DNA of 64,000 bases from the IMG/VR virus record IMGVR_UViG_3300027754_000037; one strand, written 5' to 3'. Position numbers and translations under genes: made by a program. The notes under the pieces were generated by a model. That model ran no database searches. It saw nothing but the letters and a program-made list of their open reading frames with translations, and was not told the DNA's origin. Shown here one piece after another: positions 1-64,000 of this stretch. Within the stretch, counting starts at the first letter, position 1. The number at the start of each line of letters is the position of its first letter. The DNA comes from a virus. Taxonomy: Duplodnaviria > Caudoviricetes.

Positions 1-1
1 C

Positions 2-595
2 AGTTGTTATGACAAGGACGATGGCACCAACGATTTAATGCATGAAGAAAATGTATATGAAAGAATGCAAAAAGCAGATGGCTTTGTGGTTTTCACTCCT
101 GTGCATTGGTCTGGACCTAGCAGTCAAGTTAAGGCATTTTTCGACAGGTTGGTTTGTGTTAATCTGACTCTGACAAGAGAAGATGCCAAGAAGCTTTACG
201 GCAAAGATATCAAAGACCCGAAGAAGACTATCGCTGCTGAACAATCTGGAAAGTATAGGGATTTGCTAAAAAATCACTTTGAAGGTAAGTTCGGAGCTTT
301 TTTCATTCACGGTGATGACGGAGCAAATGATTACAACAATGGCAAAATTCCCCTGTCGATGGCACAACATAAGTCAATGGATTACATGAGCCCCAAAGAG
401 GGGATCATGCCTATTGTCAACCAATGCAGATATTCTGGTATTTTTGTGCATGAAGATTGCATTCATGGGCAAGTTTTTGGTTACAAAAAACCATATAGTC
501 AAAATAATATCGACATTAAGAAAAGCGAAATGATTGAAAAAGCTTCAAAATTAGTCGATTGTCTTGTCCAACACATTCGTAAATCCAAAAATTGA
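2..595 (+). CDS. Flavodoxin-fold NAD(P)H-dependent FMN reductase / iron-sulfur flavoprotein family, 5' partial
   Basis: Frame open from the window edge (SCYDKDDGTNDLMHEE..); motif ADGFVVFTPVHWSGPSSQVKAFFDRL typical of the FMN_red family. Confidence 0.7.
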   Translation, partial: SCYDKDDGTNDLMHEENVYERMQKADGFVVFTPVHWSGPSSQVKAFFDRLVCVNLTLTREDAKKLYGKDIKDPKKTIAAEQSGKYRDLLKNHFEGKFGAFFIHGDDGANDYNNGKIPLSMAQHKSMDYMSPKEGIMPIVNQCRYSGIFVHEDCIHGQVFGYKKPYSQNNIDIKKSEMIEKASKLVDCLVQHIRKSKN

Positions 596-978
596 GCTTA
601 TGTTGCAGCAACATAAATTCATGTTATACTGCTTCTGTTCTTGTCCCGAAGGCCATGCTTAAGAAAGTTAAAAACATGTCAGATGAAATTGTTATGCCAG
701 AGATCAAGCACTCTGAAAAGATGCGAGATAGTTTGAAGAATTTCGTAGGCCAGCCAATCGCAATACTTTGTGCACGATTTAATTATCGTGGCATCTTGAG
801 TCATGTTGGCGATGATCATCTTGTTTTGGCGCAGGCCCGTGCTGTGGAATCCAGCGGCGCAAGTAGCCAAGAACGACCTACTAATGAGGACGCTATAGGT
901 TGCTCTATTTTTATTAGTCTTAATGCTGTCGAATTGGTATATTGGCCTCGTTGGGCATATGCCTCTTTGGATGACTGA
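592..978 (+). CDS. Hypothetical protein, possibly Sm-like fold; start may be 676
   Basis: ORF overlaps upstream stop; segment YRGILSHVGDDHLVL resembles Sm1. Confidence 0.5.
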   Translation: MSLCCSNINSCYTASVLVPKAMLKKVKNMSDEIVMPEIKHSEKMRDSLKNFVGQPIAILCARFNYRGILSHVGDDHLVLAQARAVESSGASSQERPTNEDAIGCSIFISLNAVELVYWPRWAYASLDD

Positions 979-1006
979 TATAACTTCGACACTCAGGAAT
1001 TCACTC

Positions 1007-1615
1007 ATGAAGAACACGGGATATGAGGCTTGGAAGGCTCGTTTGGATTTTATGTCCAAAGAGTTTCCTTTTACAACTCATAAGCAGGGCATCGTCACGA
1101 TCAAAAATGAAGATGGTGCCCTTCATGCTGATGATCAACCTGCTTGGCGTTCTCCCACAAGAATCATGTGGTTTCAGAACAACAGAAAGAATGGCATAGA
1201 TGCGGACATATACGGAACAATCACCTATTACTACGAAAATATCCGTATTCCTCCTAAGTTTCATGCTGCCGTCAAAAATCCAAGCTTGCTCACCTTAGAG
1301 GAAGTCCTTGGTCATCCCAATCAAGAAGTTCGCTTCGTAGGGATGAAAATAATTGGGTTTGATGCGATTCGTAAAAGCAAGAACGCAAAAACCATTCACC
1401 GGGACAATAAAACCGGAGCAGAACTATTCCATGTCATGGGTATTTTTGAGGAACCCGTAGCCTTTGTATCGGTTCTCAACAGCACACCTGAGTCTGATGG
1501 GACATTTAAAAGATATTTTCTCTGCGTTCCATCGGACAAAAAAACTTGTCGGTCTGCAATAGCTTGGACCTTCAGGATGGAAGAAGATGAATATAGTCCA
1601 TCTGTGGAAACTTGA
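1007..1615 (+). CDS. DUF6745-like protein
   Basis: C-terminal VLNSTPESDGTFKRYFLCVP..TCRSAIAWTF signature; SD CAGGAA before ATG 1007. Confidence 0.7.
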   Translation: MKNTGYEAWKARLDFMSKEFPFTTHKQGIVTIKNEDGALHADDQPAWRSPTRIMWFQNNRKNGIDADIYGTITYYYENIRIPPKFHAAVKNPSLLTLEEVLGHPNQEVRFVGMKIIGFDAIRKSKNAKTIHRDNKTGAELFHVMGIFEEPVAFVSVLNSTPESDGTFKRYFLCVPSDKKTCRSAIAWTFRMEEDEYSPSVET

Positions 1616-1647
1616 GGTTTGTTACTATTTAAATTTAGAGGTATATT

Positions 1648-1977
1648 ATGACCAATTTTCAAGCTCGTCAAGGCGACATCATGTTTCGTAGCTGCGACTC
1701 TCCGAACATTACCAAGATGCGCAAAAAGAACGATAATATCCTTGCTCTGGGAGAGGTCACAGGACACTCCCACGCCGTAAAGTCCCATGAAGCAGGCACT
1801 TACGATAGTTATGTCGATGAAAACGGCGACATTTACATGTTGTCTACAGACAAAAACTTTGTCGTTGAACACGATGAACACAATCCTATTACCATGCCCA
1901 AGGGCGAATGGATTTGTGTCAGCAGGCAGATAGAGTTTGACCCTGTAGCAAACTCTCGTAGAATTGTTGCTGATTAA
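1648..1977 (+). CDS. Conserved hypothetical protein usually paired with DUF6745
   Basis: RQGDI..LALGEVTGHSH..HDEH..I.MPKG..RQIEFDP motifs; SD GAGG. Confidence 0.7.
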   Translation: MTNFQARQGDIMFRSCDSPNITKMRKKNDNILALGEVTGHSHAVKSHEAGTYDSYVDENGDIYMLSTDKNFVVEHDEHNPITMPKGEWICVSRQIEFDPVANSRRIVAD

Positions 1978-2082
1978 GAAATTTTAAAAAAGCCTCACGA
2001 TAAAAAGTGAAGTTTTTCGTTTCTATCAATCTAATTTAATCCCATAGTCACTAACTACTATGGGATTAAATTAGAGGTTTTT

Positions 2083-2472
2083 ATGAAGAATTTCAGAGAA
2101 TGGGTTGCAGATCGTGGCGGAGCTCCCTATAGGATTGGCAGAGAAGAGCAAGAATTGCTTCAAATGTCGCTCATTCGTTTTGTGAACAAGGCTGGAGTGA
2201 CAGGCTTAATGAAGGATATGAAACCTCTCAACAATGGTTTCACTATGGCATTCAGTCCCAACGAGACTGGTGGTCGCACGGTAGTGAAAGTTTATCTGGA
2301 TGAGGCTCCCTTTAAACCCAAAAGACAAGGCGACCTGCCTCCCAATTTAAAAGCTGATGTGATGATATTTAACAGTCGTCGTGATAGTCTCATGAGACAG
2401 CCTGTCCGCACCATGCGTGATTTACACCCCACAGAACTGTCTGCCCTGCTGTCCCAAATGGCTATGCGATAA
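2083..2472 (+). CDS. Hypothetical protein with MKNFREW N-terminal motif
   Basis: SD GAGG; N-terminus shared with about 10 ORFs in the window. Confidence 0.6.
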   Translation: MKNFREWVADRGGAPYRIGREEQELLQMSLIRFVNKAGVTGLMKDMKPLNNGFTMAFSPNETGGRTVVKVYLDEAPFKPKRQGDLPPNLKADVMIFNSRRDSLMRQPVRTMRDLHPTELSALLSQMAMR

Positions 2473-2569
2473 TTCTAGCGACATGAACTAGCATCAGTCA
2501 ACCGTGTAGGTGTGTCGGACGATGGTGATTGTGTAGTTTTAGCGGGCAAAGAATTCACATCTTCTCTTG

Positions 2570-3406
2570 TCATGAAATAGTAACCTTTAATTTTGCCTTA
2601 TAGCCCTTAGGTAAAAGATTTTTGACACCCATCAACTCGCCTTCCTTGTCATCCATTCTGACAATCACCTCTTTGCGACTCAGATTCAACAATATTTGAC
2701 CAGTAGTCTGCATGTTGTGCTCTGTTTTAGTCCTATAAGGATTTAGGAAAGGGTCTTGGACATATTTCTTTTTCAAAATATTCAAGACATCCATCGGATT
2801 CTTTGCAGATTGCAACTTCTCCTGCGCTAGCTCCATTCTGCTGTGTGATGACTCTTTCCTCTTGCCACGAGTATATCCTAAACCCGTATGATGGATTCCG
2901 TGATTTGACCTGACTATGATTTTTTGATTCGACTTTTCTATGATTGGTTCATACTTGCGGGAAACCTCAAGCACATATGTCTCTTCCCCATCGCTGACTA
3001 TAGTTTGTCCAGTTAAAGGCGTGCCACCATTTTTATTGCCCAATAAACACTCAACCACATCTTCAATTTTTTTATATGTTAATGCCTTGCGTATCTTCTT
3101 GCCGTCCTTGGTCATCTTCTTTTTCTTGACACCGCCTATCTTTGATTCTTTGGACTCTTTCTCGTCTATAAAAACCAACAGACTGCTGTTCACGATGCCG
3201 ATGCCGTGCTCGTTCATCCCCTCACTCCAGTCCGTCTCGGTGTCATACCAGAGAACAACCTCGGTGCCTTCAATTAACTCATGCAGAATTTCAACTTTAG
3301 CCTTGTAGCCACGATCACGGTTTTTGGCCAAAACAAGTCCTTGAGGCAGGTCTACCGCTGAAACAACACATTCATTGATCTCGTTGATAAATTGTTTAAA
3401 ATCCAT
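2570..3406 (-). CDS. Ntn-hydrolase (peptidase C45/NRDE-like) with a 12-aa leader before the nucleophile Cys
   Basis: E-CVVSAVD..VLAKNRDR, EGMNEHGIGIVNSSL, VRSNHG motifs. Confidence 0.65.
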   Translation of the reverse strand: MDFKQFINEINECVVSAVDLPQGLVLAKNRDRGYKAKVEILHELIEGTEVVLWYDTETDWSEGMNEHGIGIVNSSLLVFIDEKESKESKIGGVKKKKMTKDGKKIRKALTYKKIEDVVECLLGNKNGGTPLTGQTIVSDGEETYVLEVSRKYEPIIEKSNQKIIVRSNHGIHHTGLGYTRGKRKESSHSRMELAQEKLQSAKNPMDVLNILKKKYVQDPFLNPYRTKTEHNMQTTGQILLNLSRKEVIVRMDDKEGELMGVKNLLPKGYKAKLKVTIS

Positions 3407-3432
3407 TTATTTTTCCCTCTTATTTTTATGTA

Positions 3433-3675
3433 TTAAAATCGTAGAAAAATAAAGAATAATATAGTTTCAAGAAAGGGCACGGTACTTACAAAACAAGATA
3501 AAATTTTGTTTTTAATATTTAGGGAAAGCACAGCACTTGAAAGACACACAAATGGAAAGCAAAAAAACATCGATGACAAAAAATCACCCGATGTTCCAGC
3601 CAGTAGACAAGGTATAAAAAACAAAACACCAGCCAATATGTTAATCGTGGTCATTAACCATATGATTTTATCCAT
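3433..3675 (-). CDS. Small membrane protein
   Basis: 80-aa ORF with three hydrophobic stretches. Confidence 0.45.
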   Translation of the reverse strand: MDKIIWLMTTINILAGVLFFIPCLLAGTSGDFLSSMFFCFPFVCLSSAVLSLNIKNKILSCFVSTVPFLETILFFIFLRF

Positions 3676-3727
3676 GCAATATTAATTGTTTTTGCTGTCT
3701 GTTTTTCTGCCTGACCTTGCATTTGTA

Positions 3728-4411
3728 TTACAATCCTTGCGCCAAATTCCTCAGCAATTCACGATTGTCGTACATCACAATATCATCGAAACCTTCGCTT
3801 GGAGATACCTCCTCAAAACTTGAAAACATCCTGTCAAAAGCAGAATCCGGTATAGTCTTCGACCCACCAGAATCTCGAATCTCTTTGGCTCTCTTCGCAG
3901 CAACTTTTTTAATCACATCCTCTGACCCTTGGAATGGGAAAATGACCGCAACCTTGTGGAAGCCCTCTTCTTGTCCTTTGACGGCCTCTAATGCACTTTT
4001 ACGAGCTTTAACATTCATGTTGGTCATGTCAACGACAATATTCTGACCAGATTCGACTGCTCTTGAAATTCTCTGACGCAGAATAGAGTTGATTTGATTG
4101 TTTGCCTGCACGATCTTGTCATAAGACATAGGTTGCCAAGTCATAAAAGCTGGAGATGCAAATACCCGACCATACTTGGGATGGTTGTCGCCAACTTGAG
4201 AATTTGGAGGAGGAACCATAAACATGTCGTCATAAGTCATTTGCAATCTGCCAGCAACACGGTCAACTATGATGTCTCTGTTGATGATGTAAGGCTCATC
4301 ATGAAAATTGTTTTCAATCCAAGTAGACTTTCCAACAGATGGAGGTCCAACCAAAACAAATATTTTCCTCTTACCATCAGCTTTTTCGACCCATTGAGCG
4401 AATGCCTTCAT
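3728..4411 (-). CDS. P-loop kinase (AAA_33 / polynucleotide-kinase-like)
   Basis: Walker A GPPSVGKS; VVDMTN..KAR lid motif. Confidence 0.75.
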   Translation of the reverse strand: MKAFAQWVEKADGKRKIFVLVGPPSVGKSTWIENNFHDEPYIINRDIIVDRVAGRLQMTYDDMFMVPPPNSQVGDNHPKYGRVFASPAFMTWQPMSYDKIVQANNQINSILRQRISRAVESGQNIVVDMTNMNVKARKSALEAVKGQEEGFHKVAVIFPFQGSEDVIKKVAAKRAKEIRDSGGSKTIPDSAFDRMFSSFEEVSPSEGFDDIVMYDNRELLRNLAQGL

Positions 4412-4653
4412 GTCTTTTCCTCTTTGTCTGTATGTGACCAAATATAATAGCCCCTTAAATGCATAATGATAAACACGCAGTTCATCATCATGCAGGCTAG
4501 ACTTTCTACCATGAAACCTAAAATAATACCAAAGGTATTGCCTGTAACCCCAAAAAGGAAACCTAAACGATTTTTATTGCCCACAAGCCAGAGTTGTGTC
4601 ACTACAACCAAAAAAATGATCCAATCTACACCGTAATATTTGAAAATGTTCAT
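4408..4653 (-). CDS. PnuC-like small membrane protein (nicotinamide riboside transporter-like)
   Basis: DWI..LWLVGNKNRLGFLFG pattern, hydrophobic. Confidence 0.5.
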   Translation of the reverse strand: MNIFKYYGVDWIIFLVVVTQLWLVGNKNRLGFLFGVTGNTFGIILGFMVESLACMMMNCVFIIMHLRGYYIWSHTDKEEKT

Positions 4654-4702
4654 TTTTTATTTGGCTACACATTGTGGATTGTCGGCGGTAAATCCATAAA
4701 AT

Positions 4703-5077
4703 TCAAAAAACATTGTCATCGCTGCTTTCCTTGGGCTTCTGGCTGATCATATGCCGGATGGTTCTGGCGATCTGCTCCAAAGCCTCCGCTGTTTGCTCGT
4801 CAGCTTGTCCCAAATAAATCTGGATTCTATTGTATTTGTCGGCACGGCGATCTTTTACCTCGACTGCTGTGCCATAAACTTGCGCAATCAATTCGTCACC
4901 ATACTTGTGCTGATTCTGGGCAATAGTCAGACTCACTCTGCCTTCCAAATGCAACTTTTTAGTCTTGTAAGCCACTTCCCCACGGCAATTTTCCATGCTC
5001 CTCTCCCACATGTGAAATGTGATGCCGTGAGCCATATCGTTCTGTCGTGTGTCTCTTCGTCGATTCCAAGCACTCAT
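4703..5077 (-). CDS. Hypothetical protein
   Basis: 124-aa ORF, SD GGAG. Confidence 0.55.
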   Translation of the reverse strand: MSAWNRRRDTRQNDMAHGITFHMWERSMENCRGEVAYKTKKLHLEGRVSLTIAQNQHKYGDELIAQVYGTAVEVKDRRADKYNRIQIYLGQADEQTAEALEQIARTIRHMISQKPKESSDDNVF

Positions 5078-5494
5078 CGCAATCTCCTAAAATTTTTATG
5101 ATCTTATCACCTTACCACAAAAATTTCAAAAAAAAACTAGGCAAATAAACCTACGACATTGTCCACCACTTTTCTTTGCCGAACATACGCAAATTAACAC
5201 AAAATCCTTGCAATACAAAATCTCTTTCTTTAGAATCGTTTATCATGATTTTTCGCAACACAAGCTGGTCCAACACAACACTTTTTAGTGCTGATTTTTT
5301 GTATAGCTTCGCATTTAAAACAGATATAGATTATTCAATGAATTGGCGCAGTTTTCATCAAGTCTCAGTCGAATACCCACCTCAAATTTTTGCCTCTAAC
5401 TGCCAATCCAGCCGTTGCTGGAGCAACCTCTGATTTACAAACCAAATAAATGATGTTAAGTTTGCCGTGACTGTATTCAAGCACGGAGACCTAC

Positions 5495-5722
5495 ATGGAA
5501 GTCCAAGTCAACGATATTGTTCAAATCAATCCAGAAGTCAACCACCACGACGGTTTCTGGGCCGGAAACCTACTTGTAGTCACAGAAGTCAAAAGTTGGG
5601 GAGTTCAAGGTTATTGCAGAACACCTGAAGGCTATGCATATATGCGCCTCAAAAATGACCAATACGAAAAAGTTGGAGCTTTAGTCTGGACTCCTGAAAG
5701 CATAGTTAAGGAGAAATCATGA
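5495..5722 (+). CDS. Hypothetical protein (SH3-like small beta fold)
   Basis: SD GGAG; VTEVKSWGVQGY motif. Confidence 0.55.
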   Translation: MEVQVNDIVQINPEVNHHDGFWAGNLLVVTEVKSWGVQGYCRTPEGYAYMRLKNDQYEKVGALVWTPESIVKEKS

Positions 5723-5904
5723 ATGCACCAGATGGAGAAATGAAACTTGTGGTTTGGAAAGAAGAAAAAAACAAATGGCTATGGCAGATCGAAGAAAATG
5801 GCAAAAAAATAAAAGGTCGAAATGTGGATGGCAAAGCAGAATCATTTCAAGAAGCATATACCGCAGCTAAAAAGAGATTGCTGCAAGAAAAAAGAAAAGA
5901 GTAG
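5719..5904 (+). CDS. Hypothetical protein
   Basis: ATGA overlap with upstream ORF; SD AAGGAG. Confidence 0.55.
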   Translation: MNAPDGEMKLVVWKEEKNKWLWQIEENGKKIKGRNVDGKAESFQEAYTAAKKRLLQEKRKE

Positions 5905-5966
5905 CAATCAAAGGTTGTTCTAGCACTCAAAAAACACTATCCTCCAAGTTTTACAAGGAGGAAGAA

Positions 5967-6722
5967 ATGGGAATTCATAGAGGCACCACAAGACCAGATG
6001 GCAAAATGTTTTGGGCATATCGATTCAGATACGGCAAAAAAACAGAAATTTGGATCAAACCAGAACAGTACCAAAGACGAGAAAACACACGAATTGCCTA
6101 CTCAAAGAATAGAAACAATAAAATGCGTGAAAAACTTCAAGATATTCCTCCTGAAGAAAAAAATTATGTGGGAAAATATTGTCCTGAAAAAGGACTTTAT
6201 TTTTTAAAATATTATGTCAGCGGAAACGCAGTATACGGCACTTTAGAAGAACTCAAAACCTTCAGGTTGGCCCAAAAGAAAAGAAATAGAGAATATCTTG
6301 ATCGCTGCAAGGAACAGTTTCCATTACCCAATCTGTCTTTTGGCGATCAACACCCAAACGATCCAAACCTCTTTGTAATCGCTGTCCGTAGGAATAAATT
6401 ATTTTTTGGCTCCCGTGAACAATATGAATCTAAAAGACAAAGACTTAACGAATCCTATAAAAGATACAAGCAAAAAAATCGAGAAATAATCAAGATCAAA
6501 AATAAAAAAATTACTGAAGAAAAAACAAAGTTCCTTAATGAAAATCCTCACCTTAAAAGGTTCAGAGGTGATATTGATCCCCTTTTCAATAAGATATTCT
6601 GGGGATATAACTCCAGACACAACGAAGTCTGGCTTAAACCCGATGTTTACCATCAGAGAAGATTGCGGGCCAATAAAAGGACAAGCTTGCTTAAAAAGAA
6701 CAAAAAACTACCACAGCAATAA
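5967..6722 (+). CDS. Basic hypothetical protein with repeated G-x3-P-x4-F-x2-Y modules
   Basis: SD AAGGAGG; related segments GTTRPDGKMFWAY, GDQHPNDPNLFVI, GDIDPLFNKIFWGY. Confidence 0.6.
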   Translation: MGIHRGTTRPDGKMFWAYRFRYGKKTEIWIKPEQYQRRENTRIAYSKNRNNKMREKLQDIPPEEKNYVGKYCPEKGLYFLKYYVSGNAVYGTLEELKTFRLAQKKRNREYLDRCKEQFPLPNLSFGDQHPNDPNLFVIAVRRNKLFFGSREQYESKRQRLNESYKRYKQKNREIIKIKNKKITEEKTKFLNENPHLKRFRGDIDPLFNKIFWGYNSRHNEVWLKPDVYHQRRLRANKRTSLLKKNKKLPQQ

Positions 6723-6725
6723 TCA

Positions 6726-6908
6726 ATGATCCTTAAAGCAAATACTTATAGCAACAACAATTGTTTTGGATTTGATAATCCAAAATCAATTTGCTGGTCT
6801 ATTTCTAGGTCTTGGTCTTTGTCTTGGCTTTGGTCTTGGTCTTGGTCTTGGTCTTGGTCTAGGTCTGGGTGGTGGTCATCTCATGGAGCAGCAATATATG
6901 ATCCTTAA
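6726..6908 (+). CDS. Ser/Trp-rich paralog 1
   Basis: MILKANTYSNNNCFGFDNPKSICW followed by (SW)n. Confidence 0.55.
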   Translation: MILKANTYSNNNCFGFDNPKSICWSISRSWSLSWLWSWSWSWSWSRSGWWSSHGAAIYDP

Positions 6909-7113
6909 ATCAAATTCATATAGCAATAACAATTGCTTTGGATTTAATACTCCAAAATCAAATTGCTGGTCTATGTCTAGGTCTAGGTCTTGGTCTAGGG
7001 ATTGGGATTGGGATTGGTCTATGTCTATGTCTATGGATTGGTCTTGGTCTAGGTCTATGTCTAGGTCTAGGTCTTGGTCTTTTTGGTCTAAACATTGGAG
7101 TGCCAATATATGA
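6898..7113 (+). CDS. Ser/Trp-rich paralog 2
   Basis: MILKSNSYSNNNCFGFNTPKSNCW followed by S/R/W/M/D dipeptide repeats. Confidence 0.55.
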   Translation: MILKSNSYSNNNCFGFNTPKSNCWSMSRSRSWSRDWDWDWSMSMSMDWSWSRSMSRSRSWSFWSKHWSANI

Positions 7114-7343
7114 TCCTTAAAGCAAATACTTATAGCAATAACAGATGCTTTGGATTTAATACTCCAAAATCAAATTGCTGGTCTAGGTCTTGGTCTGGGT
7201 CTAGGTCTATGTTTAGGTCTATGTCTTGGTCTTGGTCTTGGTCTTGGTCTTGGTCTATGTCTATGTCTTGGTCTAGGTCTATGTCTAGGTCTATGTCTAG
7301 GTCTTGGTCTTTTTGGTCTAAACATTGGAGTGCCAATATATGA
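7110..7343 (+). CDS. Ser/Trp-rich paralog 3
   Basis: ATGA overlap; same leader. Confidence 0.55.
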   Translation: MILKANTYSNNRCFGFNTPKSNCWSRSWSGSRSMFRSMSWSWSWSWSWSMSMSWSRSMSRSMSRSWSFWSKHWSANI

Positions 7344-7576
7344 TCCTTAAAGCAAATACTTATAGCAACAACAAATGTTTTGGATTTAAATATCCAAAAT
7401 CAAATTGCTGGTCTAGGTCTTGGTCTGGGTCTAGGTCTATGTTTAGGTCTATGTCTTGGTCTTGGTCTTGGTCTTGGTCTATGTCTTGGTCTAGGGATTG
7501 GTCTATGTCTAGGTCTTGGACTTATTCTTTGTCTAGGTGTGAGTGGTGGTCATCTCATTGGAGCAGTAGCATATGA
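7340..7576 (+). CDS. Ser/Trp-rich paralog 4
   Basis: ATGA overlap; same leader. Confidence 0.55.
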   Translation: MILKANTYSNNKCFGFKYPKSNCWSRSWSGSRSMFRSMSWSWSWSWSMSWSRDWSMSRSWTYSLSRCEWWSSHWSSSI

Positions 7577-7752
7577 TCTTTAAAACAGCCGCTCATATTG
7601 ATAATTATTGTTTTGGATTTAATAATTCAAAATCTCTGTGCTGGTCTAATTCTAAATATAATTCTAATTCTTGGTCTTGGCTTTTTCCTTGGTCTCAGCT
7701 TTGGGTTAGATTTAAATCTAGATCTTGGTCTAGGTCTAGGTCTAGGTATTAG
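7573..7752 (+). CDS. Ser/Trp-rich paralog 5, divergent, probable premature TAG
   Basis: MIFKTAAHIDNYCFGFNNSKSLCW; homology continues (WSTHWSNNQ) past TAG 7750 to TGA 7780. Confidence 0.45.
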   Translation: MIFKTAAHIDNYCFGFNNSKSLCWSNSKYNSNSWSWLFPWSQLWVRFKSRSWSRSRSRY

Positions 7753-7778
7753 TGGTCAACTCATTGGAGTAATAATCA

Positions 7779-7901
7779 ATGATCCTTAAAACAAATAGCC
7801 ATAGCAATAACAGATGCTTTGGATTTAATAATCCAAAATCAAATTGCTGGTCTTGGTCTGGGGCTTGGTCTTGTTCTAAACATTGGAGCAGCAATCAATG
7901 A
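7779..7901 (+). CDS. Ser/Trp-rich paralog 6 (short)
   Basis: MILKTNSHSNNRCFGFNNPKSNCWSWSGAWSCSKHWSSNQ, read by hand. Confidence 0.45.
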   Translation: MILKTNSHSNNRCFGFNNPKSNCWSWSGAWSCSKHWSSNQ

Positions 7902-7914
7902 TAATCAATGAATT

Positions 7915-8916
7915 TCATGATTTCCTAACTAGATTTCCAAAGAATTGAGAAGTAGCATTATTCCAAGTATAATTTTTAAGCACATGCTCTCTGCAATTGT
8001 TATTTTGAATAAGATCATGACATTCTTTAACCGCAAAGCTCAAGTCAAAATTGGCACAACCTATTCGCTTGCCTCCTGCAACTATTTCACCAGCCCCTTT
8101 ACAATCGTAACAAGCTACTGGTAGTCCACAAGACATTGCTTCGATGTTGACCAGTCCAAATGTATCAAATTTGCTTGGGAAAACAAAGATGTCATGGGAA
8201 GCTAATTCGACAGCCAACTCTTCACCATGCAAGAATCCGGTAAATCTTACATCAGGGTGATAAAAAATACAATTTTCAAGACTTATTCCATCTCCAATTA
8301 TTGTCTTTTCATATCTGTTATCCAATTCTAGAAAATTTTTAATGCCTTTCTCTGGACTCACTCTACCACAATACACTAATTTCTTTCTTTGATTTCTTTC
8401 TTTTGGAATAGGCTTAAATAGCTCTGTGTCTACTCCCCTGCTCCATATTTTTATAGGTGCAGTAAATCCATAAGATTTAAGTATTAGTATATTTTGCTCA
8501 GTAGTAGCCATTACACATTCAGACTTATTATGAAACCATCTCAAATATTTCTTGGATAATCTTAGTCCAAATCCAAATGTTTTATAGAAGAAGTTTGGAA
8601 TATCTGTGTGATAAGCTGTGGTGAATTTATAACCTTTTTTAATACAATATTTTCTAACAGCTAATCCAATTATTCCTTCTGTGCTGATGTGAACATAATC
8701 AGCCCATTCTATTTTATCTTTGATTGTTTTAGTTCTGACCCAGTATGGAGAAAATACATCTTTGGTGAATGGAACTTTGAAACACCAGTAATCAGATGGA
8801 CAAATAACTTTTATAGTATGCCCCATCTCTTCTAATGTTTTTATTGTATTTTTTAATGTATTAACAACACCGTTCACTTGTGGCTCCCAAGCATCTGTAG
8901 CTATAAGTATATTCAT
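7915..8916 (-). CDS. GT4 glycosyltransferase, Agt-like (glyco-diacylglycerol synthase)
   Basis: N-terminus ILIATDAWEPQVNGVV; GRVSPEK; FPSKFDTFGLVNIEAMSCG. Confidence 0.85.
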   Translation of the reverse strand: MNILIATDAWEPQVNGVVNTLKNTIKTLEEMGHTIKVICPSDYWCFKVPFTKDVFSPYWVRTKTIKDKIEWADYVHISTEGIIGLAVRKYCIKKGYKFTTAYHTDIPNFFYKTFGFGLRLSKKYLRWFHNKSECVMATTEQNILILKSYGFTAPIKIWSRGVDTELFKPIPKERNQRKKLVYCGRVSPEKGIKNFLELDNRYEKTIIGDGISLENCIFYHPDVRFTGFLHGEELAVELASHDIFVFPSKFDTFGLVNIEAMSCGLPVACYDCKGAGEIVAGGKRIGCANFDLSFAVKECHDLIQNNNCREHVLKNYTWNNATSQFFGNLVRKS

Positions 8917-9590
8917 ATATCGTTCAAATGAACTGCTCCTTCCATTATGGTTAAATAAGAACAAGGTTTATCAGTCCAGCAACCGGAATTGCCGTACCAT
9001 ATACCTTCTACTAAAGTTGTTTCTTGGAAATGAGTATGACCGCAACAAACTATATCCGCTCCTTTATCTTTCGCATACTTCAACGCTTCTTTCTTTATTC
9101 TGTCACTATTTCTTAGGAATGTTTTACTGTTCTTTTTGGCATAGACAGCGAGAGAATGAGTTCTATCTATTTTCTGCATCAACCAATATATTCCATCAGC
9201 AAAATAAGTAAATATTGGATACTGTTGAATGAAACTGTCAAAACTATCTCCATGTAAACAAATTACTTTTTTATCGCCACTCTCAAAAACAAATTCTTGC
9301 GTAAATTCTAATCCTAAAAGATTGCTGACGAATTCATAATGCCCATCGTGATTGCCGTTAATCCAAACTACTTCTGTTTTTTTAGATAATTTTCTAAGGT
9401 CTTTTAAAATGTGCCAATGTGATTTTGGTAATTTGTTGAAATTTAAACAATCAAATAAATCTCCATTGACAATTAGCTTTTGAGTTTGTATTTTATCATC
9501 TTGTATCTTTTTCAAAAACTTGTCCAAAGCTTCCGCTTGGCAAACATCAGAGCCGAGGTGAATGTCAGATATGATGATCGCATCAAACAT
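8913..9590 (-). CDS. Metallophosphoesterase, PlcP / LpxH (UDP-2,3-diacylglucosamine hydrolase)-like
   Basis: ISDIHLG, NGDLFD, GNHD, HGD, GHTH, NSGCW motifs; overlaps the GT4 start. Confidence 0.85.
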   Translation of the reverse strand: MFDAIIISDIHLGSDVCQAEALDKFLKKIQDDKIQTQKLIVNGDLFDCLNFNKLPKSHWHILKDLRKLSKKTEVVWINGNHDGHYEFVSNLLGLEFTQEFVFESGDKKVICLHGDSFDSFIQQYPIFTYFADGIYWLMQKIDRTHSLAVYAKKNSKTFLRNSDRIKKEALKYAKDKGADIVCCGHTHFQETTLVEGIWYGNSGCWTDKPCSYLTIMEGAVHLNDI

Positions 9591-9646
9591 AATATATTTA
9601 ATGCAAATTACTTCTGAAGTTTTGTTAAAATATAATTAAGATATAA

Positions 9647-9889
9647 AGAAGGTTTTGCGATGCTCTTTTTTGGCTGTTCTCTCCTGATGTGGAAATCGAT
9701 GAACTAAAATGGCATCGGGATAGGGAAGATCGTTGGGTTATGCCTTTGGGTGACAATAATTGGCAATATTAAGAAGATAATCAGCTTCCTAGAACAATAA
9801 AAGAAAAGATATACATAAAATAAGGAACTTGTCATAGAGTAATCAAAGGAACAACAGATTTGAAAATATTGATAGAAAAAAAAGAATAG
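9647..9889 (+). pseudogene. Decayed gene of the phage ELKWHRDREDR hypothetical family
   Basis: One frame reads FSPDVEIDELKWHRDREDRWV..NWQY*EDNQLP..IYIK*GTCHRVIKGTTDLKI; in-frame TAA at 9770 and 9821; no start codon. Confidence 0.6.
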
Positions 9890-9952
9890 TGAACATTAAA
9901 AAACTACTTCAATAATTTTTTATTGAAGTAGTTTAATAGTGCGCTGATAATA

Positions 9953-10978
9953 TCAGGAGTTGGTTCCAAAAGGCATGCTAGGTGTTTGTCCTGAGTCTGT
10001 AATAACATCACCTTGAATCCAATATGCATTTCCTAGACTAGTTGCTACTACATAACTACCTATTATTCCCCCGGTTCTATTATTTGTACCATATTCTATT
10101 TTATTATTTCCAGTAGATGCAGCAAAAGTTCTAACATCATTAGTAGCATCTTTGTGTAGAGTTAAGCTTCCGGTCATAGTATCGGTAAATGGATAACATT
10201 GGATGAAGAACTGATCGGGTCGAACAGTAGTGAGAAAGTGAAAAGTTTGTCCAATAGTAGTAGTGTTTAGTGCTGGTAGTGTAATGAATCCATTTATATT
10301 ATCTAAGACAAACAATTTGCCATTATCTGATGCAGATATTTGGTGAACGGAAAGAGACACAACGGAATCTGTATAGGAGACAATAGCAGTTGGGTTGAAA
10401 TTTCCGAGAGAAGGTAATCCAGCACTAATTGGCACCCATCCCCCACTAGATTTGAAGTAAAGAACATCTCCATTACGAGTTAAGCTTCCAGTATCGCCTT
10501 CCAATACAGGTAGTGCTCCTAAGTTTGGCAAATTCATAGTGGCATCTTTTCCGAATTTCCATTGATGTTCAGTAGTTAATCGATTTGTTCTAATATAAAT
10601 ATTGTCATTGTGATTAACATCAAGATGACGGTCATCATTGCCAATAATCAAGTCACCTTCATCTCCACTAGAGATGTGTATGTGTGGAGCATCATAAGCA
10701 CTAGTGGGATATATTCTAATATATTGTCCATATCCTATTGCTTCAGAGGTATTATTTGGAACTAAAGTAATCTCTCCGTTTGGAGAAATGCTAGTTGCGC
10801 CTTGAGGAGTGGTATTGAATCCAATTTCTCCATTTTCTCCAACAATTTTTAAGTGATTAAAAGTTATATCTCCTAATACATTTACTGCTAGATTTTGTGG
10901 TTTTATATTATTTTGAATTCTTGGAAAAATCTTTTCTACTGAACCGGGTCCCGATCCTTCGCTTGATGTAGCTCCCAT
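9953..10978 (-). CDS. Probable virion structural / fibre-like protein
   Basis: G/T/N-rich beta composition; SD AAGGAG; TATAAATA upstream. Confidence 0.5.
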   Translation of the reverse strand: MGATSSEGSGPGSVEKIFPRIQNNIKPQNLAVNVLGDITFNHLKIVGENGEIGFNTTPQGATSISPNGEITLVPNNTSEAIGYGQYIRIYPTSAYDAPHIHISSGDEGDLIIGNDDRHLDVNHNDNIYIRTNRLTTEHQWKFGKDATMNLPNLGALPVLEGDTGSLTRNGDVLYFKSSGGWVPISAGLPSLGNFNPTAIVSYTDSVVSLSVHQISASDNGKLFVLDNINGFITLPALNTTTIGQTFHFLTTVRPDQFFIQCYPFTDTMTGSLTLHKDATNDVRTFAASTGNNKIEYGTNNRTGGIIGSYVVATSLGNAYWIQGDVITDSGQTPSMPFGTNS

Positions 10979-11022
10979 GATTATCTCCTTTTGGAAGAAT
11001 ATACAAATTATATATTATTGAC

Positions 11023-11030
11023 TATTTATA
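11023..11030 (-). promoter_or_regulatory. T4-type late promoter motif TATAAATA
   Basis: Exact match upstream of 9953..10978. Confidence 0.5.
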
Positions 11031-11048
11031 TTTCAGTTTGATTTGTTT

Positions 11049-11156
11049 AGAAAATTCAAGTGTAACTGTGGGTTTGAGATTGACAGGGACTTGAATGCTG
11101 CGCTAAAATTAAGAGATACCGTAAGTTTCAAACCCGTTAGTGAGAGAAATGTCTGA
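11049..11156 (+). mobile_element. tnpB: 3' remnant of an IS200/IS605/IS607-family tnpB
   Basis: Reads RKFKCNCGFEIDRDLNAALKLRDTVS, the TnpB Zn-ribbon plus DRDxNAA motif; rest of gene absent. Confidence 0.7.
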
Positions 11157-11343
11157 TGTTGATTACCAACGGACATGACTGTGCGATATTTAGCTTAATA
11201 TACTCTGGTAGCCATAACTGGAAGAACAACTGGTGCTTATGCGATACTAGAGCAATGACATCCAGATCAGCGTTGGTCTTTTCGCATAATTGGCAAATGA
11301 ATATAAGTTGCAGCCAGAAGAACGATTCGTCTCTGTGGGGAAT

Positions 11344-11574
11344 CTAAATTCTGCCGTATTGTTGGAGAATTTTTTTCATTTCATCTTTGTTTTCTGCATT
11401 ATCAAGCAAATATTTAACATCATAAGCAGACAATTTTTTTATTTTTTCTGAACCTAATATTTTTGCCATTTCATTTTTGTCTTTTGCATAACGAAGCAAA
11501 TAATAAGCATTATTATCAGTTAATTCTTTTTTATATTGAAGAATTAAGTTTGCTATTGCATCTTTGTTTATCAT
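11344..11574 (-). CDS. Hypothetical protein with internal helical repeat
   Basis: Two copies of L..Y....LL..A..K.EM.KIL. Confidence 0.45.
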   Translation of the reverse strand: MINKDAIANLILQYKKELTDNNAYYLLRYAKDKNEMAKILGSEKIKKLSAYDVKYLLDNAENKDEMKKILQQYGRI

Positions 11575-11803
11575 CTTTTACAAAAGCAATTTTCCGCTTA
11601 TTAAATCCTTGCTCTTGATGGGTAACAACTTCCCACTCGCCATCTTCTAAGGAAAATAAAGTATTAAATTCAAAATCTGGATAAATTCTACTTTCCGCAA
11701 TTTCTTTATTGACATGATGAAATCTTATATCTACTTCATCAGGTTTTGTAATTTTTGTACAGAATGATTCGTTTTGCCAAGAATTCACATCTTCTCTTGT
11801 CAT
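11531..11803 (-). CDS. Hypothetical protein
   Basis: SD GAGG; 90 aa. Confidence 0.45.
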   Translation of the reverse strand: MTREDVNSWQNESFCTKITKPDEVDIRFHHVNKEIAESRIYPDFEFNTLFSLEDGEWEVVTHQEQGFNKRKIAFVKDDKQRCNSKLNSSI

Positions 11804-11944
11804 CGAAAATCATCCTCATAGGCACAATAAATTATGTTCCTCTTAATTATATTCTGGTTTGACGAAAAAAGCAAAGACTTTCTATTGATATTTTTTTTGG
11901 TTAAAGTTAGGGTGGTTTTTCTTGGCTCAAGGATCATGTTTAGG

Positions 11945-13270
11945 TCACAGCCTCGTCCATCCTCTCGCTCTAGCATCTTCAGGGTCTTGTTTCCCAGCCC
12001 AATAACGATAGGTGTCCACAGGCACCTGCGCTATATCCTTGACTGCACCCCTCACAACCTTTTTCGTCTTTTCAAAACCACGGGTAAAATCACCAATATT
12101 CGCAATCTGCACCCTCAAATCATTAGGGAATTTCTCCACAGCATCTGACATCCTGTCGGGCTCGGAGGTTTCAGGGCTGTTAATCAAATCGGAATAAATC
12201 CTCTTAGCTAACCGGCGTTGCTCTTTAATACCCATTTCCACAAAATTGGAAACAATATAGTTGGCCTCTTCAAAATCAACTGGACGACTACTTTTTCTTA
12301 TTTCACCATTCTTGATAGTTGACATAATAATGACAAGTTGACCTCTCGAATCTTCAAGTCCAGCATTGATTGAAATCCAAGGCGCTGAGACAAGAATGTT
12401 CCTGACTTCCGACCTAACAAGTTCGCTATAAGGCAAACTACCACCCATTACCAATATTTTTCCCGAGAAGCTTTTTATATTCTCAGTCTTCGCAACACGA
12501 ACTCTTTCCCGCTCCTCTGCCTCCTCTTGACGAATCCGAGATTCCTCTTGCCCAATCCGATTCGACTCACGCTCCGCAGCTATGCGAGCATTCTCTCGAC
12601 GCTCCCTCCTCTTGAATACACTATCATTATAATCTCTTTCTGTTTTACTAAATTTATTCATAATCAAATTCTTCTTCTCTTCCAAATCACTCAATGTCCT
12701 CCTGTCAGTCGCAAATCCAGTTCCACTATTGATCCTGTCGTAAATTCTTCCTATCGCCTTTTCCACTTTTACAAGCTCGATCTTAGCCGTCTGCATCTTG
12801 TATGCAGGCATCACATTTGCAACTAAATCCACCTCTCTCACTTTGTCCTTCGCCAAATACAAATAAGGAGAAACCATCAAAAATCCAGCACCACTAGGAG
12901 GATTAGGTCTTAAGAAACTTCTGTAGAAAAGATCGTAAGGTATTGCCATCCCCTCTTCAGCAGGACTAAATTTCAAACCATTTACCTTCTCAGTCTTAAA
13001 TAATTTCTGCACACAAGACAATAATTTGTTGTAAACGGCAGTTGAACTAGTTCCAGATGTATTGGTAGTCCTAGTACCACGAGGACCTTCAAAATATACA
13101 CTCCAAACATAGTCCACACCTTGTTCAAAACCCTTGGTCATCTTCACTTTGTATTCCTTGCCATCATGCTTGAAACTGCATAAAATCAAAGAACCTCGAA
13201 CCTCGAAATCCAAATCTTCCGCAGATAATGTCATCGCCTCCATAAATTGCAAATAATCAGCAAAATTCAT
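11945..13270 (-). CDS. Probable virion-internal protein, paralog family A
   Basis: MNFADYLQFMEA start; F.GP..T..SG.....Y domain shared with 48240, 51940, 53743; charged coiled-coil C-terminus. Confidence 0.6.
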   Translation of the reverse strand: MNFADYLQFMEAMTLSAEDLDFEVRGSLILCSFKHDGKEYKVKMTKGFEQGVDYVWSVYFEGPRGTRTTNTSGTSSTAVYNKLLSCVQKLFKTEKVNGLKFSPAEEGMAIPYDLFYRSFLRPNPPSGAGFLMVSPYLYLAKDKVREVDLVANVMPAYKMQTAKIELVKVEKAIGRIYDRINSGTGFATDRRTLSDLEEKKNLIMNKFSKTERDYNDSVFKRRERRENARIAAERESNRIGQEESRIRQEEAEERERVRVAKTENIKSFSGKILVMGGSLPYSELVRSEVRNILVSAPWISINAGLEDSRGQLVIIMSTIKNGEIRKSSRPVDFEEANYIVSNFVEMGIKEQRRLAKRIYSDLINSPETSEPDRMSDAVEKFPNDLRVQIANIGDFTRGFEKTKKVVRGAVKDIAQVPVDTYRYWAGKQDPEDARARGWTRL

Positions 13271-13465
13271 ATCCACCCCCCCCATTAAACTCTCTACTAA
13301 ACTATCTAGGCAAATTGCAACCCACTTTACATCGATATCAAACCATCTTAAAACCTATATGACACTCTTCACTAAAGGAAACTAACCCATGAATACCATA
13401 AAACTAATTCGCCCACCGGCTATCTAGGCAAATTGTAAACCACCTGCTGATTCATATATAATTTC

Positions 13466-14812
13466 ATGAAAAACTTTATAGAATTCTTGGCACAAAGAGA
13501 TCCCAATCTATTACAAGAATATATAGATTTAGCTAGCCTGTCAGAAAACTCTTGGTATAAATACATGATACCATTAATGCTAGGAGCACAAGCAAATGCT
13601 CAATCAGCAACTCCTACAGAAATAGGAGCACACGCAATTGATCAACCAAGAACTCCTACAGAACTTGTCCAAAAACAAAACTATAATCAAACGCAAAACT
13701 ACAATAAAGGTTTTAAAGATATAACAAAAGCAAATACTGAAAAAGAAATCTATAGCCGAATGTTTCACCAAGGAACAACAATTGATGACCTAATCAAAAA
13801 TACAAAAAGCAAAGGATTTGAACAAAAATCTAAAAAAGTTGACGATAAAATCAATGCTATGAAATTGCCACAAAATTTCAGAACCAATATCCCACTAACT
13901 CATATCGAAGATAACTACAAACCAGAAGAAATACTATTTAGAAAAATAGTAAATCCATATGAAACACTCAAATCAACTATACCAGATCCAGAAAAGTTTC
14001 AAAAAGATTACAATAATTTAAAAAGTAATCCAGATGATATAGGATTTGCTATGAATAAAGATAGATTAATGAATAACAAAGTTCTTTTAATCGTTGTTAC
14101 AGATCAAGCTATGAAAAGATTCAATCCAAATGCAGAAGGATACGCCTCAAGACTATCAACAGCAGATGATCAAACTGATATTAACACAGTAGTTTTACCA
14201 AAAAGAGCAGTAAAAGAAATTAAAGATGGAAAAATTACACTAACCGATGAAGGAGAACAAACTCTCAGACATGAACTAAGACACACAACACAGGAAGGTA
14301 AACCCGGAGAAAGATCACAAAACTCCATGTCAACATACGATACAGGATGGTATAAGCATTACATGAATGATCCACTAGAAATCGGAGTAAGATTAGGAGA
14401 ATTAAAAAACCATCTATCAACCAAAACTCTATTGCAATTGACCAGCCATAATCCAACTCATAATGATAATATAAAAGAAATTATCAAAGATGTTGGAGGA
14501 AATGAAAAAGAATTGCTCAAATTGTTTATGGGACTAAATCAATATAAAAATACTACAATAAAAAAAGAAAAAATCACAGGAATTGACGCACTTCAAAAAT
14601 CATTTCTCAATTCCGGCAAGGTTACTGTGAACTCAAAGGACAATACAATAAAATATATAAAAGAAAAATTGGCAAAATCTAATGATGATATAGATAGTCT
14701 TTTTAAACATTATGAAAAACTATCAGATCAAGAAAAAGAAGCACTAATGAAAGAACTTCTTGATAATTATGACAATGTAGTAAAAAATGATACCAAAACA
14801 TTTAACACCTAA
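13466..14812 (+). CDS. Hypothetical protein with HExxH zincin-like motif
   Basis: MKNFIEFL start; LRHELRHTTQ and downstream YMNDPLEIGVR. Confidence 0.6.
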   Translation: MKNFIEFLAQRDPNLLQEYIDLASLSENSWYKYMIPLMLGAQANAQSATPTEIGAHAIDQPRTPTELVQKQNYNQTQNYNKGFKDITKANTEKEIYSRMFHQGTTIDDLIKNTKSKGFEQKSKKVDDKINAMKLPQNFRTNIPLTHIEDNYKPEEILFRKIVNPYETLKSTIPDPEKFQKDYNNLKSNPDDIGFAMNKDRLMNNKVLLIVVTDQAMKRFNPNAEGYASRLSTADDQTDINTVVLPKRAVKEIKDGKITLTDEGEQTLRHELRHTTQEGKPGERSQNSMSTYDTGWYKHYMNDPLEIGVRLGELKNHLSTKTLLQLTSHNPTHNDNIKEIIKDVGGNEKELLKLFMGLNQYKNTTIKKEKITGIDALQKSFLNSGKVTVNSKDNTIKYIKEKLAKSNDDIDSLFKHYEKLSDQEKEALMKELLDNYDNVVKNDTKTFNT

Positions 14813-14858
14813 ATCAACAAAATATCATTGTTGATTTGAAATTACTTAAACAATAAGA

Positions 14859-14943
14859 GGAAAAGTATCCAAGAGGACAAAGGATTTTGACCGTAAGTCA
14901 AAAGGGCTGAGACCATTCGTGAGTTCGACTCTCACCTTTTCCA
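14859..14943 (+). tRNA. tRNA-Tyr(GTA), long variable arm, atypical anticodon loop
   Basis: Acceptor GGAAAAG/CTTTTCC plus A73; T-arm GTGAG-TTCGACT-CTCAC; anticodon arm TTTGA-CCGTAAG-TCAAA. Confidence 0.75.
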
Positions 14944-14976
14944 TTAATTGCGCTCGTTGCTTAAAGGAGATTTAGT

Positions 14977-15354
14977 ATGGAAGATCGTAATAATAAAAAA
15001 TCTGAATCTTGTGCCGTTCTATGTCCCCTGAAAATGACCGAAAAAGCAATAGTTAGGGTTAAATCAATTATTTTAGAAGCAGATTACGATACTCCTGTTT
15101 ATCTTAGAGTAAAAGTACAAGGAGGAGGTTGCAGCGGATTTCAAAACAAACTGGATCTAGACCCAAATTATAACGATAAACTTGATCATTTGTTTAATTT
15201 TGATGGCATTGGAGTAATTGTTGATAGAAGAAGTATGCTTTATCTAGAAGATGCTGAAGTTGATTTTCATGATGAATTTAATAAGAATGGATTCTCAGTA
15301 AATAATCCAGCAGCAAAAACCACTTGCGGTTGCGGAAGTAGCTACTCAGTTTGA
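14977..15354 (+). CDS. iscA: HesB/IscA/ErpA iron-sulfur cluster assembly accessory protein
   Basis: GGGCSG and NP....CGCGSS motifs; SD AAGGAG. Confidence 0.9.
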   Translation: MEDRNNKKSESCAVLCPLKMTEKAIVRVKSIILEADYDTPVYLRVKVQGGGCSGFQNKLDLDPNYNDKLDHLFNFDGIGVIVDRRSMLYLEDAEVDFHDEFNKNGFSVNNPAAKTTCGCGSSYSV

Positions 15355-15360
15355 ATAATT

Positions 15361-15500
15361 AATATACTCTACACAACACACGCAGAATACTCTACACAAC
15401 CCTGTGGAATACTCTACACAACCCTGTGGAATACTCTACACAACACACGCAGAATACTCTACACAAATCCTTTCACAAATCCTTTCACAAATACCCTTCA
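15361..15500. repeat. Tandem array of 5 x (GA)ATACTCTACACAA at 22-23 bp spacing, then 3 x AAAT(A)CC(T/C)TTCAC
   Basis: Read directly; copies at about 15364, 15385, 15407, 15429, 15452. Confidence 0.9.
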
Positions 15501-16515
15501 CAATTTCAATACACACAATCATGATCAGATGTCATCAGAAAGGCCTTAAATTTCACTTATAAGAGGACTTCATAGAAAAATTGACTCTATACCTTGATTT
15601 TGTGAAGAAGCCGTAAAAGTGGCCAAATACACACAGGTAGCATGTGAACATATTTTTTCTGTGAAGCAATATCTGCAAAGCACCTAAAAGTCATATGTTT
15701 TTTTTGTGAAGGGTAAATTGGGAAGGCAAAGTGACTTGTGAAGTTAAAAATAATAGAGATACTGTGAATCTCCACAAGTCGCTATTAAATTACCCACAGA
15801 ACACCACCCTCACCCACAAGGCTCCACATGTCAACACATGTCATAGGAAGGAGTTGGAGGTGCTTTGAATGATGGTAATGCTGTGGATCGCTGTGGAAAG
15901 AGCTTGTTTTAAGGAGAGTATGCACAAGGACTGGTTTTTGGAACTTGTGAAAGGGGCTTTTGGAGTGAATATAATGAAAAACACGGGTTTTGCATGTAGT
16001 GCTGAAAGGCTTGTGAGAAAGGGCTTAAAGGGGATTTGAGGGGGAGACCCGAAATTTTGACCTAAGAAGGGTCAAGCCAGCACCCCATTTTCTCCCCAAT
16101 TACTCCACAATTCCCCCCTAAACAACTACATTTCCTCCAAACTAAGTCCTTATATACCAAGGACTTACGGCGACAAACCCTAATTGTCAACTCAAAATAT
16201 CTCTAAAGAAAAAACTACCAATCAAGTCCATAATTTTCTCTCAATTTGCTATACCAGGAGGGGACAATTCAAGAATAAACTACAAAGTTGGTGTGGAAAG
16301 CAAATTTTAAGGACATTTTAGACTTATGTAGTAGTAAAATTGAATTTGTGAAGGGTTATTGAGAGTAAAATAGTGCATAATTAATTCCAAAGTGCCTCTA
16401 GAGGGGTGTGTAAGGGGTTGTGAATGGCCAAAAGGGTATTGGATTGTGAGTCAGAGTCTTCACAAAAGCCTTAAAAACAAGGGGAATTGCTGTGGAAGGG
16501 TTGCCAGAGCTTATC

Positions 16516-16559
16516 CAGAGGGAAGTCAGAGGGAAGTCAGAGGGAAGTCAGAGGGAATT
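16516..16559. repeat. 4 x 11-bp CAGAGGGAA(G/T)T tandem repeat
   Basis: Read directly. Confidence 0.85.
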
Positions 16560-16725
16560 GCCAGAGACTTGAGGTGCTGTGAGGATAAGAATAGCCTAAT
16601 TGTACCTACAGATGGCGAATTTTTTAGGATAATTGTACCTACAGGACTTTTTTTGGGAAATTTCTGTGGTTAATTGTATTTTTGAAACGAAACTTCCTGT
16701 TGTCTTATGAAAGGGGGATTCTCTA

Positions 16726-17802
16726 ATGCAAAGCCACTTTGTATTCTTTGGTTCCAAGGATTCTAAGTCCCGTCCTGAGCCTACAGACCTTGAGAAAAGG
16801 GCCAAGATTGACCGAAACAATCCAACAGCACCATTTTCCCGGTTCGTCGGGAATGATCGTGCTGTGAAGAAACTACAGGTAGCAGCATACAAGGCCTTGG
16901 GTCATCCTAACCATATGATGCGAGACTTGAGTTTCGCCATATATGGCCCCGCAAGCGCAGGCAAGACTACCCTTGCCCGCCTGTATGCCGAAACTGTGCA
17001 GTTGCCTTTCCTTGAGGTAAGTCCAAAATCACTCAAAACAGCCGATGATCTGTTCGATCAGATCAAAGTTGTCCTGAAGGATGCTGGCATTCCCCTAGTG
17101 GAAGGCAAGACAAATCACTATAAGCTACCTCCAATAGTGATTTTTATTGATGAAGTCCATGCTCTTGTGGACAGCGTGGTGCAAGGTCTGCTCAAAGCAA
17201 CCGAGTACAACGATGCAATTCTAGCAACTGAGAGTGGTAAAGTCCTTGATTGCTATGCAGCAACATGGATGATCGCCACTACAGATGAGGGAAAGTTGTT
17301 CGATGCCTTCAGAACTAGATTCAGCCCTGTGCAGTTGAAATATCTTACAAAGGATGAATTGTCCAAGATCGTTCACAAGGCTCACCCAGATTTGACATCT
17401 GAGGTGTGCGGTATTGTGGCGCACTACAACTCAAGAGTTCCACGCAAGGCACTTGAGTTTGCCCGCTACATGAAGCTTGTGCGTGAGATGGACAAGTCTA
17501 TTGATTGGAGCGAGATTGCACAGCAGGTGGCTGAGGACGAGGGTATTGACAAGTTTGGGATGTCAGAAGTCCACTTTAAGGTTCTGAAGTCCCTTGCTAC
17601 CGGCCCCGTGGCCCAGAGTCGAATGACGACTGTTGTAGGTAGAAAAATAGATGAGGTTGAGAAGTTTATCATGCCTTGGCTGATGACCGAGACTGATGAC
17701 CAACCAGCATTAGTTGGAGTTAGCCGTAGGGGTTATGTGCTGACTGATGCTGGGCGAGAACAACTCTCGCTCCGTGGGATTGATACAGCAATTGCTGCAT
17801 AG
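16726..17802 (+). CDS. ruvB: RuvB-like AAA+ branch-migration ATPase
   Basis: FVGNDR, GPASAGKTTLAR, FIDEVH, ATTDEGKLFDAFRTRF, VPRKA, GIDKFG match RuvB motif order. Confidence 0.8.
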   Translation: MQSHFVFFGSKDSKSRPEPTDLEKRAKIDRNNPTAPFSRFVGNDRAVKKLQVAAYKALGHPNHMMRDLSFAIYGPASAGKTTLARLYAETVQLPFLEVSPKSLKTADDLFDQIKVVLKDAGIPLVEGKTNHYKLPPIVIFIDEVHALVDSVVQGLLKATEYNDAILATESGKVLDCYAATWMIATTDEGKLFDAFRTRFSPVQLKYLTKDELSKIVHKAHPDLTSEVCGIVAHYNSRVPRKALEFARYMKLVREMDKSIDWSEIAQQVAEDEGIDKFGMSEVHFKVLKSLATGPVAQSRMTTVVGRKIDEVEKFIMPWLMTETDDQPALVGVSRRGYVLTDAGREQLSLRGIDTAIAA

Positions 17803-17979
17803 TGATATCGGCTAGAAGCTTCAGTCATAGGCTTCTAGCCGATTTTTTCTGTTGGGATTTAGGGGAATTGTACCTACAGGATAAATGTCAAAAAACTCCT
17901 GAATTTAATTGTATTTTTGAAACGGAACTTCCGTATCACTTTGTCAGGTTTCAATTTAAAGAATTTAAAGGAGTTTGCA

Positions 17980-18282
17980 ATGATCCCTTCTTTCAAAAAA
18001 CTGTCAGAAAGTTTTGGCCCCCTGAAGGCGAAAATTGTGCGAAAGATAATGGAAAATTTCCATAATAGGGGCCGGTCGGGGTGTTACAAAACAATGGAGC
18101 AGATTGATGTTGTTCTGAATGGTCATGGAGTCGAATTCATCGATGCTGGGAAAGGCCGCAAAAGTCCCGCCATCACTTATGTGAACATGGGCGACACTTA
18201 CGATTGTACGGTCATGTGGGTAAATGGAAGTTTTAGAGTAGGGTGTTGGGGCGATATTGTAGAGCAGGGCAACTACGCCTGA
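17980..18282 (+). CDS. Hypothetical protein
   Basis: SD AAGGAG after promoter copy 2; YVNMGDTY motif. Confidence 0.6.
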   Translation: MIPSFKKLSESFGPLKAKIVRKIMENFHNRGRSGCYKTMEQIDVVLNGHGVEFIDAGKGRKSPAITYVNMGDTYDCTVMWVNGSFRVGCWGDIVEQGNYA

Positions 18283-18369
18283 TTCCAAAAAAATTCCTGA
18301 ATTTAATTGTATTTTTCAGACGGAACTTCCGTATCACTTTGTAAGGGTCAAATAACGAAGGAGTTTGTA

Positions 18370-18639
18370 ATGAGCAATCGAGCATTTATCGAATCTGTAA
18401 CTGTAACAGACAATAAGACTAAAGAAGAAGGTTCTTTTATAAAGATTTATGACGATTATGGAACAGCTTATATCTCAGTAGAAAATGCTATAGATGATGA
18501 TTTTGCTATTTTGAAAGCAGCAACTTCATCGTTTGATGAGGTCGCCAAGGGCATTCTTGACCATGTTAATGAAATGGAAAAAGGATTGCACATATGTGGA
18601 ACATGGTACAACTGGGATGAAATTAAAGATATGTTCTAA
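18370..18639 (+). CDS. Hypothetical protein
   Basis: SD AAGGAG after promoter copy 3. Confidence 0.55.
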   Translation: MSNRAFIESVTVTDNKTKEEGSFIKIYDDYGTAYISVENAIDDDFAILKAATSSFDEVAKGILDHVNEMEKGLHICGTWYNWDEIKDMF

Positions 18640-18719
18640 AATTCCTGAATTTAATTGTATTTTTGAAACGGAACTTCCGTATCACTTTGTAAGGTTCAAA
18701 TAAAGAAAAGGAAAAGATC

Positions 18720-19136
18720 ATGACCATCACTTTGACCGGAAAAAATGCAATCGAGTATATCAAGGCTGTCATTCGGCCACGGATGGACGAAAACATCCCC
18801 GGTTTGATGATTTTCGGAAACGAGGTTGACGGGGATGGCGTGGAAAATGCCACCCTTGGGCATGCCATCGATGCTGCCGACGAGGACGGCAGCTTGGTTT
18901 CTTACGGCTTAACGGAAAAAACCACCAATGCGGAATTTTTCACGATGGCCGAAACCGCAGCAGGTTCTTTTAGACTCGAAAAAATCGAAAAAGGAATCGC
19001 TAGCGTGACTTGGGATGCTGATCAAATAGATTGGCAGGAAATTATTCCACCAATGTTCCGGGGTCATGAAGAAGAAATAAAAGGATTGGCGGAACAATGC
19101 TACCAAAAATGGATGAAAGAGGATGAAGGAGTCTGA
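18720..19136 (+). CDS. Hypothetical protein
   Basis: SD AAGGA after promoter copy 4. Confidence 0.55.
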   Translation: MTITLTGKNAIEYIKAVIRPRMDENIPGLMIFGNEVDGDGVENATLGHAIDAADEDGSLVSYGLTEKTTNAEFFTMAETAAGSFRLEKIEKGIASVTWDADQIDWQEIIPPMFRGHEEEIKGLAEQCYQKWMKEDEGV

Positions 19137-19154
19137 GTTTATCGCTATTCACAA

Positions 19155-19195
19155 AGACTGACAGAGGAATAAACTCCTCTGTCAGTCTTTTTTTA
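19155..19195 (+). terminator. Intrinsic terminator, identical hairpin at 41391-41424
   Basis: AGACTGACAGAGGA-ATAAAC-TCCTCTGTCAGTCT plus T-run. Confidence 0.85.
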
Positions 19196-19331
19196 TTTGC
19201 ATTCTTTAGGGGAATTGTACCTACAGGATAAATGTCAAAAAAATTCCTGAATTTAATTGTATTTTTGGAACGGAACTTCCGTATCACTTTGTCAGAAGCA
19301 ATTTACTAAGGTTTAAACAATAGGAGTGCCC

Positions 19332-19514
19332 ATGCTGGTTTCAAAAGATTATTACACCTGTGATGATGCTATGGTAGTAACCATAGAAGGAGTTTTTGAA
19401 GGCAAGGAAGCAGAATGGGATGGCTGCACTTCCCATACTGATAAGAGAATCGAATGGGAACAAGAGCCAGAAGATGGCTGGGTTTACAAAGATTTTAGTT
19501 TTCGAGCGAATTAG
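19332..19514 (+). CDS. Hypothetical protein
   Basis: SD AGGAG after promoter copy 5. Confidence 0.5.
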   Translation: MLVSKDYYTCDDAMVVTIEGVFEGKEAEWDGCTSHTDKRIEWEQEPEDGWVYKDFSFRAN

Positions 19515-19757
19515 GAGCCTTGACGAATAAGGTTCAACCAACGAAAAGGAAAAGGAAAAGATCAATGAAAATTATCAGCAGTCATTTAACACGAGCATCT
19601 GCCCGTAATTCAGCAAAACGGGGCCAAAGGGTAATCAAGGCCGGGTTTTTCTCAAATGGATCATTCGGACTATTCAGTCCCGGCAATCATCATGGTGGTT
19701 TGGTTTTGATTCATGTTTGGCATGTTGTTTCAAACTAAGGTTCAATAAAAAGGAGTT

Positions 19758-20006
19758 ATGAACATGAAAGATTACGCCGCCGTAGTGGTGGAAGTTATGG
19801 CCGGAGCTTCGGCTGGAGAGGGTTGGGATGCCAACCGCTCATTCTGGGCCGATGAAGATGGGGCATGGGATGGCCTACAGGTTGGGGAACATGTGATGGT
19901 GGATGGGGAGTTATATGTAAAATACGGGGAGTGGGAGGAATACTCCTGTGGGGTCGATTGTTGTGGTTGGGCCAATTTTGGCCTAGCTAAAGTCACTTTC
20001 AAGTGA
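19758..20006 (+). CDS. Hypothetical acidic protein
   Basis: SD AAGGAG. Confidence 0.55.
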   Translation: MNMKDYAAVVVEVMAGASAGEGWDANRSFWADEDGAWDGLQVGEHVMVDGELYVKYGEWEEYSCGVDCCGWANFGLAKVTFK

Positions 20007-20054
20007 CTCAATCCACTTCTTGGGATTTCAAAAAGTTAAAAAGAGGAATTCGCA

Positions 20055-20462
20055 ATGATCAAGGGATTGGCTTATACATGCGCTCCGATTCTTGGCCTTA
20101 AAGAAGCCAAGGATCGGAAGAAAGTGCTAGATGATTATCGAAAACTGGGACAGGAGGAGGCCGAGTTGCTCCTGACCCAGCGTCTTGATGATTTGGAATA
20201 TATTGATCTTGGCAACAACGAGGGGTTGCCTGCCGATGATTGGATGATTGCTCAGATCGGCGGTGGTGACGGCAAGGTTGTCTTGCACCCTTATACATAC
20301 AATGAGGAAAGTCCAATGATGGACGATTACCTAAAGCCTGAAAAAAGCTACACCACCCAAGGCGACCCCGTTTGGGTATGCAAAGGTTTTGCCTTGGAGA
20401 TCCACGAGGCAGAACTAAGGCGCATTCACCCGTGGTTGAAAGCAATCAATATCATCAAATAG
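20055..20462 (+). CDS. Hypothetical protein
   Basis: SD GAGGA; followed by a terminator. Confidence 0.55.
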   Translation: MIKGLAYTCAPILGLKEAKDRKKVLDDYRKLGQEEAELLLTQRLDDLEYIDLGNNEGLPADDWMIAQIGGGDGKVVLHPYTYNEESPMMDDYLKPEKSYTTQGDPVWVCKGFALEIHEAELRRIHPWLKAINIIK

Positions 20463-20465
20463 CAG

Positions 20466-20495
20466 GAGGGGGCTTCGGCCCCCTCTTTTTTTTTG
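20466..20495 (+). terminator. Intrinsic terminator with TTCG loop, near-identical at 42001-42027
   Basis: GAGGGGGC-TTCG-GCCCCCTC plus T-run. Confidence 0.85.
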
Positions 20496-20546
20496 GCAAT
20501 TTTAGCTCCTTTCAATAATATTGATCCATAGATACATGCTGTACTT

Positions 20547-20879
20547 TCAACGATCCTCCTGCTTTGCCCGCACACAGTACCTCAGATGGAAAAAGTTGTT
20601 GCCAGTAGGGTGCAAATCCATGCCAAATTCCTGCAATCCGTAAAGTTTATACACATAGGTCTTGGCATCAGTTCGCTCCAGTTCTGCCTTGATTTGTTCA
20701 AGATTGCCAAACTTACTTGTCGTGCATTGAGCCGGTTGACCATCCTCATCCATGAATGTTGCTTCTTGGACAATACGAAACTTAGCGTCAATCAGCGACA
20801 ACGGTAACTCTTGTTTGGACTGAATGGTTTTTTGAGCCGCCAGAAACGCTCTTTGCTCGATGTTTGTTGTTTCACTCAT
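20547..20879 (-). CDS. Hypothetical protein, the only credible minus-strand CDS seen in the cassette block
   Basis: SD GAGG; own sigma70-like promoter TTGTTG-N17-TATAGT on the minus strand. Confidence 0.55.
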   Translation of the reverse strand: MSETTNIEQRAFLAAQKTIQSKQELPLSLIDAKFRIVQEATFMDEDGQPAQCTTSKFGNLEQIKAELERTDAKTYVYKLYGLQEFGMDLHPTGNNFFHLRYCVRAKQEDR

Positions 20880-21066
20880 ATTGCAACATCCTCTTTGGTT
20901 TCGCTAAAATTTTTAAACCTTATAAACTGTACTATACCAGCAAGTACAGCCTTCAACAATTTTTTATCCTGTAGGTACAATTTGTCTAAAACTTCTGAAA
21001 GTTTTCGAGATACTCTAAATTATTTCGTGTTAGATTGTAGATAATTGCAATAACGAAATTAGGAGT

Positions 21067-21738
21067 ATGTCCATGAGAAATTTTAGTGAATGGCTAAGTG
21101 ATTTTTCAGAAGTAAGTGATATTAAAATATGTGAATCCAGTTTAACCCGCATGATGTCCCTTCAGAATTCCCCTTGGTGCATCATTACAGCATACCGCAA
21201 GAAGAATTCTGACGGTACAGTTAGAAACAGAGATCAGAACATCGCTGCCAACAGGGTTCTTCGTGGAAAGTTGAACAGCATGAAGATGGGAGTACATCAG
21301 TTGATTGGGCATTGGCGTGAGTGTAAGGACAGCAATATTCCATACCCTCAATGTCCTGAAGAGATGAAAGTCGATGTAATTGAGCGGTCTTACTTTGTGG
21401 CGAAACCCCCAGAAGTGGAAATTGAAGATTTTGAAACGCTTATGCTTCAACTGTGCCGTGAATTTAACCAAGATGGAGTTTTGCTGAGTGATGGGCAATC
21501 CGTCAAGCTTGCCTATCCAAGCGGTGAAAAGGATGTAATTGGCAGCAGCAATATGGCATTGAACAAGGTTGCTCAGGCTTATAGTCAGCACATCATGAAG
21601 CAGAATGTTCCATTTGTGTTTGAAGGGTTTCAACAATTTCATGGGAATGCTGCACGGCAAGGTTCTTCCAAGAGCGGGCTAACCCTTCCACCCTTGGATG
21701 AGAACTTTGTTGTCCTTGCCGCAAAACAATTAAACTAG
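21067..21738 (+). CDS. Conserved phage hypothetical protein with MRNFSEWL motif
   Basis: CIITAYR, E.SYFV, FNQDGVL motifs; SD AGGAG. Confidence 0.6.
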   Translation: MSMRNFSEWLSDFSEVSDIKICESSLTRMMSLQNSPWCIITAYRKKNSDGTVRNRDQNIAANRVLRGKLNSMKMGVHQLIGHWRECKDSNIPYPQCPEEMKVDVIERSYFVAKPPEVEIEDFETLMLQLCREFNQDGVLLSDGQSVKLAYPSGEKDVIGSSNMALNKVAQAYSQHIMKQNVPFVFEGFQQFHGNAARQGSSKSGLTLPPLDENFVVLAAKQLN

Positions 21739-21871
21739 CATTTATAAATTCTTAAATCCTTAAACCAGCGGGAGTTATGACTCTCGTTGGTTTTTTTTTG
21801 GAATTTAATTGTATTTTTCAAACAAAACTTCCTGTAGCACTATAGGTTCCATTACTTTGGAGGAAGTTTCC

Positions 21872-22186
21872 ATGAAATGTCAATGGTGCGTAAAGGCTCC
21901 CGCCGAAAAGGCCGCTGGCGAGTTGTCTGTTTGTAGCAATTGTTACAAGAACATTCAACAGTACCACAAATGTAATGTTTGTGGTTGTGAGATTGATGCA
22001 GACCTTGCGAGGTTTCGTCGCAAGCGTTTTGAAACTGGCACTTGCCTGAGCGCAAGTTGCTCCCGCAAGGAATTGATTGCGAGGGGCAGCGTTTGTTGCG
22101 AGCGGGCGAAGTTGCGTAACTGCTCCTGCGCTCGTAGTTTAGAGTGTGATCGGCATGGCATCCGTTGTACCGGAACCCACAACTAA
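21872..22186 (+). CDS. Cys-rich (zinc-finger-like) protein
   Basis: Multiple CxxC pairs; after promoter copy 6. Confidence 0.55.
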   Translation: MKCQWCVKAPAEKAAGELSVCSNCYKNIQQYHKCNVCGCEIDADLARFRRKRFETGTCLSASCSRKELIARGSVCCERAKLRNCSCARSLECDRHGIRCTGTHN

Positions 22187-22196
22187 GGAGTATTCA

Positions 22197-22595
22197 ATGA
22201 ACCTGCAAATTTCCAATCGAAAGTTAGCTGTTGCTCGTAAGTCTCAAATTTTGGCTTTGGCCAAGGCTGGCAAGCCTCGTCCCAACAGCAAGGATTCCGC
22301 CCTAGGAAAGGCATTGAGGAAATACATCACCAATGGCAGCACCAGCTATGATGGTGAATTCAAGAAAGAAGTTTTGCGGGTTGCCCCAGAGGGATGGTTC
22401 CGCAACGAGGCGGAAAAAAAGAAGGCGAAGCTGGTTAAGATGGCTAAGGCTGGAAAGCCTCGTCCAAGCTTTTCCACTTCTTTGGGTAAGGCATTGAAGT
22501 TTTACACTTCCCATTCCCATACCGCTTACTGTAAAGAAACCACCTTGGAGTTGTTATCAATAGCTCCACATTGGTTTCGACGGGCAGTAATTTGA
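22197..22595 (+). CDS. Basic protein with duplicated ~55-aa domain
   Basis: Two copies of AKAGKPRP..S.LGKAL..Y.......AP.WFR. Confidence 0.6.
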   Translation: MNLQISNRKLAVARKSQILALAKAGKPRPNSKDSALGKALRKYITNGSTSYDGEFKKEVLRVAPEGWFRNEAEKKKAKLVKMAKAGKPRPSFSTSLGKALKFYTSHSHTAYCKETTLELLSIAPHWFRRAVI

Positions 22596-22717
22596 TGCAA
22601 GTCCTTTTATTGTAAGGACTTAAAAATTACAATAAATTACTGAATTTAATTGTATTTTTCAAACGAAACTTCCAGTATCACTTTGGAGAGACAGTTTTAA
22701 CCAGTAAGGAGACTGCA

Positions 22718-23272
22718 ATGTCTGACTACACATCTGCCCCAGCATGTCAACTCCTCGCAACGCATTGCTGCGTTTGCGGGCGACCCCTAGTTGACGCAAT
22801 TAGCGTCAGCTTGGGTATCGGCCCTGAGTGCAGGGGCGGGGCCAATGGCGGGATCACTTCCGAGCAGCAGGAAGCTGCAAACAAAATCACCTTCCTTGCT
22901 GCAATTGCAGCGCAGGAGGGGAAGATTGAGGAGGTGCGGGGTCATGCCGATGCCTTGCGGGTGCTGGGACTCAGCGTTTTGGCAGAAAAGGTGGCCGAGA
23001 GGTTCACCAAAGCCGAAAGGCAGGCCAAAATCTCCATCGTTGAGGATGGCGATATCCTCAAGGTGGACACCCCTTTCCGCCGTGGCGATAAGGATGCCTT
23101 TATTGCGGCATGGAGGGGCATTCCCGGTCGCCGTTACAAGAACGGGGCCAACTTGATCCCCAAGTCTGAAAAGCAGGCCTTGTATGGCCTGCTCCAGCAG
23201 TTCTTCCCCGGCCAGTATGCTGTGGGGCCGAAGGGGGTTTTCCGAATTCCCAAGCCAGAAGTCGAGGCCTAA
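22718..23272 (+). CDS. DUF6011-like Zn-binding protein
   Basis: CCVCGRPLVDAISVSLGIGPEC. Confidence 0.7.
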   Translation: MSDYTSAPACQLLATHCCVCGRPLVDAISVSLGIGPECRGGANGGITSEQQEAANKITFLAAIAAQEGKIEEVRGHADALRVLGLSVLAEKVAERFTKAERQAKISIVEDGDILKVDTPFRRGDKDAFIAAWRGIPGRRYKNGANLIPKSEKQALYGLLQQFFPGQYAVGPKGVFRIPKPEVEA

Positions 23273-23349
23273 GCCTCACTCAGCCCCCTAGGCAACTAGG
23301 GGGCTTTTTTATTTGTGCAGGACATTTTTTTTAACATGGGAGGTCAATT

Positions 23350-23625
23350 ATGGCTAAGAAATACAAGTTGATCTGCAAGCTGACCCGTCCTGTTGTAACG
23401 AACGAGGGCGATTTCATACCTGCTGGCACCCCTTGTGAGGTGCTGCGTTGGGATAAAACAGAAAACGGTAAGATCGAGGTCCGCACCAAGGCGTATATGT
23501 ACGCTGACGATCTTGGCGAGGATCGTAATGGGCCTGTTCCCGTTGTAAACACGGGATTGATCATAGCGGTCGATCCGATTGACCTTGAGTACAAGGATTC
23601 TTTTTCAATCAATTCTGTGGAGTAA
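23350..23625 (+). CDS. Hypothetical protein
   Basis: SD GGAGG. Confidence 0.55.
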   Translation: MAKKYKLICKLTRPVVTNEGDFIPAGTPCEVLRWDKTENGKIEVRTKAYMYADDLGEDRNGPVPVVNTGLIIAVDPIDLEYKDSFSINSVE

Positions 23626-23626
23626 C

Positions 23627-23865
23627 TGAGATGAAAATGAAAGTCGATGCTGACAAGGTTATTGATCTTTACCCCTTTCCGCCGTGGCGATAAGGATGCC
23701 TTCATTGCTGCGTGGAGAGGAATTCCCGGTCGCCGTTACAAGAACGGGGCCAACTTGATCCCTAGAACTGAGAAGCAGGCCTTGTATGGCCTGCTCCAGC
23801 AATTCTTCCCCGGCCAGTATGCTGTGGGGCCGAAAGGGGTTTTCCGAATTCCCAAGCCGGAATAA
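23627..23865 (+). pseudogene. Chimeric relic: 5' end of the 23974 gene joined to the 3' third of the 22718 gene
   Basis: 23627-23670 matches 23968-24011; 23671-23860 matches about 23070-23260. Confidence 0.75.
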
Positions 23866-23973
23866 ATTCCAAAATATTCCTGAATTTAATTGTATTTTTG
23901 AAACGGAACTTCCGTATCACTATGAAGGGAGCCACTAGAGAGCTACCTTCAAGGACACCTTGGAGCAACTGAG

Positions 23974-24204
23974 ATGAAAATGAAAGTTGATGCCAGCAAG
24001 GTTATTGATCTTTTGGTTGCTGCCTACAGGGAGCGACTTGAGGACGATGGCGATCTTGTTGCCGATGAGTTGGGCGAAAACTGGCCCAACGAGATCGAGC
24101 GGGTCGAATATGATCCCGCAAAAGACGAAATCAAATTCATCCCATCTGAGGAAGGACTTGAAACCCTTCCCCAATCCTTTGTTCGCCAACTCAAGGAGAT
24201 TTGA
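23974..24204 (+). CDS. Hypothetical acidic protein
   Basis: After promoter copy 8. Confidence 0.55.
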   Translation: MKMKVDASKVIDLLVAAYRERLEDDGDLVADELGENWPNEIERVEYDPAKDEIKFIPSEEGLETLPQSFVRQLKEI

Positions 24205-24205
24205 T

Positions 24206-24757
24206 ATGAAATTGCGAATTGGAAGTGCTTCCCCTTGGGGCAGAATTCACCATCTAAAGGAAGTTGCGGAGGGCATATTGAAGGCTTCAACGGCATCTCA
24301 CGGGGGGATTAAGCTTTCCTCCGGCCGGAATCGTCAAATGCCCGCAGCATTCAAGGTTGCGGGAGGGTGGTACGAGGAGGATTGCGAGGCATCGAAGGTT
24401 ATCGCAGTTTTTCATGAACACTTCGACCCAAAGGAGGTGGATTATGCGGTTGGAGGCCTCAAGAATTGGTATCCAGTTGAGTACGAACTGTGGTCCGGCA
24501 ACAAAGTTGCCTTGGAGGAATCGCTTGTTCTTCAGGAGAAACGATTCCTTGAAGTAAACTATGACAAGTTTCTTGTGTGTGCTGCTTGGGGAGACTGGCG
24601 GACGAATGTTCCCAAGGGCATGGTTGGGGTGCAGGCCCGCCTGAATAATGCGACTGGAACTGATAAGTATTTCTTGGTGCCAGCCGAAGAGTACGCCAAC
24701 AGGCAGCACCAGTTTGTGATCGACATAGATCGTCACAAAGAAATAGATTCTATCTGA
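24206..24757 (+). CDS. DUF7007-like protein
   Basis: SPWG..GI..ASTASHGG, WYEEDCE motifs; SD AAGGAG. Confidence 0.65.
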   Translation: MKLRIGSASPWGRIHHLKEVAEGILKASTASHGGIKLSSGRNRQMPAAFKVAGGWYEEDCEASKVIAVFHEHFDPKEVDYAVGGLKNWYPVEYELWSGNKVALEESLVLQEKRFLEVNYDKFLVCAAWGDWRTNVPKGMVGVQARLNNATGTDKYFLVPAEEYANRQHQFVIDIDRHKEIDSI

Positions 24758-24956
24758 AGATAGATTCTGCCAGAGATATGCCAGAGGGATGCAACAGCAT
24801 CCCTCTTTTTTTTGTCCAGAATTTAGACTGATTGTACCTACAGGCCCCCTTGCGGGAAAGTAAGGAAAATATTTTAAAAAATTCTGCAATTTAATTGTAT
24901 TTTTAAAACGGAACTTCCTGTAAAGCTTTGTCAGAAGTAATCTAAAGGAGTAACCC

Positions 24957-25763
24957 ATGCGTCAAGCATTGTTTTTGCTGGCAGATGAGATCAGCAAGGC
25001 TGTTCTCAAGCAGTCTTACAAGAACATCCCTGACCAGATCAAGGCTGGGATGTTATTGCATGAGCAGAAACCATTTTACAACAAGAATGTGGGTCTGACC
25101 CACCTTGTTGTTGTGGCTATCCTGCACCAAATTTTTCATGAAAGGGGTGTAAAGTACAAATCTAGTGAGGTGCTGGAATTACCAGCAGTCAGGAACGCCT
25201 TGCTGGTAAAACATACCTTCAAGACTGCTGAAGGTAAACTGTTTTTTGCGGGCGGGATGTCTACCTTCACCCCTGACCCCATTGATGCACTTGCTGGAAA
25301 CATATTGAATTTTTTCGTGGAGAATGGTTGCCATAACTGTGGTTATGGCACCATCAAGACCGAGGATGACTTGGTTTGTCCCGTCTGTCTTGATGGAGAA
25401 GTCCGCAAGAAAATGTTGGCAGTATATGGGTCTTCTTTTGCTGATGAATCTTGGCATATCCTGAGTGAAGCGATTGGTCCAGATTGTAGCGAGATGCTTC
25501 TGGATTTATCATCTTTCACTCACAAGTATCAAACAAGTAAGCACTTTCTGAAAGCGGTGACAGCTTTGATGTTCAAGGATGAGGATCACGATGTTGATCC
25601 TCAATCTGAGGGGCTGTTGGAAGAAGAGTTTGGCACTTTCATCAGCGCCGATCTTGAAAAGCTTCTTGACATTCCTTTCCCGATGGGGACCGCCAAGCAA
25701 ATCCTCGAGCAGGTGGACGAGTCGTACGACGATGACTTGGGTTTTAAAGGCAACGACGAATAA
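24957..25763 (+). CDS. Hypothetical protein with Zn-ribbon, first gene of the Ubl-conjugation operon
   Basis: CHNCG..CPVC; after promoter copy 9. Confidence 0.6.
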   Translation: MRQALFLLADEISKAVLKQSYKNIPDQIKAGMLLHEQKPFYNKNVGLTHLVVVAILHQIFHERGVKYKSSEVLELPAVRNALLVKHTFKTAEGKLFFAGGMSTFTPDPIDALAGNILNFFVENGCHNCGYGTIKTEDDLVCPVCLDGEVRKKMLAVYGSSFADESWHILSEAIGPDCSEMLLDLSSFTHKYQTSKHFLKAVTALMFKDEDHDVDPQSEGLLEEEFGTFISADLEKLLDIPFPMGTAKQILEQVDESYDDDLGFKGNDE

Positions 25764-25794
25764 TTTTTCTAAACGCAAGAAAAGGAGTGCAACC

Positions 25795-27237
25795 ATGAGT
25801 TCAAGTGAAGTTGTTGACAAAGTCGTCAAAAGGATGCAATGGCAAGAAGATCGGCAGATGATGTCGATTCTTGATGCAATCACGGAAGGAACCGTGAGAG
25901 GTATCAGAGAAAGCCTGAAGGTTACTGTTGAGGAACAGACCGCTGGAGCGGTTCAGGCATTTGTCTCTGACACTAGTGTGCGTCTCATTGATGTGGCAAC
26001 TTCTTGGACTAACGAGCAGTCCAAGAAGTTGATTGTATTTCCTGTTGGCACACGCTATGTGCAGAGGGATGATAAGAGTACCAACATCGTCATTGAGGAA
26101 GCGCCTCGTTGCAGACGGGTCGCTTTCAATGACCGAAATGGTGATGTCAAGCATTATTATGTTTCCTTGCCATACATCCAGTATGTCATCACCTTTAGTA
26201 AACACGGGCGTGGTGAAAAGTTTCGGCAGATGAAAATCAGTTGTAGCAAGCAACCAATCGATTCATTGACATCGATTGTTTATGATCTTCCTTTGCCGAA
26301 CATGGGTTATGGAAACCGCTTTGGTGTATGTACTGGAGGCAGTTCAAGTGGCATGGAATTGCCTGAAGGGAGCGATGCTTTCACCGAGAAGTGTGAAACG
26401 CTGATCACTAGTTTTTGGAGCAGCGAGTTCAACACCGATCTCAGTTCCAATTTGGTGAGCTTCTTTCAGAAGAATTTTGGCTACGATACTCTGGAGGGGC
26501 AGCACCCTATTCAGCGTATTCACAATTGCTTCAGCAATTGGGCAGAGGTTTCCAAGCAGCACCCAATGTGGTCTTTGGGTGCTGATGTGAAATTGCCACA
26601 GGAGGCAGGGTGGCAGCTTGGTAGGCTCATCGATAGCGACTTGACCAGTCGTGGCAGCAAGGCAGCGATGACTCGCAACCTGAAACAACAGGTTACCGAG
26701 GGGTTGTTTGCCTTGTCTACTAATGCTGTCGATGCCATGCGGACTCTTTCCATCGAGGAACAGGGTCAGCTTTTGGCCAACAAGCAGAAGTTGGCTGAGT
26801 GTTATCGTAGCAATCTTCATTCCGCCTATTCGGTTCTTGAAGCCGAGACTATGGCTGGCTTTGAGGAATTCAAGTTGAAGGAGTTGGAGAAGGTTCAACA
26901 GGATCGTCGCAAGGTCGATGAGATGGTGCGAAAGATCGCTGAGGACCGTCAGAAGTTTGATTTAGAGATGCTCAAGACCAAGATTGAGCTTTCTGCTGTC
27001 CACAAATTTTTGGAGGCTGAAAAGGTCAAGGTTGCGCTAATACAGGCGCAGGCAGAGGAGATCATTGCTCGTGGTGTTGTTGCTATTGAGCCTGTAGTCA
27101 AGCGTGGTCGTGGTCGGCCTCGCAAGGAAAAGCCTCCTGTTCCTCTGGGACCGGATGGCCAACCCATCAATCGGGGTCGTGGTCGGCCCCGCAAGACCCC
27201 GATTGTTCTTCGTCACGCATCACTTATGAGGAGCTAA
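25795..27237 (+). CDS. Prokaryotic E2-like (Prok-E2 family D / PRTRC protein B-like) fused to coiled coil and two AT-hooks
   Basis: SLPYIQY, DLPLPNM..GVCTGG (candidate catalytic Cys), FWSSEFNTDL; C-terminal KRGRGRPRK and RGRGRPRK. Confidence 0.7.
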   Translation: MSSSEVVDKVVKRMQWQEDRQMMSILDAITEGTVRGIRESLKVTVEEQTAGAVQAFVSDTSVRLIDVATSWTNEQSKKLIVFPVGTRYVQRDDKSTNIVIEEAPRCRRVAFNDRNGDVKHYYVSLPYIQYVITFSKHGRGEKFRQMKISCSKQPIDSLTSIVYDLPLPNMGYGNRFGVCTGGSSSGMELPEGSDAFTEKCETLITSFWSSEFNTDLSSNLVSFFQKNFGYDTLEGQHPIQRIHNCFSNWAEVSKQHPMWSLGADVKLPQEAGWQLGRLIDSDLTSRGSKAAMTRNLKQQVTEGLFALSTNAVDAMRTLSIEEQGQLLANKQKLAECYRSNLHSAYSVLEAETMAGFEEFKLKELEKVQQDRRKVDEMVRKIAEDRQKFDLEMLKTKIELSAVHKFLEAEKVKVALIQAQAEEIIARGVVAIEPVVKRGRGRPRKEKPPVPLGPDGQPINRGRGRPRKTPIVLRHASLMRS

Positions 27238-27238
27238 G

Positions 27239-28264
27239 ATGATTAATTTTCCCGTGTTCCTGAATATTCCCGGCACCAAGCTGCCTGAAACCGGAATCTA
27301 CTATGTGGTTGCCAAGGACGGCATCTACATGAGGACAGACAGGAACTTTGGAAGTGCATTGGTCAAGGTTGAAGAAATTCCTCACCTTGCTGCTGCTCCC
27401 ACTCAAGCAAGTTTCAACCTTCCCAAGATTCCAGCAACGATCATTGGGCAGGCATTGATGTTCTTCCGTGAAGTGTTCGTTGAGTACAAAACGGAGAGCT
27501 ATTTGACCCTTCTGTATTCCAAGAAATTGGGTCAGTATCGTCTGTGGTGCCCCAAACAGGAAGTCAGCTACAGTTCTGTCAGCTATGACAGAACTGACAG
27601 CGTTCCTGTCGAGGAGCGGAATTACATGGGTAGCGATGGTCCCGGCTGGCAAAATGTGGGGACTATTCACTCCCATTGTGACTTCTCAGCTTTCCACAGC
27701 GGTACGGATGAGTTTGATGAATCCACCTTTGATGGAATTCACATCACCCTTGGCCATGTGAACCGCAATGATTTCAGCATTGTGGCTAGCATTGCCATCA
27801 ACGACAACCGCTTCCCGAAGGCGATTGCCGATGTGTGTGATGGTGTGCCCAACACTTCTTCCGAAGTTGTTGAGGAAGAGGGAGATGGTCCATTCAAAGG
27901 TCAGATATTCAAGCGTCAAGAGTTGTACCACCGTCTTGCGCTGAACGACGAGCAGCAGGCATGGTTGGAAAACGAATTGGAGATAACCATCCGAAATGAA
28001 TGGTTGCCCAAGGTCACTAGAAAGATCTCGAGACACCCCAAGGGAATTAGTCGCCTTGGACTGAGCGTGGAAGAGGTAGAGTGTGAGGAGTTCGAGTTCG
28101 ATGGACTGGAGCAGGGCTTGTTCCCTGACTCCGGTCCAAGGATCGAAGATGGAATATATGTTGATGAAGATGAGATATCATTTGATCCTACTGAACGGCA
28201 ACTCCGTAGTTTTGGATATCGTCGTGATGAACATGGTTTCAAGTATCGGCATGAAGGTGATTAG
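27239..28264 (+). CDS. JAB/JAMM metallopeptidase (PRTRC protein A-like deconjugase)
   Basis: YYVVAKDGIY, E..L, GTIHSHCDFSAFHSGTDEFDE fits the HxH-x7-S-x2-D motif. Confidence 0.85.
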   Translation: MINFPVFLNIPGTKLPETGIYYVVAKDGIYMRTDRNFGSALVKVEEIPHLAAAPTQASFNLPKIPATIIGQALMFFREVFVEYKTESYLTLLYSKKLGQYRLWCPKQEVSYSSVSYDRTDSVPVEERNYMGSDGPGWQNVGTIHSHCDFSAFHSGTDEFDESTFDGIHITLGHVNRNDFSIVASIAINDNRFPKAIADVCDGVPNTSSEVVEEEGDGPFKGQIFKRQELYHRLALNDEQQAWLENELEITIRNEWLPKVTRKISRHPKGISRLGLSVEEVECEEFEFDGLEQGLFPDSGPRIEDGIYVDEDEISFDPTERQLRSFGYRRDEHGFKYRHEGD

Positions 28265-28335
28265 TTCGGAAAATATTTTTTGAGTTAATTGTATTTTTGA
28301 AACGAAACTTCCTGTAGTCCTTTGTGGAGGTGTTA

Positions 28336-29073
28336 ATGGCAAACAACATCAAGGTGATTGGTGCTGGTGGCATAGGACTGTGCGTGTTGCCGGTCCTATG
28401 CCGGTTTTTAAACTTCGAGGACGAGACTTTTCCCGAACCTGTTCTCACCGTGGTTGACGGCGACCAGTACGAGGAGAATAATCGTGCTCGTCAAGAGTTC
28501 GAGGATTGTGGCCCCAAGTCAACCATCACGGTTGAGAGGTTGAGGGGTCAATTTCCTCGAATTGAGTTTAGAGACAAGTCCGAGTTCGTTGATGATGCGA
28601 ATGTCGGATTGATTGTCCGTGAAGGAGATGTGGTTTTACTCTGTGTGGACAACCACAAGAGTAGGAAGATCGTGAGTGATCGTGCTTGTCAGTTGCGCAA
28701 TGTCACCGTGATTAGTGGTGGTAATGACCGGACTGACGGCAATGTGCTCATCCACATTCGTCGTGGCGGGGTTGACTTGACCCCGCCATTGGCGAGTCAC
28801 TACCATCCCGAGATCAGTAATCCTACTGATCTCCATCCTCATGAGCACAATCAGCCGGGGAGTTGTTCCCGGCTTGCTGAGGAAGTTCCTCAGTTGGTGA
28901 TCATGAATAATCTAATCGCTGCAAAAATGCTTGCAGCTTTTTACACTCTCACCGATCCCGTGTTATATTCGGAACAGGTGGAAAAAAAACCGCATCGATA
29001 TGCGGAGGTGCTGTGTGATCTCAGCACTTTGACTAGTGTAGTTCGTGACCGGCATGTAAAAAGAGGAGCATGA
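28336..29073 (+). CDS. ThiF/E1-like adenylating enzyme
   Basis: VIGAGGIG, VDGDQYEENNRARQ, LLCVDNHKSR, SGGN, GSC..VPQL..N. Confidence 0.9.
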   Translation: MANNIKVIGAGGIGLCVLPVLCRFLNFEDETFPEPVLTVVDGDQYEENNRARQEFEDCGPKSTITVERLRGQFPRIEFRDKSEFVDDANVGLIVREGDVVLLCVDNHKSRKIVSDRACQLRNVTVISGGNDRTDGNVLIHIRRGGVDLTPPLASHYHPEISNPTDLHPHEHNQPGSCSRLAEEVPQLVIMNNLIAAKMLAAFYTLTDPVLYSEQVEKKPHRYAEVLCDLSTLTSVVRDRHVKRGA

Positions 29074-29381
29074 AAATGAGCGACCAAAATCAGAACCCCA
29101 CCAATGGTTTTGCCAACAGCCCTGATGCCCAGAGTGTCGATGTTCTAGGTGTGTTGAGCGGGTTACAGGCAAGCAACTGCAAGGTTGTTCACGGTGCTGC
29201 CGAGGGCATCCACCCAGTTGCCCTAAATAGCGTGAGTGCTGTTCGTGGGACATTTTCGGTGGCATACAACATCCCCGCTGACGCTTTGTCCTTTGTGGAT
29301 GGAGTTTCGGTTGCGGAAGATTACATCCTCCAGCCTAACGAAACGCTGGAGTTCATCAAGCAGGCGGGCGTGAAGGGTTAA
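29070..29381 (+). CDS. Ubiquitin-like (beta-grasp) protein ending AGVKG
   Basis: VDG..V..DYILQPNETLEFIKQAGVKG; overlaps the E1 stop; terminator follows at about 29404-29442. Confidence 0.75.
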   Translation: MKMSDQNQNPTNGFANSPDAQSVDVLGVLSGLQASNCKVVHGAAEGIHPVALNSVSAVRGTFSVAYNIPADALSFVDGVSVAEDYILQPNETLEFIKQAGVKG

Positions 29382-29559
29382 TCGCCCTTCGCCCGTTCTC
29401 TCTGCCCCCGCAAGGCCCACAAAGCCTTGCGGGGGTTTTTTATGTCGGGACCAAACTGCAAGCCTCAGAAAAATTCTAGAAAAAAATTGAATTTAATTGT
29501 ATTTTTGAAACAGAACTTCCTTATCACTTTGTATAGAGTTAAACAAAAGGAGGTGAGCC

Positions 29560-29898
29560 ATGACCAGTTCAGATCGCACTCCCAGCTACATTATCAAGGC
29601 TGTCCGTGCAGGGGCCAAAAAGGACAAAATTCTCGCCACCTATGCCGATGGGAGCACCGTGCTAGTGGTCAAGTCGGGAGGCAGCAAGTATGACCGGTTG
29701 GCAATTTACGGTCTATGTTCTAGGTGTCCTGAGTGGATTACAGGCACGGGCAAGAAAGGCTACTACTTCTGCCGCCTTGGGCCGAGCAGGAGCGTCAAGC
29801 TCCTTGATGGCGGGTTCAGTTGGAGTTACCCCAAGCCCGGTAAATTCGAGGGCTACCCGCTGGTCGGCTTGGTCACCATCGAAGATACCGCAGAATAG
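29560..29898 (+). CDS. Hypothetical protein
   Basis: SD AAGGAGG after promoter copy 11. Confidence 0.55.
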   Translation: MTSSDRTPSYIIKAVRAGAKKDKILATYADGSTVLVVKSGGSKYDRLAIYGLCSRCPEWITGTGKKGYYFCRLGPSRSVKLLDGGFSWSYPKPGKFEGYPLVGLVTIEDTAE

Positions 29899-29931
29899 AT
29901 ACCGATGTACGCTAAACAAGGGAGCAACACC

Positions 29932-30483
29932 ATGACCATTGCATTCAACTCTTTCGTGCGTCGTCAGACGGCAGAATCTCCTTTCTCTCACTTCTCTCGT
30001 TGGACTTTGTCCGATGAGAAGGTTTTAGAAATGGTCCAAGCCAACTTGGAAAAGGCCAAGAAGGGCTACAGGGACGGGGTGATTTTGGTCCCTGTGGCCC
30101 CTGAAGGGTTCTTCTCCAGCGTCATCCAGCTTCAAGCTGGTGACAAGCTGCATGGCGAGTTCAAAGCCCGCCGTGATGGGGAAGAGCCCCGCAAAACTCT
30201 CCACGCCAATGGGCAGAAGATCGCTGCCCAGAGTGTGGATGTTGTCCTCTACAGCAAAGAGGTGCTGGCTGAGGGCAAGGAAAACAGCACGGATGCTGAT
30301 TGGGAAATAGTCAGCTTCAATGCTAGTCCAGAAGTTGGTGAGATGCCGATCCAACCTGACACATTAATCGCTAACCACTTCCAGTTAAGTGGTGGAACGG
30401 CGACGAACATGAGTGACTCCGAATTCGTGGAGGCTCTCAAACAGTCTGTCCTGTATTGGAAGGACAAGGCTTTGGTTGGTTGA
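29932..30483 (+). CDS. DUF3228-like protein
   Basis: GYRDGVILVP, VDVVLYS.EVL, DADWEIVS, P..P.T...N...GG. Confidence 0.7.
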   Translation: MTIAFNSFVRRQTAESPFSHFSRWTLSDEKVLEMVQANLEKAKKGYRDGVILVPVAPEGFFSSVIQLQAGDKLHGEFKARRDGEEPRKTLHANGQKIAAQSVDVVLYSKEVLAEGKENSTDADWEIVSFNASPEVGEMPIQPDTLIANHFQLSGGTATNMSDSEFVEALKQSVLYWKDKALVG

Positions 30484-30504
30484 TTTCAACAAGGAGGAAA
30501 TCTG

Positions 30505-30696
30505 ATGCTTCACCGCATGGATAATGGTGACATTTTGAATGTCAGTCACATCGTTAGCATCACCTTGAGTGGCGACTTCACAGTAGTTGCCTTGGTCAAC
30601 TCTCAAGAGTTTCATTACCGTGGCGACATTCGCAGCAAGTTGTTGATGGACTTCAACATCGTTCTAACCTCTCATGACAAAAGGAGTCAAATATGA
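30505..30696 (+). CDS. Hypothetical protein
   Basis: SD AAGGAGG. Confidence 0.5.
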   Translation: MLHRMDNGDILNVSHIVSITLSGDFTVVALVNSQEFHYRGDIRSKLLMDFNIVLTSHDKRSQI

Positions 30697-30914
30697 AAAT
30701 TGCACATGTGAGCTTCTCCAACTGGGGAGGCGTGGTGGAAGCCATGCTTATCCCCAAGGATGAGGAGGCAAGGGTCAAGTGGGTACGAATCCCCACAAAG
30801 CGGGTCAAGCACCCACACCGCAAGGCTCTGCGTTGGCTTGCGGCAAACCACCCACAGGCTAGCCATAGTTACCATGTGGAAACAGGTGCGTGTGGCCCCT
30901 GCGAGTACAACTGA
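30693..30914 (+). CDS. Hypothetical protein
   Basis: SD AAGGAG. Confidence 0.5.
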   Translation: MKIAHVSFSNWGGVVEAMLIPKDEEARVKWVRIPTKRVKHPHRKALRWLAANHPQASHSYHVETGACGPCEYN

Positions 30915-30969
30915 GAAAAGGTGGAGATTTTTGTTGATTTATCGTCCCAGATCGTGTTAAGGTAAGTTT

Positions 30970-31166
30970 GTCGCAGGGTGTCTGGGGGGTTGTAACTAAA
31001 CCCCTGTTGTAGTTGTGAGGTTTTTTCTTTTCCCTCTTACGATAAAAGCCTATAGGGATAAGCTCCTCCCTATCACCAGATATACATGGAAAAGCTTTTA
31101 TACCAACTGAATCAGAACAGGAATCGGTTCTGATGCTACAACAACAGCCCCTGCAACCTTTTTTTC
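30970..31166 (+). ncRNA. Candidate structured ncRNA of about 190 nt
   Basis: Nested helices GCAGGG/CCCTGC, GGGGTT/AACCCC, TGTTGTAG/CTACAACA, ATAAAAGC/GCTTTTAT, ATAGGGA/TCCCTAT, ATCAGAAC/GTTCTGAT; TTGATT-N17-(T)TAAGGT upstream; T-run downstream. Confidence 0.6.
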
Positions 31167-31288
31167 ACCAAAAGTCAAAAAACTTTTGCGTGTAATTGTA
31201 TTTAAGTCACAAAACTTCCGATTAGACATTAGGCAACCTGCACTTTGCAAGTTGCCTAATGTCTAATTTTAATCTTAAGGAGTTTCTC

Positions 31289-31747
31289 ATGAATTGGATC
31301 AATGATGTTTTTTCCGTTCTAAGCGCACGAAATGCACCTATCAATAAGAAAGTCAAAAAGCCCGTGCCGACCAACAGTATCCTGACTCTGTATCCTTACA
31401 AGTCTTATGGCACTTGGGTGTTTGATGACGCTGCTACAGGACTTGTCCGAGAAGCTTTTGTTCAAGGCATCCCAGAAATTCTAGAGAAAGCTCTTGAAGA
31501 TGCTGGCATACCTCTAGACGAGGCAGAAGATGGTTGCAGCCTAGTGTTCAGCAAAAATAAGTTCCCAGATGCTACTGTCGTGCTTACACGCCTTGAAGGT
31601 GACAAGTTTAACAAGAGCTATGAGGGTAACTGGTACGAATCTCAAGATGGACTGAAGGGGTGGTTGTGCCCCGCTCTGTTCTGTTACTTCCAAGAGGCCC
31701 CTGAGAAAATCTACTGCAAAGTAGGTTGCAAGCCCAAGAAAAAGTAA
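31289..31747 (+). CDS. DUF6717-like protein
   Basis: PYKSYGTWVFDD..GL.REAFV.G, GNWY, GWLCPAL..YF..P..IY. Confidence 0.75.
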   Translation: MNWINDVFSVLSARNAPINKKVKKPVPTNSILTLYPYKSYGTWVFDDAATGLVREAFVQGIPEILEKALEDAGIPLDEAEDGCSLVFSKNKFPDATVVLTRLEGDKFNKSYEGNWYESQDGLKGWLCPALFCYFQEAPEKIYCKVGCKPKKK

Positions 31748-31822
31748 TTAATTTAATTTTCAGAACCCACAGAAATGTTCTGTGGGTTCTTTTTTCACAG
31801 TTCAACCAAATAGGAGACGCAA

Positions 31823-32413
31823 ATGAGCACAAGAGCCACTTACGAATTCAAAGACAAAAAAGCGCCAACCTTTTGTGTTTATATCCATCACGATGGGTAT
31901 CCAGATGGTGCTGCTGCATACTTCTACAACACCCTCATCAACCCCAGCAAAGGAAACTTTGCAACGCAATTTATTCGGTGCAATGAAGGCGCAGAACTAA
32001 CCAAGAATCACGCACAGCACGGCGATACGGAGTATCAATACACAATCAAAGGCAGCGGTCCAGAAGCGCATGTAAGTTGCTTTGACATTCGCCGTGATAA
32101 TTTTTGTTGGATAGACGGCAGGGATTTGTGTCCCCTTTGGGAGTTCATCAACAAAAATAGCAAATTAATTGCTGATTTTAAGCCATTTAAGTTGGTGCAG
32201 TTGCAATACAACCAACAGTTCTTGAATGAAACTACGGCTCAAAATATGCTGAAATCACCCGTGCATCACCTAAAATGCTGGGAAGGCAGGCACGAAGGCT
32301 GTGCAAACTGGAACACTTGCGTCCAAGATGTTCGTGTCTTGGTGCAGGCTTTTCCAGAACTTTACTCGCCCGATTTCTCCAAATATGGAATCACCTTAGA
32401 ACAAGTGGCCTAA
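31823..32413 (+). CDS. Conserved phage hypothetical protein
   Basis: MSTRA..YIHHDGYP motif; SD GGAG. Confidence 0.65.
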   Translation: MSTRATYEFKDKKAPTFCVYIHHDGYPDGAAAYFYNTLINPSKGNFATQFIRCNEGAELTKNHAQHGDTEYQYTIKGSGPEAHVSCFDIRRDNFCWIDGRDLCPLWEFINKNSKLIADFKPFKLVQLQYNQQFLNETTAQNMLKSPVHHLKCWEGRHEGCANWNTCVQDVRVLVQAFPELYSPDFSKYGITLEQVA

Positions 32414-32619
32414 AGTCCGGCAATTTTAGGTCATTTGCTAACCCAGATTGCGCAGCTTAACATATCTTGCTGCGTGGTCTGGGTTTTTTTGTAAAAATCA
32501 AATTTCTTTGACTTTAATTGTATTTTTGAAACAAAACTTCCTGTAGGACTTTGACGGTGTGAAAATTTTAAACACCCTGCCCGTATACAGGGTGTAACAT
32601 CCCAACAAGGAGCTTTTCT

Positions 32620-34194
32620 ATGTCAGCATACCTCATGATCCAGAATCCCGGTGTGGCACCTAGCGAGGCCTTCACATTACTTGGAGCCAGCACGAAGCGT
32701 GGCTCTGACAGTAATGCAACTATTGGAAAGTTTGGAACCGGCAACAAGCAGGGAGTTGCCGTCTGTTTGAGGAACAACCTCAATCCAATTGTATTTTGTG
32801 GGAATCTGAAGCTCGAGTTTGGCACTCGAGTGCAGAATGTCCACGATGGATTGAAGAACACGGCTTTCAACCGTGTGGTGGTCAAGTTTGGCGGTAAGGA
32901 TGCAAATGGCAGCACCCGAACCAGCACAGAAGATTTGGGGTTTGTGCTGGAACACGGAGCAACCGATTGGGGAGGTGTCGATCTCGCCCTGCGTGAGTTC
33001 GTGTCAAATTCACTTGACAGGGCCTACGAAGAAGATCAACACGCTTGGAATGTGGAATACACTTCCAAGTTGACAACGGAGGAGAGGGCGCAGGCAGAAA
33101 TTCCTTACACTCGTGAGCGGGAGGCGTTCCTGAAATCTCTGAGGGGATTTCAGAGCCAGCAGCAATGCTACCACGATGTCAAGGTGGAGATCGTGAACGA
33201 GGCTCAAGTCCGAGCCAAGGCCGGTCACACTCGAGTCTTTGTGCCACTCACCGAAGAGGTGCTCAAGTTCCACACCAACTTGGGCAAGTGGTTCTTGCAC
33301 TTTAGCGAACCGCAACTTCTTAACGAGGCAATTCTGCCAAAGTCCAATCGGAACTTCAAGGACAAAGGCACCGCTGTCATTTATCGTCGTGGTGTGCGAG
33401 TCCGTGAGATCGAACAGCATTCAGCCAAGCCGAGCCTTTTCGATTACAACCTTGAGAATCTCAAGCTTGACGAGAGTCGCAAGGTTGACGATTGGTATGT
33501 CCAGCACGAAGCTGCAAGGGCTTTTGCCAATGCTTCCAAGATTCAGCTTGGTGTGTTTTGGCAGGCAATGGCCGATGCCCAGAGGGTTTGGGAGCAGGAG
33601 TTCAGCGAGTACGGTCTTGAGGGTTTAAATGACCAGCAGAAGGCCGTGTGGTGCGAGAGCTTTGAGTCCACTCTGGGTGCCAACGCCGTGATCTCCACCG
33701 ACGAGGGTGGTGAGCAGGCAGCAAGGAAGGGCTTCAAGGTAGTCAAGGCACCTACAGCCATCGTCCAAGCTGCCAGAAAACGAGGTGTGCGTACTCCTGA
33801 GACTGTCTTGACGCAAGATGAGCGGGAAGGACGGCAGGTGTACGACAGCACCCCTGACGCTGAGGCAGCAGTTGACTTTGCGTGGGGTCTTGTCGAGAAG
33901 TATGGCTTGCAGAATGGTCGCAAGCGTCCCATCGTCAAGACCTTCCGACAGGCGATGGAGGGTGGAAGCCAGTTGCTCGGCTACTACCGTGACGGCACCG
34001 TCTTTATCAATCAAGACATTGCCGGTAACGGTGCCCTTGTGACTGGTTGGCACGGGCTCAACCAGCAACTGCTTGCTACTGCTCTGGAAGAGGTGGCCCA
34101 TCACGCTACTGGAGCAGTTGACTTCACACGGGATTTCCAAGACTTGCTCTTGAATATCACCGTGTACGCTGCCAAGGAACTGCTGATTCGCTGA
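32620..34194 (+). CDS. GHKL (HATPase_c-like) ATPase with permuted motif order and C-terminal zincin-like motif
   Basis: IQNPG..LLGASTK..IGKFGTGNK precedes DW..ALREFVSNSLD; C-terminal LEEVAHH. Confidence 0.7.
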   Translation: MSAYLMIQNPGVAPSEAFTLLGASTKRGSDSNATIGKFGTGNKQGVAVCLRNNLNPIVFCGNLKLEFGTRVQNVHDGLKNTAFNRVVVKFGGKDANGSTRTSTEDLGFVLEHGATDWGGVDLALREFVSNSLDRAYEEDQHAWNVEYTSKLTTEERAQAEIPYTREREAFLKSLRGFQSQQQCYHDVKVEIVNEAQVRAKAGHTRVFVPLTEEVLKFHTNLGKWFLHFSEPQLLNEAILPKSNRNFKDKGTAVIYRRGVRVREIEQHSAKPSLFDYNLENLKLDESRKVDDWYVQHEAARAFANASKIQLGVFWQAMADAQRVWEQEFSEYGLEGLNDQQKAVWCESFESTLGANAVISTDEGGEQAARKGFKVVKAPTAIVQAARKRGVRTPETVLTQDEREGRQVYDSTPDAEAAVDFAWGLVEKYGLQNGRKRPIVKTFRQAMEGGSQLLGYYRDGTVFINQDIAGNGALVTGWHGLNQQLLATALEEVAHHATGAVDFTRDFQDLLLNITVYAAKELLIR

Positions 34195-34205
34195 CCTTGG
34201 CATGA

Positions 34206-34250
34206 TCCCGCCGTGGGGAATGTTCGCCCCAAGTCACGGCAACTTGGGGC
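34206..34250 (+). ncRNA. Two-hairpin kissing-loop element, copy 1
   Basis: TCCC[GCCGTG]GGGA and GCCCCAAGT[CACGGCA]ACTTGGGGC; loops complementary. Confidence 0.5.
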
Positions 34251-34325
34251 TGGAGGCAACTTTCAATATTTTCCGTGTAATAGTGATTACTGTGTTGCTA
34301 AAAATCAAATGGAGATGCCATTACC

Positions 34326-34547
34326 ATGATGTACGATTTTCCTCCTGCCTATGTGGTTTACGAAGACCTTAGACAATTTGAGGTCAGCTTTACCATAAAG
34401 AAACCACGCACCATCCGCAGCAAACAGGTGGTGAGTGCTTCCAGTTCGCAGAATGCCCGTGATGTGATTTACGCACAGTATGGGAAGGATAGTGTGACCA
34501 ATATGTCTGTTCGTGAATTGAAGAATAAGGAGAATGCCGATGAATGA
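34326..34547 (+). CDS. Hypothetical protein
   Basis: SD GGAG; 73 aa. Confidence 0.5.
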   Translation: MMYDFPPAYVVYEDLRQFEVSFTIKKPRTIRSKQVVSASSSQNARDVIYAQYGKDSVTNMSVRELKNKENADE

Positions 34548-34728
34548 TAGCGAAAAAAGAGTAACTATATTTGCGCTAACATCGTTGAAAGATTCTTTAT
34601 CATCCCGTATTATAGATTATATGATAGGTGATGGAATACCAGGAGTACATGAAAATGATATAAATGGTGTTGCCGATATTATATCTGGTGCTATTTTGGC
34701 AGTTGAAGGGTGCTATTTTGGCAGTTGA
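34540..34728 (+). CDS. Hypothetical protein
   Basis: SD AAGGAG; 3' end contains a 21-bp tandem duplication. Confidence 0.45.
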   Translation: MNDSEKRVTIFALTSLKDSLSSRIIDYMIGDGIPGVHENDINGVADIISGAILAVEGCYFGS

Positions 34729-34801
34729 AGGGAAGGATATATAATATGCAAAGACCCCCAAGGTGTAGTGCCTTGGGGGTCTTTGTGTCTCTTTCGCAAA
34801 A

Positions 34802-34873
34802 AGCGGGTGAAGAGATTTGAACTCTCAACATTCTGCGTGGAAGGCAGACGCTCTACCGTTGAGCTACACCCGC
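34802..34873 (-). tRNA. tRNA-Gly(TCC)
   Basis: Acceptor GCGGGTG/CACCCGC plus U73; D-arm GCTC/GAGC; anticodon arm TCTGC-CTTCCAC-GCAGA; T-loop TTCAAAT; no encoded CCA. Confidence 0.9.
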
Positions 34874-35139
34874 ATTATCGTTAGGTGGTTTGCCAGTTGG
34901 GTTGAACCAAAGCATCTTGGTTGGCGACATGCCACCTTGGACAGCATTTTCAAGTGCTGTTCTTTGTGGCATTTTGTTGTCGAGTGCTTCAGCAGCATCG
35001 TTGTTAATCTTCTTAATTACTTCGATGTCCCACATGAATAACCTCCTCTTCATTAAATTAGTATTTATGTAATTTTTTTTAACTTTAATTGTATTTTTGA
35101 CACGAAACTTCCTGTAGTCCTTTGAAGGGAGGTTTTTCA

Positions 35140-35580
35140 ATGATCAAAAACCATGAGATAGGCACGGTTGAAACTCTGAGTGGAAAAATGGTTGTTATTT
35201 CGCACGAAGAGTTCGTGCGATTATGCGATGATCACGGGTTGGATGTCAAGACAGTCTTGACTGAATATGACAATGTACCTCTGAACTTTGGCTATGACAG
35301 CGTGTTTGGAGTAGACGCTGTAAAAACGCTGAATAAGGATGGTAAAGTCTATTCGGCAGCGACTATTGGCATTCAGCCTTGTGAGTTTGTCAGAATGCTC
35401 TACGAGGGCGAGAAATCTTTTCAAGAGTTTCTCGCAGAGCAGCACAAAAACGAAGGGACGATAGTTCCCGGCAGCGCCATATGGCAGAAATCTGCCAAGG
35501 ACTATCACAACTACATTCTAGGTGTAAGTGGCGAAAATCGCCCCAACACCGATCTTGACCTGTTTTTCGCAGGAGCCTGA
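35140..35580 (+). CDS. Hypothetical protein
   Basis: SD GGAGG after promoter copy 14. Confidence 0.55.
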   Translation: MIKNHEIGTVETLSGKMVVISHEEFVRLCDDHGLDVKTVLTEYDNVPLNFGYDSVFGVDAVKTLNKDGKVYSAATIGIQPCEFVRMLYEGEKSFQEFLAEQHKNEGTIVPGSAIWQKSAKDYHNYILGVSGENRPNTDLDLFFAGA

Positions 35581-35646
35581 GTTCGATTCACGACCATCCC
35601 GGCGTATACCGGGGTGGTCTGTTTGTTTAATCAAAAGGAGCATCCG

Positions 35647-35931
35647 ATGAACCTGAAACAACACCAACTGATTTGGCGCAAGAACTTTCGTGGACCAGTA
35701 CCCTACAAGCGGGGTGAAACCTGCTTTTCAACGGTACGCAGCAAAGTGGCTGAAGGAATTGAATTCTTCATCCTGAATATCCCCAAGGATCATCCAGAAT
35801 TTGAAACTTTGAACGAAGAGTTCAAAGTCATCCACAAAAATGATTGGGACGGCGACTACTTGGTGCCTTGCCAGTTCGTCCAGTTTGCCGAAGTAGCGGT
35901 GACCTCGCAAGGAGGGGAAACAAGTGAGTGA
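35647..35931 (+). CDS. Hypothetical protein
   Basis: SD AAGGAG. Confidence 0.55.
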   Translation: MNLKQHQLIWRKNFRGPVPYKRGETCFSTVRSKVAEGIEFFILNIPKDHPEFETLNEEFKVIHKNDWDGDYLVPCQFVQFAEVAVTSQGGETSE

Positions 35932-36142
35932 TAGCATTAAAAGGATCAATATCCTTATGGATGTTTTTCCTGAATACAAGGAAGACCCAAGCGTACTGAT
36001 TGAAGACTTCAAATGTTGGGTGGAGAAAAATAGAGAGGAATTGATCGAAGAAAAAACCGAAAGCATGGTGGATTTGATTTCTTTGAGTGGACAACTTCAA
36101 TCAGTATGTGGCGATGAAGTTGTTAGGGTAATGTTGGGGTAA
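35924..36142 (+). CDS. Hypothetical protein
   Basis: SD GGAGG; overlaps upstream stop. Confidence 0.5.
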   Translation: MSDSIKRINILMDVFPEYKEDPSVLIEDFKCWVEKNREELIEEKTESMVDLISLSGQLQSVCGDEVVRVMLG

Positions 36143-36211
36143 AATAATTCCTAAATATTACAATTGTATTTTTTGAACATAAATTCCTGTAAGACTATGG
36201 AGGAACTAAAA

Positions 36212-36604
36212 ATGAAGATACTTCAAGCGTTCGTCTATAGGAACCTACACCAAGCCGGTGTGTGTTATTCAGTAAAGGATCGCAGCACCGGCAAGGTGGC
36301 CATGCACTCCAACAACTTGGTGGTGAGCAGGGCCAACTTCATAGTCCAAAAAGGCGGACAAGCAAAAGTTCGTCAATTGGGTCGAAAACAAGTTCATGCA
36401 GGGGTTGTTGGCGATTTGGTGGTTGACCCCATCGAGTTGGCCAAAGTCCTGCCCGAACTCCAAAGTGCCCCCAAAGCACAATATAACCCCTACCAGAACG
36501 ATACCTTCGTGTCTGAGTCTAACGAACCGCTGACCAAGGCAGACTATGTGCTGCTTACTAGCGAAAATGGCAAGTCGTCTGTCCGTTACATCACAAAGGA
36601 GTAG
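36212..36604 (+). CDS. Conserved phage hypothetical protein
   Basis: VYRNLH..YSV, KQVHAGVVG, YNPY..TFV motifs. Confidence 0.65.
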   Translation: MKILQAFVYRNLHQAGVCYSVKDRSTGKVAMHSNNLVVSRANFIVQKGGQAKVRQLGRKQVHAGVVGDLVVDPIELAKVLPELQSAPKAQYNPYQNDTFVSESNEPLTKADYVLLTSENGKSSVRYITKE

Positions 36605-36608
36605 TTCG

Positions 36609-36890
36609 ATGAGCACCACACTTGAAAAAGAACCAAAAGCCAATCCCGTAAGGGACAAGGTTGTTTTTAATGTACTCAAGGCCTTGGGAACACCTCCCGG
36701 TTACTATCAGACAAAAGCCAGCAATGTCTTCGAGAATCGATGGAGAGTCGATGTATGGGTCACCATTGCCCAATCGATTCTCGGCACCATTGCCCAGTCT
36801 GTAATCACAGACAGTTTCTTTGTGGTTGCCGATGAGAACGGGAAGGTAGTTTCGCCAATAATCACCAATAAGTATGGAGAAAATCGATGA
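36609..36890 (+). CDS. Hypothetical protein
   Basis: SD AAGGAG; NRWRVDVW. Confidence 0.55.
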   Translation: MSTTLEKEPKANPVRDKVVFNVLKALGTPPGYYQTKASNVFENRWRVDVWVTIAQSILGTIAQSVITDSFFVVADENGKVVSPIITNKYGENR

Positions 36891-37135
36891 ACAACTACAG
36901 GCATCAGTTGTTATTTGATAACGGTTTTGGAATAAGTATAATTTGCCATAGCTCAAGCTATGGAAATGAAAGTTGCCTGTTTGAGGTTGCTTTGTTGAAG
37001 GAGGGTGGACTTGTTTATCACGAGAATTTTCGGGATGTGCGGGGTTTTTTAGATTTCCACGCCGTTGCCCGGACGGTTGATGAGGTCAAGGCTTATAAAT
37101 CCGACCTCATCGTCCAGAATCATCCTTGTTTTTGA
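36887..37135 (+). CDS. Conserved phage hypothetical protein
   Basis: FDNGFGISII..SYG..LFEVALL. Confidence 0.6.
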   Translation: MNNYRHQLLFDNGFGISIICHSSSYGNESCLFEVALLKEGGLVYHENFRDVRGFLDFHAVARTVDEVKAYKSDLIVQNHPCF

Positions 37136-37160
37136 AGTCATTTACTAAGGAGGCGACAAG

Positions 37161-37406
37161 ATGAGCGAACAATATAGAGGTTTTTACTTCATTCACAAAA
37201 CTGAGGTGAAGGACCTCACGAAAGAACAACTTTGGGAGGAGGTCGAGGAGTACGACCGGAGGTGTGAGGTCGCAGCAAGGAACGGCGAGGGAATTAGCTC
37301 GAAGGAGGGGGTGAGGAACCGACTCTGCCGTGCAGAATTGTATCAGCGCACTTGGGGAAATATCCCCTTCGAGCAGGTTCAAAATTTCTTTGAGCCAATT
37401 TCTTAA
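37161..37406 (+). CDS. Hypothetical protein
   Basis: SD AAGGAGG. Confidence 0.55.
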   Translation: MSEQYRGFYFIHKTEVKDLTKEQLWEEVEEYDRRCEVAARNGEGISSKEGVRNRLCRAELYQRTWGNIPFEQVQNFFEPIS

Positions 37407-37426
37407 TTACAACCTAGGAATCAGAA

Positions 37427-37654
37427 ATGAAAGTATCATTAGACAATGGCAATACATGGGTAGAAGTAGAAAATTTAAAGGTTATTCAAAATATTGAAGA
37501 CCCAACTGATTACGAAGATGAACCTTCCGAAGTGGAGTTGCATTTCAATTTCACTTCAGAAGGAGTGGTTACTGATGTTTGGATAAACGATATTTGTCAG
37601 GGTACTTCAAGTGAAGTTTATTTGACTATCGGAGACAATTTGGTCAACCACTAG
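37427..37654 (+). CDS. Hypothetical acidic protein
   Basis: SD AGGA. Confidence 0.5.
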   Translation: MKVSLDNGNTWVEVENLKVIQNIEDPTDYEDEPSEVELHFNFTSEGVVTDVWINDICQGTSSEVYLTIGDNLVNH

Positions 37655-37687
37655 TTTTTTTGATTGTACAGCCTAATAATTAAACAA

Positions 37688-37731
37688 TCCCGGTGCGGGG
37701 ACAATAGCAATCCAAGGTCGCACCACCTTGG
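37688..37731 (+). ncRNA. Two-hairpin kissing-loop element, copy 2
   Basis: TCCC[GGTGCG]GGGA and CCAAGGT[CGCACC]ACCTTGG; loops complementary. Confidence 0.5.
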
Positions 37732-37746
37732 TAGTATGGAGACTAT

Positions 37747-37965
37747 ATGAGCAATCGAGTTGGACGACCCGACAAATTTGCACCAAAGCAAGTGAAACAA
37801 TTGAAGCAGATCGTGTCAATATATGGTCTGCGCAAGGGCCGACAAGTTCTTAATCGACTTGGAATCCAAGTCAGCTTGCCGACTTTGAGCAAATACATCG
37901 GCAGCACTAGCTGTGGGAAACCTCTGGTTCTTAAGCGTGGTCGCCCAGTTAAAGTGGAGGCTTAA
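37747..37965 (+). CDS. Small basic, possibly HTH DNA-binding protein
   Basis: GRP..F and KRGRP motifs; VSLPTLSKY helix. Confidence 0.5.
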   Translation: MSNRVGRPDKFAPKQVKQLKQIVSIYGLRKGRQVLNRLGIQVSLPTLSKYIGSTSCGKPLVLKRGRPVKVEA

Positions 37966-37966
37966 T

Positions 37967-38257
37967 ATGATCGAAGGAACTATAAACTATCCGCCCTACA
38001 CTATTGCTTGGGCCAACACACAAGGGCGTATATTTCGCTCCTTTCCATTCCAAACTCCAGAAATGGCATTGGCTTGGGCAAAGGAAAAAGCAACAACCCA
38101 CCTCAATATCCACAACCAACCGGTTTATATGATCACCCCTGATCACCAGTTCAAACCTGTCACCGCCCAACAGTTGGGGATTCCAAAACCAAGCAACGAA
38201 CACGAGGACGATTGGAATGACGAAGATGAGGATGAGATGATGGAAACTGATATATAA
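37967..38257 (+). CDS. Hypothetical protein with acidic tail
   Basis: SD GGAGG. Confidence 0.5.
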   Translation: MIEGTINYPPYTIAWANTQGRIFRSFPFQTPEMALAWAKEKATTHLNIHNQPVYMITPDHQFKPVTAQQLGIPKPSNEHEDDWNDEDEDEMMETDI

Positions 38258-38360
38258 CTCTACCATCGAAAGGATTCGATATGGCCATATTTTCAGTCAC
38301 ATTCGGCATTGTCGTCATGATTGCAATCGTGGTCAATAACGCTTGCATGAAGGACGAAAT

Positions 38361-38585
38361 ATGAAACCACTCCTCGCTGCACTCTGTCTAGCCATGACAG
38401 GGTGCAGATGCTGCCAACACCACGAAAAACCCAAATACAAGCACAAGCTTGTTTCGGGACTTGAATCGGGCACCAAACTGTACCCCGAAGGGTTTGGGCC
38501 AAACCAATACACCAAAAACCACGCACCAAGCCCTTTTGAGTGCTTGGATATTAAAGGCAAACTAGAGTACATCATTGAGTGGTAG
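38361..38585 (+). CDS. Hypothetical lipoprotein-like protein
   Basis: MKPLLAALCLAMTGC resembles a lipobox. Confidence 0.4.
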   Translation: MKPLLAALCLAMTGCRCCQHHEKPKYKHKLVSGLESGTKLYPEGFGPNQYTKNHAPSPFECLDIKGKLEYIIEW

Positions 38586-38586
38586 A

Positions 38587-38633
38587 TAGTATTCTACCCT
38601 GTAGAGTATTCTACCCTGTAGAGTATTCTACAG
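38587..38633. repeat. About 2.7 x 17-bp GTATTCTACCCTGTAGA tandem repeat
   Basis: Read directly; contains the reverse complement of the 15.4-kb array core. Confidence 0.85.
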
Positions 38634-38674
38634 CAAACCATATCTCCACTACACATCCCAACAAGGAGCCTCAA

Positions 38675-39082
38675 ATGCTCAATATTCGCTCATATATTGA
38701 TCCAGAAGTCCAAATGAGGGTGCTGCAATGTGAAGACAAATTCATCGCAGAAACGGCCCTAGCGCAGCAAACTCTGACAGGCTATCAAACCATCAATAGT
38801 GAGCCCCAAGACACGGCAGAACTGGCAAAAATCTACCTGAAAGCCAAGCTGGTGGCCCTCAAGGAGCGTGAGGAGAAGTTCATCGAAAATCCAGCCGAAC
38901 TTATGGAACACTTGTGCTTCAGCCACGACTGGACTTTCAAATTCAGCGATGGCCATTCCCAATGGGAGGCTGGCGACCGCACTCGCAAATTTATGGAAAT
39001 GATCGTAAGGGAAATCGGACAACCTGCCCGTGAAATCTGGAAAAAATACGCACCTAGTGAAATCTTCCGGTGCCACATCTAA
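38675..39082 (+). CDS. Hypothetical protein
   Basis: SD AAGGAG; HDWTFKFSD motif. Confidence 0.55.
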   Translation: MLNIRSYIDPEVQMRVLQCEDKFIAETALAQQTLTGYQTINSEPQDTAELAKIYLKAKLVALKEREEKFIENPAELMEHLCFSHDWTFKFSDGHSQWEAGDRTRKFMEMIVREIGQPAREIWKKYAPSEIFRCHI

Positions 39083-39346
39083 CACCATTTAACACTACAG
39101 GAACAATCACATGAGCATTCCCGTAGGTCAAGATGTTCACAACCAAAACCCATCACAGGAAAGGTGGTTGGACCCGTCCACTAAAATCGTCAAAGACTCT
39201 GAAATTGACTGGAGTTTAGTCGAATGTTGCGGTTAGATAACTGCAAGCTTCAGAAAAATTCCAGAAAATAATTAAATCAATTGTATTTTTGACACGAAAC
39301 TTCCTGTACCGCTTTGTACAGTTCAACTCAACAAGGAGCATAAATC

Positions 39347-39682
39347 ATGGGACTGGACAGCATATGGATTGGCGAAAACAACGAGCGGGCTTTTGTGAAC
39401 GCCGAACTCAACCTCTGCGGAGGCATGTTTTCAGACAGCGGCAACTCAAGCTTCAGAGGCAAGGTATACGACCTCCTTGTTTCAACAGCAACAGGGCAAA
39501 CCCTCTACTCAGAGGATATACCCAACAATCTAGTTGTGCAGATGGCCGAAAAACTGGAAAACTGCACAATTTCCTCTGCACAGGTCATTGATCCTAACAT
39601 CGTGGCACAAGAGCTTGAAGACCTCAAGCTTATGTTCAAGCTCCATGCCGAGGCCGGTCACAAGCTGGTCGGCTGGTGGTAA
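39347..39682 (+). CDS. Conserved phage hypothetical protein
   Basis: MGLD start; C-terminal LVGWW; after promoter copy 16. Confidence 0.6.
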   Translation: MGLDSIWIGENNERAFVNAELNLCGGMFSDSGNSSFRGKVYDLLVSTATGQTLYSEDIPNNLVVQMAEKLENCTISSAQVIDPNIVAQELEDLKLMFKLHAEAGHKLVGWW

Positions 39683-39818
39683 GGGGCTTGCTTGCCATTA
39701 GACAACTGCAAACCTCAGAGAAATTCTAGAAAATAATTGAATTTAATTGAAATTAATTGTATTTTTGAAACGGAACTTCCGTATCACTTTGTAGAGAGTT
39801 AAACAAAAGGAGATTCAA

Positions 39819-40160
39819 ATGACCCAGATCAAGAACCTGACACCTCACGCAATTGTTTTGGTTCAAGGGGAAACCCAAGTTACCATCCAGCCGAGTGGGA
39901 CCGTTGCCCGTGTATCTACGGTTGCGGGGAGCAAGCTTGAAAGTTCCCTGCCTGTAGAATTGTGGTCAGCCAGCACTTTGGGGGAGGTTGTGGACCTGCC
40001 TTCTCCCGAAGAAGGTGTGATTTTGCTGGTGTCCAGCCTTGTGGCTGGTGCAGCGAAGAGGGAGGATGTTTACAGTCCCGGCACCGGCCCCAACGATGGG
40101 GCTGTGCGGAACGAAAAAGGCCATGTTGTGGGTGTCACCCGCCTCGTGCGAAGCACTTAA
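39819..40160 (+). CDS. NLTPH-motif hypothetical protein, paralog 1
   Basis: IKNLTPH..PSG.VARV..LVSSLV..SPG..VVGV. Confidence 0.65.
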   Translation: MTQIKNLTPHAIVLVQGETQVTIQPSGTVARVSTVAGSKLESSLPVELWSASTLGEVVDLPSPEEGVILLVSSLVAGAAKREDVYSPGTGPNDGAVRNEKGHVVGVTRLVRST

Positions 40161-40366
40161 TTAAGGGGGCGACTCATGGTCAAAGAAATCGCCACGCTGG
40201 TCCTGATGCTCTTCACGGGCACAGGACCAAGTCCTAGTCTACATTACCCAAGCGAATCTGGGTCAATCGCTAGTCTCTAATTACAGCCAGAGAGGGCCAC
40301 AGCCTTCTCTGGCTTTTTTTGCAATTTTTAGGACACTTTACCCACCCCAAACAAAAGGAGATTCAA

Positions 40367-41038
40367 ATGAACCAGATCAAGAACCTGACACCTCATGCGA
40401 TAACTTTGGTGCAAGGAGACACCCAAGTCACCATCCCGCCAAGCGGGACCGTGGCCCGTGTATCTACTTTTCCCGGCAGCTTGCTCGAAAGCTCCCTGCC
40501 TGTCGAAGTGTGGTCCCCTATCACTTTTGGGGAAGTGGTGGATCTGCCTCCCCCCGAAGAAGGGGTAATTTTACTGGTGTCCCACCTTGTGGCTAGTGCA
40601 GCCAAGAGGGCGGATGTTTACAGTCCCGCTTTAGCGTTTGCCCACTCCCGCCCCAACGATGGGACTGTGCGGGGGGAAAAAGGAGAGGTCGTGGGTGTCA
40701 CCCGCCTCGTGCGAAGTAGCCAACAGCAACAACCCAAGGAGAATGGAATGAATAAGCTAGAAAACAGAGTGTTTAAGTATTCCCTCATCCAAAGAGGAAT
40801 TAGTCTCCCACTAACCTCAAGTGAGTGGGAGAATTTGAGGAGAAGCTATGAAAGTGAACACCCGTATAGGGTTGATACGAGTTCCAGAACTTGGGGCTCC
40901 GGGGATTATGAGGAGACAACCCTTATTAGTAACATTTTCATTGATACTATTGATGGGGTTGAGTTAATTGCGACTCTCAGGTGTTTTTCAAAGGAAAAAA
41001 TAGAGGATAGGATAAATAGGCAAGAGGCAGGATTTTAA
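40367..41038 (+). CDS. NLTPH-motif paralog 2 fused in frame to an unrelated ~96-aa domain
   Basis: Near-copy of 39819; internal SD AAGGAG and ATG at 40748. Confidence 0.6.
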   Translation: MNQIKNLTPHAITLVQGDTQVTIPPSGTVARVSTFPGSLLESSLPVEVWSPITFGEVVDLPPPEEGVILLVSHLVASAAKRADVYSPALAFAHSRPNDGTVRGEKGEVVGVTRLVRSSQQQQPKENGMNKLENRVFKYSLIQRGISLPLTSSEWENLRRSYESEHPYRVDTSSRTWGSGDYEETTLISNIFIDTIDGVELIATLRCFSKEKIEDRINRQEAGF

Positions 41039-41149
41039 TTACCAAAATATTCCTGAATTAATTGTATTTTTGAAACGAAACTTCCGTATCACTATGAAGG
41101 GAGCCACTAGAGAGCAACCTTCAGGGATACCAAAGGAACAACAAAGAAA

Positions 41150-41368
41150 ATGAAAATGTTAGAAAAAACTGTGTCAGATACTGTGTCAGATACTGCTTAT
41201 TGGGCAGTATCTGAGTATCGAGGATACAAGAGCGTTCAAGAAATTGCTGAGATTGCAGAGTCCTGTGTGGGCGATGAGGTCTACGGCAAAACCTTTTCAG
41301 AGGAAGAGGCAAAAAAAGCCGGGGATATGGCTTTTGAACTTGTGTTTGAAATACACCCAGATTGGTAA
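41150..41368 (+). CDS. Hypothetical protein
   Basis: After promoter copy 18; 12-bp duplication giving TVSDTVSD. Confidence 0.5.
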   Translation: MKMLEKTVSDTVSDTAYWAVSEYRGYKSVQEIAEIAESCVGDEVYGKTFSEEEAKKAGDMAFELVFEIHPDW

Positions 41369-41575
41369 GTTGTTTTGTGTCCTCAGCTAGAGACTGACAG
41401 AGGAATAAACTCCTCTGTCAGTCTTTTTTTTTGCATTCTTTAGGCTAATTGTACCTACAGGATAAATGTCAAATAAATTACTGAATTTAATTGTATTTTT
41501 CAAACGAAAGTTCCGTATCACTATAGAAGGAAGCCACTAGAGAGCAACCTTCAGGGATACCTTGGAGATTCAGAA

Positions 41576-41995
41576 ATGACCACCGCTACCCTTGAGATGA
41601 TTCAAGACGGCCTGAGTGGGCAAAAGGTCAGCGGGTATCACTACGAGCCGGTCCAGCCCGCAAATTGGGCTGACCTGCCCCAAGAGGAATACGGGTACGA
41701 GGCAACGGCGATGTACGAGTTCCCAATCGCCGTGGGCTTCCACGATGATGGGTACGACCGCTGGACCGACGACGATGGCACCTCTCACGCCAGTTGGGAT
41801 GACTTCCCCTCTGATGTCCTCACGGGGCTGTACAAAAGCCGCAAGGAAGCTGAGGAGGACTTGGCGTGGGACATCCACAACACAGGCGCAAAAAACCTGT
41901 GGCTCATCGAGGGGTATCGCATGAGCGGGTGGCAACTGCGTACCTATGGTGCGCCACCAAACTGGCGCAGCGTCCCACACCGCTTGGTGAAGTGA
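41576..41995 (+). CDS. Hypothetical acidic protein
   Basis: SD GGAG after promoter copy 19. Confidence 0.55.
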   Translation: MTTATLEMIQDGLSGQKVSGYHYEPVQPANWADLPQEEYGYEATAMYEFPIAVGFHDDGYDRWTDDDGTSHASWDDFPSDVLTGLYKSRKEAEEDLAWDIHNTGAKNLWLIEGYRMSGWQLRTYGAPPNWRSVPHRLVK

Positions 41996-42205
41996 TCCAA
42001 AGGGGGCTTCGGCCCCCTCTTTTTTTTGGCAATTTTTTGGGATGTAGGTACAATTTGTCTAAAACTTCTTTAGATAACTTGTAACTACAGGATAAATGTC
42101 AAAAATATTCCTGAATTAATTGTATTTTTGAAACGGAACTTCCGTATCACTATGAAGGGAGCCAACAGAGTGCAACCTTCAAACGGCTAAAAGGAAACAA
42201 CAACG

Positions 42206-42412
42206 ATGGCTAGTCAGAACAACCGTTTCGGTATCGGTGGCGTGATTAAGTGTCTGGCGTGTGGGAAGAAGACACGGCAGACCGGCGACAACGATGGCAC
42301 GGAGTTGTGCCATCGCTGCTTCCACGAGTGCCTCATGGAGAACGCACACGGCGATGGACACCATGAAGGTGCCTCGCATCCGAAGTGCCACATCTGCAAG
42401 GCTGTGGCGTGA
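42206..42412 (+). CDS. Small Cys/His-rich zinc-finger protein
   Basis: CLACG, CHRC, CHIC; after promoter copy 20. Confidence 0.6.
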   Translation: MASQNNRFGIGGVIKCLACGKKTRQTGDNDGTELCHRCFHECLMENAHGDGHHEGASHPKCHICKAVA

Positions 42413-42600
42413 TTAAAGAGGAATGCCAGATGGCATTCCTCTTTTTTTGTATTTTTTTTGTACTCTTTAGGCTAATTGTACCTACAGGATAAATGTCAAA
42501 AATATTCCTGAATTAATTGTATTTTTGAAACGGAACTTCCGTATAACTATGAAGGGAGCCAACAGAGAGCAACCTTCAGGTCACTCGCAGGAGCAACCAC

Positions 42601-42807
42601 ATGACCCACAACAACATTCCCGGCCTCGCTGAGTTCCGGGCAGGGGTGTCCGCTGCAATGCGGGCAAGCGAGAGCGGCTTGCAACTGCAAGCGGCAATCG
42701 CCCGCAAGGGTAACGACCTTGCGGCTCTGGAGAAATACCTCGCAACCGCCAACCAGAAAGGTTGGGTAAAGGCGGCAGCGTTCATCGAAAGAATCATGAT
42801 GGCATGA
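42601..42807 (+). CDS. Hypothetical protein
   Basis: SD AGGAG after promoter copy 21. Confidence 0.55.
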   Translation: MTHNNIPGLAEFRAGVSAAMRASESGLQLQAAIARKGNDLAALEKYLATANQKGWVKAAAFIERIMMA

Positions 42808-42851
42808 ACAATCGGGGCTTCAGAAGCGAAGAAGAATAAAGGAGACAACCC

Positions 42852-43172
42852 ATGTATACTTTCAAGAAGGCCCAAGAGTTTCTCGGCAAGCGTCAGCAAA
42901 AGAAGCTGGCGCACAACACCACCATCCGTATCGAAGACGGTCTGATCAAGATCAAGTACCACGCCACCGACATCGTCACCATCACGCATGACGATGTCTA
43001 CACCCTGAACAATGGTGGTTGGTCAACCCCAACCACCAAGACCCGCATAAACAAGTTCAGCCCTGCCCGAATCTACCAGCAGGACTTCTGCTGGTACATC
43101 AAGGCGGGCGACAAGTCCCTGCCTTTCAACAACGGCTCTAAAGTAGATGTCAATGGTATCATACTACCTTGA
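42852..43172 (+). CDS. Conserved phage hypothetical protein
   Basis: YHATDIV..LNNGGW.T.TTK.RIN motif; SD AAGGAG. Confidence 0.65.
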   Translation: MYTFKKAQEFLGKRQQKKLAHNTTIRIEDGLIKIKYHATDIVTITHDDVYTLNNGGWSTPTTKTRINKFSPARIYQQDFCWYIKAGDKSLPFNNGSKVDVNGIILP

Positions 43173-43598
43173 CCCGCACCTACTGAGATTCTCCCAGCCC
43201 GCCACCCAGAAAGTGGCGGGCCTTTTTTTGTTTCATAAACAATACAGATAAAAGTAGTTTACTATTATTGTTTGTCTGGAAAATATATAAGATAAAAATA
43301 GTTTAAATATATTTTTACAAAAAAAATAATTAAACAATTAATAATGAAAAAGTTTTAGACTATGGGATACCCCCCTACCCCCCTACCCGCTATGACTGTC
43401 TTCCTTTTGATTCACTCCTTAGCCCTTTTTTGGCCACGGGGATTGTTGCAAATTTTCGTCCCCAACAATTTATGAATTATCCCATATGGGCTGGAAAGTC
43501 AATCGGGGTGGCATCCTAAAAAAATGCGCCGGGAGGTTTTTTGATTTTGGAGGGAGGGTTTTTGGGTGGTTTGGGAGGCGAAAAGAAGATTGTTTGTT

Positions 43599-43833
43599 CC
43601 TAGAGCAATAGGGGAAGCTCCTGAAGCAATAGGGGAAGCTCCTAGAGCAATAGGGGAAGCTCCTGAAGCAATAGGGGAAGCTCCTGAAGCAATAGGGGAA
43701 GCTCCTGAAGCAATGGGGGAAGCTCCTGAAGCAATGGGGGAAGCTCCTGAAGCAATGGGGGGAAGCTCCTGAAGCAATGGGGGGAAGCTCCTGAAGCAAT
43801 AGGGGAAGCTCCTGAATCAATGGGGGAAGCTCA
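43599..43833. repeat. About 11 x 21(22)-bp tandem array GCAAT(A/G)GGGGAAGCTCCT(GAA/AGA)
   Basis: Read directly; no spacers. Confidence 0.9.
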
Positions 43834-44700
43834 TCACTTTGGCAGGAAGACTCTTTTCATATGATCTAAATCTGTTTCAAAAGGGTTTTTGCTTGATCCC
43901 GGTATGTCCTTGATAACCTTTTCGAGACCTCCCTTGGAATCGACATTACGGAAGAACTCCAAATCCTTATCTGCTCTGCTTGTGCTTGGATAAACCGATC
44001 TGGCATCTATATTTCCAAATTGGTCCTTGGAGCTCCTGTTATAAGTTGGATCGTATCCAGAAGTTGTTGGCCTTAGAGCATCAAATGCTTGTCCTATCAA
44101 ATCATTAGCTTTTTCGCTGGAATCCATTAAGAATTTACCTGCTTTTTTGATTGGATCTGTCAATCCAAAAAGTTCTAAAGCTTTCTTTACCAGCCATATA
44201 GCTGCATCTGCTGAAGATTTGACAACTGCTTGGAAAGCTGGCCAAAGGTATTCGGTGCCTATCCATTTGAATAATGTTCCTATCTTGTCAGCAAGTGGTG
44301 CCAAGAAAGGGAAAAGAGACCTGATTGCGTCAAAGCGGAAACCAAGGTATATGATGGCAGCAACGAATGTGATCAATCCCACTTTCTTGATGATACTCCA
44401 GATCATGGAGAGTGGTCCGCTGGGTTTCTCGATTTTAGCCTCGTCTTCCTTTGTAATTTTGGCGTTTTTGGCTTGAGGAGACTTGGAGAGCATCTTCATG
44501 GCCAAACTTGGCAGGAAGAAGAATTCGTTTAATTTCTGGCATTCAATATCAACTATCATTCTTTCCTGAATGCTCATGCTGTTGTAGAGGTTATTGAGAA
44601 CTTTTTCCTCCAAGTCTTTGGATTCTTGGATGGACAATCCAGATTTTTTCAGGATGGACCTTTCTATTTCTTTGCAGCGATATTGATCAAGATTTAGCAT
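43834..44700 (-). CDS. Hypothetical protein with central hydrophobic/amphipathic segment
   Basis: Likely start MLNLDQY with SD AAGGA. Confidence 0.55.
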   Translation of the reverse strand: MLNLDQYRCKEIERSILKKSGLSIQESKDLEEKVLNNLYNSMSIQERMIVDIECQKLNEFFFLPSLAMKMLSKSPQAKNAKITKEDEAKIEKPSGPLSMIWSIIKKVGLITFVAAIIYLGFRFDAIRSLFPFLAPLADKIGTLFKWIGTEYLWPAFQAVVKSSADAAIWLVKKALELFGLTDPIKKAGKFLMDSSEKANDLIGQAFDALRPTTSGYDPTYNRSSKDQFGNIDARSVYPSTSRADKDLEFFRNVDSKGGLEKVIKDIPGSSKNPFETDLDHMKRVFLPK

Positions 44701-44779
44701 GGTTATATCCTTTTCTTTATATATCGGATGGAAATAAAAAAGGTTGCAATTTAAATTAATTGTTGTTAAAAAGTGAATT

Positions 44780-45184
44780 ATGCAAGAGCCTCTTACTTTA
44801 CATGAAGAAATTGTCAAGAAGTTGCGCAATCGTTCAGAGATTGCTTTCAAGGATTATTTCTGTGGTATGGTTAGGAATAGTGGTACAGAGTGCATCGATG
44901 GATATTTGATTTATTTCCCTGTTGGTGACAGATTTCTTTGCAAAGACGATGTGGACAATGTTCCGGGTAGTGGGGCTAGTGGTTTTGTGGGAGGTCACGC
45001 CGAAGAGTTTACGGTATTTCATGACTGTAGTGATGTGGCTATTGCTTACAAGAGGTGTCGAGAATCTTATAATAGAGCGGGCATGATCCATCCTAGGGGT
45101 TACTGTTGCAGAGTGGACTGGCATATCAACAAGGGTTTCAAGATATTAAATTTCAGCGCATTTGGGGTGGATAATGGGATGTGA
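44780..45184 (+). CDS. Hypothetical protein
   Basis: 134-aa ORF. Confidence 0.5.
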   Translation: MQEPLTLHEEIVKKLRNRSEIAFKDYFCGMVRNSGTECIDGYLIYFPVGDRFLCKDDVDNVPGSGASGFVGGHAEEFTVFHDCSDVAIAYKRCRESYNRAGMIHPRGYCCRVDWHINKGFKILNFSAFGVDNGM

Positions 45185-45255
45185 CATTAATGGATTGGAT
45201 TTCAGCGCATTTGTGGTGGAAAAAGGATTGGATTTCAGCGCATTTGGGGTGGAAA

Positions 45256-45720
45256 ATGGGATGTGACATTAATATTCATCTGGAATATGTGGACAGCAGG
45301 GGTTCCTTAGAATATTTTGCAGAGATCAATCTTTTAAGGAACTATGATATGTTTGGGATTATGGCTGGTGTGCGTGGTGGAGATTCCCTTTATGATCCCA
45401 AGGGATTGCCTTCTGATCCATCTCACAGGGTGATTGAGTGCTGTACCTATTATGTTGCGGTAAATCCTCTTGATGCATCTCCAGAATCATCTGAGACAGA
45501 AATGCTTGCCACGGCCCGTTATTTTGGGAGTGGAAGATTGTACAATCCAGACCTTCATAACTTTTCTTGGCTTAGTCTTAAAGAATACAAGAATGTGCTC
45601 AAGGCATATTCCAAGAAGTATGGCAAGCCCAATGTTACTTGGGAATCTATTCTCATATCCATGAAGTTTTTTAAGAAGAGAGGATTCAAGCCTCGTCTGG
45701 TTTTCTGGTTTGAAGGCTAG
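45256..45720 (+). CDS. Conserved phage hypothetical protein
   Basis: MGCDI..RNYDMFG.MAGVR..KGLP.D.S..H..SWL..RLVFWF motifs. Confidence 0.65.
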   Translation: MGCDINIHLEYVDSRGSLEYFAEINLLRNYDMFGIMAGVRGGDSLYDPKGLPSDPSHRVIECCTYYVAVNPLDASPESSETEMLATARYFGSGRLYNPDLHNFSWLSLKEYKNVLKAYSKKYGKPNVTWESILISMKFFKKRGFKPRLVFWFEG

Positions 45721-47066
45721 TAAAGAGTCCAATTCCTTATTTTTTCCATTTTTTCTATCTTATCATCTAATGTGATAGCATCCACAGCGTGGTGGAAAAG
45801 TATGGTTTTCCTGTATTCTTCTTGTTTCTCTCCAGCGTGAATCTGCCATTTTTGTGGAATCAATTCATAGTTAATCTTATGTTTTTCCTCACGGATGAGG
45901 GATTGGTCGAAAAACGGATATCTCGCAATCATTTCAGGCATTCTGCCATCATATTCCTCCAGAATCTCATTCCATCTCTTGTGGATCATCTCATAGAAAG
46001 CGATAACTATATCTGATTTAGATTTTTTATACATGAGGACACCGGCGTTGAGTAGAGGGGTGTCATTTTCGGAGTATTCGTGTGGGTAGTAGATATCACG
46101 ATCTTGTTCTTCCATGAAGCGTATCAATTTTTTCCATTCTTGTAGTCGATTGGGGAAGAATTGAACATCGCAATCGCTCCAGAAGATATATCGGTGGTGG
46201 GAATTACCTGATTGGACTGTCTTGAATACTTTGAGCATGTTTTCGAGTTTCATTTTGATGCAGTAGTTGTAGGTGTCGGATTTGAATTTGATTTCGGGTT
46301 TATATCCACGGGGAATTTGGTAGCTGATGTGCATGATGTTCTGTTTTTGCACACCTGCCTCTTGGAGGCTTGTTTTCCAGCTTTGTGTGAGTGTTCTGTA
46401 GTTGTCTGCTGCGCTTGATCCGAAGATGACTGAGTCCATTAAGAGTGGAATTCTTTTGATTTTGAGGTCTTTTCTATTGCTGAAGTAGAGCATGGCGACT
46501 CTTTCGTAGATGTATGCAGCGGTTCTGGAGGGGTCATCGACTTTGATTTTGAAGTCGTACCCATGTTTCTTGTGCATTTCTTGGAAGGTTTTTCTGAAGT
46601 TATTGACGAAGTCGATAAAGACTGTTTTGTGGCAGACGAAGTTGTTTGCCCAGAGTGTATCGTCGTTGGTGAGTGGTATTCCCATGATATTGGATAGGTC
46701 TTTCATGTAGGGTTCTATTGTTTGGTGGTAGGAGTATGTCCATTTGAGCCAATGGTTTTTGAAAAAGTCATGTGTTGGTGCTGCTGCTAGGACTGTGTCG
46801 GGTTTTAGGAGGTTCTTGATGGATTCTAGGTTTTCTAGTCCTATTAAGTCGTGGTATTTATCGTTGAAGTTATGGGTGAGAGTTCCGATATATTCTGGAC
46901 AATTGCTGAATGTTTCAGGGTCTTGGAGGTAGAACCTGTTTTCAGCTATGTCGTTGGTGTTTGGGACGGGTAGATTTAGCTTGGACAGGTCTGTTTTTTC
47001 TAGGAATTCTAAGTCTGGAATCTTTTTGAGTGAATCTTCGTTATGTCCCAAGATGAATATTTTCAT
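45717..47066 (-). CDS. Two-domain glycosyltransferase-like protein
   Basis: N-domain N.FVCHK..F..AY..ER; C-domain WSDCDVQF (DxD), LNAGV, DQ, HHA. Confidence 0.6.
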   Translation of the reverse strand: MKIFILGHNEDSLKKIPDLEFLEKTDLSKLNLPVPNTNDIAENRFYLQDPETFSNCPEYIGTLTHNFNDKYHDLIGLENLESIKNLLKPDTVLAAAPTHDFFKNHWLKWTYSYHQTIEPYMKDLSNIMGIPLTNDDTLWANNFVCHKTVFIDFVNNFRKTFQEMHKKHGYDFKIKVDDPSRTAAYIYERVAMLYFSNRKDLKIKRIPLLMDSVIFGSSAADNYRTLTQSWKTSLQEAGVQKQNIMHISYQIPRGYKPEIKFKSDTYNYCIKMKLENMLKVFKTVQSGNSHHRYIFWSDCDVQFFPNRLQEWKKLIRFMEEQDRDIYYPHEYSENDTPLLNAGVLMYKKSKSDIVIAFYEMIHKRWNEILEEYDGRMPEMIARYPFFDQSLIREEKHKINYELIPQKWQIHAGEKQEEYRKTILFHHAVDAITLDDKIEKMEKIRNWTLY

Positions 47067-47785
47067 AGGGTATAATTTTCGTCCTTGTATAGAAAGTCTA
47101 GGCAACCTGCGAGTTGCAATCCGGGTTTTCCTTGGAATTTTGGTGGTTTGGTGTTGAGATTTTCATGCCACCAGTCTGGGTTGAGGATGTGTTCCATATA
47201 TCCTTTGAGGCAGGCTTCGTGGGTGAAGATGCCGGGGCTTTGGATGTGGTTCCAGAGGTTTTTGATGATGAACTGTGCTGTATCGTGAAGGTCCACATCG
47301 ATGAATATGGTGTGGAATGGTTTGATGTTATTGGGGAGTGTTTTTTCGATTAGTCCAGAGATGATGATGCATTGTTTTTCTACTTTGAACCATTTGAGGT
47401 TTTCTTGAACTTTCTTTATGGAGCAAGAGTATTGGTTCTTGGTGAATTCTGCGATGGATTGGAGTTCTGGGTCGTAGGTTTCGTAGGAGGCTTCATGAGG
47501 AAGTCCTGTGAATGAGTCGAAGATATAGTATTTTTTTTCTGTGAGTTGTGCTACTTTTGCAAGTTTGGCGCTCATGCCACCCTCGAAGCAACCGAATTCC
47601 GCAATATCGCCGGGGATGTGGTGTGTTTTTAGGATATGGTGTGAGATGTAGAGAGCATCATAGACATAGTGGGCGCAGGGCAGGGTTTTTTGGACGGTGT
47701 GGAAATAGCCTGCTAGAGATGTCCTGATGTTTTTTTTATCTGGACCTTTTTCGGTTGCTAGGTTGATGAATTCATATTCTGTCAT
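47063..47785 (-). CDS. TylF/MycF-family SAM-dependent O-methyltransferase
   Basis: GDIAEFGCFEGG, FDSFTGLP, GLIEKTLP, IDVDL. Confidence 0.85.
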   Translation of the reverse strand: MTEYEFINLATEKGPDKKNIRTSLAGYFHTVQKTLPCAHYVYDALYISHHILKTHHIPGDIAEFGCFEGGMSAKLAKVAQLTEKKYYIFDSFTGLPHEASYETYDPELQSIAEFTKNQYSCSIKKVQENLKWFKVEKQCIIISGLIEKTLPNNIKPFHTIFIDVDLHDTAQFIIKNLWNHIQSPGIFTHEACLKGYMEHILNPDWWHENLNTKPPKFQGKPGLQLAGCLDFLYKDENYTL

Positions 47786-47827
47786 TTTGATCCCCGAGAG
47801 TTATAGATAGTTTATTCAGGGGGAAAT

Positions 47828-48166
47828 ATGAAAAAGATCGACATTAATTACATACGGTATTTGAGTGGTGTGATCAGCGAGGCTGCTTACATGGGGGATG
47901 GTTTAGCAGCGCCAGCGGAGAAGTTTAACCTGACGAATCCTATGGTTGGCGGGATGAAGGTTGATCCCAAGAAGATGCACATGGATTTCCACAATTGGCT
48001 TCAGGTGCAGGACAAGAACGACTATGATCTTGCGCAACTGTTTGATGGGTTAGCTCACACGAAGATCATGGAAAAGTTTCTGGGCGAGTACAAGGTTCCT
48101 GAGAATTGGGCTGGTGGGCAATTCAAGGCTACGAAGGGAATGGGGAAGCAGCAGTATATTTCGTGA
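47828..48166 (+). CDS. Hypothetical protein with YIRYLSGVISE N-terminal motif
   Basis: Motif shared with 55899 and 55982. Confidence 0.55.
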   Translation: MKKIDINYIRYLSGVISEAAYMGDGLAAPAEKFNLTNPMVGGMKVDPKKMHMDFHNWLQVQDKNDYDLAQLFDGLAHTKIMEKFLGEYKVPENWAGGQFKATKGMGKQQYIS

Positions 48167-48239
48167 TTAATGTAGAAAAAAATTTATTAGCGTATACCGC
48201 TAGAGAGTGTTTGAGTTTGGATTCTTTGAGAAAATAAAT

Positions 48240-49142
48240 ATGGAAAAATCAGCATTAAATTTCCGTGAATTCATGCGTTTAGACGAGATCATGGACATTG
48301 CGTCTGCTGACACGAGTGGAATTGTTTTGCAGCGCAGCGGAAACAGTTACATATACGATTTTGAACATAATGGAGAGAGTTACAAGGTTGAAATGGAGAA
48401 TTCGGACTATCCATATGAAGACATGAAGGAATTCAACCCAACTTATGTCATTGCTTTTGAAGGTCCGAATGACATGGATTTGACTGGTACTGCTGGAATG
48501 TCAGCGACTATTATTTATCGTGCCATGTTATTGGCAATCAAGAAGCTTTTAGAGACTACTGAGGTCAACTCTTTGGAATTTGCACCTGCTGCTCCAAGGA
48601 TGTTGCCGATGTACGACATATTTTACAGAAAGTACCTGCTGCCCGACCCTCCTAGAGGGCAAGGTTTTGTGCGTGTGAGGCAGACCCTTTATGTCAGGAG
48701 TTCGCATCTTGATGACAAGATGAATCAAAAAGCAACTGGAGACCAAGAAGTTTTCCGGCAAAATATGGCAAGTGCAGATAAAAAGGTAAGGGCTAGAATT
48801 GATGATATGGATGACATCAGAAAGAAAAAGAGATTTATAGACAAGATTAACAATCCTGTAGATTCTGGGTTCTATTATTGGATAACTTTAAAAATCGGTA
48901 CTCCTAATTTACAAGGTGATAAATCCAATCATCCTGTATTGATTGCTGTGAACCACAACAAGACAGACCGCTGGGCTTATGATGACAGCATCAGGCAACA
49001 AGGAATTTATTTGCGTGATAATAACGGGAAATTCATCGCAATCATGATTAATCGACCCATGAGTCTTGCTTGGATTAAGGACTTCGTGCGTCCTGCGACA
49101 GAAGAGGAAATTCGTAGTGTGAAAGCGATGCCAAGATCCTAG
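48240..49142 (+). CDS. Paralog family A protein
   Basis: LNFREFMRLDE; FEGP..TGTAG.SA.IIY..YD.FY. Confidence 0.6.
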   Translation: MEKSALNFREFMRLDEIMDIASADTSGIVLQRSGNSYIYDFEHNGESYKVEMENSDYPYEDMKEFNPTYVIAFEGPNDMDLTGTAGMSATIIYRAMLLAIKKLLETTEVNSLEFAPAAPRMLPMYDIFYRKYLLPDPPRGQGFVRVRQTLYVRSSHLDDKMNQKATGDQEVFRQNMASADKKVRARIDDMDDIRKKKRFIDKINNPVDSGFYYWITLKIGTPNLQGDKSNHPVLIAVNHNKTDRWAYDDSIRQQGIYLRDNNGKFIAIMINRPMSLAWIKDFVRPATEEEIRSVKAMPRS

Positions 49143-49200
49143 TTATTTCTTAAAAAGTAGCAGCGACCAGAAATCGCTGCTACTTTAATTTAATTTCAAA

Positions 49201-49449
49201 TTAGGCAACAAACTTCATGGGACAAAGCTTGCAATCCATCTTCTTCATCTTGCCAAACTCCTCCATGTTGTCAGCAACCTTTTTGCCACAAGAGAGACAC
49301 ATCACGGCATCGCCATGAGGAACCCATCCTTTAGCGATCTGAGCTTTAATCTGGTCGTCTGTAATCGTGTCAGGCTTCGCCTTAGCGACAGTTGCCAACT
49401 CGTCACGAATCAATTCCTTGTGCTTTGTAAAAATTTCTTCAGCGTTCAT
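49201..49449 (-). CDS. Small zinc-ribbon protein
   Basis: CLSC..CKLC; SD GGAGG. Confidence 0.55.
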   Translation of the reverse strand: MNAEEIFTKHKELIRDELATVAKAKPDTITDDQIKAQIAKGWVPHGDAVMCLSCGKKVADNMEEFGKMKKMDCKLCPMKFVA

Positions 49450-49491
49450 TTTACCTCCATAGGGTGCTTTTTTATTGTTTAAGGGATATTA

Positions 49492-51630
49492 TTAGAACAG
49501 CCTTTGGTTGCAGACTGTGATGGCGGGCACATAAGCGCCGTTTACAGCCGAGCAGATGCCCAGAGACTGTTGGATATTGGAGCATTGGTTATAGAAGAAC
49601 TTAGTCTTGGCGCATGTGCAGGAGTTTGTGCCAATTTTGCAAACCTTTCCAACGCTTGTTCCGCAACCCTTGTTGGAGCAGCTTTTGATGACTTCTGGGC
49701 TTACGAAGCTCTTGACGAAAGAGTTGGCAATCAGCTTCATGTAGGTTTCGGTGACTTCGGCCTCATTTTCTTTGGCGAAGACTAGAACATACAGTTCTTT
49801 TCTACCGCTGAGTCCTGTCAGAACATGAGTATCGCCATAACCGTCATCATCAACAGGATCTGGAACATTTTGGGTGATTCCAGCTTCGATGCCGTCAACG
49901 ATGATGAGTTGATTGACTGTGGGATCGCCACCTGCGGAGCTAGACTTGTAGAAAGCTGCGAATTCAAAGCCATTGACCTTAAATTCAAAGCTTCCTATCA
50001 AGCATTCTCCATTGCCATCCTGCTCGGTGCCGCCGTAGATGTTGAATTCATTAATTGTCATGTTGTTTGCTGCGAGGACAAACAGTCCGGGGAACATGTT
50101 GGTGAAGTAGCGACTGCCGTTACCGAAGTAGTCGTTGGCGTTTTTGATTCTACCATCGCTGGGCATATAGTAGTAGTTGTACTTGTCGCTAGCATAATCA
50201 TAGTACATGTAGCCAACGCTCGAATCGTCACACACGATTACATTGCTGTGAGTAAAAGGAATGCAATTTTCTTCATCCAAGCTGCCGCCATTAATTGTTG
50301 CATAAGTTTGAGTATAGTTGGTGTTGAAGTACATTCCAGAATCCCAGACATTACAGCCGTCAGCTACACCGACACGGTAGAAATTGTAGCGTATGGGTTG
50401 ACCAATCAGTCCACCGTTTGCGGTCAGTTTCATGCAACCATAAGAAATACTGTTGTTGCCGAAGTTGAAGTCGGTGGTGAGGACCTTACCACCATATTGG
50501 GTGAAGTATCCAGCCACAAAGACTGTGTCGTCAGACTTTACAGTCAGGGCCATAACACCGTCATTTGCTCCGATGTTTGATCCGAAGCTAACATCACGGC
50601 TTCCATCGCTATTCAGACGGACAAGTCTATTGCAGAGCTTTCCGTCCAGCGTGACGAAAAAACCACCGACAAGAATCTTGCCTGATGATTGCAGCGCAAC
50701 TGCTTGTACTCCCGCCCACCAGTCGCCATCAAATCCAGTTGTACCAAGGTTAAATGTTGCATCAAAGGTTCCATCATCTTCAAGTCTGCAAAGGCCGTTA
50801 TCGATATTTATAGTTTTGTAGGTACTCCATTCGCCACCAACAACTACTTTGCCGTCTTTTTGGATGGCGATACTGTAGACATCATTATCAAAGCCCGCTC
50901 CAACTGAGAAGCCGCCATCTTCTGTGCCGTTTGCATTTATTTTACAGATTCTGTTAGTAAAACTTCCACCAATAAAATACTCACCATCAGATGTTGGTGT
51001 GATGCACCATACACTATCGTAACCTACGGCATCTACATTGTCGGCAAAGCCTTCATCAAGAACTCCCAATCCATCTAATTTTGCAAGACCGGGGCTGCTA
51101 TATCCATCAAACTCGGCAAACTCACCTCCGACGATCACGGAGTCATCTATATCAACCGTAAGGGCATGGACATAATCATCGAAGCCACCGTTGTCGAAAT
51201 CTGTGTCATGGGTTCCATTTGTGGTCAGTCTAGCGATGTAATAAACAGATGTGGAATTAAGGTCTACAAAATTACCGCCAACGATTACTTTTCCCGAGGA
51301 CTGTAGGGCTAGAGCATAGATGGTGCCGTAGAATTTTGCAGATGTGTTGAAAGTGGTATCTGCGGTTCCATCAGCGTTGAATCTTTTGACTACTGAGTAA
51401 TTATCTTCTTCGCCGCCGTCGAAGAGACCTGAGTCACCAGCAACAAGGACCTTGCCATCGCTTTGAACTGTGATGCAGGTTGCGAATCCGATGTAGTCGA
51501 AATCAACTACAGTTCCCGGCATTTCAAAGTAATCGGGTTCATCTGTGAAATTGAAGCGACTGGACACTAAGCCTGCCACCTGCACACTTGAGGCGCTGGC
51601 TCCCAAGACAACTTGTTCTAACTGAGTCAT
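49492..51630 (-). CDS. Delta-60 repeat (DUF5122) beta-propeller protein, probably virion surface
   Basis: About 7 repeats Q.DGK(I/V)(L/V)VGG.F..RLN.DG..D..F; SD AGGAG; TATAAATA upstream. Confidence 0.8.
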   Translation of the reverse strand: MTQLEQVVLGASASSVQVAGLVSSRFNFTDEPDYFEMPGTVVDFDYIGFATCITVQSDGKVLVAGDSGLFDGGEEDNYSVVKRFNADGTADTTFNTSAKFYGTIYALALQSSGKVIVGGNFVDLNSTSVYYIARLTTNGTHDTDFDNGGFDDYVHALTVDIDDSVIVGGEFAEFDGYSSPGLAKLDGLGVLDEGFADNVDAVGYDSVWCITPTSDGEYFIGGSFTNRICKINANGTEDGGFSVGAGFDNDVYSIAIQKDGKVVVGGEWSTYKTINIDNGLCRLEDDGTFDATFNLGTTGFDGDWWAGVQAVALQSSGKILVGGFFVTLDGKLCNRLVRLNSDGSRDVSFGSNIGANDGVMALTVKSDDTVFVAGYFTQYGGKVLTTDFNFGNNSISYGCMKLTANGGLIGQPIRYNFYRVGVADGCNVWDSGMYFNTNYTQTYATINGGSLDEENCIPFTHSNVIVCDDSSVGYMYYDYASDKYNYYYMPSDGRIKNANDYFGNGSRYFTNMFPGLFVLAANNMTINEFNIYGGTEQDGNGECLIGSFEFKVNGFEFAAFYKSSSAGGDPTVNQLIIVDGIEAGITQNVPDPVDDDGYGDTHVLTGLSGRKELYVLVFAKENEAEVTETYMKLIANSFVKSFVSPEVIKSCSNKGCGTSVGKVCKIGTNSCTCAKTKFFYNQCSNIQQSLGICSAVNGAYVPAITVCNQRLF

Positions 51631-51653
51631 GATTTTCTCCTTTACGGTTGTAT

Positions 51654-51661
51654 TATTTATA
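51654..51661 (-). promoter_or_regulatory. T4-type late promoter motif TATAAATA
   Basis: Exact match 24 bp before the delta-60 gene start. Confidence 0.55.
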
Positions 51662-51939
51662 CAAACTAGATACAAAAAGATATTTATATGGCAATAATTT
51701 TTAAATGGCAGACTGAACTATTTATGATTCATGCTTTTTCATTTGACACAAAAATTTTTCATGTTAGTCTATCTCTCGAAGGATGTGCGAAATGAAAATC
51801 ACCAAAAGCCAGAAATTTAACGCCGTGTTATTTATTGTTTGGGTTGTATTTGTTTTATTTCTGACTCACAAGATGCGTGGACTCATGGAAGAAAACACCA
51901 GATTGCAGATTATATACAGTAAATACAAATAAGGAAGCC

Positions 51940-52632
51940 ATGAATTTCAGGGAATTTTTAGAAACTGAAGAGATGTTGGGTGAGTTTACAGACCCGAGGG
52001 CTGAGGACATCAGCCAGATTGAGTTTGAGCCTGTAGCACCTGAATTTAAAAAAACCAAAAATCCTATGTTTTCTTATAAGTTTGAATTTGGTGGTAACAA
52101 ATTTTCGGTTATTTTTGAGGAAAGAAAGTTAGACTCCTACATGATGAAGCCATTTGAGATTGTAGGTTATGCCATTTCATTTTATGGACCCCAACAAACA
52201 AAATCCACAGGCATGGCTGGATCTAGTGCAGGAATGATTTATAAAAAATTGATGTTGGCAGTAAGAAAATGGCTTGAAACCCACAGGGTTGATTATCTAT
52301 CTTTCCGTGGAGAGGAGTCCAAGATGGACCTTGTCTATGATTCTTTTTACACGAGGTTTTTGCAACAAGATTTCATCAGAACATCAGCTAACACCTACAT
52401 GAAGAAGTCAGTTTTGCAGGAATTTTTGCAAAAGCATCCTAGTGCCAACCAGACGATTCAAAAGAACATTAAATATACTGAAAAAGAACAAGAGATTTAT
52501 CTGGCAAGCGTGCGTGAGAAGGCTGCTAGGGATCGCAAACTTGCTAGAAAGCCGAAAGATGTAAGTTCATTCGGTCAAAAAGTGACTGGTTTGCTACCAT
52601 CATTTGGTAGGGCAACACCTGAACCCGTTTAA
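51940..52632 (+). CDS. Paralog family A protein
   Basis: MNFREFLETEE; FYGP..TGMAG.SAG.IY..YD.FY. Confidence 0.6.
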   Translation: MNFREFLETEEMLGEFTDPRAEDISQIEFEPVAPEFKKTKNPMFSYKFEFGGNKFSVIFEERKLDSYMMKPFEIVGYAISFYGPQQTKSTGMAGSSAGMIYKKLMLAVRKWLETHRVDYLSFRGEESKMDLVYDSFYTRFLQQDFIRTSANTYMKKSVLQEFLQKHPSANQTIQKNIKYTEKEQEIYLASVREKAARDRKLARKPKDVSSFGQKVTGLLPSFGRATPEPV

Positions 52633-52644
52633 CTATATTAACCT

Positions 52645-53739
52645 ATGCATTATCTCATCGTTGGCACAGGTTTTTATGGCAGCGTTATTGCCCGTCAACT
52701 TGCAGAGCAAGGTGACAAAGTCACGATCATAGACAAAAGAAACCACATCGGTGGCAACTGTTACACCGAAGTGATTGATGGCATACCGGTCCACAAGTAT
52801 GGACCTCATGCTTTTCACACCAATTCTGAGCGTGTCTGGGAATTTTGCAACAAGTTTGTTGAATTCAATGGATTTCGCTTGCAGGTCAAAGTTGACTACA
52901 AGGGCAAGATATATTCTTTTCCTGTAAACATGATGACTTTGAGTCAACTTTACGGTATCACTCGTCCTTCAGAGGCGAAAAAGGCACTTGCTTCATCAAG
53001 AGTGAAGGTGAGGAATGTAAAAACATTTGAAGATCATTGTTTAAACACAATAGGGCGAGAGCTTTACGAGATTTTCTTTTATGGTTACACTCACAAGCAA
53101 TGGAACATGCATCCTAATCTCTTGGGAGCATCGGTAGCCAAGCGTATTCCTGTGCGATTGGAGTACAATGATTATTATTTTACGGACAAGTATCAAGGAA
53201 TTCCAATTGGAGGTTATACTCGGCTTTTTGAGAACATGCTTGATCATAAGAACATCAAGGTTTTGTTGGATGTTGATTTTTTTGAAAATCGTAAGGACTT
53301 TGAGCGCAAGTTCAAGAAAATAATTTACAGCGGAAAGATTGACGAGCTTTTGGAATACAAGCATGGAATGTTGGCTTACAGAAGTTTGAAATTTGATTTC
53401 AAAAAAGTTAGTGGTACTTATCAGGGCAATTCGATCATTAATTATACGGAATACAAAGTTCCTCATACTAGAATCGTGGAGCACAAATACTTTAGTGGGA
53501 TTGAAAACGGTAAGTCTGTGATTTCTATTGAGTATCCAGATGATTACTCCTTGGGCAAGACACCGTTTTATCCTATTCCGGCAGAGGAGAATCAAAAGTT
53601 ATATCAGAAGTACAGGGATGAGATTTTGGGGCAGGACAAGTATTTGATTGGTGGCAGGTTGGGTCGATACCAATATTTGAATATGGATCAAGTAATTGGG
53701 ATGGCTTTGATTGATTTTGATTCAAAATTGGCTAAATAA
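52645..53739 (+). CDS. glf: UDP-galactopyranose mutase
   Basis: IVGTGFYG, RNHIGGNCY, HKYGPHAFHT, YQGIP..GYT, PFYP, GRLGRYQYLNMDQ. Confidence 0.95.
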   Translation: MHYLIVGTGFYGSVIARQLAEQGDKVTIIDKRNHIGGNCYTEVIDGIPVHKYGPHAFHTNSERVWEFCNKFVEFNGFRLQVKVDYKGKIYSFPVNMMTLSQLYGITRPSEAKKALASSRVKVRNVKTFEDHCLNTIGRELYEIFFYGYTHKQWNMHPNLLGASVAKRIPVRLEYNDYYFTDKYQGIPIGGYTRLFENMLDHKNIKVLLDVDFFENRKDFERKFKKIIYSGKIDELLEYKHGMLAYRSLKFDFKKVSGTYQGNSIINYTEYKVPHTRIVEHKYFSGIENGKSVISIEYPDDYSLGKTPFYPIPAEENQKLYQKYRDEILGQDKYLIGGRLGRYQYLNMDQVIGMALIDFDSKLAK

Positions 53740-53742
53740 TGC

Positions 53743-54354
53743 ATGATTACATTTCAAGAATATATGCAAATTGTCGAATTCACCGATCCATCACAAGCTG
53801 ACATAAGTGATATTAATCTTATCAAGCAAGAATGGGGATATTATTACGATTGGATTTACAACAACAACAAATACAGCGTTGGTCTTGAAAAAATACAAGA
53901 CCCCAACCCGTCTTGGCTAGGATTACCGGATGGAAGCGAGATTGAAGCGAATGGTTATATTGTGGAATTTGTGGGTCCCAAGGGAACAAGACCTACTGAT
54001 TTATCTGGAGGTACAAGTCTTGTAATTTATAAGCAAATGATGTTGGTAATTAGAAAGCTTATTGAAACCGAACATGTTGATTACTTGGCTTTTTCGGGCC
54101 AGACTGGAAAGATGGATCGACTTTATGACAGGTTTGTAAAGACATTTCTTGGAGATCGATATACTTGGTATAATTATCAAATTTTGATGAATAATACATT
54201 CCTTGATCAGATAGCGCTTAAGCATCCTTCTAGTGCAAACTCGGTTGCAGAAAAGTTGTCACAAACAAAAAAAATAAGGCAACAAAATTTGATGTTTCAA
54301 AAACAACAAGACGACAAATCAAGAATCCAAAAAAGAACTAGTTTTGCCGTATAG
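53743..54354 (+). CDS. Paralog family A protein
   Basis: MITFQEY..VEFTDP; FVGP..T..SGG..IY..YDRF. Confidence 0.6.
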   Translation: MITFQEYMQIVEFTDPSQADISDINLIKQEWGYYYDWIYNNNKYSVGLEKIQDPNPSWLGLPDGSEIEANGYIVEFVGPKGTRPTDLSGGTSLVIYKQMMLVIRKLIETEHVDYLAFSGQTGKMDRLYDRFVKTFLGDRYTWYNYQILMNNTFLDQIALKHPSSANSVAEKLSQTKKIRQQNLMFQKQQDDKSRIQKRTSFAV

Positions 54355-54364
54355 AAGAAACCAA

Positions 54365-55630
54365 CTATTTAGCAAATCTTTCAGCAGCTTTCATGCTTGC
54401 TGCTGTTTGAGCAGTACCTTGTTGAGCTTGTTTCAAATATCTGTCTATCTCTGGGTCAGGATTGCTCCAAACGCCACTTGTGTCTGGTGGTTTTGGTTCT
54501 GTAAATCTTTTCAGGCGTTCCCAATTAGGTGAATCTGGGACATCTTTACTTGCAAATTGCTTGATAAGATTTTTGATAGTATCTGGGTCTACCTCATCGC
54601 CTTTGGCTGCTCGAGCTTGAGCAAGTTTATATTGTAGTTTTTCATAGGGGCTCATGGCAGCGTATTTGGCTTCTGCATTATAACCCTCAATGTCTTTCAA
54701 CAAATCATCAGTACCGCTTGGAGGTTGTGGAGCACGCATCCTAGCCCTAAAAGATTCCATGTCTTTGTTGATTAGCGTGGAACCACTATGCTTCATCTGG
54801 TCGGCAGTAGTTGTGTTGTCACCAAATTCACCACCGGATGCATTTCCACCCTCGAAGTCACCAGATCCTGCTTCAGGTTGAATCTGTTGTTGAACATGTG
54901 ACAAATCGTTGCTGGTTGGTAGTAGACCTTTGATTTTGTCTCCGACTTCGTTGACTAAATCCTTGGAAATCTTGCCAACGATTCCACCAGTAGCTGCTGC
55001 CAGTCCGATGGTGAGGGCGATTTTGGTTATTTCACGGGGATTTTGCGTGATATAATTTTTTAACTCCTTCATTCTGCTGGCAACTGTCTTGTAAACATTC
55101 TTGACAAGCGAGGACACAGCGCCGCCTATGGCACCAATTCCATAGCCTGTTTTTTTAGCAAGATATTCACCCCAACCTTCTTTCTCTTCTTCGGTCATCA
55201 ACCATTCACGGAAAGAGAATGATTCAGGCTGTAGTTCTGGTTTTTGCTTGCCAGCCACGGCATCAAAAGCCTTGTCAACTCCGTAGCCTACAACAGCAGA
55301 AAGTCCTTTGGTGTAATATTTTCTGGCAAAATACATGAGGGCAGACATGGGGATTGCTGCTGCTCCACCTGTGAGTCCCGCTGCTGTCAAGGTGATTGCC
55401 AGAATGGGGGAAATTCCTGTTTTATCTTGCATGAATTGTGCAAAATCTTTGCTTTTATTCAAAGCTTGTTTCGCAAGGTCGGCATATTTTGCGTATACTG
55501 CATCTTCTTTATCGGTTTGAGTGCTATAACCAGACTTTACTCCTCCTACAAAACTTTGATAGACGGACTCTTCAAATTTAAGAAAAGTCTCATCAGCAGG
55601 ATGCATTTTTTCAAAAGAATAAGAAATCAT
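54365..55630 (-). CDS. Hypothetical protein with Gly/Ala-rich hydrophobic segments and internal ESFSFREWL motif
   Basis: Long ORF; amphipathic helices. Confidence 0.55.
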   Translation of the reverse strand: MISYSFEKMHPADETFLKFEESVYQSFVGGVKSGYSTQTDKEDAVYAKYADLAKQALNKSKDFAQFMQDKTGISPILAITLTAAGLTGGAAAIPMSALMYFARKYYTKGLSAVVGYGVDKAFDAVAGKQKPELQPESFSFREWLMTEEEKEGWGEYLAKKTGYGIGAIGGAVSSLVKNVYKTVASRMKELKNYITQNPREITKIALTIGLAAATGGIVGKISKDLVNEVGDKIKGLLPTSNDLSHVQQQIQPEAGSGDFEGGNASGGEFGDNTTTADQMKHSGSTLINKDMESFRARMRAPQPPSGTDDLLKDIEGYNAEAKYAAMSPYEKLQYKLAQARAAKGDEVDPDTIKNLIKQFASKDVPDSPNWERLKRFTEPKPPDTSGVWSNPDPEIDRYLKQAQQGTAQTAASMKAAERFAK

Positions 55631-55635
55631 AATAG

Positions 55636-55899
55636 TTATTTCTTTTTTCCCATGATCCAATTGTAGACTTCCTCGACATCATCACGGCTGGTGGAGATGT
55701 GATCGTTGGCCCAATCGTGGCCATCTGCAAGCATCTTGTCGATCTTGTGAGGGTCCATAGCCAAGAGTTTTTCGACTCTGTCTTTGATGTTTTTCAGGTT
55801 ATTGAAAAACATGTAGTGTTTAATTTCGTCTTCGGCTTCTGCGTAGAGTTGTTGCTCATTAAGAACGCCGGAAAGAAACAGAAAATACTTGTGGTCCAT
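55636..55899 (-). CDS. Conserved phage hypothetical protein
   Basis: HYMFFNNLK..DGHDWA.DHI..S.DDVEEV; N-terminal YFLFLSGVLNE. Confidence 0.65.
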   Translation of the reverse strand: MDHKYFLFLSGVLNEQQLYAEAEDEIKHYMFFNNLKNIKDRVEKLLAMDPHKIDKMLADGHDWANDHISTSRDDVEEVYNWIMGKKK

Positions 55900-55981
55900 G
55901 TTAAATCCTCACTATAATTATTATTTATGTATAAAAATTACATAAATTAAGATAAATAAAGAAAGTCTTGGAGAATAAAAT

Positions 55982-56371
55982 ATGAAATACGATATGAATT
56001 ACATTCAGTTTTTGTCCGGGGTCATTTCCGAGGAGGAGTTCAGGGGTGAGCCTGTCAATGAACTTTTCGGCTTCGGCAAATCTGATGCTGTGGCTGAAAC
56101 AGATCCCCTGACTACTCTTCAAATTACAAGTTTCTTGAAGGCAGAAGTTACAAAGCTTTCTAAGTTTGTGGAGCCAGATCAGATTGATAAACTGAATGCT
56201 CTCCATCATGACACAATGGCTTTGACAAAGGACATTGAGGATGTCATGGGTCGTATTAATGACCTCAAGTATCCTCGAAGGACTTATGCTTCAAGTGGCT
56301 CCAGCAGCAGATTGGGGGTGGGAAGGTTAAGCGCATCTCCCAGAGGACTTTCTGGATTTGGTGGCGTTTAA
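55982..56371 (+). CDS. Hypothetical protein with YIQFLSGVISE motif
   Basis: Motif shared; terminator at about 56387-56423. Confidence 0.55.
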   Translation: MKYDMNYIQFLSGVISEEEFRGEPVNELFGFGKSDAVAETDPLTTLQITSFLKAEVTKLSKFVEPDQIDKLNALHHDTMALTKDIEDVMGRINDLKYPRRTYASSGSSSRLGVGRLSASPRGLSGFGGV

Positions 56372-56470
56372 TTTCAAAGATACTTAAAAAAGCCCCGGCA
56401 ATTTTTGGCCGGGGCTTTTTTTTGAGCCATATATGTTCAAAAAAGCATCTTGTATTTCAAGGAGGAAATT

Positions 56471-56671
56471 ATGTTGGAACTTATATTACCAGTTTTGCTG
56501 GCTACTATGTTAGTTGTTATATTTTTGGTGATTGTTGGTTATTTATTCTTAAAAAAAGACAAAACTCAAAACAATCACGATGATTACATAAGGATGTTGC
56601 GTTTTCAAAGCAAATATCAGAGGCATATTGAGAAGAAAAAAATGACGAGGAAAGATGATTCTGGGTTTTAA
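56471..56671 (+). CDS. Small single-pass membrane protein
   Basis: SD GGAGG; N-terminal hydrophobic helix, basic tail. Confidence 0.55.
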   Translation: MLELILPVLLATMLVVIFLVIVGYLFLKKDKTQNNHDDYIRMLRFQSKYQRHIEKKKMTRKDDSGF

Positions 56672-56836
56672 ATCTTTTGTTGATACAAAATAATCATATC
56701 GACTAAATAAACATATTGTTATTGGAACTGGAGCGATGATTGCGGAAGTCTGTGCATTTGATGCTAGATAAACAATCAGATGTGAATAAAGAATATGAAG
56801 ATTTTTTAAAAAAACGATCTTAATTAGGAGAAAATT

Positions 56837-57544
56837 ATGATATCTTTTGAAGACTGGCGTTCTCTATCGCAATATCGACTTCAATTAGAAGGATCGTTTA
56901 CTGCTTTGCTTGAGGCTATGGAAGACGAGCGTGAAACAACTGTTTTAAAAACACTCAAGTCATGGGCATCGAGTTTTTTGAATAAGGTAAAAGGATATAC
57001 AACGAAAATTCCCGATGATAAAAGACTTGATATTGAAGTCGATAAGTTGTTGGGTCAACTGCGTGACAAGTTTTCTCAGTATTCCAAAGAAGACTACGAC
57101 CAGAGCTTGATTGGAAATTTTGATTTCTTCAAGAACATAAAAGCACAACCTGTTGCAGAATCACTTGGATTTCTTGGCAACGCTTTTTTTAAAGGTGTTG
57201 TGATGGTTTTGAAATGGATGTTCATCAGTCTTGCAGACTTGGTAAATGCGAGTCTCAACATGCTCAGGCATTCCTTGACCGGAGAGGGCTTTTTAAAGAT
57301 TTGTGTGTTTTGGGTTGCTCCAGCTATACTTATATCGCCAGTTATGGGATTGCAGGCGATTTATGGCATCAGCAATTGGTTCGGACTTGTTCCATTCATC
57401 GGATGGTTCGTGTGGCATGTGTTTGTTAAGCCTGCGCTTTTTAAATTAAGCGGTGCCAAGCGTGTTTCCTTAGGCAGGATGGACCCTGACGATGAGGATT
57501 CGACCACGGTACTTGGAGGTTGGACTAGACCTAAGATGGCCTAG
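56837..57544 (+). CDS. Hypothetical membrane-associated protein, MISFEDW start
   Basis: SD AGGAG; hydrophobic C-terminal half. Confidence 0.55.
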   Translation: MISFEDWRSLSQYRLQLEGSFTALLEAMEDERETTVLKTLKSWASSFLNKVKGYTTKIPDDKRLDIEVDKLLGQLRDKFSQYSKEDYDQSLIGNFDFFKNIKAQPVAESLGFLGNAFFKGVVMVLKWMFISLADLVNASLNMLRHSLTGEGFLKICVFWVAPAILISPVMGLQAIYGISNWFGLVPFIGWFVWHVFVKPALFKLSGAKRVSLGRMDPDDEDSTTVLGGWTRPKMA

Positions 57545-58173
57545 TCCTCAATAAGATCTGCAATTATCTTGTTGGGTAGTTCTAGAACTATGTCTGCAAG
57601 TTTTTGCAGGTCTATTCGATTGTTGTATGGACTATCAAAATAGGATCTGTGTGCTGAGTTTGCAACCATTAATTCATTATCTTCTAACATGACTGCTCCA
57701 AAACAGGCATGAGCACAACTGATATTTTCATGTTCTGGTGGGATGTTCTCATCACCCATTTGGGACATGAGTTCATTTTGTATTTTTTCTGCCGTTTCTT
57801 TGTTTGTGTCAATTCCCCGAAGGTAACTGATAGCCCATTTTTTGAAGATGGGATTTTGAATGATTTGCAAACAGCAAAGAATGGCAAATGTTACTCTGTG
57901 GCTTCTTGTAATTGGTGGTTGTAGTGCGATTTTGGTTGTGGTGAGTTTGGTTGTCTCGAAATAGAATCCAATTTTTTTTGGATTTTCAGGAACTGCTTCC
58001 CATATTTTGGGTTTTTGAATTCCTTCATAGGCTGGATGCATAAATAAAGCAGTCGGGATGTGATCATAAACGGAAAAGGGAAAGTTGGGATTGGTTTCTT
58101 CGTGTGTGATATCGGTTCCCCACTCGACACCTCTTTCGGTCATGTCATTGCAATCAGTAACAAGGTAATACAT
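57541..58173 (-). CDS. Hypothetical protein
   Basis: Likely start MYYLVTD with SD GAAGGG. Confidence 0.55.
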   Translation of the reverse strand: MYYLVTDCNDMTERGVEWGTDITHEETNPNFPFSVYDHIPTALFMHPAYEGIQKPKIWEAVPENPKKIGFYFETTKLTTTKIALQPPITRSHRVTFAILCCLQIIQNPIFKKWAISYLRGIDTNKETAEKIQNELMSQMGDENIPPEHENISCAHACFGAVMLEDNELMVANSAHRSYFDSPYNNRIDLQKLADIVLELPNKIIADLIED

Positions 58174-58798
58174 GAGAATCATCCCTTCTGCTCTTGAAAT
58201 AAGATGGTTTTGTGCAACTCTTTTTCTGTTTATTATAATAGTTTGTCTTGGTTTTAATGATAAAAAACATCCAGCACAGTACGAGATTGCTTTCAAAACT
58301 TTGACTAGACAACCCGATGATATCACTTGTGGTCCAGCAAGTACCGTGATGGTCCTGAGCCATTATGGGAAAAATATTTCTATTGATGAAGTCAAGAAAA
58401 TAACAAAAACTGTGTGGTATAGCAGAAACGGCGTTGATTTCGGTATGACTGCGCCTCAGTTGATACGAGAAGCCTTGGATTATTTTGGTTTTTTTTCTAA
58501 GTTAAATTATGGTGGTCTGGATACTCTGAAGCATTTTGTGAGTTTGGGAAAACCTTGTATAGTTTTGATTCGCAGCGATGAGTACGCATGGCATTATGTT
58601 GTGGTCACGGGATTTAGTGATGGAAAAATAAAATTTGCGAATCCAACCCAAGGACAAATGGAAATTGTCTCTGAGGAGACTTTTGTAAGGGCTTGGAGAT
58701 GGACTGGCGATTTATCTGGTCGTGACTGTGGTTGGTGGATAGCATTCTGGTTGAGAACTATGGAAATCTATCCAAACTCTTTCGTACATTTGGAATGA
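58172..58798 (+). CDS. Peptidase C39-like (papain-fold) protein with N-terminal TM/signal
   Basis: Q..DITCGPAS, HYVVVTG, ANP motifs. Confidence 0.8.
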   Translation: MRIIPSALEIRWFCATLFLFIIIVCLGFNDKKHPAQYEIAFKTLTRQPDDITCGPASTVMVLSHYGKNISIDEVKKITKTVWYSRNGVDFGMTAPQLIREALDYFGFFSKLNYGGLDTLKHFVSLGKPCIVLIRSDEYAWHYVVVTGFSDGKIKFANPTQGQMEIVSEETFVRAWRWTGDLSGRDCGWWIAFWLRTMEIYPNSFVHLE

Positions 58799-58815
58799 TC
58801 TTGCAGAAATTTGTA

Positions 58816-58823
58816 TATAAATA
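58816..58823 (+). promoter_or_regulatory. T4-type late promoter motif TATAAATA
   Basis: Exact match 18 bp before ATG 58841. Confidence 0.55.
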
Positions 58824-58840
58824 AGTAATATGAGGTGGTT

Positions 58841-59803
58841 ATGAAATTGAAATATCTTCCCTTGGTGATGTTTTTGGCTTTAGGACTTATATGGTTGCTC
58901 AAGAGCAACAACAAATCTGAAGTGGGCGAGGGAATTACTGAACAAGACATGCCCTCCGTGGTTTTTCGTAATGTTTTAAGCAGCGCACCGGAACCTAGTG
59001 ATGAACCTCGTTGGATGAAATGGCCCAGAATGCGTGAAGTAAGCGATCCTAAATATGGGGTCGTGCTCGGAGACTTGGAATCCCACATGCCGAAGGACCA
59101 TGTTTATCGTGATGCCAACAAAATGACATGGGCGCACGAAACAACCCACGGAATCAACGCAAACATTCGTAACAGAACCTTCGACCAAGATGCTGTCAAC
59201 GGATTTTATGTGCTTCAGGATCGTGCTATTTTGCTCAAGGAGCCCAAGACAACCATTCGTGATGTAGCTATCAAGATACCTGAAGTTTTACGGGGTCCTA
59301 GCTATAAACTTTATTTGGTTGAGCAAGCCGTAGCTTGGAATGACAGGCCTCTATACCTCATGGATGAGTGGATCAGTTATACTAATGGCTCTGAGGTTGG
59401 CAAGGAATTGAATGTTTATGGCTGGCACTACGAATTGCTGCAAGCTCACAACTTCAATGTTTATTGCACTTATTTGGCTATGGTCATCCAGCGTGATTTG
59501 AGTGATTATCAAGAGACAGAATTCAAGAAATTCCTAAAGTGGAACACCGAAAGGGTTTTCATGATTACACTTCCATCCGATAAAACAGTCATAGATAAGG
59601 GAATGCCAGATGTGAAGGTTGCAGCAGCCAGTAACGCCCACATTTGCCCTCATCAAAAATTGGAAGTTGGTGGGGAATTCGACATGAAAATTGTCGATGA
59701 TTATTTGGAAGTGATTCGTAAATCGCCCCAAGCTGACAATTTCAGGAAATTTGCCAAGTCTTATTTTGGAGACGACTGGTGCAAAAAAGTTTATGGATTT
59801 TGA
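58841..59803 (+). CDS. Secreted/anchored HExxH metallopeptidase-like protein
   Basis: N-terminal TM; TWAHETTHGIN; LYLMDEWISY. Confidence 0.6.
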   Translation: MKLKYLPLVMFLALGLIWLLKSNNKSEVGEGITEQDMPSVVFRNVLSSAPEPSDEPRWMKWPRMREVSDPKYGVVLGDLESHMPKDHVYRDANKMTWAHETTHGINANIRNRTFDQDAVNGFYVLQDRAILLKEPKTTIRDVAIKIPEVLRGPSYKLYLVEQAVAWNDRPLYLMDEWISYTNGSEVGKELNVYGWHYELLQAHNFNVYCTYLAMVIQRDLSDYQETEFKKFLKWNTERVFMITLPSDKTVIDKGMPDVKVAAASNAHICPHQKLEVGGEFDMKIVDDYLEVIRKSPQADNFRKFAKSYFGDDWCKKVYGF

Positions 59804-59811
59804 GAGGAATC

Positions 59812-60294
59812 ATGAAATTTAAAGATTGGATTGTTAGTAAAGTTAAAAATGAAATGGCATCTTTCAGTTTACGGAAGGATCAGTTCACTATTCCTTGTCG
59901 TTTTTTGACCATGCGAAAACTTCCTTGCAAAGAAGAGGATGTTTACGCACTTGATATGAGATTCGAGGACCCCGAAGCTTATTCTTCTCCTTATAATCAT
60001 TTGCACCAGCATTCTTTTTTTGCAGCCTTGGTTCCCGGCACGAAAAATTATCTTGTTTATCATGGTGGTGAGCATCCTGCTGATGTGATGCCTGAAGGTC
60101 TTGCTTTGAATGCTGGATATTTGCCTGTAGACAACAACGGAATAGACCGCAGTAACGGAGCTATGTCAAGCAAGGGTTATTACTTGGTTCCAAATGATTG
60201 GTTTGTTCACGCCTTGTTGATGAATAAAGACTATGAAGAAATCAAACCAGCTTTGGCAGACTTCACGGGTTTGAGAGCAGCACACTTGTCCTGA
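59812..60294 (+). CDS. Hypothetical protein, MKFKDWI start
   Basis: SD GAGGA. Confidence 0.55.
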   Translation: MKFKDWIVSKVKNEMASFSLRKDQFTIPCRFLTMRKLPCKEEDVYALDMRFEDPEAYSSPYNHLHQHSFFAALVPGTKNYLVYHGGEHPADVMPEGLALNAGYLPVDNNGIDRSNGAMSSKGYYLVPNDWFVHALLMNKDYEEIKPALADFTGLRAAHLS

Positions 60295-60303
60295 GTACGA
60301 CTC

Positions 60304-61155
60304 ATGAAGGTTTTATACATTTTGAACGAGTCATGTTTTTACATGCGACTTGCGTGGTTCAGTCTTACCACTCTGAGGAAATACAATCCCGACATACCTG
60401 TTGAAATACTTTTTATCTGCGACAACAAAAGAGAGAACCGCTTTCTGGGCAGGCTTGAAAAGCTTGATATGGGGATTCCTTGGTTCAATAAATCGATGTT
60501 TTTTGATGAATGCGAGCATCTGGGGGTAAAACTTAATATTGTTGAAAACATCGAAATGGGAGAGGAAGAAGGCTTTCATTCAGCACAAAGGAAAGAATTT
60601 GTAAGGGTTGATGGCGAACAAATACTTCTCCTAGATGCAGACACTTTTATTTTCGATGATATATCATGCATCTTTGATAATCTGAGATATTATGATATAA
60701 TTATAGATCAAAACGAATGGAGTAATTTTGGCAACAGGTTCCCCTTCATGGGGAAATACCAAAGGCCATTTAATTCAGGAGTGGTTCTCTTCGGTAAAGG
60801 TTTTTTGCAAGAGTACGGAAAAAGAGTTTTTGACTTATGTCTTGAAATAAAACATGAAAGACACGCTGTTGGAAAGTGGCTTGGAGAATACGAATCAAAC
60901 AAAGATATAGTAATTCCAAAATTAAGTAGGGAAGAGTTCGCATTGACGCTGTTTATTCTTGAAAATAAAATTAATTTTCGATTTTTCAATAGGAGTGAAG
61001 TGCAAACTGGAAGGTTGACTGGAAGAACACGAATATATCACACTATGACTCAATATTGGCCAGCAGCATGGCAAAAATTCTTTAAAAATGGCGTTTTTAA
61101 ACCTCCTTTTTTTTATAGGCCAAAATCTTTCATAAAAATCAATAGACATCAATAG
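60304..61155 (+). CDS. GT-A fold glycosyltransferase (GT8-like)
   Basis: SLTTLRKYNP, LLLDADTF (DxD), FNSGVVLF, E..L, YH. Confidence 0.7.
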   Translation: MKVLYILNESCFYMRLAWFSLTTLRKYNPDIPVEILFICDNKRENRFLGRLEKLDMGIPWFNKSMFFDECEHLGVKLNIVENIEMGEEEGFHSAQRKEFVRVDGEQILLLDADTFIFDDISCIFDNLRYYDIIIDQNEWSNFGNRFPFMGKYQRPFNSGVVLFGKGFLQEYGKRVFDLCLEIKHERHAVGKWLGEYESNKDIVIPKLSREEFALTLFILENKINFRFFNRSEVQTGRLTGRTRIYHTMTQYWPAAWQKFFKNGVFKPPFFYRPKSFIKINRHQ

Positions 61156-61163
61156 ATATTTTC

Positions 61164-61328
61164 ATGAAAAAGAAGAAAAAGATACCTATGCATCCCACCA
61201 AAACTTTGCACATGCAATTCCATGACAAAGTGGCACCGATGTCAGCTTGTGGCGAGAGTTTTATGGGATTTACGGAGTGGCTTCAAAAGAGAGATTTGAA
61301 GCATCCTGCGAAGCGTAGAAAGGGTTGA
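61164..61328 (+). CDS. 54-aa basic protein with internal ESFMGFTEWL motif (not in the ORF track)
   Basis: Translated by hand: MKKKKKIPMHPTK..GESFMGFTEWLQKRD.. Confidence 0.45.
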   Translation: MKKKKKIPMHPTKTLHMQFHDKVAPMSACGESFMGFTEWLQKRDLKHPAKRRKG

Positions 61329-61397
61329 ATGAAGAACTGAAAGATCATCAGTTTGATGATAAAAAAGCACCCACTTTGAAGGGGGTGCTTTTTTTAT

Positions 61398-61754
61398 TTA
61401 TACAAATTTTTTGTCAGCCAACCTCTGAGCTTTCTCAATTTTGCCATTTACCAAAGCTTTGGAGAACTTTTTTTTATGAACTAGTTCTCTGACAGCGTCT
61501 ATCTCTTCGATTCCGATAGGACGGGAGAAGAAAATGCGGTGTTCTTCATTTTGATGTCCAATATAGCAGATGCTTTCTCCGCTTTCAGCATCGAGAATCT
61601 TGACAACATCTTTGCCAAGTCCTGATATTGCGTCTAATGCGTTTATCTCGACAATTTTTTTCTTTTCAATTGAATCTTTAGACTTCATGACAATTCCTTT
61701 AATGCTACTTCTTGGACAACTCCCGAGAGTTGGATCGATGGTATTGGTGTCCAA
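61398..61754 (-). CDS. Hypothetical protein
   Basis: 118-aa ORF. Confidence 0.45.
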   Translation of the reverse strand: MDTNTIDPTLGSCPRSSIKGIVMKSKDSIEKKKIVEINALDAISGLGKDVVKILDAESGESICYIGHQNEEHRIFFSRPIGIEEIDAVRELVHKKKFSKALVNGKIEKAQRLADKKFV

Positions 61755-62068
61755 GACTGCAAATTATTGCTATCTTTGGGCTTACCGCCAGCGACTCTGT
61801 TAAGAGCTACCGTTATATGCTTGGGGCTTTTTTTGCTTGGCACATCGGTTTCTACTTCAACAGCGATTACTTTATCACTTTGACCCACTTTTGTCACTAT
61901 CAACTTTGCATAATTTCCAAGTAGATCAGCGGCAGGTCCATCCACGGCTTTGCCAAGGTTGATAGTCATGTGGTGACAGATCATTTCCCATCCATCTGGA
62001 ACCTGCGAAACAAAGTGGGAAATTAAATTAGATTGAGAAAGTTCGTCCAAAACAACTGCTGTATACAT
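61685..62068 (-). CDS. 2H phosphoesterase (tRNA-ligase CPD-like)
   Basis: Two HxT motifs: CHHMTI and KHITVA; GGKPKDSN. Confidence 0.7.
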   Translation of the reverse strand: MYTAVVLDELSQSNLISHFVSQVPDGWEMICHHMTINLGKAVDGPAADLLGNYAKLIVTKVGQSDKVIAVEVETDVPSKKSPKHITVALNRVAGGKPKDSNNLQSWTPIPSIQLSGVVQEVALKELS

Positions 62069-62069
62069 A

Positions 62070-62681
62070 TCAAGCACTTTCAATAAAAGAGTATTTGACT
62101 TTGACCTCAATCAGCATCTCAGGCATACCGATATGTGTGCAAATTTTATGTTTTTTAGCTTCTTTGGCCGTCAAGAAAATGTCAGCGTGACTTTTTTCGT
62201 GAATTAATTTGTCAAAGTAGCCTTCCTTTTGACCGCAATTTCTGGCCATGATTTGGAAAATTAATTTATTGAGTCGGTCGCATTCCTTGGCATCGGCTTT
62301 GATTTCCTCGTTTTTACCAACCGTGTTGGTTGCTGCATCGTGAAGCATCAAAGTTGCAATTTCACTCATGAATCTCTTTTGGCCTGTGCTGAAGAGGATT
62401 GCTCCAGCGCTCATAGCTTTACCTGTACAGATGGTGTAAACCGGAAGGCTACACTTTTCAACATGGGATATCATATCGAGACAACCGTAAACGCTACCGC
62501 CGTATGAGTCGATTAAAATTGGCACGAAGGGCTGTCCTGTTTGCTGTGCATCTTCCATTTCCTTACGAAAATCTTTGACGGCAATTTCCGTGAATTGCTG
62601 AACCAAAACCACCACAGGGTTTTCAATCAATTCGCTATGTTTGGAACGAATGCGTGGATCAACGATTAATTTTTTAAACAT
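62070..62681 (-). CDS. clpP: ClpP-like serine protease
   Basis: IDSYGGSVY, GKAMSAGA (catalytic Ser), LMLH, D.FLTA.EA. Confidence 0.85.
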   Translation of the reverse strand: MFKKLIVDPRIRSKHSELIENPVVVLVQQFTEIAVKDFRKEMEDAQQTGQPFVPILIDSYGGSVYGCLDMISHVEKCSLPVYTICTGKAMSAGAILFSTGQKRFMSEIATLMLHDAATNTVGKNEEIKADAKECDRLNKLIFQIMARNCGQKEGYFDKLIHEKSHADIFLTAKEAKKHKICTHIGMPEMLIEVKVKYSFIESA

Positions 62682-62902
62682 TTCAGTTCTCTATAACGGA
62701 GAAATTCGAGTCTAACTGAATTCAGCATGTCAATGATGCCGATTCGGGTTTTATACTTAATTTCATCAGTTTCTTCAAGATTGGAATTTTTAATTTTTTG
62801 AATTATGTCAGAAAATTCTTTTAAATTACTTATGATTACTTTTGCATGGTCGTGTTCATCTGTGATAAAGATTACTCCTTTTTGATGACTAACTTTAATC
62901 AT
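62666..62902 (-). CDS. Hypothetical protein
   Basis: 78-aa ORF overlapping the clpP start. Confidence 0.45.
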   Translation of the reverse strand: MIKVSHQKGVIFITDEHDHAKVIISNLKEFSDIIQKIKNSNLEETDEIKYKTRIGIIDMLNSVRLEFLRYRELKCLKN

Positions 62903-62964
62903 AAGTGTCCTTGTCGTGATGGAATATTTACGAGACTTGTTTCAATAATTTTTTTGAGGAAATA

Positions 62965-63351
62965 ATGGAAAAGAACCACAAACATTTGGTGCTCAACGCA
63001 TCAGTCAAAAGCCCCATCATCAGCGAGGAAGAATGCAAAAACTGGCTTATCAAACTCGTTGAAATAATTGATATGAACATTCTAATACCACCCGTAGCAA
63101 AATATTGCAACACGGCAGGCAACGAAGGAGTTACAGGGACCATAGTGATTGAAACAAGTCACAGCAGCATTCATGTGTGGCACAAGGAAGCTGCGCCTTA
63201 CATCAGAATGGATGTGTATTCCTGCAAGGATTTTGATGTGCAGAAAGTGATTGATTTTGTTCGAGAAACTATGAATGTTGTAAGTGGTGGTTACATTCTT
63301 CTAGACAGAAATAATATTATTCCTGAATGGACCCATATTGGATCATTTTAA
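62965..63351 (+). CDS. speD: S-adenosylmethionine decarboxylase proenzyme
   Basis: G(V)TG..IETSHSSIHVW, DVYSCK. Confidence 0.85.
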   Translation: MEKNHKHLVLNASVKSPIISEEECKNWLIKLVEIIDMNILIPPVAKYCNTAGNEGVTGTIVIETSHSSIHVWHKEAAPYIRMDVYSCKDFDVQKVIDFVRETMNVVSGGYILLDRNNIIPEWTHIGSF

Positions 63352-63702
63352 CATTGTGCTCATAATCATCTTGGTTTCCATTTCATAGGAATTGCAGATT
63401 TCCCTGTGGGTTTCTGGATTTTGGATGAGCCAGTTCATCAATTCTCCCAAACCCACAAATGGCAAGGCTACTAGCACACTCGTACCCGGAATTGGACTTA
63501 AACATCCAACCAAAGCTGCTGCCATGATTACTTTTGACATGCTTTCTCCGTAACGATCCCGCAATAAAAGGTAATTTTCTTGAATTTTCTTTTTGAATGA
63601 ATCCGTGATGGAAGTGATTTGAACTATTTTCACTTCTTGTTCAATCGCATTTTCCATAGTACATTTTTCTATGAGGTTGAAATCAAGTTTGTGATCAAGC
63701 AT
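63343..63702 (-). CDS. Hypothetical protein
   Basis: 119-aa ORF with hydrophobic patch. Confidence 0.45.
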   Translation of the reverse strand: MLDHKLDFNLIEKCTMENAIEQEVKIVQITSITDSFKKKIQENYLLLRDRYGESMSKVIMAAALVGCLSPIPGTSVLVALPFVGLGELMNWLIQNPETHREICNSYEMETKMIMSTMLK

Positions 63703-63703
63703 A

Positions 63704-64000
63704 TCAAGACCTTTTCTTGAGAATGTTGGAAGCCAATTCTGACATGTAGTGTGCAGTAGGAGTCTGTATCAGTTTGCTTATTGTTTCAATTGGATCGCCA
63801 AAACAAATCCTTTTTGGCATGGGATAGGTGTACATCGACTTGTTGAAAACTGGTGGCATGCCATGATCATAGTCGATGAACGGGGTGATTTTACTGTCAA
63901 TCATCGTTGATGATAGACCGTATGTGCCAAAAATATAAGCTTGATCGAAGACATCAGACAAATTCAAAGCCCATGCTAATTTGACAGTTTCTTTCCAAAT
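63704..64000 (-). CDS. Hypothetical protein, 5' partial
   Basis: Frame open to the window edge (IWKETVKLAWALNLSDV..). Confidence 0.5.
   Translation of the reverse strand: MWKETVKLAWALNLSDVFDQAYIFGTYGLSSTMIDSKITPFIDYDHGMPPVFNKSMYTYPMPKRICFGDPIETISKLIQTPTAHYMSELASNILKKRS

Follow-up and report, generated by a model that had tools for sequence, protein, structure and literature searches.

In eukaryotes, the RG tails of certain Sm proteins (SmD1, SmD3, SmB and LSm4) bind RNA as well as partner proteins, as do the RS domains of SR proteins, and the Sm fold itself is a fold of RNA-binding proteins. Serine-rich repeats also occur in the glycoproteins GspB and Fap1 of Gram-positive bacteria, which are modified by GT4 enzymes. 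The locus described here lies within a 64,000-nucleotide stretch of viral DNA (hereafter, the window), corresponding to bases 32001–96000 of a 144-kb viral record, and encodes six small head-to-tail units whose cores alternate serine with a second, variable residue. Judged by sequence comparison, these six units are an expanded variant of a widespread and phage-specific class of X-Ser repeat microproteins.

The six units occupy the + strand, and the leader, core and tail layout assigned to them in the preliminary description proved to be real, with open reading frames, a conserved leader, a hexamer core and a tail all recovered. Unit A1 (6726–6908, 60 aa) carries a 1-nt deletion in its tail, which then reads ...SSHGAAIYDP and ends in a TAA stop with an 11-nt overlap with A2. 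Unit A2 (6898–7113, 71 aa) has three GATTGG (Asp-Trp) units in its core and the tail KHWSANI, and its TGA stop and the start of A3 overlap as ATGA. The chimeric unit A3 (7110–7343, 77 aa) and unit A4 (7340–7576, 78 aa) are likewise joined to their successors by ATGA overlaps. Unit A5 (7573–7752, 59 aa) is the most diverged; an early TAG removes the usual tail and leaves a 26-nt gap to A6 (7779–7901, 40 aa), which has a very short core and whose end lies 13 nt away from the stop of a GT4 glycosyltransferase gene in convergent orientation. Exact ATGA overlaps are thus present at three of the five junctions in the window (A2/A3, A3/A4 and A4/A5), so that the earlier statement that most units are joined in this way holds for these three but not for A1/A2 or A5/A6.

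All six units start with ATGATC(C/T)TTAAA, every intact unit begins with ATG, and the common 24-residue N-terminus, MI(L/F)KxxxxxxNxCFGFxxxKSxCW, contains 12 residues that are invariant among the six (M1, I2, K4, N11, C13, F14, G15, F16, K20, S21, C23 and W24), in agreement with the conserved leader of about 24 residues first reported. The core is composed of NGGTCT hexamers that, read from the ATG, give X-Ser with X being W, R, M or G (codon counts: TCT 144, TGG 87, AGG 32, ATG 26, GGG 10). For the array, Tandem Repeats Finder returned a period of 6, matching the 6-bp units first described, together with higher-order periodicities (12, 18, 24 and 36) and a repeat of the unit itself, 230 nt long and 89% identical. 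The conserved tail, described earlier as resembling WS(K/S)HWS, takes the form xHWSxx(I/Q) followed by TGA in most units.

At the DNA level the unit tail corresponds to CATTGGAG-N9-ATGA, which places GGAG nine bases before the next ATG in addition to the stop/start overlap. GGAG is found 9 nt upstream in units that are preceded by another unit and is lacking from A1, which follows a different gene. Because the long ORFs of the phage show a G-rich or purine-rich Shine-Dalgarno peak at -9, the GGAG of the tail is a credible ribosome-binding site. The gene directly upstream of the array (5967–6722, + strand) encodes a 251-aa basic protein, and its final 20 nt or so resemble a unit tail. The ATG of A1 lies 3 nt past the stop of this gene, and the array therefore forms the 3' end of a + strand operon.

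The six peptides have a pI of 8.8–11.9, a net charge of +2 to +10, 10–17% Trp and 22–32% Ser. An AlphaFold2 model of A3 was of low confidence (pLDDT 47) and no fold is claimed from it; the low score fits disorder and proves nothing. The N-terminus MILKANTYSNNNCFGFDNPKSICW, inspected by eye, shows no hydrophobic run, no signal-peptide core of seven or more such residues and no lipobox, which argues against the suggestion that the units are secretion precursors.

The unit family is larger than first described. A 26-nt leader pattern matched 11 sites in the 144-kb record, six of them in the window; because the same pattern read backwards gave no match in the genome, these matches are not due to chance. 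The sites outside the window define cluster B, comprising five to six inverted units on the - strand at 21560–22412 of the 144-kb record, 16 kb from the array. Cluster B is preceded by an RNA-ligase-like gene and followed by a Gly/Ala-rich one, and its junctions comprise four ATGA overlaps and one TAATG. Its unit B0 has a 2-nt deletion plus an in-frame TAA, and unit B2 has an in-frame deletion of exactly one codon. The phage thus carries 11–12 copies in total, in two inverted clusters. A single further contig with the leader, IMGVR_UViG_3300027754_005796, was found in IMG/VR and the JGI metagenomes searched; it has three units, two behind clpX and one ahead of a P-loop protein gene. With a tighter leader DNA pattern, five of six metagenome matches were due to chance, and a looser pattern gave chance matches alone.

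The neighbouring genes of the four loci, namely those for the 251-aa protein together with the GT4 enzyme, the RNA-ligase-like protein, ClpX and the P-loop protein, differ from locus to locus, with none shared. In three other phage contigs, relatives of the 251-aa gene are not followed by an array, and the idea of conserved synteny between the array and this gene was dropped. Since the cassettes follow four unrelated genes, their distribution looks like insertion followed by local amplification, and the window adds evidence for such insertion. Pfam and PHROGs scans of the neighbours gave the GT4 enzyme, a metallophosphoesterase and proteins without assignment, consistent with the absence of a nearby modifying enzyme noted earlier.

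The growth of the arrays can be followed in their repeats. Unit A3 is a chimera whose 5' half, including the 5' core, matches A4 exactly and whose 3' end is that of A2, the trace expected of unequal crossover. Together with the higher-order repeat periods and the differing copy number between loci, this shows that the arrays grow and recombine by slippage and unequal crossover, as the preliminary description had supposed. Contigs assembled from four freshwater runs break at the arrays, where they are swamped by foreign hexamer repeats, and joints with a short side are unreliable.

Two scans of viral contigs, one for five GGTCT units in phase and the other for five GGTCV units, each returned at least 120 contigs. 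X-Ser repeat microprotein arrays of the form (NGGTCN)n were thereby found at no fewer than 240 viral loci. The 240 loci listed contain at least 179 small X-Ser ORFs, mostly one per locus and up to ten in tandem; among the matches listed, three loci (L142, L164 and L280) have 6–10 tandem copies. For 127 of 156 arrays among the matches listed an in-frame ATG lies upstream in the X-Ser frame, compared with 20 and 14 arrays in the two remaining sense frames. The serine codon, counted by ORF among the matches listed, is TCT in 116, TCG in 47, TCA in 15 and TCC in 1, and is nearly uniform inside one array. Even within the leader family MNxAxLRAGFD, serine is encoded by TCG, TCA or TCT in different contigs. 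Across lineages serine alone is conserved, and the pentamer, the +1-frame product and the antisense product all vary. Serine is kept while its codon changes between lineages, which fixes the X-Ser reading frame for the class, and at this level comparative sequence analysis can be said to have shown that X-Ser is the frame read. Leader differences at codon positions 1, 2 and 3 number 21, 22 and 35, respectively, for nine independent pairs chosen by their Sm proteins.

The partner of the class emerged from an all-against-all BLAST comparison of flanking ORFs in the 240 loci listed. A family of about 100 aa was found beside the arrays, with at least 93 members, of which at least 88 lie directly upstream. 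The X-Ser-frame ATG falls within -10 to +40 nt of the stop of this upstream gene in 61 of the 88 loci listed, and 26 of these are exact ATGA overlaps. A profile of the family matched one ORF in the phage studied here, at 676–978 on the + strand and 5.7 kb upstream of the array (E = 6.5e-7, or 2e-21 with a second alignment). The AlphaFold2 model of its product (pLDDT 79) comprises an N-terminal helix and a strongly bent five-stranded beta-sheet, and the best matches to this model in a Foldseek search of the PDB were Lsm1–7 and archaeal Sm heptamers (probability 1.0, TM 0.65–0.80 by target). The product of 676–978 is thus predicted to have an Sm/LSm fold. The Sm-like gene was not found within the 173 kb examined of the related contig IMGVR_UViG_3300027754_005796.

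Gene order shows the array class in other phages to be linked to a gene of this predicted Sm fold, usually by direct coupling. The array DNA pattern is common in bacterial genomes too, where an Sm-like gene accompanies a small X-Ser ORF in only one of 120 loci; the module is for this reason regarded as a phage feature and, on its distribution, appears phage-specific. The steady pairing of X-Ser microproteins with an Sm-fold gene points to an unstudied RNA-handling module of phages.

The units in the window share the traits of this class. They are small ATG-led ORFs of 40–78 aa with a short, non-repeat leader, an NGGTCN core read as (W/R/G)-Ser and tandem copies with ATGA stop/start coupling; one serine codon dominates the array (TCT at 144 of 153 core serine codons); and an Sm-fold gene from the associated family is present in the phage. 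They differ from the class in that the array stands apart from the Sm-like gene, following the 251-aa gene in the window and the RNA-ligase-like gene in cluster B rather than lying directly behind an Sm-fold gene. Their 24-residue leader with its CxGx4KSxCW loop is absent from the 240 other loci listed, Met (ATG) is frequent as the X residue, and the number and inverted arrangement of the copies set them apart further. The closest leader among the matches listed, MI(I)LKANEW...WCDS, belongs to IMGVR_UViG_3300036985_008838, in which six tandem ATGA-coupled units with TCG as the serine codon lie behind an Sm-like gene. The window accordingly adds to the class an expanded form, uncoupled from the Sm-like gene and equipped with a new N-terminal module.

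Searches with the six peptides against Pfam and PHROGs gave no match, nor did a word-index protein search with A3, and a search of the ESM Atlas gave no usable match. HMMER against 1.84 billion representative proteins returned only A5 itself (called as protein P0001) and one weak repeat protein, P0002. Deposited phages yielded a single match, which is located on the opposite strand within a 2,600-aa virion gene of Synechococcus phage S-SCSM1. No description of an Sm-like and X-Ser module was found in the literature or in database families. X-Ser microproteins occur in at least 240 viral contigs, yet have no match in Pfam, PHROGs, the PDB or searchable papers.

We favour, with about even confidence, the view that the six units are real, co-transcribed and coupled small genes in the ATG (X-Ser) frame, that they are a variant of the class, and that they act on RNA together with the Sm-like protein. 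The units would be co-transcribed and translationally coupled, each producing a basic, Trp/Ser-rich and probably disordered peptide of 40–78 aa. Each peptide would consist of a 24-residue N-terminal module with two cysteines, a core alternating serine with W, R, M or G, and a short tail whose codons would double as the GGAG ribosome-binding site and the ATGA stop/start of the next unit. Such peptides might be flexible, cationic and aromatic partners of the Sm-like protein that bind nucleic acid, most likely RNA, and could take on in trans the role that RG tails have in the Sm proteins of eukaryotes and RS tails in their SR proteins. The N-terminal module may act as a docking or assembly piece. 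That the peptides would bind the Sm-like protein or RNA is purely our inference.

A bolder version of this scheme, which we put forward as a speculation and think rather unlikely, is a split Sm ribonucleoprotein. A viral Sm ring would recruit hypervariable X-Ser microproteins in trans as RS- or RG-like tails, capturing or condensing RNA during takeover, and slippage would tune the length and copy number of these tails. In the phage studied here the peptide genes would have become separated from the Sm gene, acquired a docking module with a Cys loop and expanded to 11–12 copies.

It is also conceivable, at a low probability, that the conserved entity is the nucleic acid itself, with (NGGUCU)n repeats in RNA or DNA bound by a protein such as an Sm-like ring, and with the ORFs either letting ribosomes pass or arising as by-products. 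GGTCT is nearly fixed in the arrays with N alone free, the third codon positions are the most conserved, and the established RNA binding of Sm-fold proteins would suit such a role. AGGUCU is moreover self-complementary through G-U pairs, a terminator scan of the arrays detected 11–12-bp G-U hairpins, and the FGFNNPK codons of the leader form a 9-bp palindrome in which 89% of cells are paired. This palindrome, however, shows no covariation or compensatory change, and the fold of the whole-unit RNA is not unusual (z = -1.49); RNA structure was on these grounds rejected as the conserved feature. Across the class, the last base of the pentamer is T, G, A or C depending on the lineage while serine and the ATG-led ORF are kept, and a third-position excess is seen in the leaders of one family.

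The array offers three candidate frames, namely X-Ser from the ATG, Gly-Leu in +1 and Arg-Pro in antisense. The antisense frame was rejected, as such an ORF exists in only two of the six units, lineages using TCA give TGA stops in antisense, and the flanking genes are sense-directed at three of the four loci. In the +1 frame the product would be a very hydrophobic, membrane-acting Gly-Leu peptide, (M)DLIIQNQIAG(LG)n...LIGAVINDP. Its translation would begin at a TTG within the invariant TTTTGGATTT or depend on read-through or a frameshift, and the ATG frame would then either be incidental or be used alongside +1. Codon-position bias in the leaders, set beforehand as the test of the ATG frame, went against expectation in that there was no third-position excess in this frame (21, 14 and 15 minimum changes at positions 1, 2 and 3, respectively). 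The ATG frame has a leader pN/pS of 0.62, compared with 0.53 for +1, and for leader nt 40–75 the two values are 1.02 and 0.49, respectively. With no ATG-frame bias in the leaders of the family, that frame is supported by the structure of the genes and by the class at large.

The cores give a similar picture. Of 153 serine codons in the cores, 144 are TCT, a codon used for 21% of serines genome-wide; single-base changes at positions 1, 2 and 3 of these codons number 6, 10 and 1 after removal of duplicated contexts, and 96% of core third positions in the ATG frame are G or T. The +1 core product consists to 93% of G, L, C, I, F and V, with variability in the order of codon position 3 > 1 > 2 as in ordinary coding sequence, and changes that are radical for X-Ser (S to F, Y, D, H or P) become Leu to Ile/Phe or synonymous Gly. 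Units B0 and A5 are intact in +1 alone, and units D2 and A1 are intact in the ATG frame alone. Within a variant contig from another lake sample, one leader codon changes from AGC to TCA (Ser to Ser), and three of the four codon changes are silent in +1. Judged within this family, conservation in +1 appears to equal or exceed that in the ATG frame.

This pattern can be explained in an ordinary way, with repeat units identical by descent through slippage and selection favouring one well-served serine codon. Such selection is expected to be strong for a peptide of 35–40% serine, and the +1 pattern follows largely automatically from the two effects; as they can explain it, the ATG frame is kept as the main reading. 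The +1 frame, in addition, has no ATG and no Shine-Dalgarno sequence, TTG being its only start; D2 has a stop at codon 8 in this frame, and A1 runs on into A2. At the level of the class, an ATG in +1 precedes only 20 of 156 arrays among the matches listed, and the corresponding product in TCG, TCA and TCC lineages would be Gly-Arg, Gly-Gln/His and Gly-Pro, respectively. Read-through finds little encouragement either, since TGA functions as a normal stop, ending 50 of 124 long ORFs, and no suppressor tRNA is present in the 144-kb record; general recoding of TGA was rejected for the same reasons. We thus regard the +1 peptide as an improbable true product, and note that the arrays may also be read in this frame as Gly-Leu peptides, beside X-Ser. 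The window is a clear case in which repeat identity by descent makes two frames look equally "selected", and it serves as a warning for the annotation of microsatellite-built genes.

With X-Ser retained as the main product, the peptides might instead be translated but directed at the host envelope, as Trp/Arg-rich agents resembling indolicidin or tritrpticin that function in lysis, depolarisation or superinfection exclusion. Their Trp content and positive charge (10–17% and +2 to +10) are of the appropriate kind, and the alternation would be expected to line up W, R and M along a single side of a beta-strand. There is, however, neither a signal peptide nor a transmembrane segment, many class members among the matches listed are Gly/Arg-rich rather than Trp-rich, and the class-wide linkage is to an Sm-fold, RNA-type gene and not to lysis genes. 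We consider an action on the envelope to be a slim prospect.

The least probable proposal, for which we see hardly any chance, is the earlier one of RiPP or secreted-peptide precursors in which a modifying enzyme would recognise the leader and the hypervariable, serine-rich core would undergo modification: the conserved leader with two cysteines, the variable serine-rich core and the several precursor copies amount to resemblance only, because no modifying enzyme adjoins any of the four loci, whose neighbours differ throughout, neither cluster is flanked by a YcaO, lanthipeptide, radical-SAM or protease/transporter gene, and the single conserved partner across the class is the Sm-fold protein.

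Set against the systems with which such peptides might be compared, the favoured X-Ser, RNA-acting units share some features with each. Like the serine-rich repeat glycoproteins GspB and Fap1, they have (Ser-X)n dipeptide repeats, and a GT4 gene lies 13 nt from the last unit. GspB and Fap1 are, however, huge secreted adhesins anchored to the cell wall in which X is A, V, E or T, whereas the phage peptides are of 40–78 aa and have no signal peptide; the GT4 gene, moreover, is convergent and absent from the other three loci. Indolicidin, tritrpticin and synthetic (RW)n peptides are likewise short, cationic and Trp-rich. The phage peptides differ from them in having no export signal, serine at every second position and a partner gene of RNA type.

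With eukaryotic Sm and SR proteins the phage module has in common that an Sm fold is associated with a disordered dipeptide repeat rich in Arg plus Ser or Gly; the resemblance of the Sm part is a match of fold only. The phage repeat is encoded as a separate ORF and polypeptide rather than in the same chain as an Sm or RRM domain, is Trp-rich, and derives from a slippage-prone microsatellite, and the phage shows no evident machinery for methylation or phosphorylation. The array also recalls the C9orf72 GGGGCC dipeptide-repeat proteins, where a hexanucleotide array is similarly open in several frames, each giving another dipeptide repeat. In contrast to that pathological expansion, the phage array is contained in normal ATG-led ORFs with a ribosome-binding site and is evolutionarily maintained. 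If its peptides bind RNA or condense, they would provide a simple natural system for dipeptide-repeat behaviour in bacteria.

The array of units A1–A6 (window 6726–7901, + strand) forms the 3' end of an operon on the same strand. At the head of this operon lie two small genes (5495–5904, +), of which one, a 75-amino acid ORF, matches phrog_19062 (E = 1.6e-15, function unknown), and the other, a 61-amino acid ORF, gives a weak match to the C-terminal part of HNH-endonuclease PHROGs. A gene for a 251-amino acid basic protein (5967–6722, +) is placed directly upstream of the array. This protein returned no matches in Pfam or PHROG and contains an internal repeat, with one copy close to its N-terminus (FWAYRFRYGKKTEIWIKPEQYQRR) and another close to its C-terminus (FWGYNSRHNEVWLKPDVYHQRR). 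The final ~20 nt of its gene are similar to the unit tail, and relatives of the gene are followed by a deaminase-like gene in place of the array.

On the opposite side, genes for a GT4 glycosyltransferase and a calcineurin-like metallophosphoesterase (7915–9590, − strand), which share an overlap at 8913–8964, converge on the array. The stop codons of the two transcription units are separated by just 13 nt, and no terminator-like site was found between them. Terminator-like hairpins were flagged within the arrays themselves (7046–7073, 7180–7207 and 7410–7437), because AGGUCU can self-pair via G-U; despite these flags, the RNA stability of one whole unit is not unusual (z = −1.49). The codons for (C)FGFNNPK harbour a palindrome, TTTTGGATT-TAAT-AATCCAAAA, at 6764–6785, 6936–6957, 7148–7169, 7378–7399, 7611–7632 and 7817–7838. 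Pairing is seen in 89% of cells, with G-U in four copies, and no compensatory changes were observed across the unit copies.

A second, inverted cluster of five to six units of the same family (cluster B) is found on the minus strand of the phage record, 9.6 kb ahead of the window start (G000:C1:21560–22412), with an RNA-ligase-like gene on one side and a Gly/Ala-rich gene on the other. Its unit B0 carries a 2-nt deletion and an in-frame TAA, and B2 is one codon short. In the related contig IMGVR_UViG_3300027754_005796, the genes next after the units (L009:6219–6794 and L010:6180–6230) likewise start ATGATCCTTAAA (MILK...). These starts, which include those of a P-loop protein (MILKMNSTRRRH...GAPGAGKT) and a 16-codon stub, look like relics of unit starts at the array edge.

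In freshwater metagenome runs X2–X5, contigs of other organisms stack on the hexamer arrays at window 6788–7527, and in one lake metagenome their summed depth exceeds 100,000. Freshwater samples are therefore very rich in arrays of this kind. The array positions are also break points in short-read assemblies of the phage.

A weak lead to the source of the N-terminal module of the family may be offered by P0002, a 201-amino acid protein that is encoded on a single metagenome contig (L383:1271–1876) and carries a signal peptide. Its five ~20-residue repeats, SDMKNLCLGETQDKSxCYSIQ, match the unit leader loop in spacing, CxGx4KSxC(Y/W)S (E = 1e-4). The window encodes an Sm/LSm-fold protein (676–978, +), with a sub-threshold match to DUF2642 in Pfam. 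Here the next gene is a 230-amino acid ORF with no array; in at least 88 other viral loci, this family lies directly 5' of X-Ser arrays, in which NGGTCN hexamers are read as X-Ser.

Follow-up and report, generated by a model that had tools for sequence, protein, structure and literature searches.

The characterised prokaryotic ubiquitin-like (Ubl) conjugation systems, type II CBASS along with Bil, serve as host defences against phages, and for the remaining operon families an antiviral role is predicted as well (PMC10557695). The 6d operon type described by Iyer, Burroughs and Aravind (Iyer 2006) comprises a Ubl, a JAB-N/JAB protein, an E1, a Prok-E2_D protein and an alpha-helical protein, and equals the PRTRC core (TIGR03735-03738); this 6d/PRTRC class has been without an assigned function since 2006. 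Our literature search found no paper on a phage-borne version of such a cassette. We analysed a 64,000-nt stretch (hereafter the window) of the 144-kb Caudoviricetes record IMGVR_UViG_3300027754_000037, in which a sequence-only reading had proposed four adjacent genes for an E2-like protein, a JAB peptidase, an E1 and a Ubl. All four were found, neighbouring and in the same direction on the + strand, and the motifs claimed for each protein could be read again in the translations. Profile searches, a structure model and Foldseek supported all four domain assignments, including the beta-grasp fold of the Ubl. The phage setting was also confirmed: genes for a large terminase and a baseplate protein are present on the record, as are tRNAs. 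The carrier of the cassette is a large freshwater phage; CheckV estimated the record to be about 33% complete, and IMG/VR classes it as a provirus.

The first gene of the cassette (25795..27237, + strand) encodes the E2-like protein of 480 amino acids, in which helices at the N-terminus precede a Prok-E2_D/PRTRC_B-like domain (residues about 65-265); after this domain come a coiled-coil-like helical region and two AT-hooks, KRGRGRPRK (27100-27126, + strand) and RGRGRPRK (27172-27195, + strand). Its motif, LPLPN-x8-VCTG, contains Cys179 (codon 26329-26331), the cysteine of the GVC noted earlier. Across 58 diverse homologues, Cys179 was conserved in all, Asn169 in 56 and Gly181 in 55. Prok-E2_D matched the single E2 sequence at E=0.016, and this family (PF14460) was matched by 39 of the 58 homologues, at best with 1.2e-7. 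PRTRC_B (TIGR03737) gave no match with the single sequence and was matched by 14 of the 58; no further family recurred. Clusters of the AlphaFold Database (AFDB) that were matched included one of PRTRC protein B and, at E 7e-3, one of a UBC core protein. The E2 model had low confidence (pLDDT 60), with a secondary-structure order that fits the UBC fold of a helix, a 4-strand meander, an active-site loop bearing Asn and Cys, and C-terminal helices, and its structural matches were weak (best Z 4.4), several E2, RWD and UEV entries being among them. The canonical HPN histidine is absent, as is the downstream histidine conserved in 6d E2s: no column within 80 alignment positions downstream of Cys179 had His in 30% or more of the 58 sequences. 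An ESM Atlas cluster showed alpha-hel2 fused to Prok-E2_D in bacteria; therefore, the helical N-terminus of the E2-like protein could be the counterpart of alpha-hel2. The C-terminal extensions of the E2 family are long and vary between lineages, and AT-hooks were present in just 4 of 150 homologues.

The second gene (27239..28264, + strand) encodes a JAB/JAMM metallopeptidase of 341 amino acids whose N-terminal region is PRTRC_A-like (JAB-N) and whose C-terminal tail is acidic. The JAMM motif, H144-S-H146-x7-S154-x2-D157, lies at 27668-27709, and together with the upstream E86 it supplies the predicted catalytic residues E86, H144, H146, S154 and D157. Among 117 sequences, E86, H144, H146 and S154 were invariant and D157 was conserved in 99%. 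Prok-JAB matched the single sequence at E=5.5e-4, and the PRTRC_A HMM covered residues 15-190 at 1e-8, scoring 35 bits where the curated cut-off is 101.8. The Arg and Trp that Iyer described for JAB-N were conserved below 90% here, with R101 kept only in a five-sequence alignment.

The third gene (28336..29073, + strand) encodes an E1 of 245 amino acids consisting of a single ThiF/MoeB-type adenylation domain. The fourth (29076..29381, + strand) encodes the 101-amino acid Ubl. For both, the ORFs read earlier stood, with small corrections to the probable start sites: ribosome-binding sites favour ATG 28336 for the E1 (GGAGG) over GTG 28324, where the ORF opens, and ATG 29076 for the Ubl (GAGGAG) over 29070, from which its ORF is open. 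The E1 carries the motifs IGAGGIG (GxGGxG), VDGD, NRARQ, CVDNH and GSC; the cysteine of the last, Cys181 when numbered from 28324 (codon 28864-28866), was shared by 90% or more of the 49 homologues. ThiF matched the E1 at E=3.8e-16 and PRTRC_ThiF at 2.8e-13 (49.8 bits against a cut-off of 144.75). At 245 amino acids, the protein has no additional domain: rhodanese and UFD domains are absent, and so is a separate CYS domain. Modelling of the Ubl gave a beta-grasp, with pLDDT >90 over residues 35-100, preceded by an N-terminus of about 30 amino acids predicted at low confidence, and its best Foldseek matches were SUMO1, Smt3, NEDD8, MoaD and Caldiarchaeum ubiquitin. The protein ends in LEFIKQAGVKG, with a stop immediately after the Gly codon (29376-29378). 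This C-terminal Gly (G103) was nearly invariant (at least 90%) among 40 Ubl sequences, and the Gly of GxKG was the exact C-terminus in 82 of 140 homologues, most others having a tail of 1-8 amino acids. The Ubl had no match to existing PRTRC_C or Pfam models.

The closest solved relatives of the E1 are the sulfur-carrier activators MoeB (2.4e-13), Uba4 and ThiF, which raises a reading in which nothing is tagged. The E1 would then adenylate the C-terminus of the Ubl, either to form a thiocarboxylate or for ligation to a small molecule or a nucleic-acid base; the E2 cysteine would relay a persulfide or an acyl group, and the JAB protein would only mature the carrier, as Mec+ does with CysO. As in ThiS-ThiF, MoaD-MoeB and CysO-MoeZ-Mec, a MoeB/ThiF-like domain is here paired with a beta-grasp carrier ending in Gly, and CysO systems share the JAB partner as well; operons of JAB, E1 and ThiS-like proteins for sulfur transfer are known (PMC1779556). 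Some Ubl homologues gave weak matches to ThiS and TGS, and 47 loci, all of one clade, have a radical SAM gene upstream of the cassette. However, neither the unit nor its neighbours contain a rhodanese, a cysteine desulfurase, or genes for cofactor or cysteine biosynthesis. Unlike the sulfur-carrier systems, the phage cassette always includes an E2-fold protein with a catalytic-type cysteine, whose gene shows strict linkage to the other three across about 130 loci. The Ubl's long, low-confidence N-terminus and its best matches to SUMO-type folds also argue against a sulfur carrier, as do the variable E2 extensions, which are what a targeting module would be expected to show. We therefore regard a sulfur-carrier or acyl-adenylate pathway as quite unlikely, and a Ubl conjugation module as the better reading of the four proteins.

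We then compared the cassette with the 6d/PRTRC class. Judged from profile matches, it is a diverged relative of the 6d/PRTRC core (Prok-E2_D, PRTRC_A and PRTRC ThiF). Both have the same four protein types, the best HMM matches being PRTRC_A, PRTRC_ThiF, Prok-E2_D and PRTRC_B; both place B, A and ThiF in the same order; and both occur on mobile DNA. With 6d operons the cassette shares a beta-grasp Ubl with a conserved C-terminal Gly, an intact JAMM motif with JAB-N, a rhodanese-free E1 and a Prok-E2_D protein with a conserved Cys, and the G-x-K-G end of the phage Ubl resembles the AGAKG end of PRTRC_C. In contrast to PRTRC, the cassette is phage-borne here, its scores fall three-fold under the NCBIfam cut-offs, and its Ubl gene lies 3' of the E1 gene rather than 5' of the E2 gene. 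In contrast to 6d, the phage E2 lacks a conserved His after the Cys and bears the long, variable C-terminal extension.

These similarities bear on whether the cassette is a PRTRC-type maintenance or establishment module acquired from plasmids or ICEs, acting on the partition or DNA-entry functions of an extrachromosomal prophage and not on host takeover. Some plasmids do carry related cassettes (Vibrio pAM7, Butyrivibrio pNP144 and one from Cupriavidus), the DUF genes found near the cassette (see below) would suit such a module, and the AT-hooks might replace the missing ParB as a DNA anchor. As read earlier, no ParB partner was detected: neither ParB_N nor PRTRC_parB (TIGR03734) matched anywhere in the 144-kb record, which is only about one-third complete, so that a ParB could lie elsewhere in the genome. 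None was recognised either in the sampled flanks of related loci, where no ParB-specific search was made. Searching the record by tblastn with Cupriavidus PRTRC E and F queries returned nothing at E<=1 except one chance-level match. With these partners not found and the scores so far under the cut-offs, the cassette is not a standard PRTRC one as far as the 144-kb record shows, and the conservation of the cassette in virulent-looking huge phages further makes a maintenance role very improbable. Such a role also predicts little, because PRTRC's own function is not established.

The four genes lie among genes that carry the phage's own promoter-like motif. This phage-specific 27-nt motif occurs 21 times in the window, always on the + strand, where none would be expected by chance, so the phage's repeated promoter noted earlier is real. 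The copies are spread over a 26-kb gene block that includes the cassette. One copy, TAATTGTATTTTTAAAACGGAACTTCC (24892..24918, + strand), lies upstream of orf268 (24957..25763, + strand) and a second (28286..28312, + strand) between the JAB and E1 genes. Two strong terminators flank the cassette unit: an intrinsic-terminator-like hairpin of 10 pairs (6 GC) with a T8 tail (24783..24806, + strand), which closes the upstream DUF7007 gene and forms the 5' edge of the unit, and a strong hairpin of 13 pairs (10 GC) followed by a T-run (29404..29441, + strand), which closes it. The 31-nt gap between orf268 and the E2 gene has a ribosome-binding site, and inspection of it revealed no promoter motif and no strong terminator. 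The orf268 product contains CHNC-x12-CPVC and gave no family or fold match; the gene is kept in the closest relative (L013) and not in L008. The cassette adjoins an S-AdoMet lyase homologue. Other neighbouring genes encode DUF7007, DUF6011, DUF3228 and DUF6717 proteins.

Next, a survey of related loci extended the sequence-only reading: cassettes of this kind form a syntenic family that is widespread among phages. Of 84 metagenomic loci examined (80 IMG/VR viral contigs and four relatives), at least 67 kept the complete E2-JAB-E1-Ubl order, and more than 100 other viral contigs, including 500-kb phages, have the four genes arranged identically. Large terminase genes were present in all five other carrier records inspected, among them complete phages of 527 and 572 kb with terminal repeats. 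Among cultured phages, the Bacillus phage vB_BceM_WH1 group carries distant versions, as does Salmonella phage Arash. The complete four-gene cassette was also found in 64 of 80 MAG loci, and relatives lie in large bacterial MAG contigs, one of which, a 5.6-Mb Victivallales contig, has two copies.

This distribution has to be weighed against a Bil-like role in defence or exclusion, in which a phage or prophage would tag competing phages' proteins, or other DNA that invades, to protect the infected or lysogenic cell without acting on the host. All characterised bacterial systems with E1, E2, Ubl and JAB proteins, namely Bil and type II CBASS, are anti-phage (PMC11601596, PMC10557695), and both the provirus class of the record and the bacterial MAG contigs would fit a function of this kind. 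The link to Bil drawn earlier holds for the mechanism: like BilABCD, the cassette has separate Ubl, E2, JAB and E1 genes with no E3, and the same chemistry is expected. It does not hold for the family, since BilD is a multidomain E1 with inactive and active adenylation domains and a CYS domain, whereas the phage E1 is one 245-amino acid ThiF domain. Bil is moreover host-encoded and anti-phage, and PADLOC and PDB searches returned no sequence-level match to it; the PADLOC defence models matched none of the E1, JAB and Ubl, in a 2023 library that may lack Bil models. Together with the position of the cassette in the + strand promoter-motif block beside the S-AdoMet lyase homologue, and its retention in the complete 527-572-kb phages, these differences make a Bil-like defence unlikely. 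Two other systems are more distant. Type II CBASS Cap2/Cap3 shares E1, E2 and JAB chemistry on mobile DNA in phage-host conflict, but Cap2, in which E2 and E1 are fused, conjugates a CD-NTase without a free Ubl, and HMM searches gave no match to it here. Bub ('6E'/DUF6527) is likewise a bacterial Ubl pathway that has diverged and is carried by mobile elements, but its Ubl-E2-like and peptidase-E1 proteins are fused and its peptidase is of another class; BubB gave a weak structural match to the E2 model (Z 3.6).

Taken together, we consider it probable, though well short of certain, that the cassette is a self-contained Ubl conjugation and deconjugation module of a large freshwater phage. In this module, the ThiF-type E1 would bind ATP and adenylate the free C-terminal Gly of the Ubl, which in the present phage would be made already Gly-ended. 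The Ubl would then be handed as a thioester, probably via E1 Cys181, to E2 Cys179, from which it would be transferred to target lysines in isopeptide linkage. No E3 is evident and neither an E3 nor a target could be identified; as in Bil, lack of an E3 means that the E2 presumably picks targets, and its variable C-terminal half may make the choice. The helical coiled-coil-like region and the two AT-hooks would hold the E2 on AT-rich DNA, and targets would therefore be DNA-bound host or phage proteins. Such tethering would be lineage-specific at most, given how rarely AT-hooks occur in the E2 family. The JAB peptidase would remove the tag and, in relatives with a short tail after the Gly, also mature the Ubl.

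As to what the module is for, we tentatively propose, at somewhat below even odds, that large and huge phages widely encode an E1-E2-Ubl-isopeptidase cascade that tags host or phage proteins for their own benefit during infection, in host takeover or counter-defence, with targets selected by the variable E2 C-terminal half and DNA-bound through the AT-hooks in the present lineage. The sequence-only reading had put forward inter-phage conflict beside these two roles. As IMG/VR classes the record as a provirus, the module might also serve a lysogen. The proposal can be tested, since the cultured Bacillus and Salmonella phages offer distant versions to work with, and in vitro reconstitution should be straightforward because all four are small proteins and no processing of the Ubl is required. 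Our results show that viruses, too, carry a full predicted E1-E2-Ubl-JAB cascade, and not as a one-off, and they link phage cassettes to the 6d/PRTRC class. If phages do use it to tag proteins for their own benefit, it would mirror Bil and CBASS from the viral side and would give the 6d/PRTRC class its first function.

The sequence-only reading had described four adjacent genes encoding an E2-like protein (P0001), a JAB/JAMM peptidase (P0002), a ThiF-type E1 (P0003) and a ubiquitin-like protein (Ubl; P0004), and our analysis confirmed that all four lie side by side on the + strand. They sit in one compact + strand unit at window positions 24.8-29.45 kb, flanked by the region's two strongest terminator-like hairpins (24783-24806 on the 5' side and 29404-29436 on the 3' side). 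The + strand gene orf268 (24957-25763) is followed by ORF calls for the E2-like gene (25795-27237), the JAB gene (27239-28264), the E1 gene (28324/28336-29073) and the Ubl gene (29070/29076-29381), with intergenic gaps of 1-60 nt and an RBS before every gene. Judging by RBS position and homologue N-termini, ATG 28336 and ATG 29076 are most likely the starts of the E1 and Ubl genes, respectively. Copies of a 27-nt motif, TAATTGTATTTTTGAAACGGAACTTCC, stand on the + strand ahead of orf268 (24892) and between the JAB and E1 genes (28286); between orf268 and the E2 gene there is neither a promoter motif nor a strong terminator. The orf268 product contains a possible zinc ribbon, CHNC-x12-CPVC, and had no match in Pfam, PHROGs, PADLOC or Atlas, by family or by fold. 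It is kept in the closest relative, metagenome contig L013, and absent from the related contig L008.

Profile searches matched the E1 to ThiF (3.8e-16) and PRTRC_ThiF (2.8e-13), and a 49-sequence E1 profile matched MoeB, Uba4, ThiF, UBA5 and the SUMO, NEDD8 and ubiquitin E1s in the PDB. Its nucleotide-binding and Mg motifs were invariant among homologues, and Cys181 (numbered from GTG 28324), past the adenylation core, was kept in at least 90% of sequences; we take this residue to be the counterpart of ThiF Cys184 and MoeB Cys187. The JAB protein matched Prok-JAB (5.5e-4) and, over residues 15-190, PRTRC_A (1e-8). Across 117 JAB homologues, E86, H144, H146 and S154 were invariant and D157 was 99% conserved. 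One long homologue gave a weak Prok-RING_1 match (E 0.003), from which we claim no domain.

No Pfam or NCBIfam model matched the Ubl, and a PDB sequence search with its profile found no related solved chain. An exhaustive phmmer search recovered 216 relatives, and a ~70-aa domain ending LEFxKxAG(V/T)KG could be aligned across 40 of them. The AF2 model of this domain was confident (pLDDT above 90) and showed beta-grasp topology, with SUMO1, Smt3, NEDD8, MoaD and Caldiarchaeum ubiquitin as its best PDB matches in Foldseek; the predicted fold thus bears out the earlier claim that this product is a beta-grasp protein. A sulfur-carrier or acyl-adenylate pathway, which E1 matches such as MoeB and ThiF bring to mind, is kept as a minority rival that we regard as distinctly unlikely. 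Among 140 GxKG-carrying Ubl homologues, 82 end exactly at the Gly, and the remainder mostly bear tails of 1-8 residues; this pattern fits a carrier whose C-terminus would be the site of activation and which the linked peptidase would mature where required. Elsewhere, a phage-like contig encodes a Dam-type DNA methyltransferase (P0027; L019:7001-8050) that bears the Ubl domain as an N-terminal fusion, and other proteins (P0021, P0025) contain 3-4 tandem copies of the domain in a polyUbl-like arrangement.

As a single sequence, the E2-like protein matched Prok-E2_D only marginally (E 0.016). In a set of 58 homologues, with identity down to 14%, 39 matched Prok-E2_D (best 1.2e-7) and 14 matched PRTRC_B, and no other recurrent family was found. 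Cys179 (numbered from 25795) was invariant in this set, within a motif, [PN]-L-x-N-I-x(4-8)-[VI]-C-x-G, that is reminiscent of the HPN...C loop in E2 enzymes. AF2 modelled the first 300 aa poorly (pLDDT 60), with helices followed by a beta-meander, the Cys-bearing loop and further helices. A wide VIA-align search with this model gave Z ≤4.4 throughout, and we base no fold claim on the model; its weak structural matches included CdnG-E2, BubB, a Plasmodium E2, FANCL and RWD domains. The AFDB clusters matched by the E2 included "PRTRC system protein B" as well as a UBC core protein. An E2-type fold for P0001 is probable, and a PDB sequence search with the E2 profile found no related solved chain. 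The domain mostly forms the N-terminus of a ~850-aa protein (homologue lengths 220-884 aa), and the ~550-aa C-terminal halves of the long homologues had no Pfam match. The paired AT-hooks of this E2 occurred in only 4 of 150 homologues and are kept within the phage's close relatives. In another phage lineage (L017:2775-5296; L020:6392-8918), two paralogous E2-like genes of 370 and 305 aa, both with the Cys, are preceded by a small sigma-70 region-4/HTH protein.

We compared the cassette with known bacterial systems. The canonical PRTRC of a Cupriavidus plasmid reads ParB-E-C-F-B-A-ThiF; the B-A-ThiF order is kept in the phage, whereas the phage Ubl is placed last. Among the seven Cupriavidus proteins, the best match of each phage profile was its positional counterpart, a relationship visible by profiles only, as pairwise BLAST gave no significant match to PRTRC B, C or A. 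Every phage score fell far under the NCBIfam cut-offs for PRTRC models, and ParB, PRTRC E and PRTRC F were not found, the ParB search covering the whole 144-kb record, itself ~33% complete. Moreover, the His after the E2 Cys, absolutely conserved according to Iyer et al. (PMC1779556), is absent here. These differences indicate that, by sequence, the cassette is a diverged, ParB-less, phage-borne relative of the 6d/PRTRC core and not a standard PRTRC. A PRTRC-like maintenance function counts as the least probable of the rival explanations, a very unlikely one. The single-domain E1 and the lack of a PADLOC match for E1, JAB and Ubl ruled out Bil, and the free Ubl without fusion ruled out Cap2/Cap3; nor is the cassette Bub.

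The window lies inside a 144,066-bp IMG/VR virus record, classed by IMG/VR as a provirus and estimated by CheckV to be ~33% complete. This record carries genes for a large terminase and a baseplate wedge protein, for very large proteins of the tail region and for two tRNAs, tRNA-Tyr (GTA; 14859-14943, +) and tRNA-Gly (TCC; 34802-34873, -); the majority of its ORFs belong to no PHROG family. A bacterial island carrying a standard PRTRC was ruled out, given the terminase and baseplate genes, the promoter block and the sub-threshold PRTRC scores. A lambda-type tail-assembly Ubl/JAB pair (TAPI/TAPK) was likewise ruled out, since the unit lies well away from the tail module and contains an E1 and an E2.

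The 27-nt motif and its close variants number 21 copies in the window (0 expected) and 22 in the record. All are on the + strand, and the inspected copies lie just 5' of genes. The 21 fall inside one 26-kb block (16671-42540), with one further copy at genome position 114442. The motif is unlike a sigma-70 promoter and so may be recognised by a polymerase or sigma factor that the phage encodes. The block appears from its sequence to be co-regulated and may be early in infection, and the cassette, lying within it, shares the phage's own motif with the block genes. Metagenome assemblies break at these repeats, leaving loose ends at 28285/28324 and 29488. A homologue of the anti-restriction type S-adenosylmethionine lyase family (21067-21738; PF23780, 5e-7) belongs to the same block, 4 kb ahead of the cassette. 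The cassette is flanked by DUF6011 (22718-23272), DUF7007 (23987-24757; 7.9e-33), DUF3228 (29905-30483) and DUF6717 (31259-31747) proteins, whose genes are also in the block. Downstream of the L008 cassette, DUF1281_C and DUF6915 occur instead. A phage-carried exclusion or defence system is an unlikely reading of the cassette, though the least unlikely of its rivals.

A nucleotide search of GenBank phages with the cassette found no match. Scanning IMG/VR with the lone JAB sequence returned nothing, and an E1 alignment was required as query, which matched 127 viral contigs. We examined synteny in 84 loci, the 80 best of these 127 matches plus L008, L013, L017 and L020, using HMMs from our own alignments. 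The full E2-JAB-E1-Ubl order was present in 67 of the 84 loci, and JAB-E1-Ubl in 14 more. Close copies of the four genes cluster on metagenome contigs L008, L009 and L013, and carrier contigs include ones of 340, 459, 527 and 572 kb. All five carrier records tested had a large terminase gene; two were rated 100% complete, and terminal repeats were present in one. The DNA was found again in freshwater and lake metagenomes of >10 studies (2017-2025). One lake metatranscriptome held two identical short contigs spanning the E2 start and E1, a hint of transcription, with DNA carry-over possible.

Among cultured phages, Bacillus phage vB_BceM_WH1 encodes a distant E2-JAB-E1 set in the same order (gp214-216), and Salmonella phage Arash encodes a JAB-E1 pair (gp247 and gp246). 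The GenBank record of Arash labels gp246 and gp248 "structural protein", a label given in the Arash paper to proteins detected in phage particles by mass spectrometry (PMC10585845). In a species-representative genome set, 90 of 90 matches were in MAGs (Patescibacteria, Planctomycetota, Victivallales, Gammaproteobacteria and others), and 64 of 80 MAG loci held the full gene set, in the phage order or as Ubl-E2-JAB-E1. Neighbouring genes differ by clade: a classic AAA+ ATPase (PF00004 and lid_3) directly 3' of the Ubl in 35 loci (L091:7177-8781 and 34 similar), a second ThiF-family gene and an RNA polymerase beta'-like gene downstream in ~60 loci (L025:7924-8799, 9648-12356), and a radical SAM gene on the upstream side in 47 loci (L028:19-1077). 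On one contig from a Parcubacteria bin, two E2-JAB-E1 sets follow each other in tandem (L126:137-5871).

The earlier interpretation as a complete conjugation system is supported as far as computation reaches, and we consider the unit to be probably a functional module for Ubl conjugation and deconjugation. E1 would adenylate Ubl Gly103 (numbered from 29070), and E2 Cys179 would next receive the Ubl as a thioester. From there the E2 would hand it directly to targets selected by its variable C-terminal half, with the AT-hooks holding this E2 on DNA, and JAB would take the tag off again. A complex prediction for E1 and Ubl (30-103) with the E2 domain (60-270) as partner scored 0.02, which counts neither way on binding.

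This kind of system is already known from comparative genomics. No function is assigned to 6d/PRTRC in the searchable literature, nor is a phage-encoded E1-E2-Ubl-JAB set described there, subscription journals being mostly outside its coverage, and a comparative survey of jumbo phages from 2021 makes no mention of one. Such a cassette, conserved and widespread among large phages, appears to have no earlier description, and its presence there runs counter to the current view of such systems as host defences.

Follow-up and report, generated by a model that had tools for sequence, protein, structure and literature searches.

How does a ubiquitin-like conjugation cassette that carries no recognizable E3 choose what it tags? 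This question is raised by a gene in a 64,000-nucleotide stretch of phage DNA (hereafter the window), whose product had been described in a first-pass annotation as an E2-like domain fused to a coiled coil and two AT-hooks, possibly tethered to DNA so as to act as its own E3. The window belongs to a 144-kb IMG/VR contig (33% complete by CheckV), and a baseplate wedge gene in the record (phrog_219, 7.5e-29) indicates a large tailed phage. None of the cassettes examined has a recognizable E3, and BilABCD conjugates without one, its E2 being proposed to choose the targets (10.1101/2023.09.26.559546); on these two grounds, we read the phage cassette as E3-free. The cassette type was predicted in 2006 as family D (PF14460), operon type 6d, of the PRTRC type (Iyer, Burroughs, Aravind, PMC1779556). 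Our literature searches found no substrate assigned to family-D/PRTRC ubiquitin-like cassettes, and no binding or conjugation data for any family-D E2. For target choice by E3-free bacterial systems, a short and removable tail would be a concrete handle, as it predicts the location of the enzyme and the proteins tagged.

Gene and domain layout

The E2-like gene spans 25795 to 27237 on the plus strand and encodes 480 amino acids, preceded by the Shine-Dalgarno sequence AAGGAG at 25782 to 25787. The frame is open from 25579, and a 552-aa product starting there was considered and rejected, since the close homologs start at the methionine at 25795 and the Shine-Dalgarno sequence agrees. AlphaFold (127-sequence alignment, mean pLDDT 85, pTM 0.57) parses the protein into a long N-terminal helix (residues 3 to 76, 25801 to 26022), a beta-rich domain at about residues 77 to 282 (26023 to 26640), a helical stalk made of helix 286 to 317 and the continuous helix 323 to 425 (26641 to 27069), and a disordered tail, all on the plus strand. 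The beta-rich part is the E2-like, UBC-fold-related catalytic domain (pLDDT 93 when modeled as a domain). In the model, the N-terminal helix, whose family occupancy is 0.7 to 0.9, probably packs against residues 283 to 354. Since a 74-residue helix precedes the domain and further helices follow it, the E2 domain sits between helices rather than at the N terminus. Of the fusion proposed in the first-pass annotation, the hooks and, at the family level, the E2 assignment stand, and the heptad signal is marginal.

The stalk deserves a closer description. The N-terminal helix and the helices after the E2 domain are common to most hookless relatives in the alignment, and beyond about residue 380 the stalk is found mostly in the long-tail clade described below, the family occupancy falling to 0.1 to 0.45. 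Helix 323 to 425 would measure about 15 nm if straight. The annotation had called this part a charged heptad region; a long continuous helix is indeed modeled there, but it is net-neutral (18 K/R and 19 D/E), and its heptad periodicity is marginal. The excess of hydrophobic residues at heptad positions a and d gave a shuffle p of 0.03 for residues 355 to 425 (uncorrected, with five segments tested) and 0.49 for residues 323 to 425. A homodimer prediction with two copies of residues 1 to 430 scored 0.19 against a mark of 0.42, which counts neither for nor against a dimer, and structural comparison of the whole model by VIA returned generic helical matches only, namely antiparallel coiled coils over residues 1 to 354 with Z up to 8.2. 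The long helix is seen in the model, and its folding into a coiled coil is plausible.

Assignment to the family-D E2-like proteins

By sequence, the ORF is a family-D prokaryotic E2-like protein, an assignment that is weak on this protein alone and holds at the level of the family. The Pfam model Prok-E2_D (PF14460) gives the single protein 15.4 bits against a cut-off of 25. A profile search retrieved 493 relatives, and the same model matches 50 of 127 relatives at E ≤ 0.01, the best at 2.8e-9 and four above the cut-off. In a family alignment of 155 proteins, 153 span the column of Cys179 and every one of them has the cysteine, and E101, P104, R107, P126, N169, G181, W208, F212, and W249 are nearly invariant. 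Cys179 (26329 to 26331, plus strand), within the motif LPN-x8-VC-x-G, is thus predicted to form the thioester. Furthermore, the family profile aligns with an E2-D protein of a Nostoc PCC 7120 plasmid (WP_010993887.1, a 162-bit PF14460 member) with an HHalign probability of 97.4 and an E value of 9e-12, cysteine on cysteine. Relatives of 650 to 820 aa were considered as E2-E2 fusions, a reading that was dropped because each holds a single E2 domain.

The classical His-Pro-Asn motif is absent from the E2. Family D was originally described as having a conserved histidine after the cysteine (Iyer, Burroughs, Aravind 2006, PMC1779556); in our family alignment, no histidine column reaches 50%, and the segment reads F-N-x-D-L. 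The aligned segment of the bona fide Nostoc protein lacks a histidine as well, so this residue is not universal in family D.

Structural searches lend the E2 fold support that is weak for any single hit. Of the top 50 VIA rows for the domain model, about 40 were E2, UEV, or RWD chains as read from their titles, including bacterial Cap2 and CdnG-E2, with Z reaching only 5.0 and rmsd values of 3.3 to 5. Foldseek gave no match at E ≤ 0.001 for the whole model or the domain, a sequence search of the PDB with the E2 gave none, and PHROGs holds no family for the E2, JAB, Ubl, or 268-aa gene.

A four-part ubiquitin-like cassette

The gene for a JAB/JAMM isopeptidase (27239 to 28264, plus strand) starts 2 nt past the E2 stop. 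It matches TIGR03735 at 1e-8 and Prok-JAB at 5.5e-4, the former covering residues 15 to 190 with 35 bits against a cut-off of 101.8. Its metal-site residues are intact (E86, H144, H146, S154, and D157 are conserved); of the features of the N-terminal JAB-N domain, a conserved Arg and a conserved Trp, R32 is conserved and no Trp column reaches 90%. Next come a ThiF/E1-like activating enzyme (28324 to 29073, plus strand; PF00899 at 3e-16, TIGR03736 at 3e-13), in which the Gly-rich loop, D45, R56, and C181 are conserved, and a ubiquitin-like modifier (Ubl) ending in G-x-K-G (29070 to 29381, plus strand; ThiS-family feature match 0.95). G100, K102, and G103 of the Ubl are conserved in 11 homologs; judged by its sequence, the Ubl has a free C-terminal glycine and requires no processing. 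The order E2-JAB-E1-Ubl and intact JAB, E1, and Ubl motifs are found in every hook-bearing locus that is long enough.

A 268-aa protein with two CxxC pairs and a very acidic C terminus is encoded just upstream of the E2 (24957 to 25763, plus strand). Many cassettes of the long-tail clade are accompanied by its gene, which lies upstream of the E2 or downstream of the Ubl, and none of the Pfam, PRTRC, and PHROG models recognizes the protein.

The cassette resembles the PRTRC type in that JAB and E1 find their best matches in TIGR03735 and TIGR03736, and it resembles the family-D locus of Nostoc PCC 7120 pCC7120beta in the motifs LPN..C.G and FW.S.FN.DL and in the order E2-JAB-E1. Operon type 6d also comprises a further alpha-helical protein, and PRTRC loci a ParB-related gene. 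ParB and the PRTRC E and F genes were not recognized in the annotated loci, the record itself being 33% complete. In contrast to the Nostoc plasmid E2-D, which is a 240-aa lone domain, the phage E2 domain interrupts a helical stalk, with a long helix and the two AT-hooks after it.

The surrounding genes are short, lie on the plus strand, and are punctuated by promoter-like repeats, which suggests an early region. A match to the S-adenosylmethionine lyase family (PF23780, 5e-7) at 21067 to 21738 (plus strand) lies in the same region and is a possible anti-restriction gene. An AAA+ ATPase gene is found at 16726 to 17802 (plus strand), and its counterpart in the closest relative (L001) matches RuvB_N and AAA. 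A 192-nt direct duplication (93%; 23069 to 23260 and 23671 to 23862) covers the 3' part of a DUF6011 gene and gives rise to a short duplicate ORF at 23647 to 23865; besides, a 21-nt unit is repeated in tandem about 11 times at 43556 to 43868.

Could the acceptor of this cassette be nucleic acid, or a small group on it, to which the Ubl, or sulfur carried on a ThiS-like Ubl, is transferred, the hooks delivering the substrate? The nearest look-alikes of the Ubl are of the ThiS family, the E1 is ThiF-like, and an E2 with neither His-Pro-Asn nor the downstream histidine may differ in its chemistry. However, the cysteines of the E2 and E1, together with a JAB whose metal site is intact and a Ubl that is mature as encoded, argue for isopeptide conjugation that can be reversed. 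The cassettes contained no recognizable sulfur donor, rhodanese, or gene for modifying nucleic acids, and a tail that binds nucleic acid is lacking in most of the family. We therefore regard transfer to nucleic acid as very unlikely.

The AT-hooks and their conservation

The cores KRGRGRPRK and NRGRGRPRK that the first-pass annotation had picked out are present at residues 436 to 444 (27100 to 27126, plus strand) and 459 to 467 (27169 to 27195, plus strand), the second preceded by a conserved DG-x-P turn. Each is an RGRP core with basic flanks and matches the HMGA-type consensus TPKRPRGRPKK (PMC11354804). The tail is basic (15 K/R to 3 D/E) and predicted to be disordered, with pLDDT below 50 at residues 422 to 441, 461 to 464, and 466 to 480 and no secondary structure after residue 425. 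The Pfam model AT_hook (PF02178) is not listed for the E2 and finds one relative at E 0.0039; when the tail is the query, PF02178 proteins are retrieved at E 1.5e-9 to 5e-5. Two RGRP motifs would occur by chance with P = 2.5e-5 in whole-protein shuffles and 6e-4 in tail-only shuffles. Across the family, 31 RGRP motifs were counted in 17 of 155 proteins against 0.32 expected, and all start within 57 residues of the C terminus.

Both hooks are kept in the four close homologs (4/4, at 56 to 95% identity), and hooks occur in most relatives at 24 to 37%; the objection that the tail might be absent from close homologs thus does not hold. In 14 distant members, the mean identity to the E2 is 63% for RGRPRK of hook 1 and 89% for that of hook 2. 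The corresponding values for other parts are 32% for the E2 core, 17 to 19% for the helices, 6 to 9% for the outer flanks, and 6% for the linker before hook 1. The hook arginines are encoded by CGN codons in some genes and by AGR codons in others, and these synonymous switches indicate that selection acts on the hook peptide.

Taken with the behavior of HMGA-type hooks, these features make it very probable that the tail binds DNA. Basic tails rich in Arg and Gly are generic polyanion binders, and the tail could also bind RNA, ribosomes, or an acidic protein partner, which would direct the E2 to soluble or RNA-bound targets. Structured RNA is indeed bound by the AT-hooks of HMGA1 and EBNA1 (PMC11354804), and the 268-aa partner has its very acidic C terminus to offer. 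On the other hand, conservation of the exact G-R-P core, twice, goes beyond charge; the 268-aa partner is kept in a hookless GC-rich subclade (L023, L041-L043); and hook loss follows genome GC, albeit in one event. Binding to RNA or to a protein is, in our estimate, unlikely, although it is the foremost of the alternatives weighed here.

Hook loss, GC content, and tail variants

Hooks are missing from 138 of the 155 relatives. They are an add-on that marks one clade, and the family as a whole does without them. Two E2 trees were built, one on the E2 core alone and the other with locus data, both being quick trees without bootstraps. The hooks cluster in one branch of the core tree, with none of 500 shuffles giving a value as low. 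The long-tail clade comprises 22 rows (SH-aLRT 94); the 17 rows with hooks derive from loci with a GC content of 38 to 54%, and the five without form a single nested clade (97) with a GC content of 61 to 65%. In the GC-rich loci that were counted, no A/T run of 12 or more was found. Loss of the hooks in a GC-rich subclade is what binding to AT-rich DNA would predict, and it represents a single loss event. AT-rich phages outside the clade (GC 25 to 41%) do without hooks, and one locus (L002) has both hooks, yet no A/T run of at least 12 in 7.3 kb.

Three kinds of tail occur in the long-tail clade: a pair of hooks, a single hook joined to a small aromatic module, and a Pro/Ala linker with an acidic-hydrophobic end. 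The single-hook variants (L034:6386-8044, L036:4576-6129; P0014, P0019, P0027) end in the aromatic module W..GS.Y.R...DG.Y..Y.WNG..W. Outside the clade, the hookless E2s of 320 to 400 aa are mostly tandem paralog pairs, and the others are lone domains of 215 to 290 aa or carry long extra segments. Two tandem paralogs precede JAB-E1-Ubl in the hookless phages L010, L011, L047, L048, L051, L053, and L062; tandem E2-like genes number six in L081 and three in L084. A constant core with variable, swapped appendages would be expected if the appendages aim the enzyme.

The distribution of the helices suggests another possibility, namely that the family-wide stalk picks the substrates and the hooks merely moonlight, holding the E2 on DNA away from its substrates or serving an architectural role. 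The N-terminal helix and the return helices are indeed family-wide and the hooks clade-limited, and hookless phages often have a tandem pair of E2 paralogs with dissimilar helical parts. The strong, long-term selection on both hooks suggests instead a positive role in targeting, as does the fact that other terminal modules take their place, where a simple truncation might have been expected otherwise. We thus consider sequestration quite unlikely.

Promoter-like repeats and a second hook-type protein

The first-pass annotation had named A/T-tract promoter elements as one target of the tethered E2. An AT-rich promoter-like repeat with the core TTAATTGTATTTTTGAAACG-AACTTCC occurs in 20 intergenic copies, all on the plus strand, between 16672 and 42515, and nowhere else in the 144-kb record. 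A/T makes up 84% of its first 32 nt, and copies lie ahead of (24869 to 24919), inside (28263 to 28313), and after (29471 to 29521) the cassette, all on the plus strand. By its sequence and placement, the repeat may act as an early promoter. It recurs in the closest relative (L001), is absent from most of the fetched hook-bearing loci (L002, L004, L008, and L032), and unrelated repeats are found in L008, L030, and L032.

AT-hooks alone have little sequence specificity. This counts against specific recognition of the early promoters, by which the E2 would tag RNA polymerase or a regulator and so switch early transcription. That reading gains from the 20 AT-rich copies spread over the early region, of which three lie within the cassette or next to it, but the repeat is common only to L001, and the four hook-bearing loci just named do without it. 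Because the repeat is not conserved among hook-bearing phages, a dedicated pairing of hooks and promoter is unlikely, and we hold promoter recognition to be improbable. The promoter-like copies could nevertheless be among the best-bound sites in the phage's own genome. The proposed tethering of the E2 to DNA is supported indirectly, by canonical cores, a disordered basic tail, conservation far above that of the flanks, and loss only in a GC-rich subclade; its promoter target is not.

A 72-aa helical protein (37747 to 37965, plus strand) carries GRP arms at both of its ends (RVGRPDKF ... KRGRPVK). Its homologs (E 3e-20) are encoded 4 to 7 kb upstream of the cassette in L008, L009, L027, L032, L033, L039, and L045. 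It is a candidate second hook-type DNA binder and a candidate substrate or partner of the E2.

Proposed mechanism

We propose that localization on DNA stands in for an E3. Early in infection, the E1 would adenylate the C-terminal glycine of the Ubl, which would pass via Cys181 of the E1 to Cys179 of the E2, as suggested by the conserved residues and by Bil/Bub biochemistry. By analogy with HMGA-type hooks, the two Arg-Gly-Arg-Pro cores of the tail would enter the minor groove wherever double-stranded DNA is AT-rich, showing little preference for a particular sequence, and the long helix would keep the catalytic head off the DNA. The Ubl-charged E2 would so be concentrated on the host nucleoid, the phage genome, or both. 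Its targets may then be DNA-bound proteins, such as nucleoid proteins, the transcription machinery, or DNA-scanning defense proteins, and JAB would reverse the tag. The scheme builds on the anatomy of the E2, its catalytic residues, the integrity of the cassette, and the selection on the hooks. For the whole chain of thioester relay, DNA tethering, and tagging of DNA-bound proteins, which draws on sequence and on analogy, we estimate a probability of roughly 0.5.

A bolder extension, which we put forward only tentatively, is that large phages of one clade place a reversible Ubl mark on nucleoid-bound host proteins, E3-free and through a DNA-reading E2 whose swappable tails re-aim the enzyme, to disarm DNA-scanning defenses or to seize transcription. 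If true, phages would tag DNA-bound proteins offensively, a mirror image of Bil defense and a parallel to eukaryotic chromatin ubiquitination.

Relation to known systems

The cassette shares four parts (Ubl, E2, JAB deubiquitinase, and E1) with the Bil/Bub bacterial ubiquitination systems (10.1101/2023.09.04.556158; 10.1101/2023.09.26.559546), of which BilABCD tags a phage tail fiber. Conjugation without an E3 is a property of BilABCD and is presumed here for the phage cassette. In contrast to the latter, BilABCD/Bub are host anti-phage defenses with another E2 family, a two-lobed E1, a Ubl that needs processing, and no DNA-binding tail.

A disordered tail that is attached to a functional domain and repeats the R-G-R-P core between basic residues is also seen in HMGA-type AT-hook proteins such as bacterial WhiB7 (PMC11354804), Myxococcus CarD (PMC2919716), and viral EBNA1, and the spacing of two hooks, 22 to 44 residues, is alike. 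Unlike the E2 enzyme, HMGA-type proteins, WhiB7, CarD, and EBNA1 are transcription, replication, or tethering factors. Our literature search, which was incomplete, found no AT-hook E2, no AT-hook bacteriophage enzyme of such kind, and no paper on a phage family-D cassette. Within the literature searched, the combination of an E2 domain, a helical stalk, and AT-hooks thus appears to be new, in a cassette type known since 2006 (PMC1779556).

A pattern-based search of bacterial and archaeal genomes, which is of low sensitivity, gave seven distant loci with matches confined to query residues up to 270, none reaching into the tail. Among cultured phages, tblastn with the E2 domain and with the E1 gave no match, and tblastn with a shorter relative of the E2 found two Bacillus phages. 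In one of these, the cultured 230-kb Bacillus jumbo phage vB_BceM_WH1, gp214 to gp216 (LC597490, L025:4881-7975) are E2-like, JAB, and ThiF proteins in the same order. In contrast to the E2 of the window, the WH1 protein has 241 aa, with neither stalk nor hooks, and is annotated as hypothetical; a NADAR gene adjoins its cassette. Phage Edson has an E2 similar to that of WH1.

Follow-up and report, generated by a model that had tools for sequence, protein, structure and literature searches.

A predicted RNA of ~197 nt, encoded on the + strand of the window (the whole 64,000-nt stretch of phage DNA analysed here), has an eight-helix fold that compensatory changes have maintained across five lineages. 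The element is known from six sequences, namely the window copy and those of five metagenome contigs. On comparative grounds, the most apt description is a new family of phage-encoded structured RNA, whose reality is established in its sequence evolution and whose distribution is narrow. The alignments make it very probable that a structured RNA is under selection on the + strand. With less assurance, we lean towards reading the locus as an independent gene whose product is a stable structured non-coding RNA of ~195 nt, the first member to be recognised of an uncatalogued family restricted to a narrow clade of large uncultured phages.

The window belongs to a 144-kb IMG/VR entry with a completeness estimate of 33%, and the phage is therefore very large. 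Its genome is rich in terminators and repeats and is built of terminator–promoter–gene cassettes. A 374-nt gap without a credible ORF separates the stop of a 73-aa gene (30914) from the ATG of a DUF6717 gene (31289), and the structured element occupies the first half of this gap. Beyond its U-tract, a degenerate copy of a repeated promoter element, a long hairpin of ~21 bp and the ribosome-binding site of the DUF6717 gene follow in that order. The RNA is predicted to start 7–8 nt after the -10 hexamer and to end within the U-tract. The surrounding region of the genome is dense in small unknown genes, and the RNA sits beside a ubiquitin-like conjugation cassette. The features of the locus are as follows.

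30934–30939, + strand: -35-like hexamer TTGATT (TTGATY or TTGCTT in four of six copies; not conserved in contigs L092 and L093)
30955–30963, + strand: extended -10 element, TGT then TAAGGT (hexamer at 30958–30963); the 18-nt spacer from the -35 ends in TGT
30970–31166, + strand: predicted RNA, ~197 nt, based on fold, covariance-model matches in five other contigs and covariation
31159–31165, + strand: U-tract of seven T, 4 nt past the closing helix P1, read as an intrinsic-terminator-type 3' end
31170–31220, + strand: degenerate copy of a 20-copy promoter-like element (repeat family D2; 76% identity with the reference copy), presumed to be the promoter of the DUF6717 gene
31220–31269, + strand: long hairpin in the DUF6717 5' leader, just before the AAGGAG site; folds in five lineages from differing sequences
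31289–31747, + strand: DUF6717 gene (Pfam PF20475), 152 aa from the ATG at 31289, at which its homologs also begin

An initial annotation, made from the nucleotide sequence, had proposed a stand-alone multibranched RNA without an ORF and listed six compatible helices. All six are present in the MFE fold of 30970–31166, one of them (31005–31012 with 31136–31143) displaced by one base, and the fold comprises eight helices in total. The MFE, centroid and consensus structures alike are multibranched with four branch points, which bears out the claim that the RNA is not a simple rod of the 6S type. The absence of an ORF likewise holds, as the longest + strand frame inside the element is 31 aa and has no ribosome-binding site. 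Nor is the element a tRNA or tmRNA, as ARAGORN finds only a tRNA-Tyr at 14859 and a tRNA-Gly at 34802 in the window. The helices are listed with their variation among the six copies.

30973–30984 with 31145–31154, + strand: P1, closing helix of 10 pairs; one covarying pair (G-C to A-U in L092 and L093), the others invariant
30985–30991 with 30999–31005, + strand: P2, hairpin of 7 bp; loop length 7 to 21 nt; double changes at four of seven pairs
31006–31013 with 31135–31142, + strand: P3, 8 pairs, 100% paired; one double-change pair
31014–31020 with 31035–31041, + strand: P4, weak hairpin with three G-U pairs; 86% of cells paired
31042–31049 with 31094–31101, + strand: P5, 8-bp stem enclosing P5a and P5b; double changes at six of eight pairs
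31052–31058 with 31067–31073, + strand: P5a, loop with an invariant CUCC; double changes at five of seven pairs
31076–31078 with 31087–31089, + strand: P5b, loop length variable; double changes at two of three pairs
31111–31118 with 31127–31134, + strand: P6, hairpin with an 8-bp stem; all 8 pairs identical in all six copies
31135–31154, + strand: 3' strands of P3 and P1, placed by alignment and fold

The helices differ in how they vary. In P2, the four double changes are those of the L092 copy, and the basal G-U is present in all six copies; two pairs of P3 are conserved as G-U or U-G. The loop of P4 is pyrimidine-rich and varies in length and sequence among copies. The 8-nt loop of P6, AGGAAKCG, has a single variable position (U or G), the rest being fixed. 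Sequence is thus fixed in three parts of the RNA: hairpin P6 including its loop, the adjoining junctions together with the 3' strands of P3 and P1, and the CUCC of the P5a loop. The alignment of the six copies contains one conserved GGA in a loop (P6) and one in a junction.

Folding energy was compared with dinucleotide-shuffled controls, a check that the initial annotation had named together with an Rfam scan and homolog covariation. The MFE of the window copy is -63.5 kcal/mol, that of the shuffles averages -46.3 (z -4.0), and none of 200 shuffles folds as well. The - strand of the element folds equally well (z -4.2). Among 70 random 197-nt windows of the same genome, the mean z is -0.74 (sd 1.45) and two (~3%) reach -4; in a regression of folding energy on G+C, the element lies only ~1.7 sd below genomic windows, and a genome-wide scan based on this regression did not single it out. 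Because the genome itself is structure-rich, folding energy alone is suggestive rather than decisive. Lone-sequence folds of divergent copies nevertheless give the same helix arrangement, with z -5.9 for L092, -4.8 for L093 and -3.0 for L110.

Homologous copies were reached through DUF6717 protein homologs, which led to contig L002; a covariance model (R1) built from the window and L002 copies was then run on loci near the closer DUF6717 genes, drawn from JGI metagenomes and cluster members. L002 is ~92–93% identical to the window in DNA overall and 98.4% identical in the RNA, where its three substitutions all fall at unpaired positions. R1 gave full-length matches in L110 (173 bits), L111 (164 bits), L093 (116 bits) and L092 (91 bits). 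The next gene downstream, 100–130 nt from the RNA, encodes DUF6717 in each of the six copies. Two additional contigs, P0002 and P0121, have a gap of ~347–348 nt before the DUF6717 gene and probably hold further copies. A 105-nt model match in L067–L069 was rejected as spurious, as its alignment covers only P2 and part of P1.

The distribution of the RNA is narrow. All copies found lie upstream of DUF6717 genes whose products share at least ~79% identity with that of the window. A close DUF6717 relative on contig P0003 is preceded by a 50-nt gap without the RNA, and syntenic but more distant relatives likewise lack it, with gaps of 60 nt (L011, L012) or ~100 nt (L086–L091). An improved model, R2, found no match in ~100 loci around other DUF6717 genes, and R1 and R2 found none in two related viral records (340 kb and 46 kb) that were reached via a 524-aa neighbour gene at 63–65% identity. 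No DNA match was detected among INPHARED public phage genomes in near or distant mode. In IMG/VR, single-protein queries with the two flanking genes returned no relative, and an alignment query for DUF6717 returned 70 loci, none of which exceeds 48% identity or carries the RNA. Neither IMG/VR nor the GTDB species genomes contain the invariant P6 24-mer, and IMG/VR contains no exact copy of the repeated promoter motif of the phage. The RNA has no paralog elsewhere in the 144-kb record. At 43556–43868, a 21-nt tandem repeat resembles the 5' strand and loop of P5a and was set aside as a coincidence because it lies inside a coding repeat.

No Rfam family matches the RNA in any lineage. When the whole window was scanned with Rfam 15 (4227 covariance models) at gathering thresholds, the sole match was the tRNA at 34802–34873. 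A permissive scan of 30800–31400 (E up to 10) returned unrelated miRNA and snoRNA noise far below gathering scores, and the only match overlapping the RNA was a weak, sub-threshold one to snR66 (17.9 bits, E 7.1). Scans of four divergent copies gave no match on the RNA.

The principal evidence is covariation across the six related sequences, which represent five lineages, so that part of each count reflects shared history. In the model-guided alignment, both sides have changed at 21 of 58 pairs, distributed over the helices as listed above, with none in P6. Standard pairs occupy 97.7% of pair cells, compared with 35–51% when the 3' partners are slid by 1–3 columns, and all 500 shuffles fall short on every one of the five measures used. 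Because a model-guided alignment leans towards its model, the comparison was repeated with a structure-naive control, in which a plain MAFFT alignment was folded by RNAalifold. The same architecture was recovered with 10 covarying pairs, P5 covarying likewise; 92% of cells were paired, compared with 40–50% in slid controls, and none of 500 shuffles scored as high on four of the five measures. The L092 copy is just 53% identical to the window copy, yet its lone-sequence architecture is the same. Compensatory substitutions across homologs, the general criterion for a structured functional RNA, are therefore present in this family.

The same alignment indicates the strand. Pair cells include 32 G-U against four A-C combinations, and several G-U pairs occur in all six copies; standard pairing is 97.7% when read on the + strand and 89.5% on the - strand. 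The excess of G-U over A-C therefore points to the + strand as the sense of the RNA, the orientation that the promoter and the U-tract share.

Conservation of the RNA can be set against that of the adjacent DUF6717 gene, whose third codon positions are 43–57% identical between divergent lineages and hence near saturation. Between the same divergent lineages, the RNA is 62–87% identical overall (53–60% pairwise among the three deepest), and its 3' half, which begins with the junction preceding P6 and extends through P1, is 87–96% identical. In the comparison with L002, third codon positions are 79% identical and the RNA 98.4%.

The signals that flank the element suggest that it is probably its own transcription unit. 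The sigma70-like promoter and the terminal T-run noted in the initial annotation were both confirmed as sequence features. The extended -10 element opens with the block TCGTGTTA, identical in all six copies. The hexamers that follow in the different copies are TAAGGT, TAGACT, TAAAGT, TAAAAT and TAAGAT; T1, A2 and T6 are kept and positions 3–5 vary. The distance from the end of the -10 element to P1 is 9–10 nt in every copy, and the sequence upstream of the extended -10 element is unalignable between lineages. A TGn followed by TAnnnT, conserved and suitably placed, is the pattern of a sigma-70 extended -10 promoter, and activity is predicted from this pattern. Extended -10 promoters tolerate a poor -35. 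A generic promoter scan missed the site because the -10 hexamer matches at only three of six positions. As the initial annotation also stated, this promoter is distinct from the 20-copy element of the phage, of which a degenerate copy lies after the T-run. The genes upstream differ among lineages: a 73-aa gene in the window and L002, a 46-aa gene and a 55-nt repeated element in L093, and other sequence in L092, L110 and L111.

At the 3' end, a run of 5–7 T follows P1 by 2–4 nt in all six copies. The candidate terminator thus consists of the G+C-rich, 10-bp P1, a long-range helix (~170–180 nt enclosed), and the U-tract; a generic scan makes no call here. For a terminator stem, a closing helix that spans 180 nt is unusual, and the other terminators in the window are simple hairpins, such as that at 31762–31790. 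In the lineages examined (the window group and L093), the U-tract and the DUF6717 gene are separated by a promoter-type element. In L093 this position is taken by a repeated promoter-type motif of its own, which recurs downstream of the DUF6717 terminator, before the next gene.

Because the RNA and the DUF6717 gene are always adjacent, the main rival explanation is a cis-acting 5' leader of that gene, resembling an attenuator or riboswitch, in which most transcription from the extended -10 promoter would halt at P1 and the U-tract unless a ligand, a protein or a phage antiterminator permitted read-through. The constant spacing of 100–130 nt in all six copies, kept despite differing upstream genes, is what such a leader would display, and attenuation classically has this order of promoter, structured RNA, U-tract and gene. 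It is also compatible with the degenerate state of the intervening promoter-element copy in the window group and with the second conserved hairpin in the DUF6717 leader. We nevertheless consider a leader unlikely. A promoter-type element intervenes before the gene in the lineages examined, and the recurrence of the L093 motif after the DUF6717 terminator argues in the same direction. Inspection of the alignment and of the lone-sequence folds revealed no conserved antiterminator pairing; the single candidate alternative, between the 5' strand of P1 and the 3' strand of P2, is not kept in L092. We know of no riboswitch in which the closing helix of the aptamer itself serves as the terminator stem, and DUF6717 genes in all other contexts examined occur without the element. 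On balance, action in trans is somewhat favoured over a leader function.

Action in trans could also mean base pairing, with the CUCC of P5a, and possibly the C-rich P4, blocking GGAG-type ribosome-binding sites of phage or host mRNAs. Although CUCC is fixed in all six P5a loops above a covarying stem, and phage genes carry strong AAGGAG sites, four nucleotides offer little specificity. An antisense search of the 144-kb record gave a best non-self match of 13 nt (E 0.33), and duplex prediction against the DUF6717 start region found no conserved site. Moreover, the most conserved part of the RNA, comprising P6 and the 3' half, is internally paired, unlike a typical seed. A base-pairing sRNA is accordingly given a low probability.

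A further reading, an elaborate terminator or insulator of the upstream operon without a separate RNA function, appears very improbable. It would suit a phage made of terminator–promoter–gene cassettes and an element that ends in a U-tract, but the other terminators here are simple hairpins, and 58 conserved pairs, an invariant internal hairpin and a conserved promoter in front would all be superfluous. The element is, in addition, kept while the upstream genes differ by lineage.

The exact, never-varying palindrome of P6 (8-N8-8), together with the equal folding of both strands in the window copy, could instead be taken to indicate an element that works as DNA, for example an operator, origin or packaging site, with P6 as the site of a dimeric protein. 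The 32 G-U against four A-C cells, with several G-U pairs in all six copies, form a strand-specific signal that is meaningless for duplex DNA; the long-range helices covary, unlike DNA-binding sites, and the 144-kb record contains no second P6 site. The probability of a DNA-level function is therefore slight. Least credible is a small protein gene from the ATG at 31132–31134, at the 3' foot of P6 and 10 nt after the loop AGGA: all six copies have the AGGA-preceded ATG and differ little in the first six codons, but this short ORF was rejected because codons 3–5 lack synonymous change despite near-saturated neighbouring third positions and the frame in each copy runs past the U-tract before it meets a stop, while the only variable codon changes together with its P3 partners and the frame diverges in length and sequence after codon 7.

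For the stand-alone RNA that we favour, the neighbouring protein is a possible partner. The RNA has the DUF6717 gene beside it in every one of the five lineages, while the rest of the neighbourhood changes; DUF6717 is also common without the RNA, and in other genomes it occurs near an RNA ligase. A literature search found no published function for DUF6717. An AlphaFold model of the protein (mean pLDDT 81.5) gave no Foldseek match against the PDB at E 0.001 or better. In an exhaustive structural comparison, the top four matches were Rpb8/Rpo8 RNA polymerase subunits (Z 5.4–6.5, ~100 residues aligned, rmsd 3.1–3.7), and the next chain scored 4.1. This likeness is too weak to claim a relationship, falling within the range of common beta-barrel arrangements, and is treated as a lead only. 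The DUF6717 proteins of RNA-bearing lineages carry a basic N-terminal extension of ~25 residues, which is missing in P0003 and P0128, the closest RNA-less relatives; since one deletion could explain both absences, extension and RNA provide one contrast only. A more speculative proposal, to which we attach little confidence, is that the RNA and the DUF6717 protein form a previously unrecognised phage ribonucleoprotein, in which P6 would be bound by the Rpb8-like double beta-barrel or by the basic N-terminal tail and which would target host RNA metabolism or defence early in infection.

Several known systems share features with the element. The phi29-type pRNA (RF00044) is likewise a phage-encoded structured RNA with a host-type promoter and a fold kept by covariation at little sequence identity. 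Such pRNAs are 120–174 nt long, have their own host-type promoter and work in a protein complex. They belong to small Bacillus podoviruses, however, and differ from the element in helix layout, in intermolecular loop pairing and in their position at the genome end; a scan with RF00044 gave no match at E up to 10, and nothing ties the element to packaging. The 6S RNA (RF00013) is comparable in its similar size, stability and paired 5' and 3' ends. It forms an extended rod whose central bubble imitates an open promoter, whereas the element is an eight-helix multibranched structure without an RF00013 match. Y RNAs (YrlA), which associate with Ro60/Rsr, resemble the element in their end-to-end terminal helix and modular multi-stem body. 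They are protein-bound stable RNAs and are sometimes phage-encoded. The element differs in having no tRNA-like module and no Rfam match, and no TROVE/Ro60 match was found in the 144-kb record, which is ~33% complete; a host protein could serve instead.

Among regulatory RNAs, the C-rich-loop sRNAs (RsaE, RoxS, sX13 and the RNAIII hairpins) share an invariant C-rich motif in a hairpin loop, here CUCC. They are smaller and carry several such loops, whereas the strongest conservation of the element is in a paired hairpin and no target was found. A sub-threshold sX13 match occurs in L093 at 271–370, off the RNA. CsrB/RsmZ sponges require many loop GGA motifs, compared with one conserved loop GGA in the element, and no csrA gene was found in the 144-kb record. 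The order promoter, RNA gene, terminator and protein gene is that of ToxI–ToxN type III loci. In type III toxin–antitoxin systems, the terminator sets the RNA-to-protein ratio. Unlike ToxI, the element has no tandem repeat array, and DUF6717 is not a ToxN-type endoribonuclease and is widespread without the RNA. Attenuation leaders and riboswitches also place a structured RNA behind a promoter and ahead of a U-tract and a gene, but the element differs in its extra promoter-type element, in having no conserved alternative pairing and in matching no Rfam riboswitch or leader. No RVT_1 match was found in the 144-kb record, and hence no adjacent reverse transcriptase of the retron or DRT type. A literature search on phage structured RNAs found nothing related.

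In the reading that we favour, host RNA polymerase would start at ~30970 from the sigma-70-type extended -10 promoter, and transcription would end at the candidate terminator formed by P1 and the U-tract, freeing the RNA. Pairing of the 5' and 3' ends would protect it, as in other stable RNAs, and the covarying helices would serve as a scaffold. The working part would be the invariant P6 hairpin with the 3' half, possibly together with the CUCC loop of P5a, and would most likely be a protein recognition site. The P6 helix is taken to be read by its sequence because it never covaries while nearby neutral sites are saturated, and a protein-bound RNA is preferred because a hairpin-recognising protein is the commonest cause of a frozen helix. 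Protein binding rather than base pairing is accordingly proposed as the mode of action, tentatively and with less than even confidence overall. The invariance of P6 may also reflect pairing to an invariant target. The UCC of the P5a loop and the GGA of the P6 loop, both loops being invariant, could form a loop–loop contact. Bound to protein, the RNA would act in trans during infection as a scaffold, cofactor or decoy, and the locus would be a further promoter–gene–terminator cassette, with an RNA product and a host-type promoter distinct from the repeated one.

To our knowledge, very few phage-encoded structured RNAs besides tRNAs are understood. Those that are, among them the phi29 packaging RNA and the HK022 put antiterminator, have each brought a new mechanism to light. 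The element described here adds a well-defined candidate from very large uncultured phages, with an eight-helix fold backed by covariation, clear promoter signals and a candidate terminator. The invariant P6 hairpin offers a handle for pulldown and mutagenesis, and the covariance model obtained can be used for metagenome mining. As the RNA lies in a region of small unknown genes beside a ubiquitin-like conjugation cassette, it may plausibly take part in host takeover or counter-defence.

The AAGGAG site of the DUF6717 gene (window 31289-31747, plus strand), the next gene downstream of the predicted structured RNA, is directly preceded by a long hairpin lying within the 5' leader. This hairpin was found in all five lineages that carry the RNA, with differing sequences and with G-U pairs included in the stem:

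Window 31220-31269, long leader hairpin of the DUF6717 gene
L110 405-448, same element
L111 500-528, same element
L093 2344-2388, same element
L092 790-834, same element

The window copy forms ~21 bp with no mismatches (z -6.95), whereas the copy in L002, a close relative of the window phage, contains several. The hairpin may represent a processing or stability element of the DUF6717 mRNA. As for the encoded protein, an exhaustive structural search with its AlphaFold model returned Rpb8/Rpo8, an RNA polymerase subunit, as the top four PDB matches (Z 5.4-6.5). Two further contigs, L005 and L006, encode an RNA ligase four genes downstream of a DUF6717 gene.

Repeated sequences were recorded in the window and in the L093 phage at the following positions:

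Window 16648-42541, promoter-like repeat of ~50 nt, 20 copies (e.g. 17883-17933 and 29471-29521)
L093 1850-1895 and 2055-2100, 55-nt repeat unit with a small hairpin
L093 2311-2328 and 2929-2950, motif following terminator U-tracts
Window 6721-7930, large tandem array with units of ~172-233 nt
Window 43556-43868, 11 tandem repeats of 21 nt, over minus-strand ORFs 43470-43820 and 43834-44850

The promoter-like repeat retains a conserved core and lies upstream of most genes within its range, the copy at 31170-31220, between the U-tract of the RNA and the DUF6717 gene, being degenerate. Near-identical copies also occur in L007 (2480-2920), a G+C-rich, unrelated-looking contig, where they sit in tandem units of ~220 nt within a 1.1-kb gene-free stretch. 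In L093, both repeated elements are intergenic; the 55-nt unit precedes each of two successive transcription units, and the second motif, located after the U-tracts of two terminators, looks like this phage's counterpart of the repeated promoter.

Units of the large tandem array are each packed with 12-nt sub-repeats (27 registers), and the array overlaps only short ORFs. Read on the minus strand, the 21-nt repeats would, if translated, yield a seven-residue peptide repeat. Their unit resembles the 5' strand and loop of P5a, a hairpin of the RNA fold at 31052-31073 (6 + 8 matching bases); this likeness was taken as coincidence.

Immediately upstream of the RNA/DUF6717 locus lies a further gene group identified by Pfam matches:

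Window 27239-29381, JAB-like and ThiF/E1-like genes with small downstream genes

Two small-gene segments of the window, 29427-29900 (~470 nt) and 30505-30696 (~190 nt), are missing from L002, a sign that these early-region cassettes are gained and lost between phages ~93% identical to each other.
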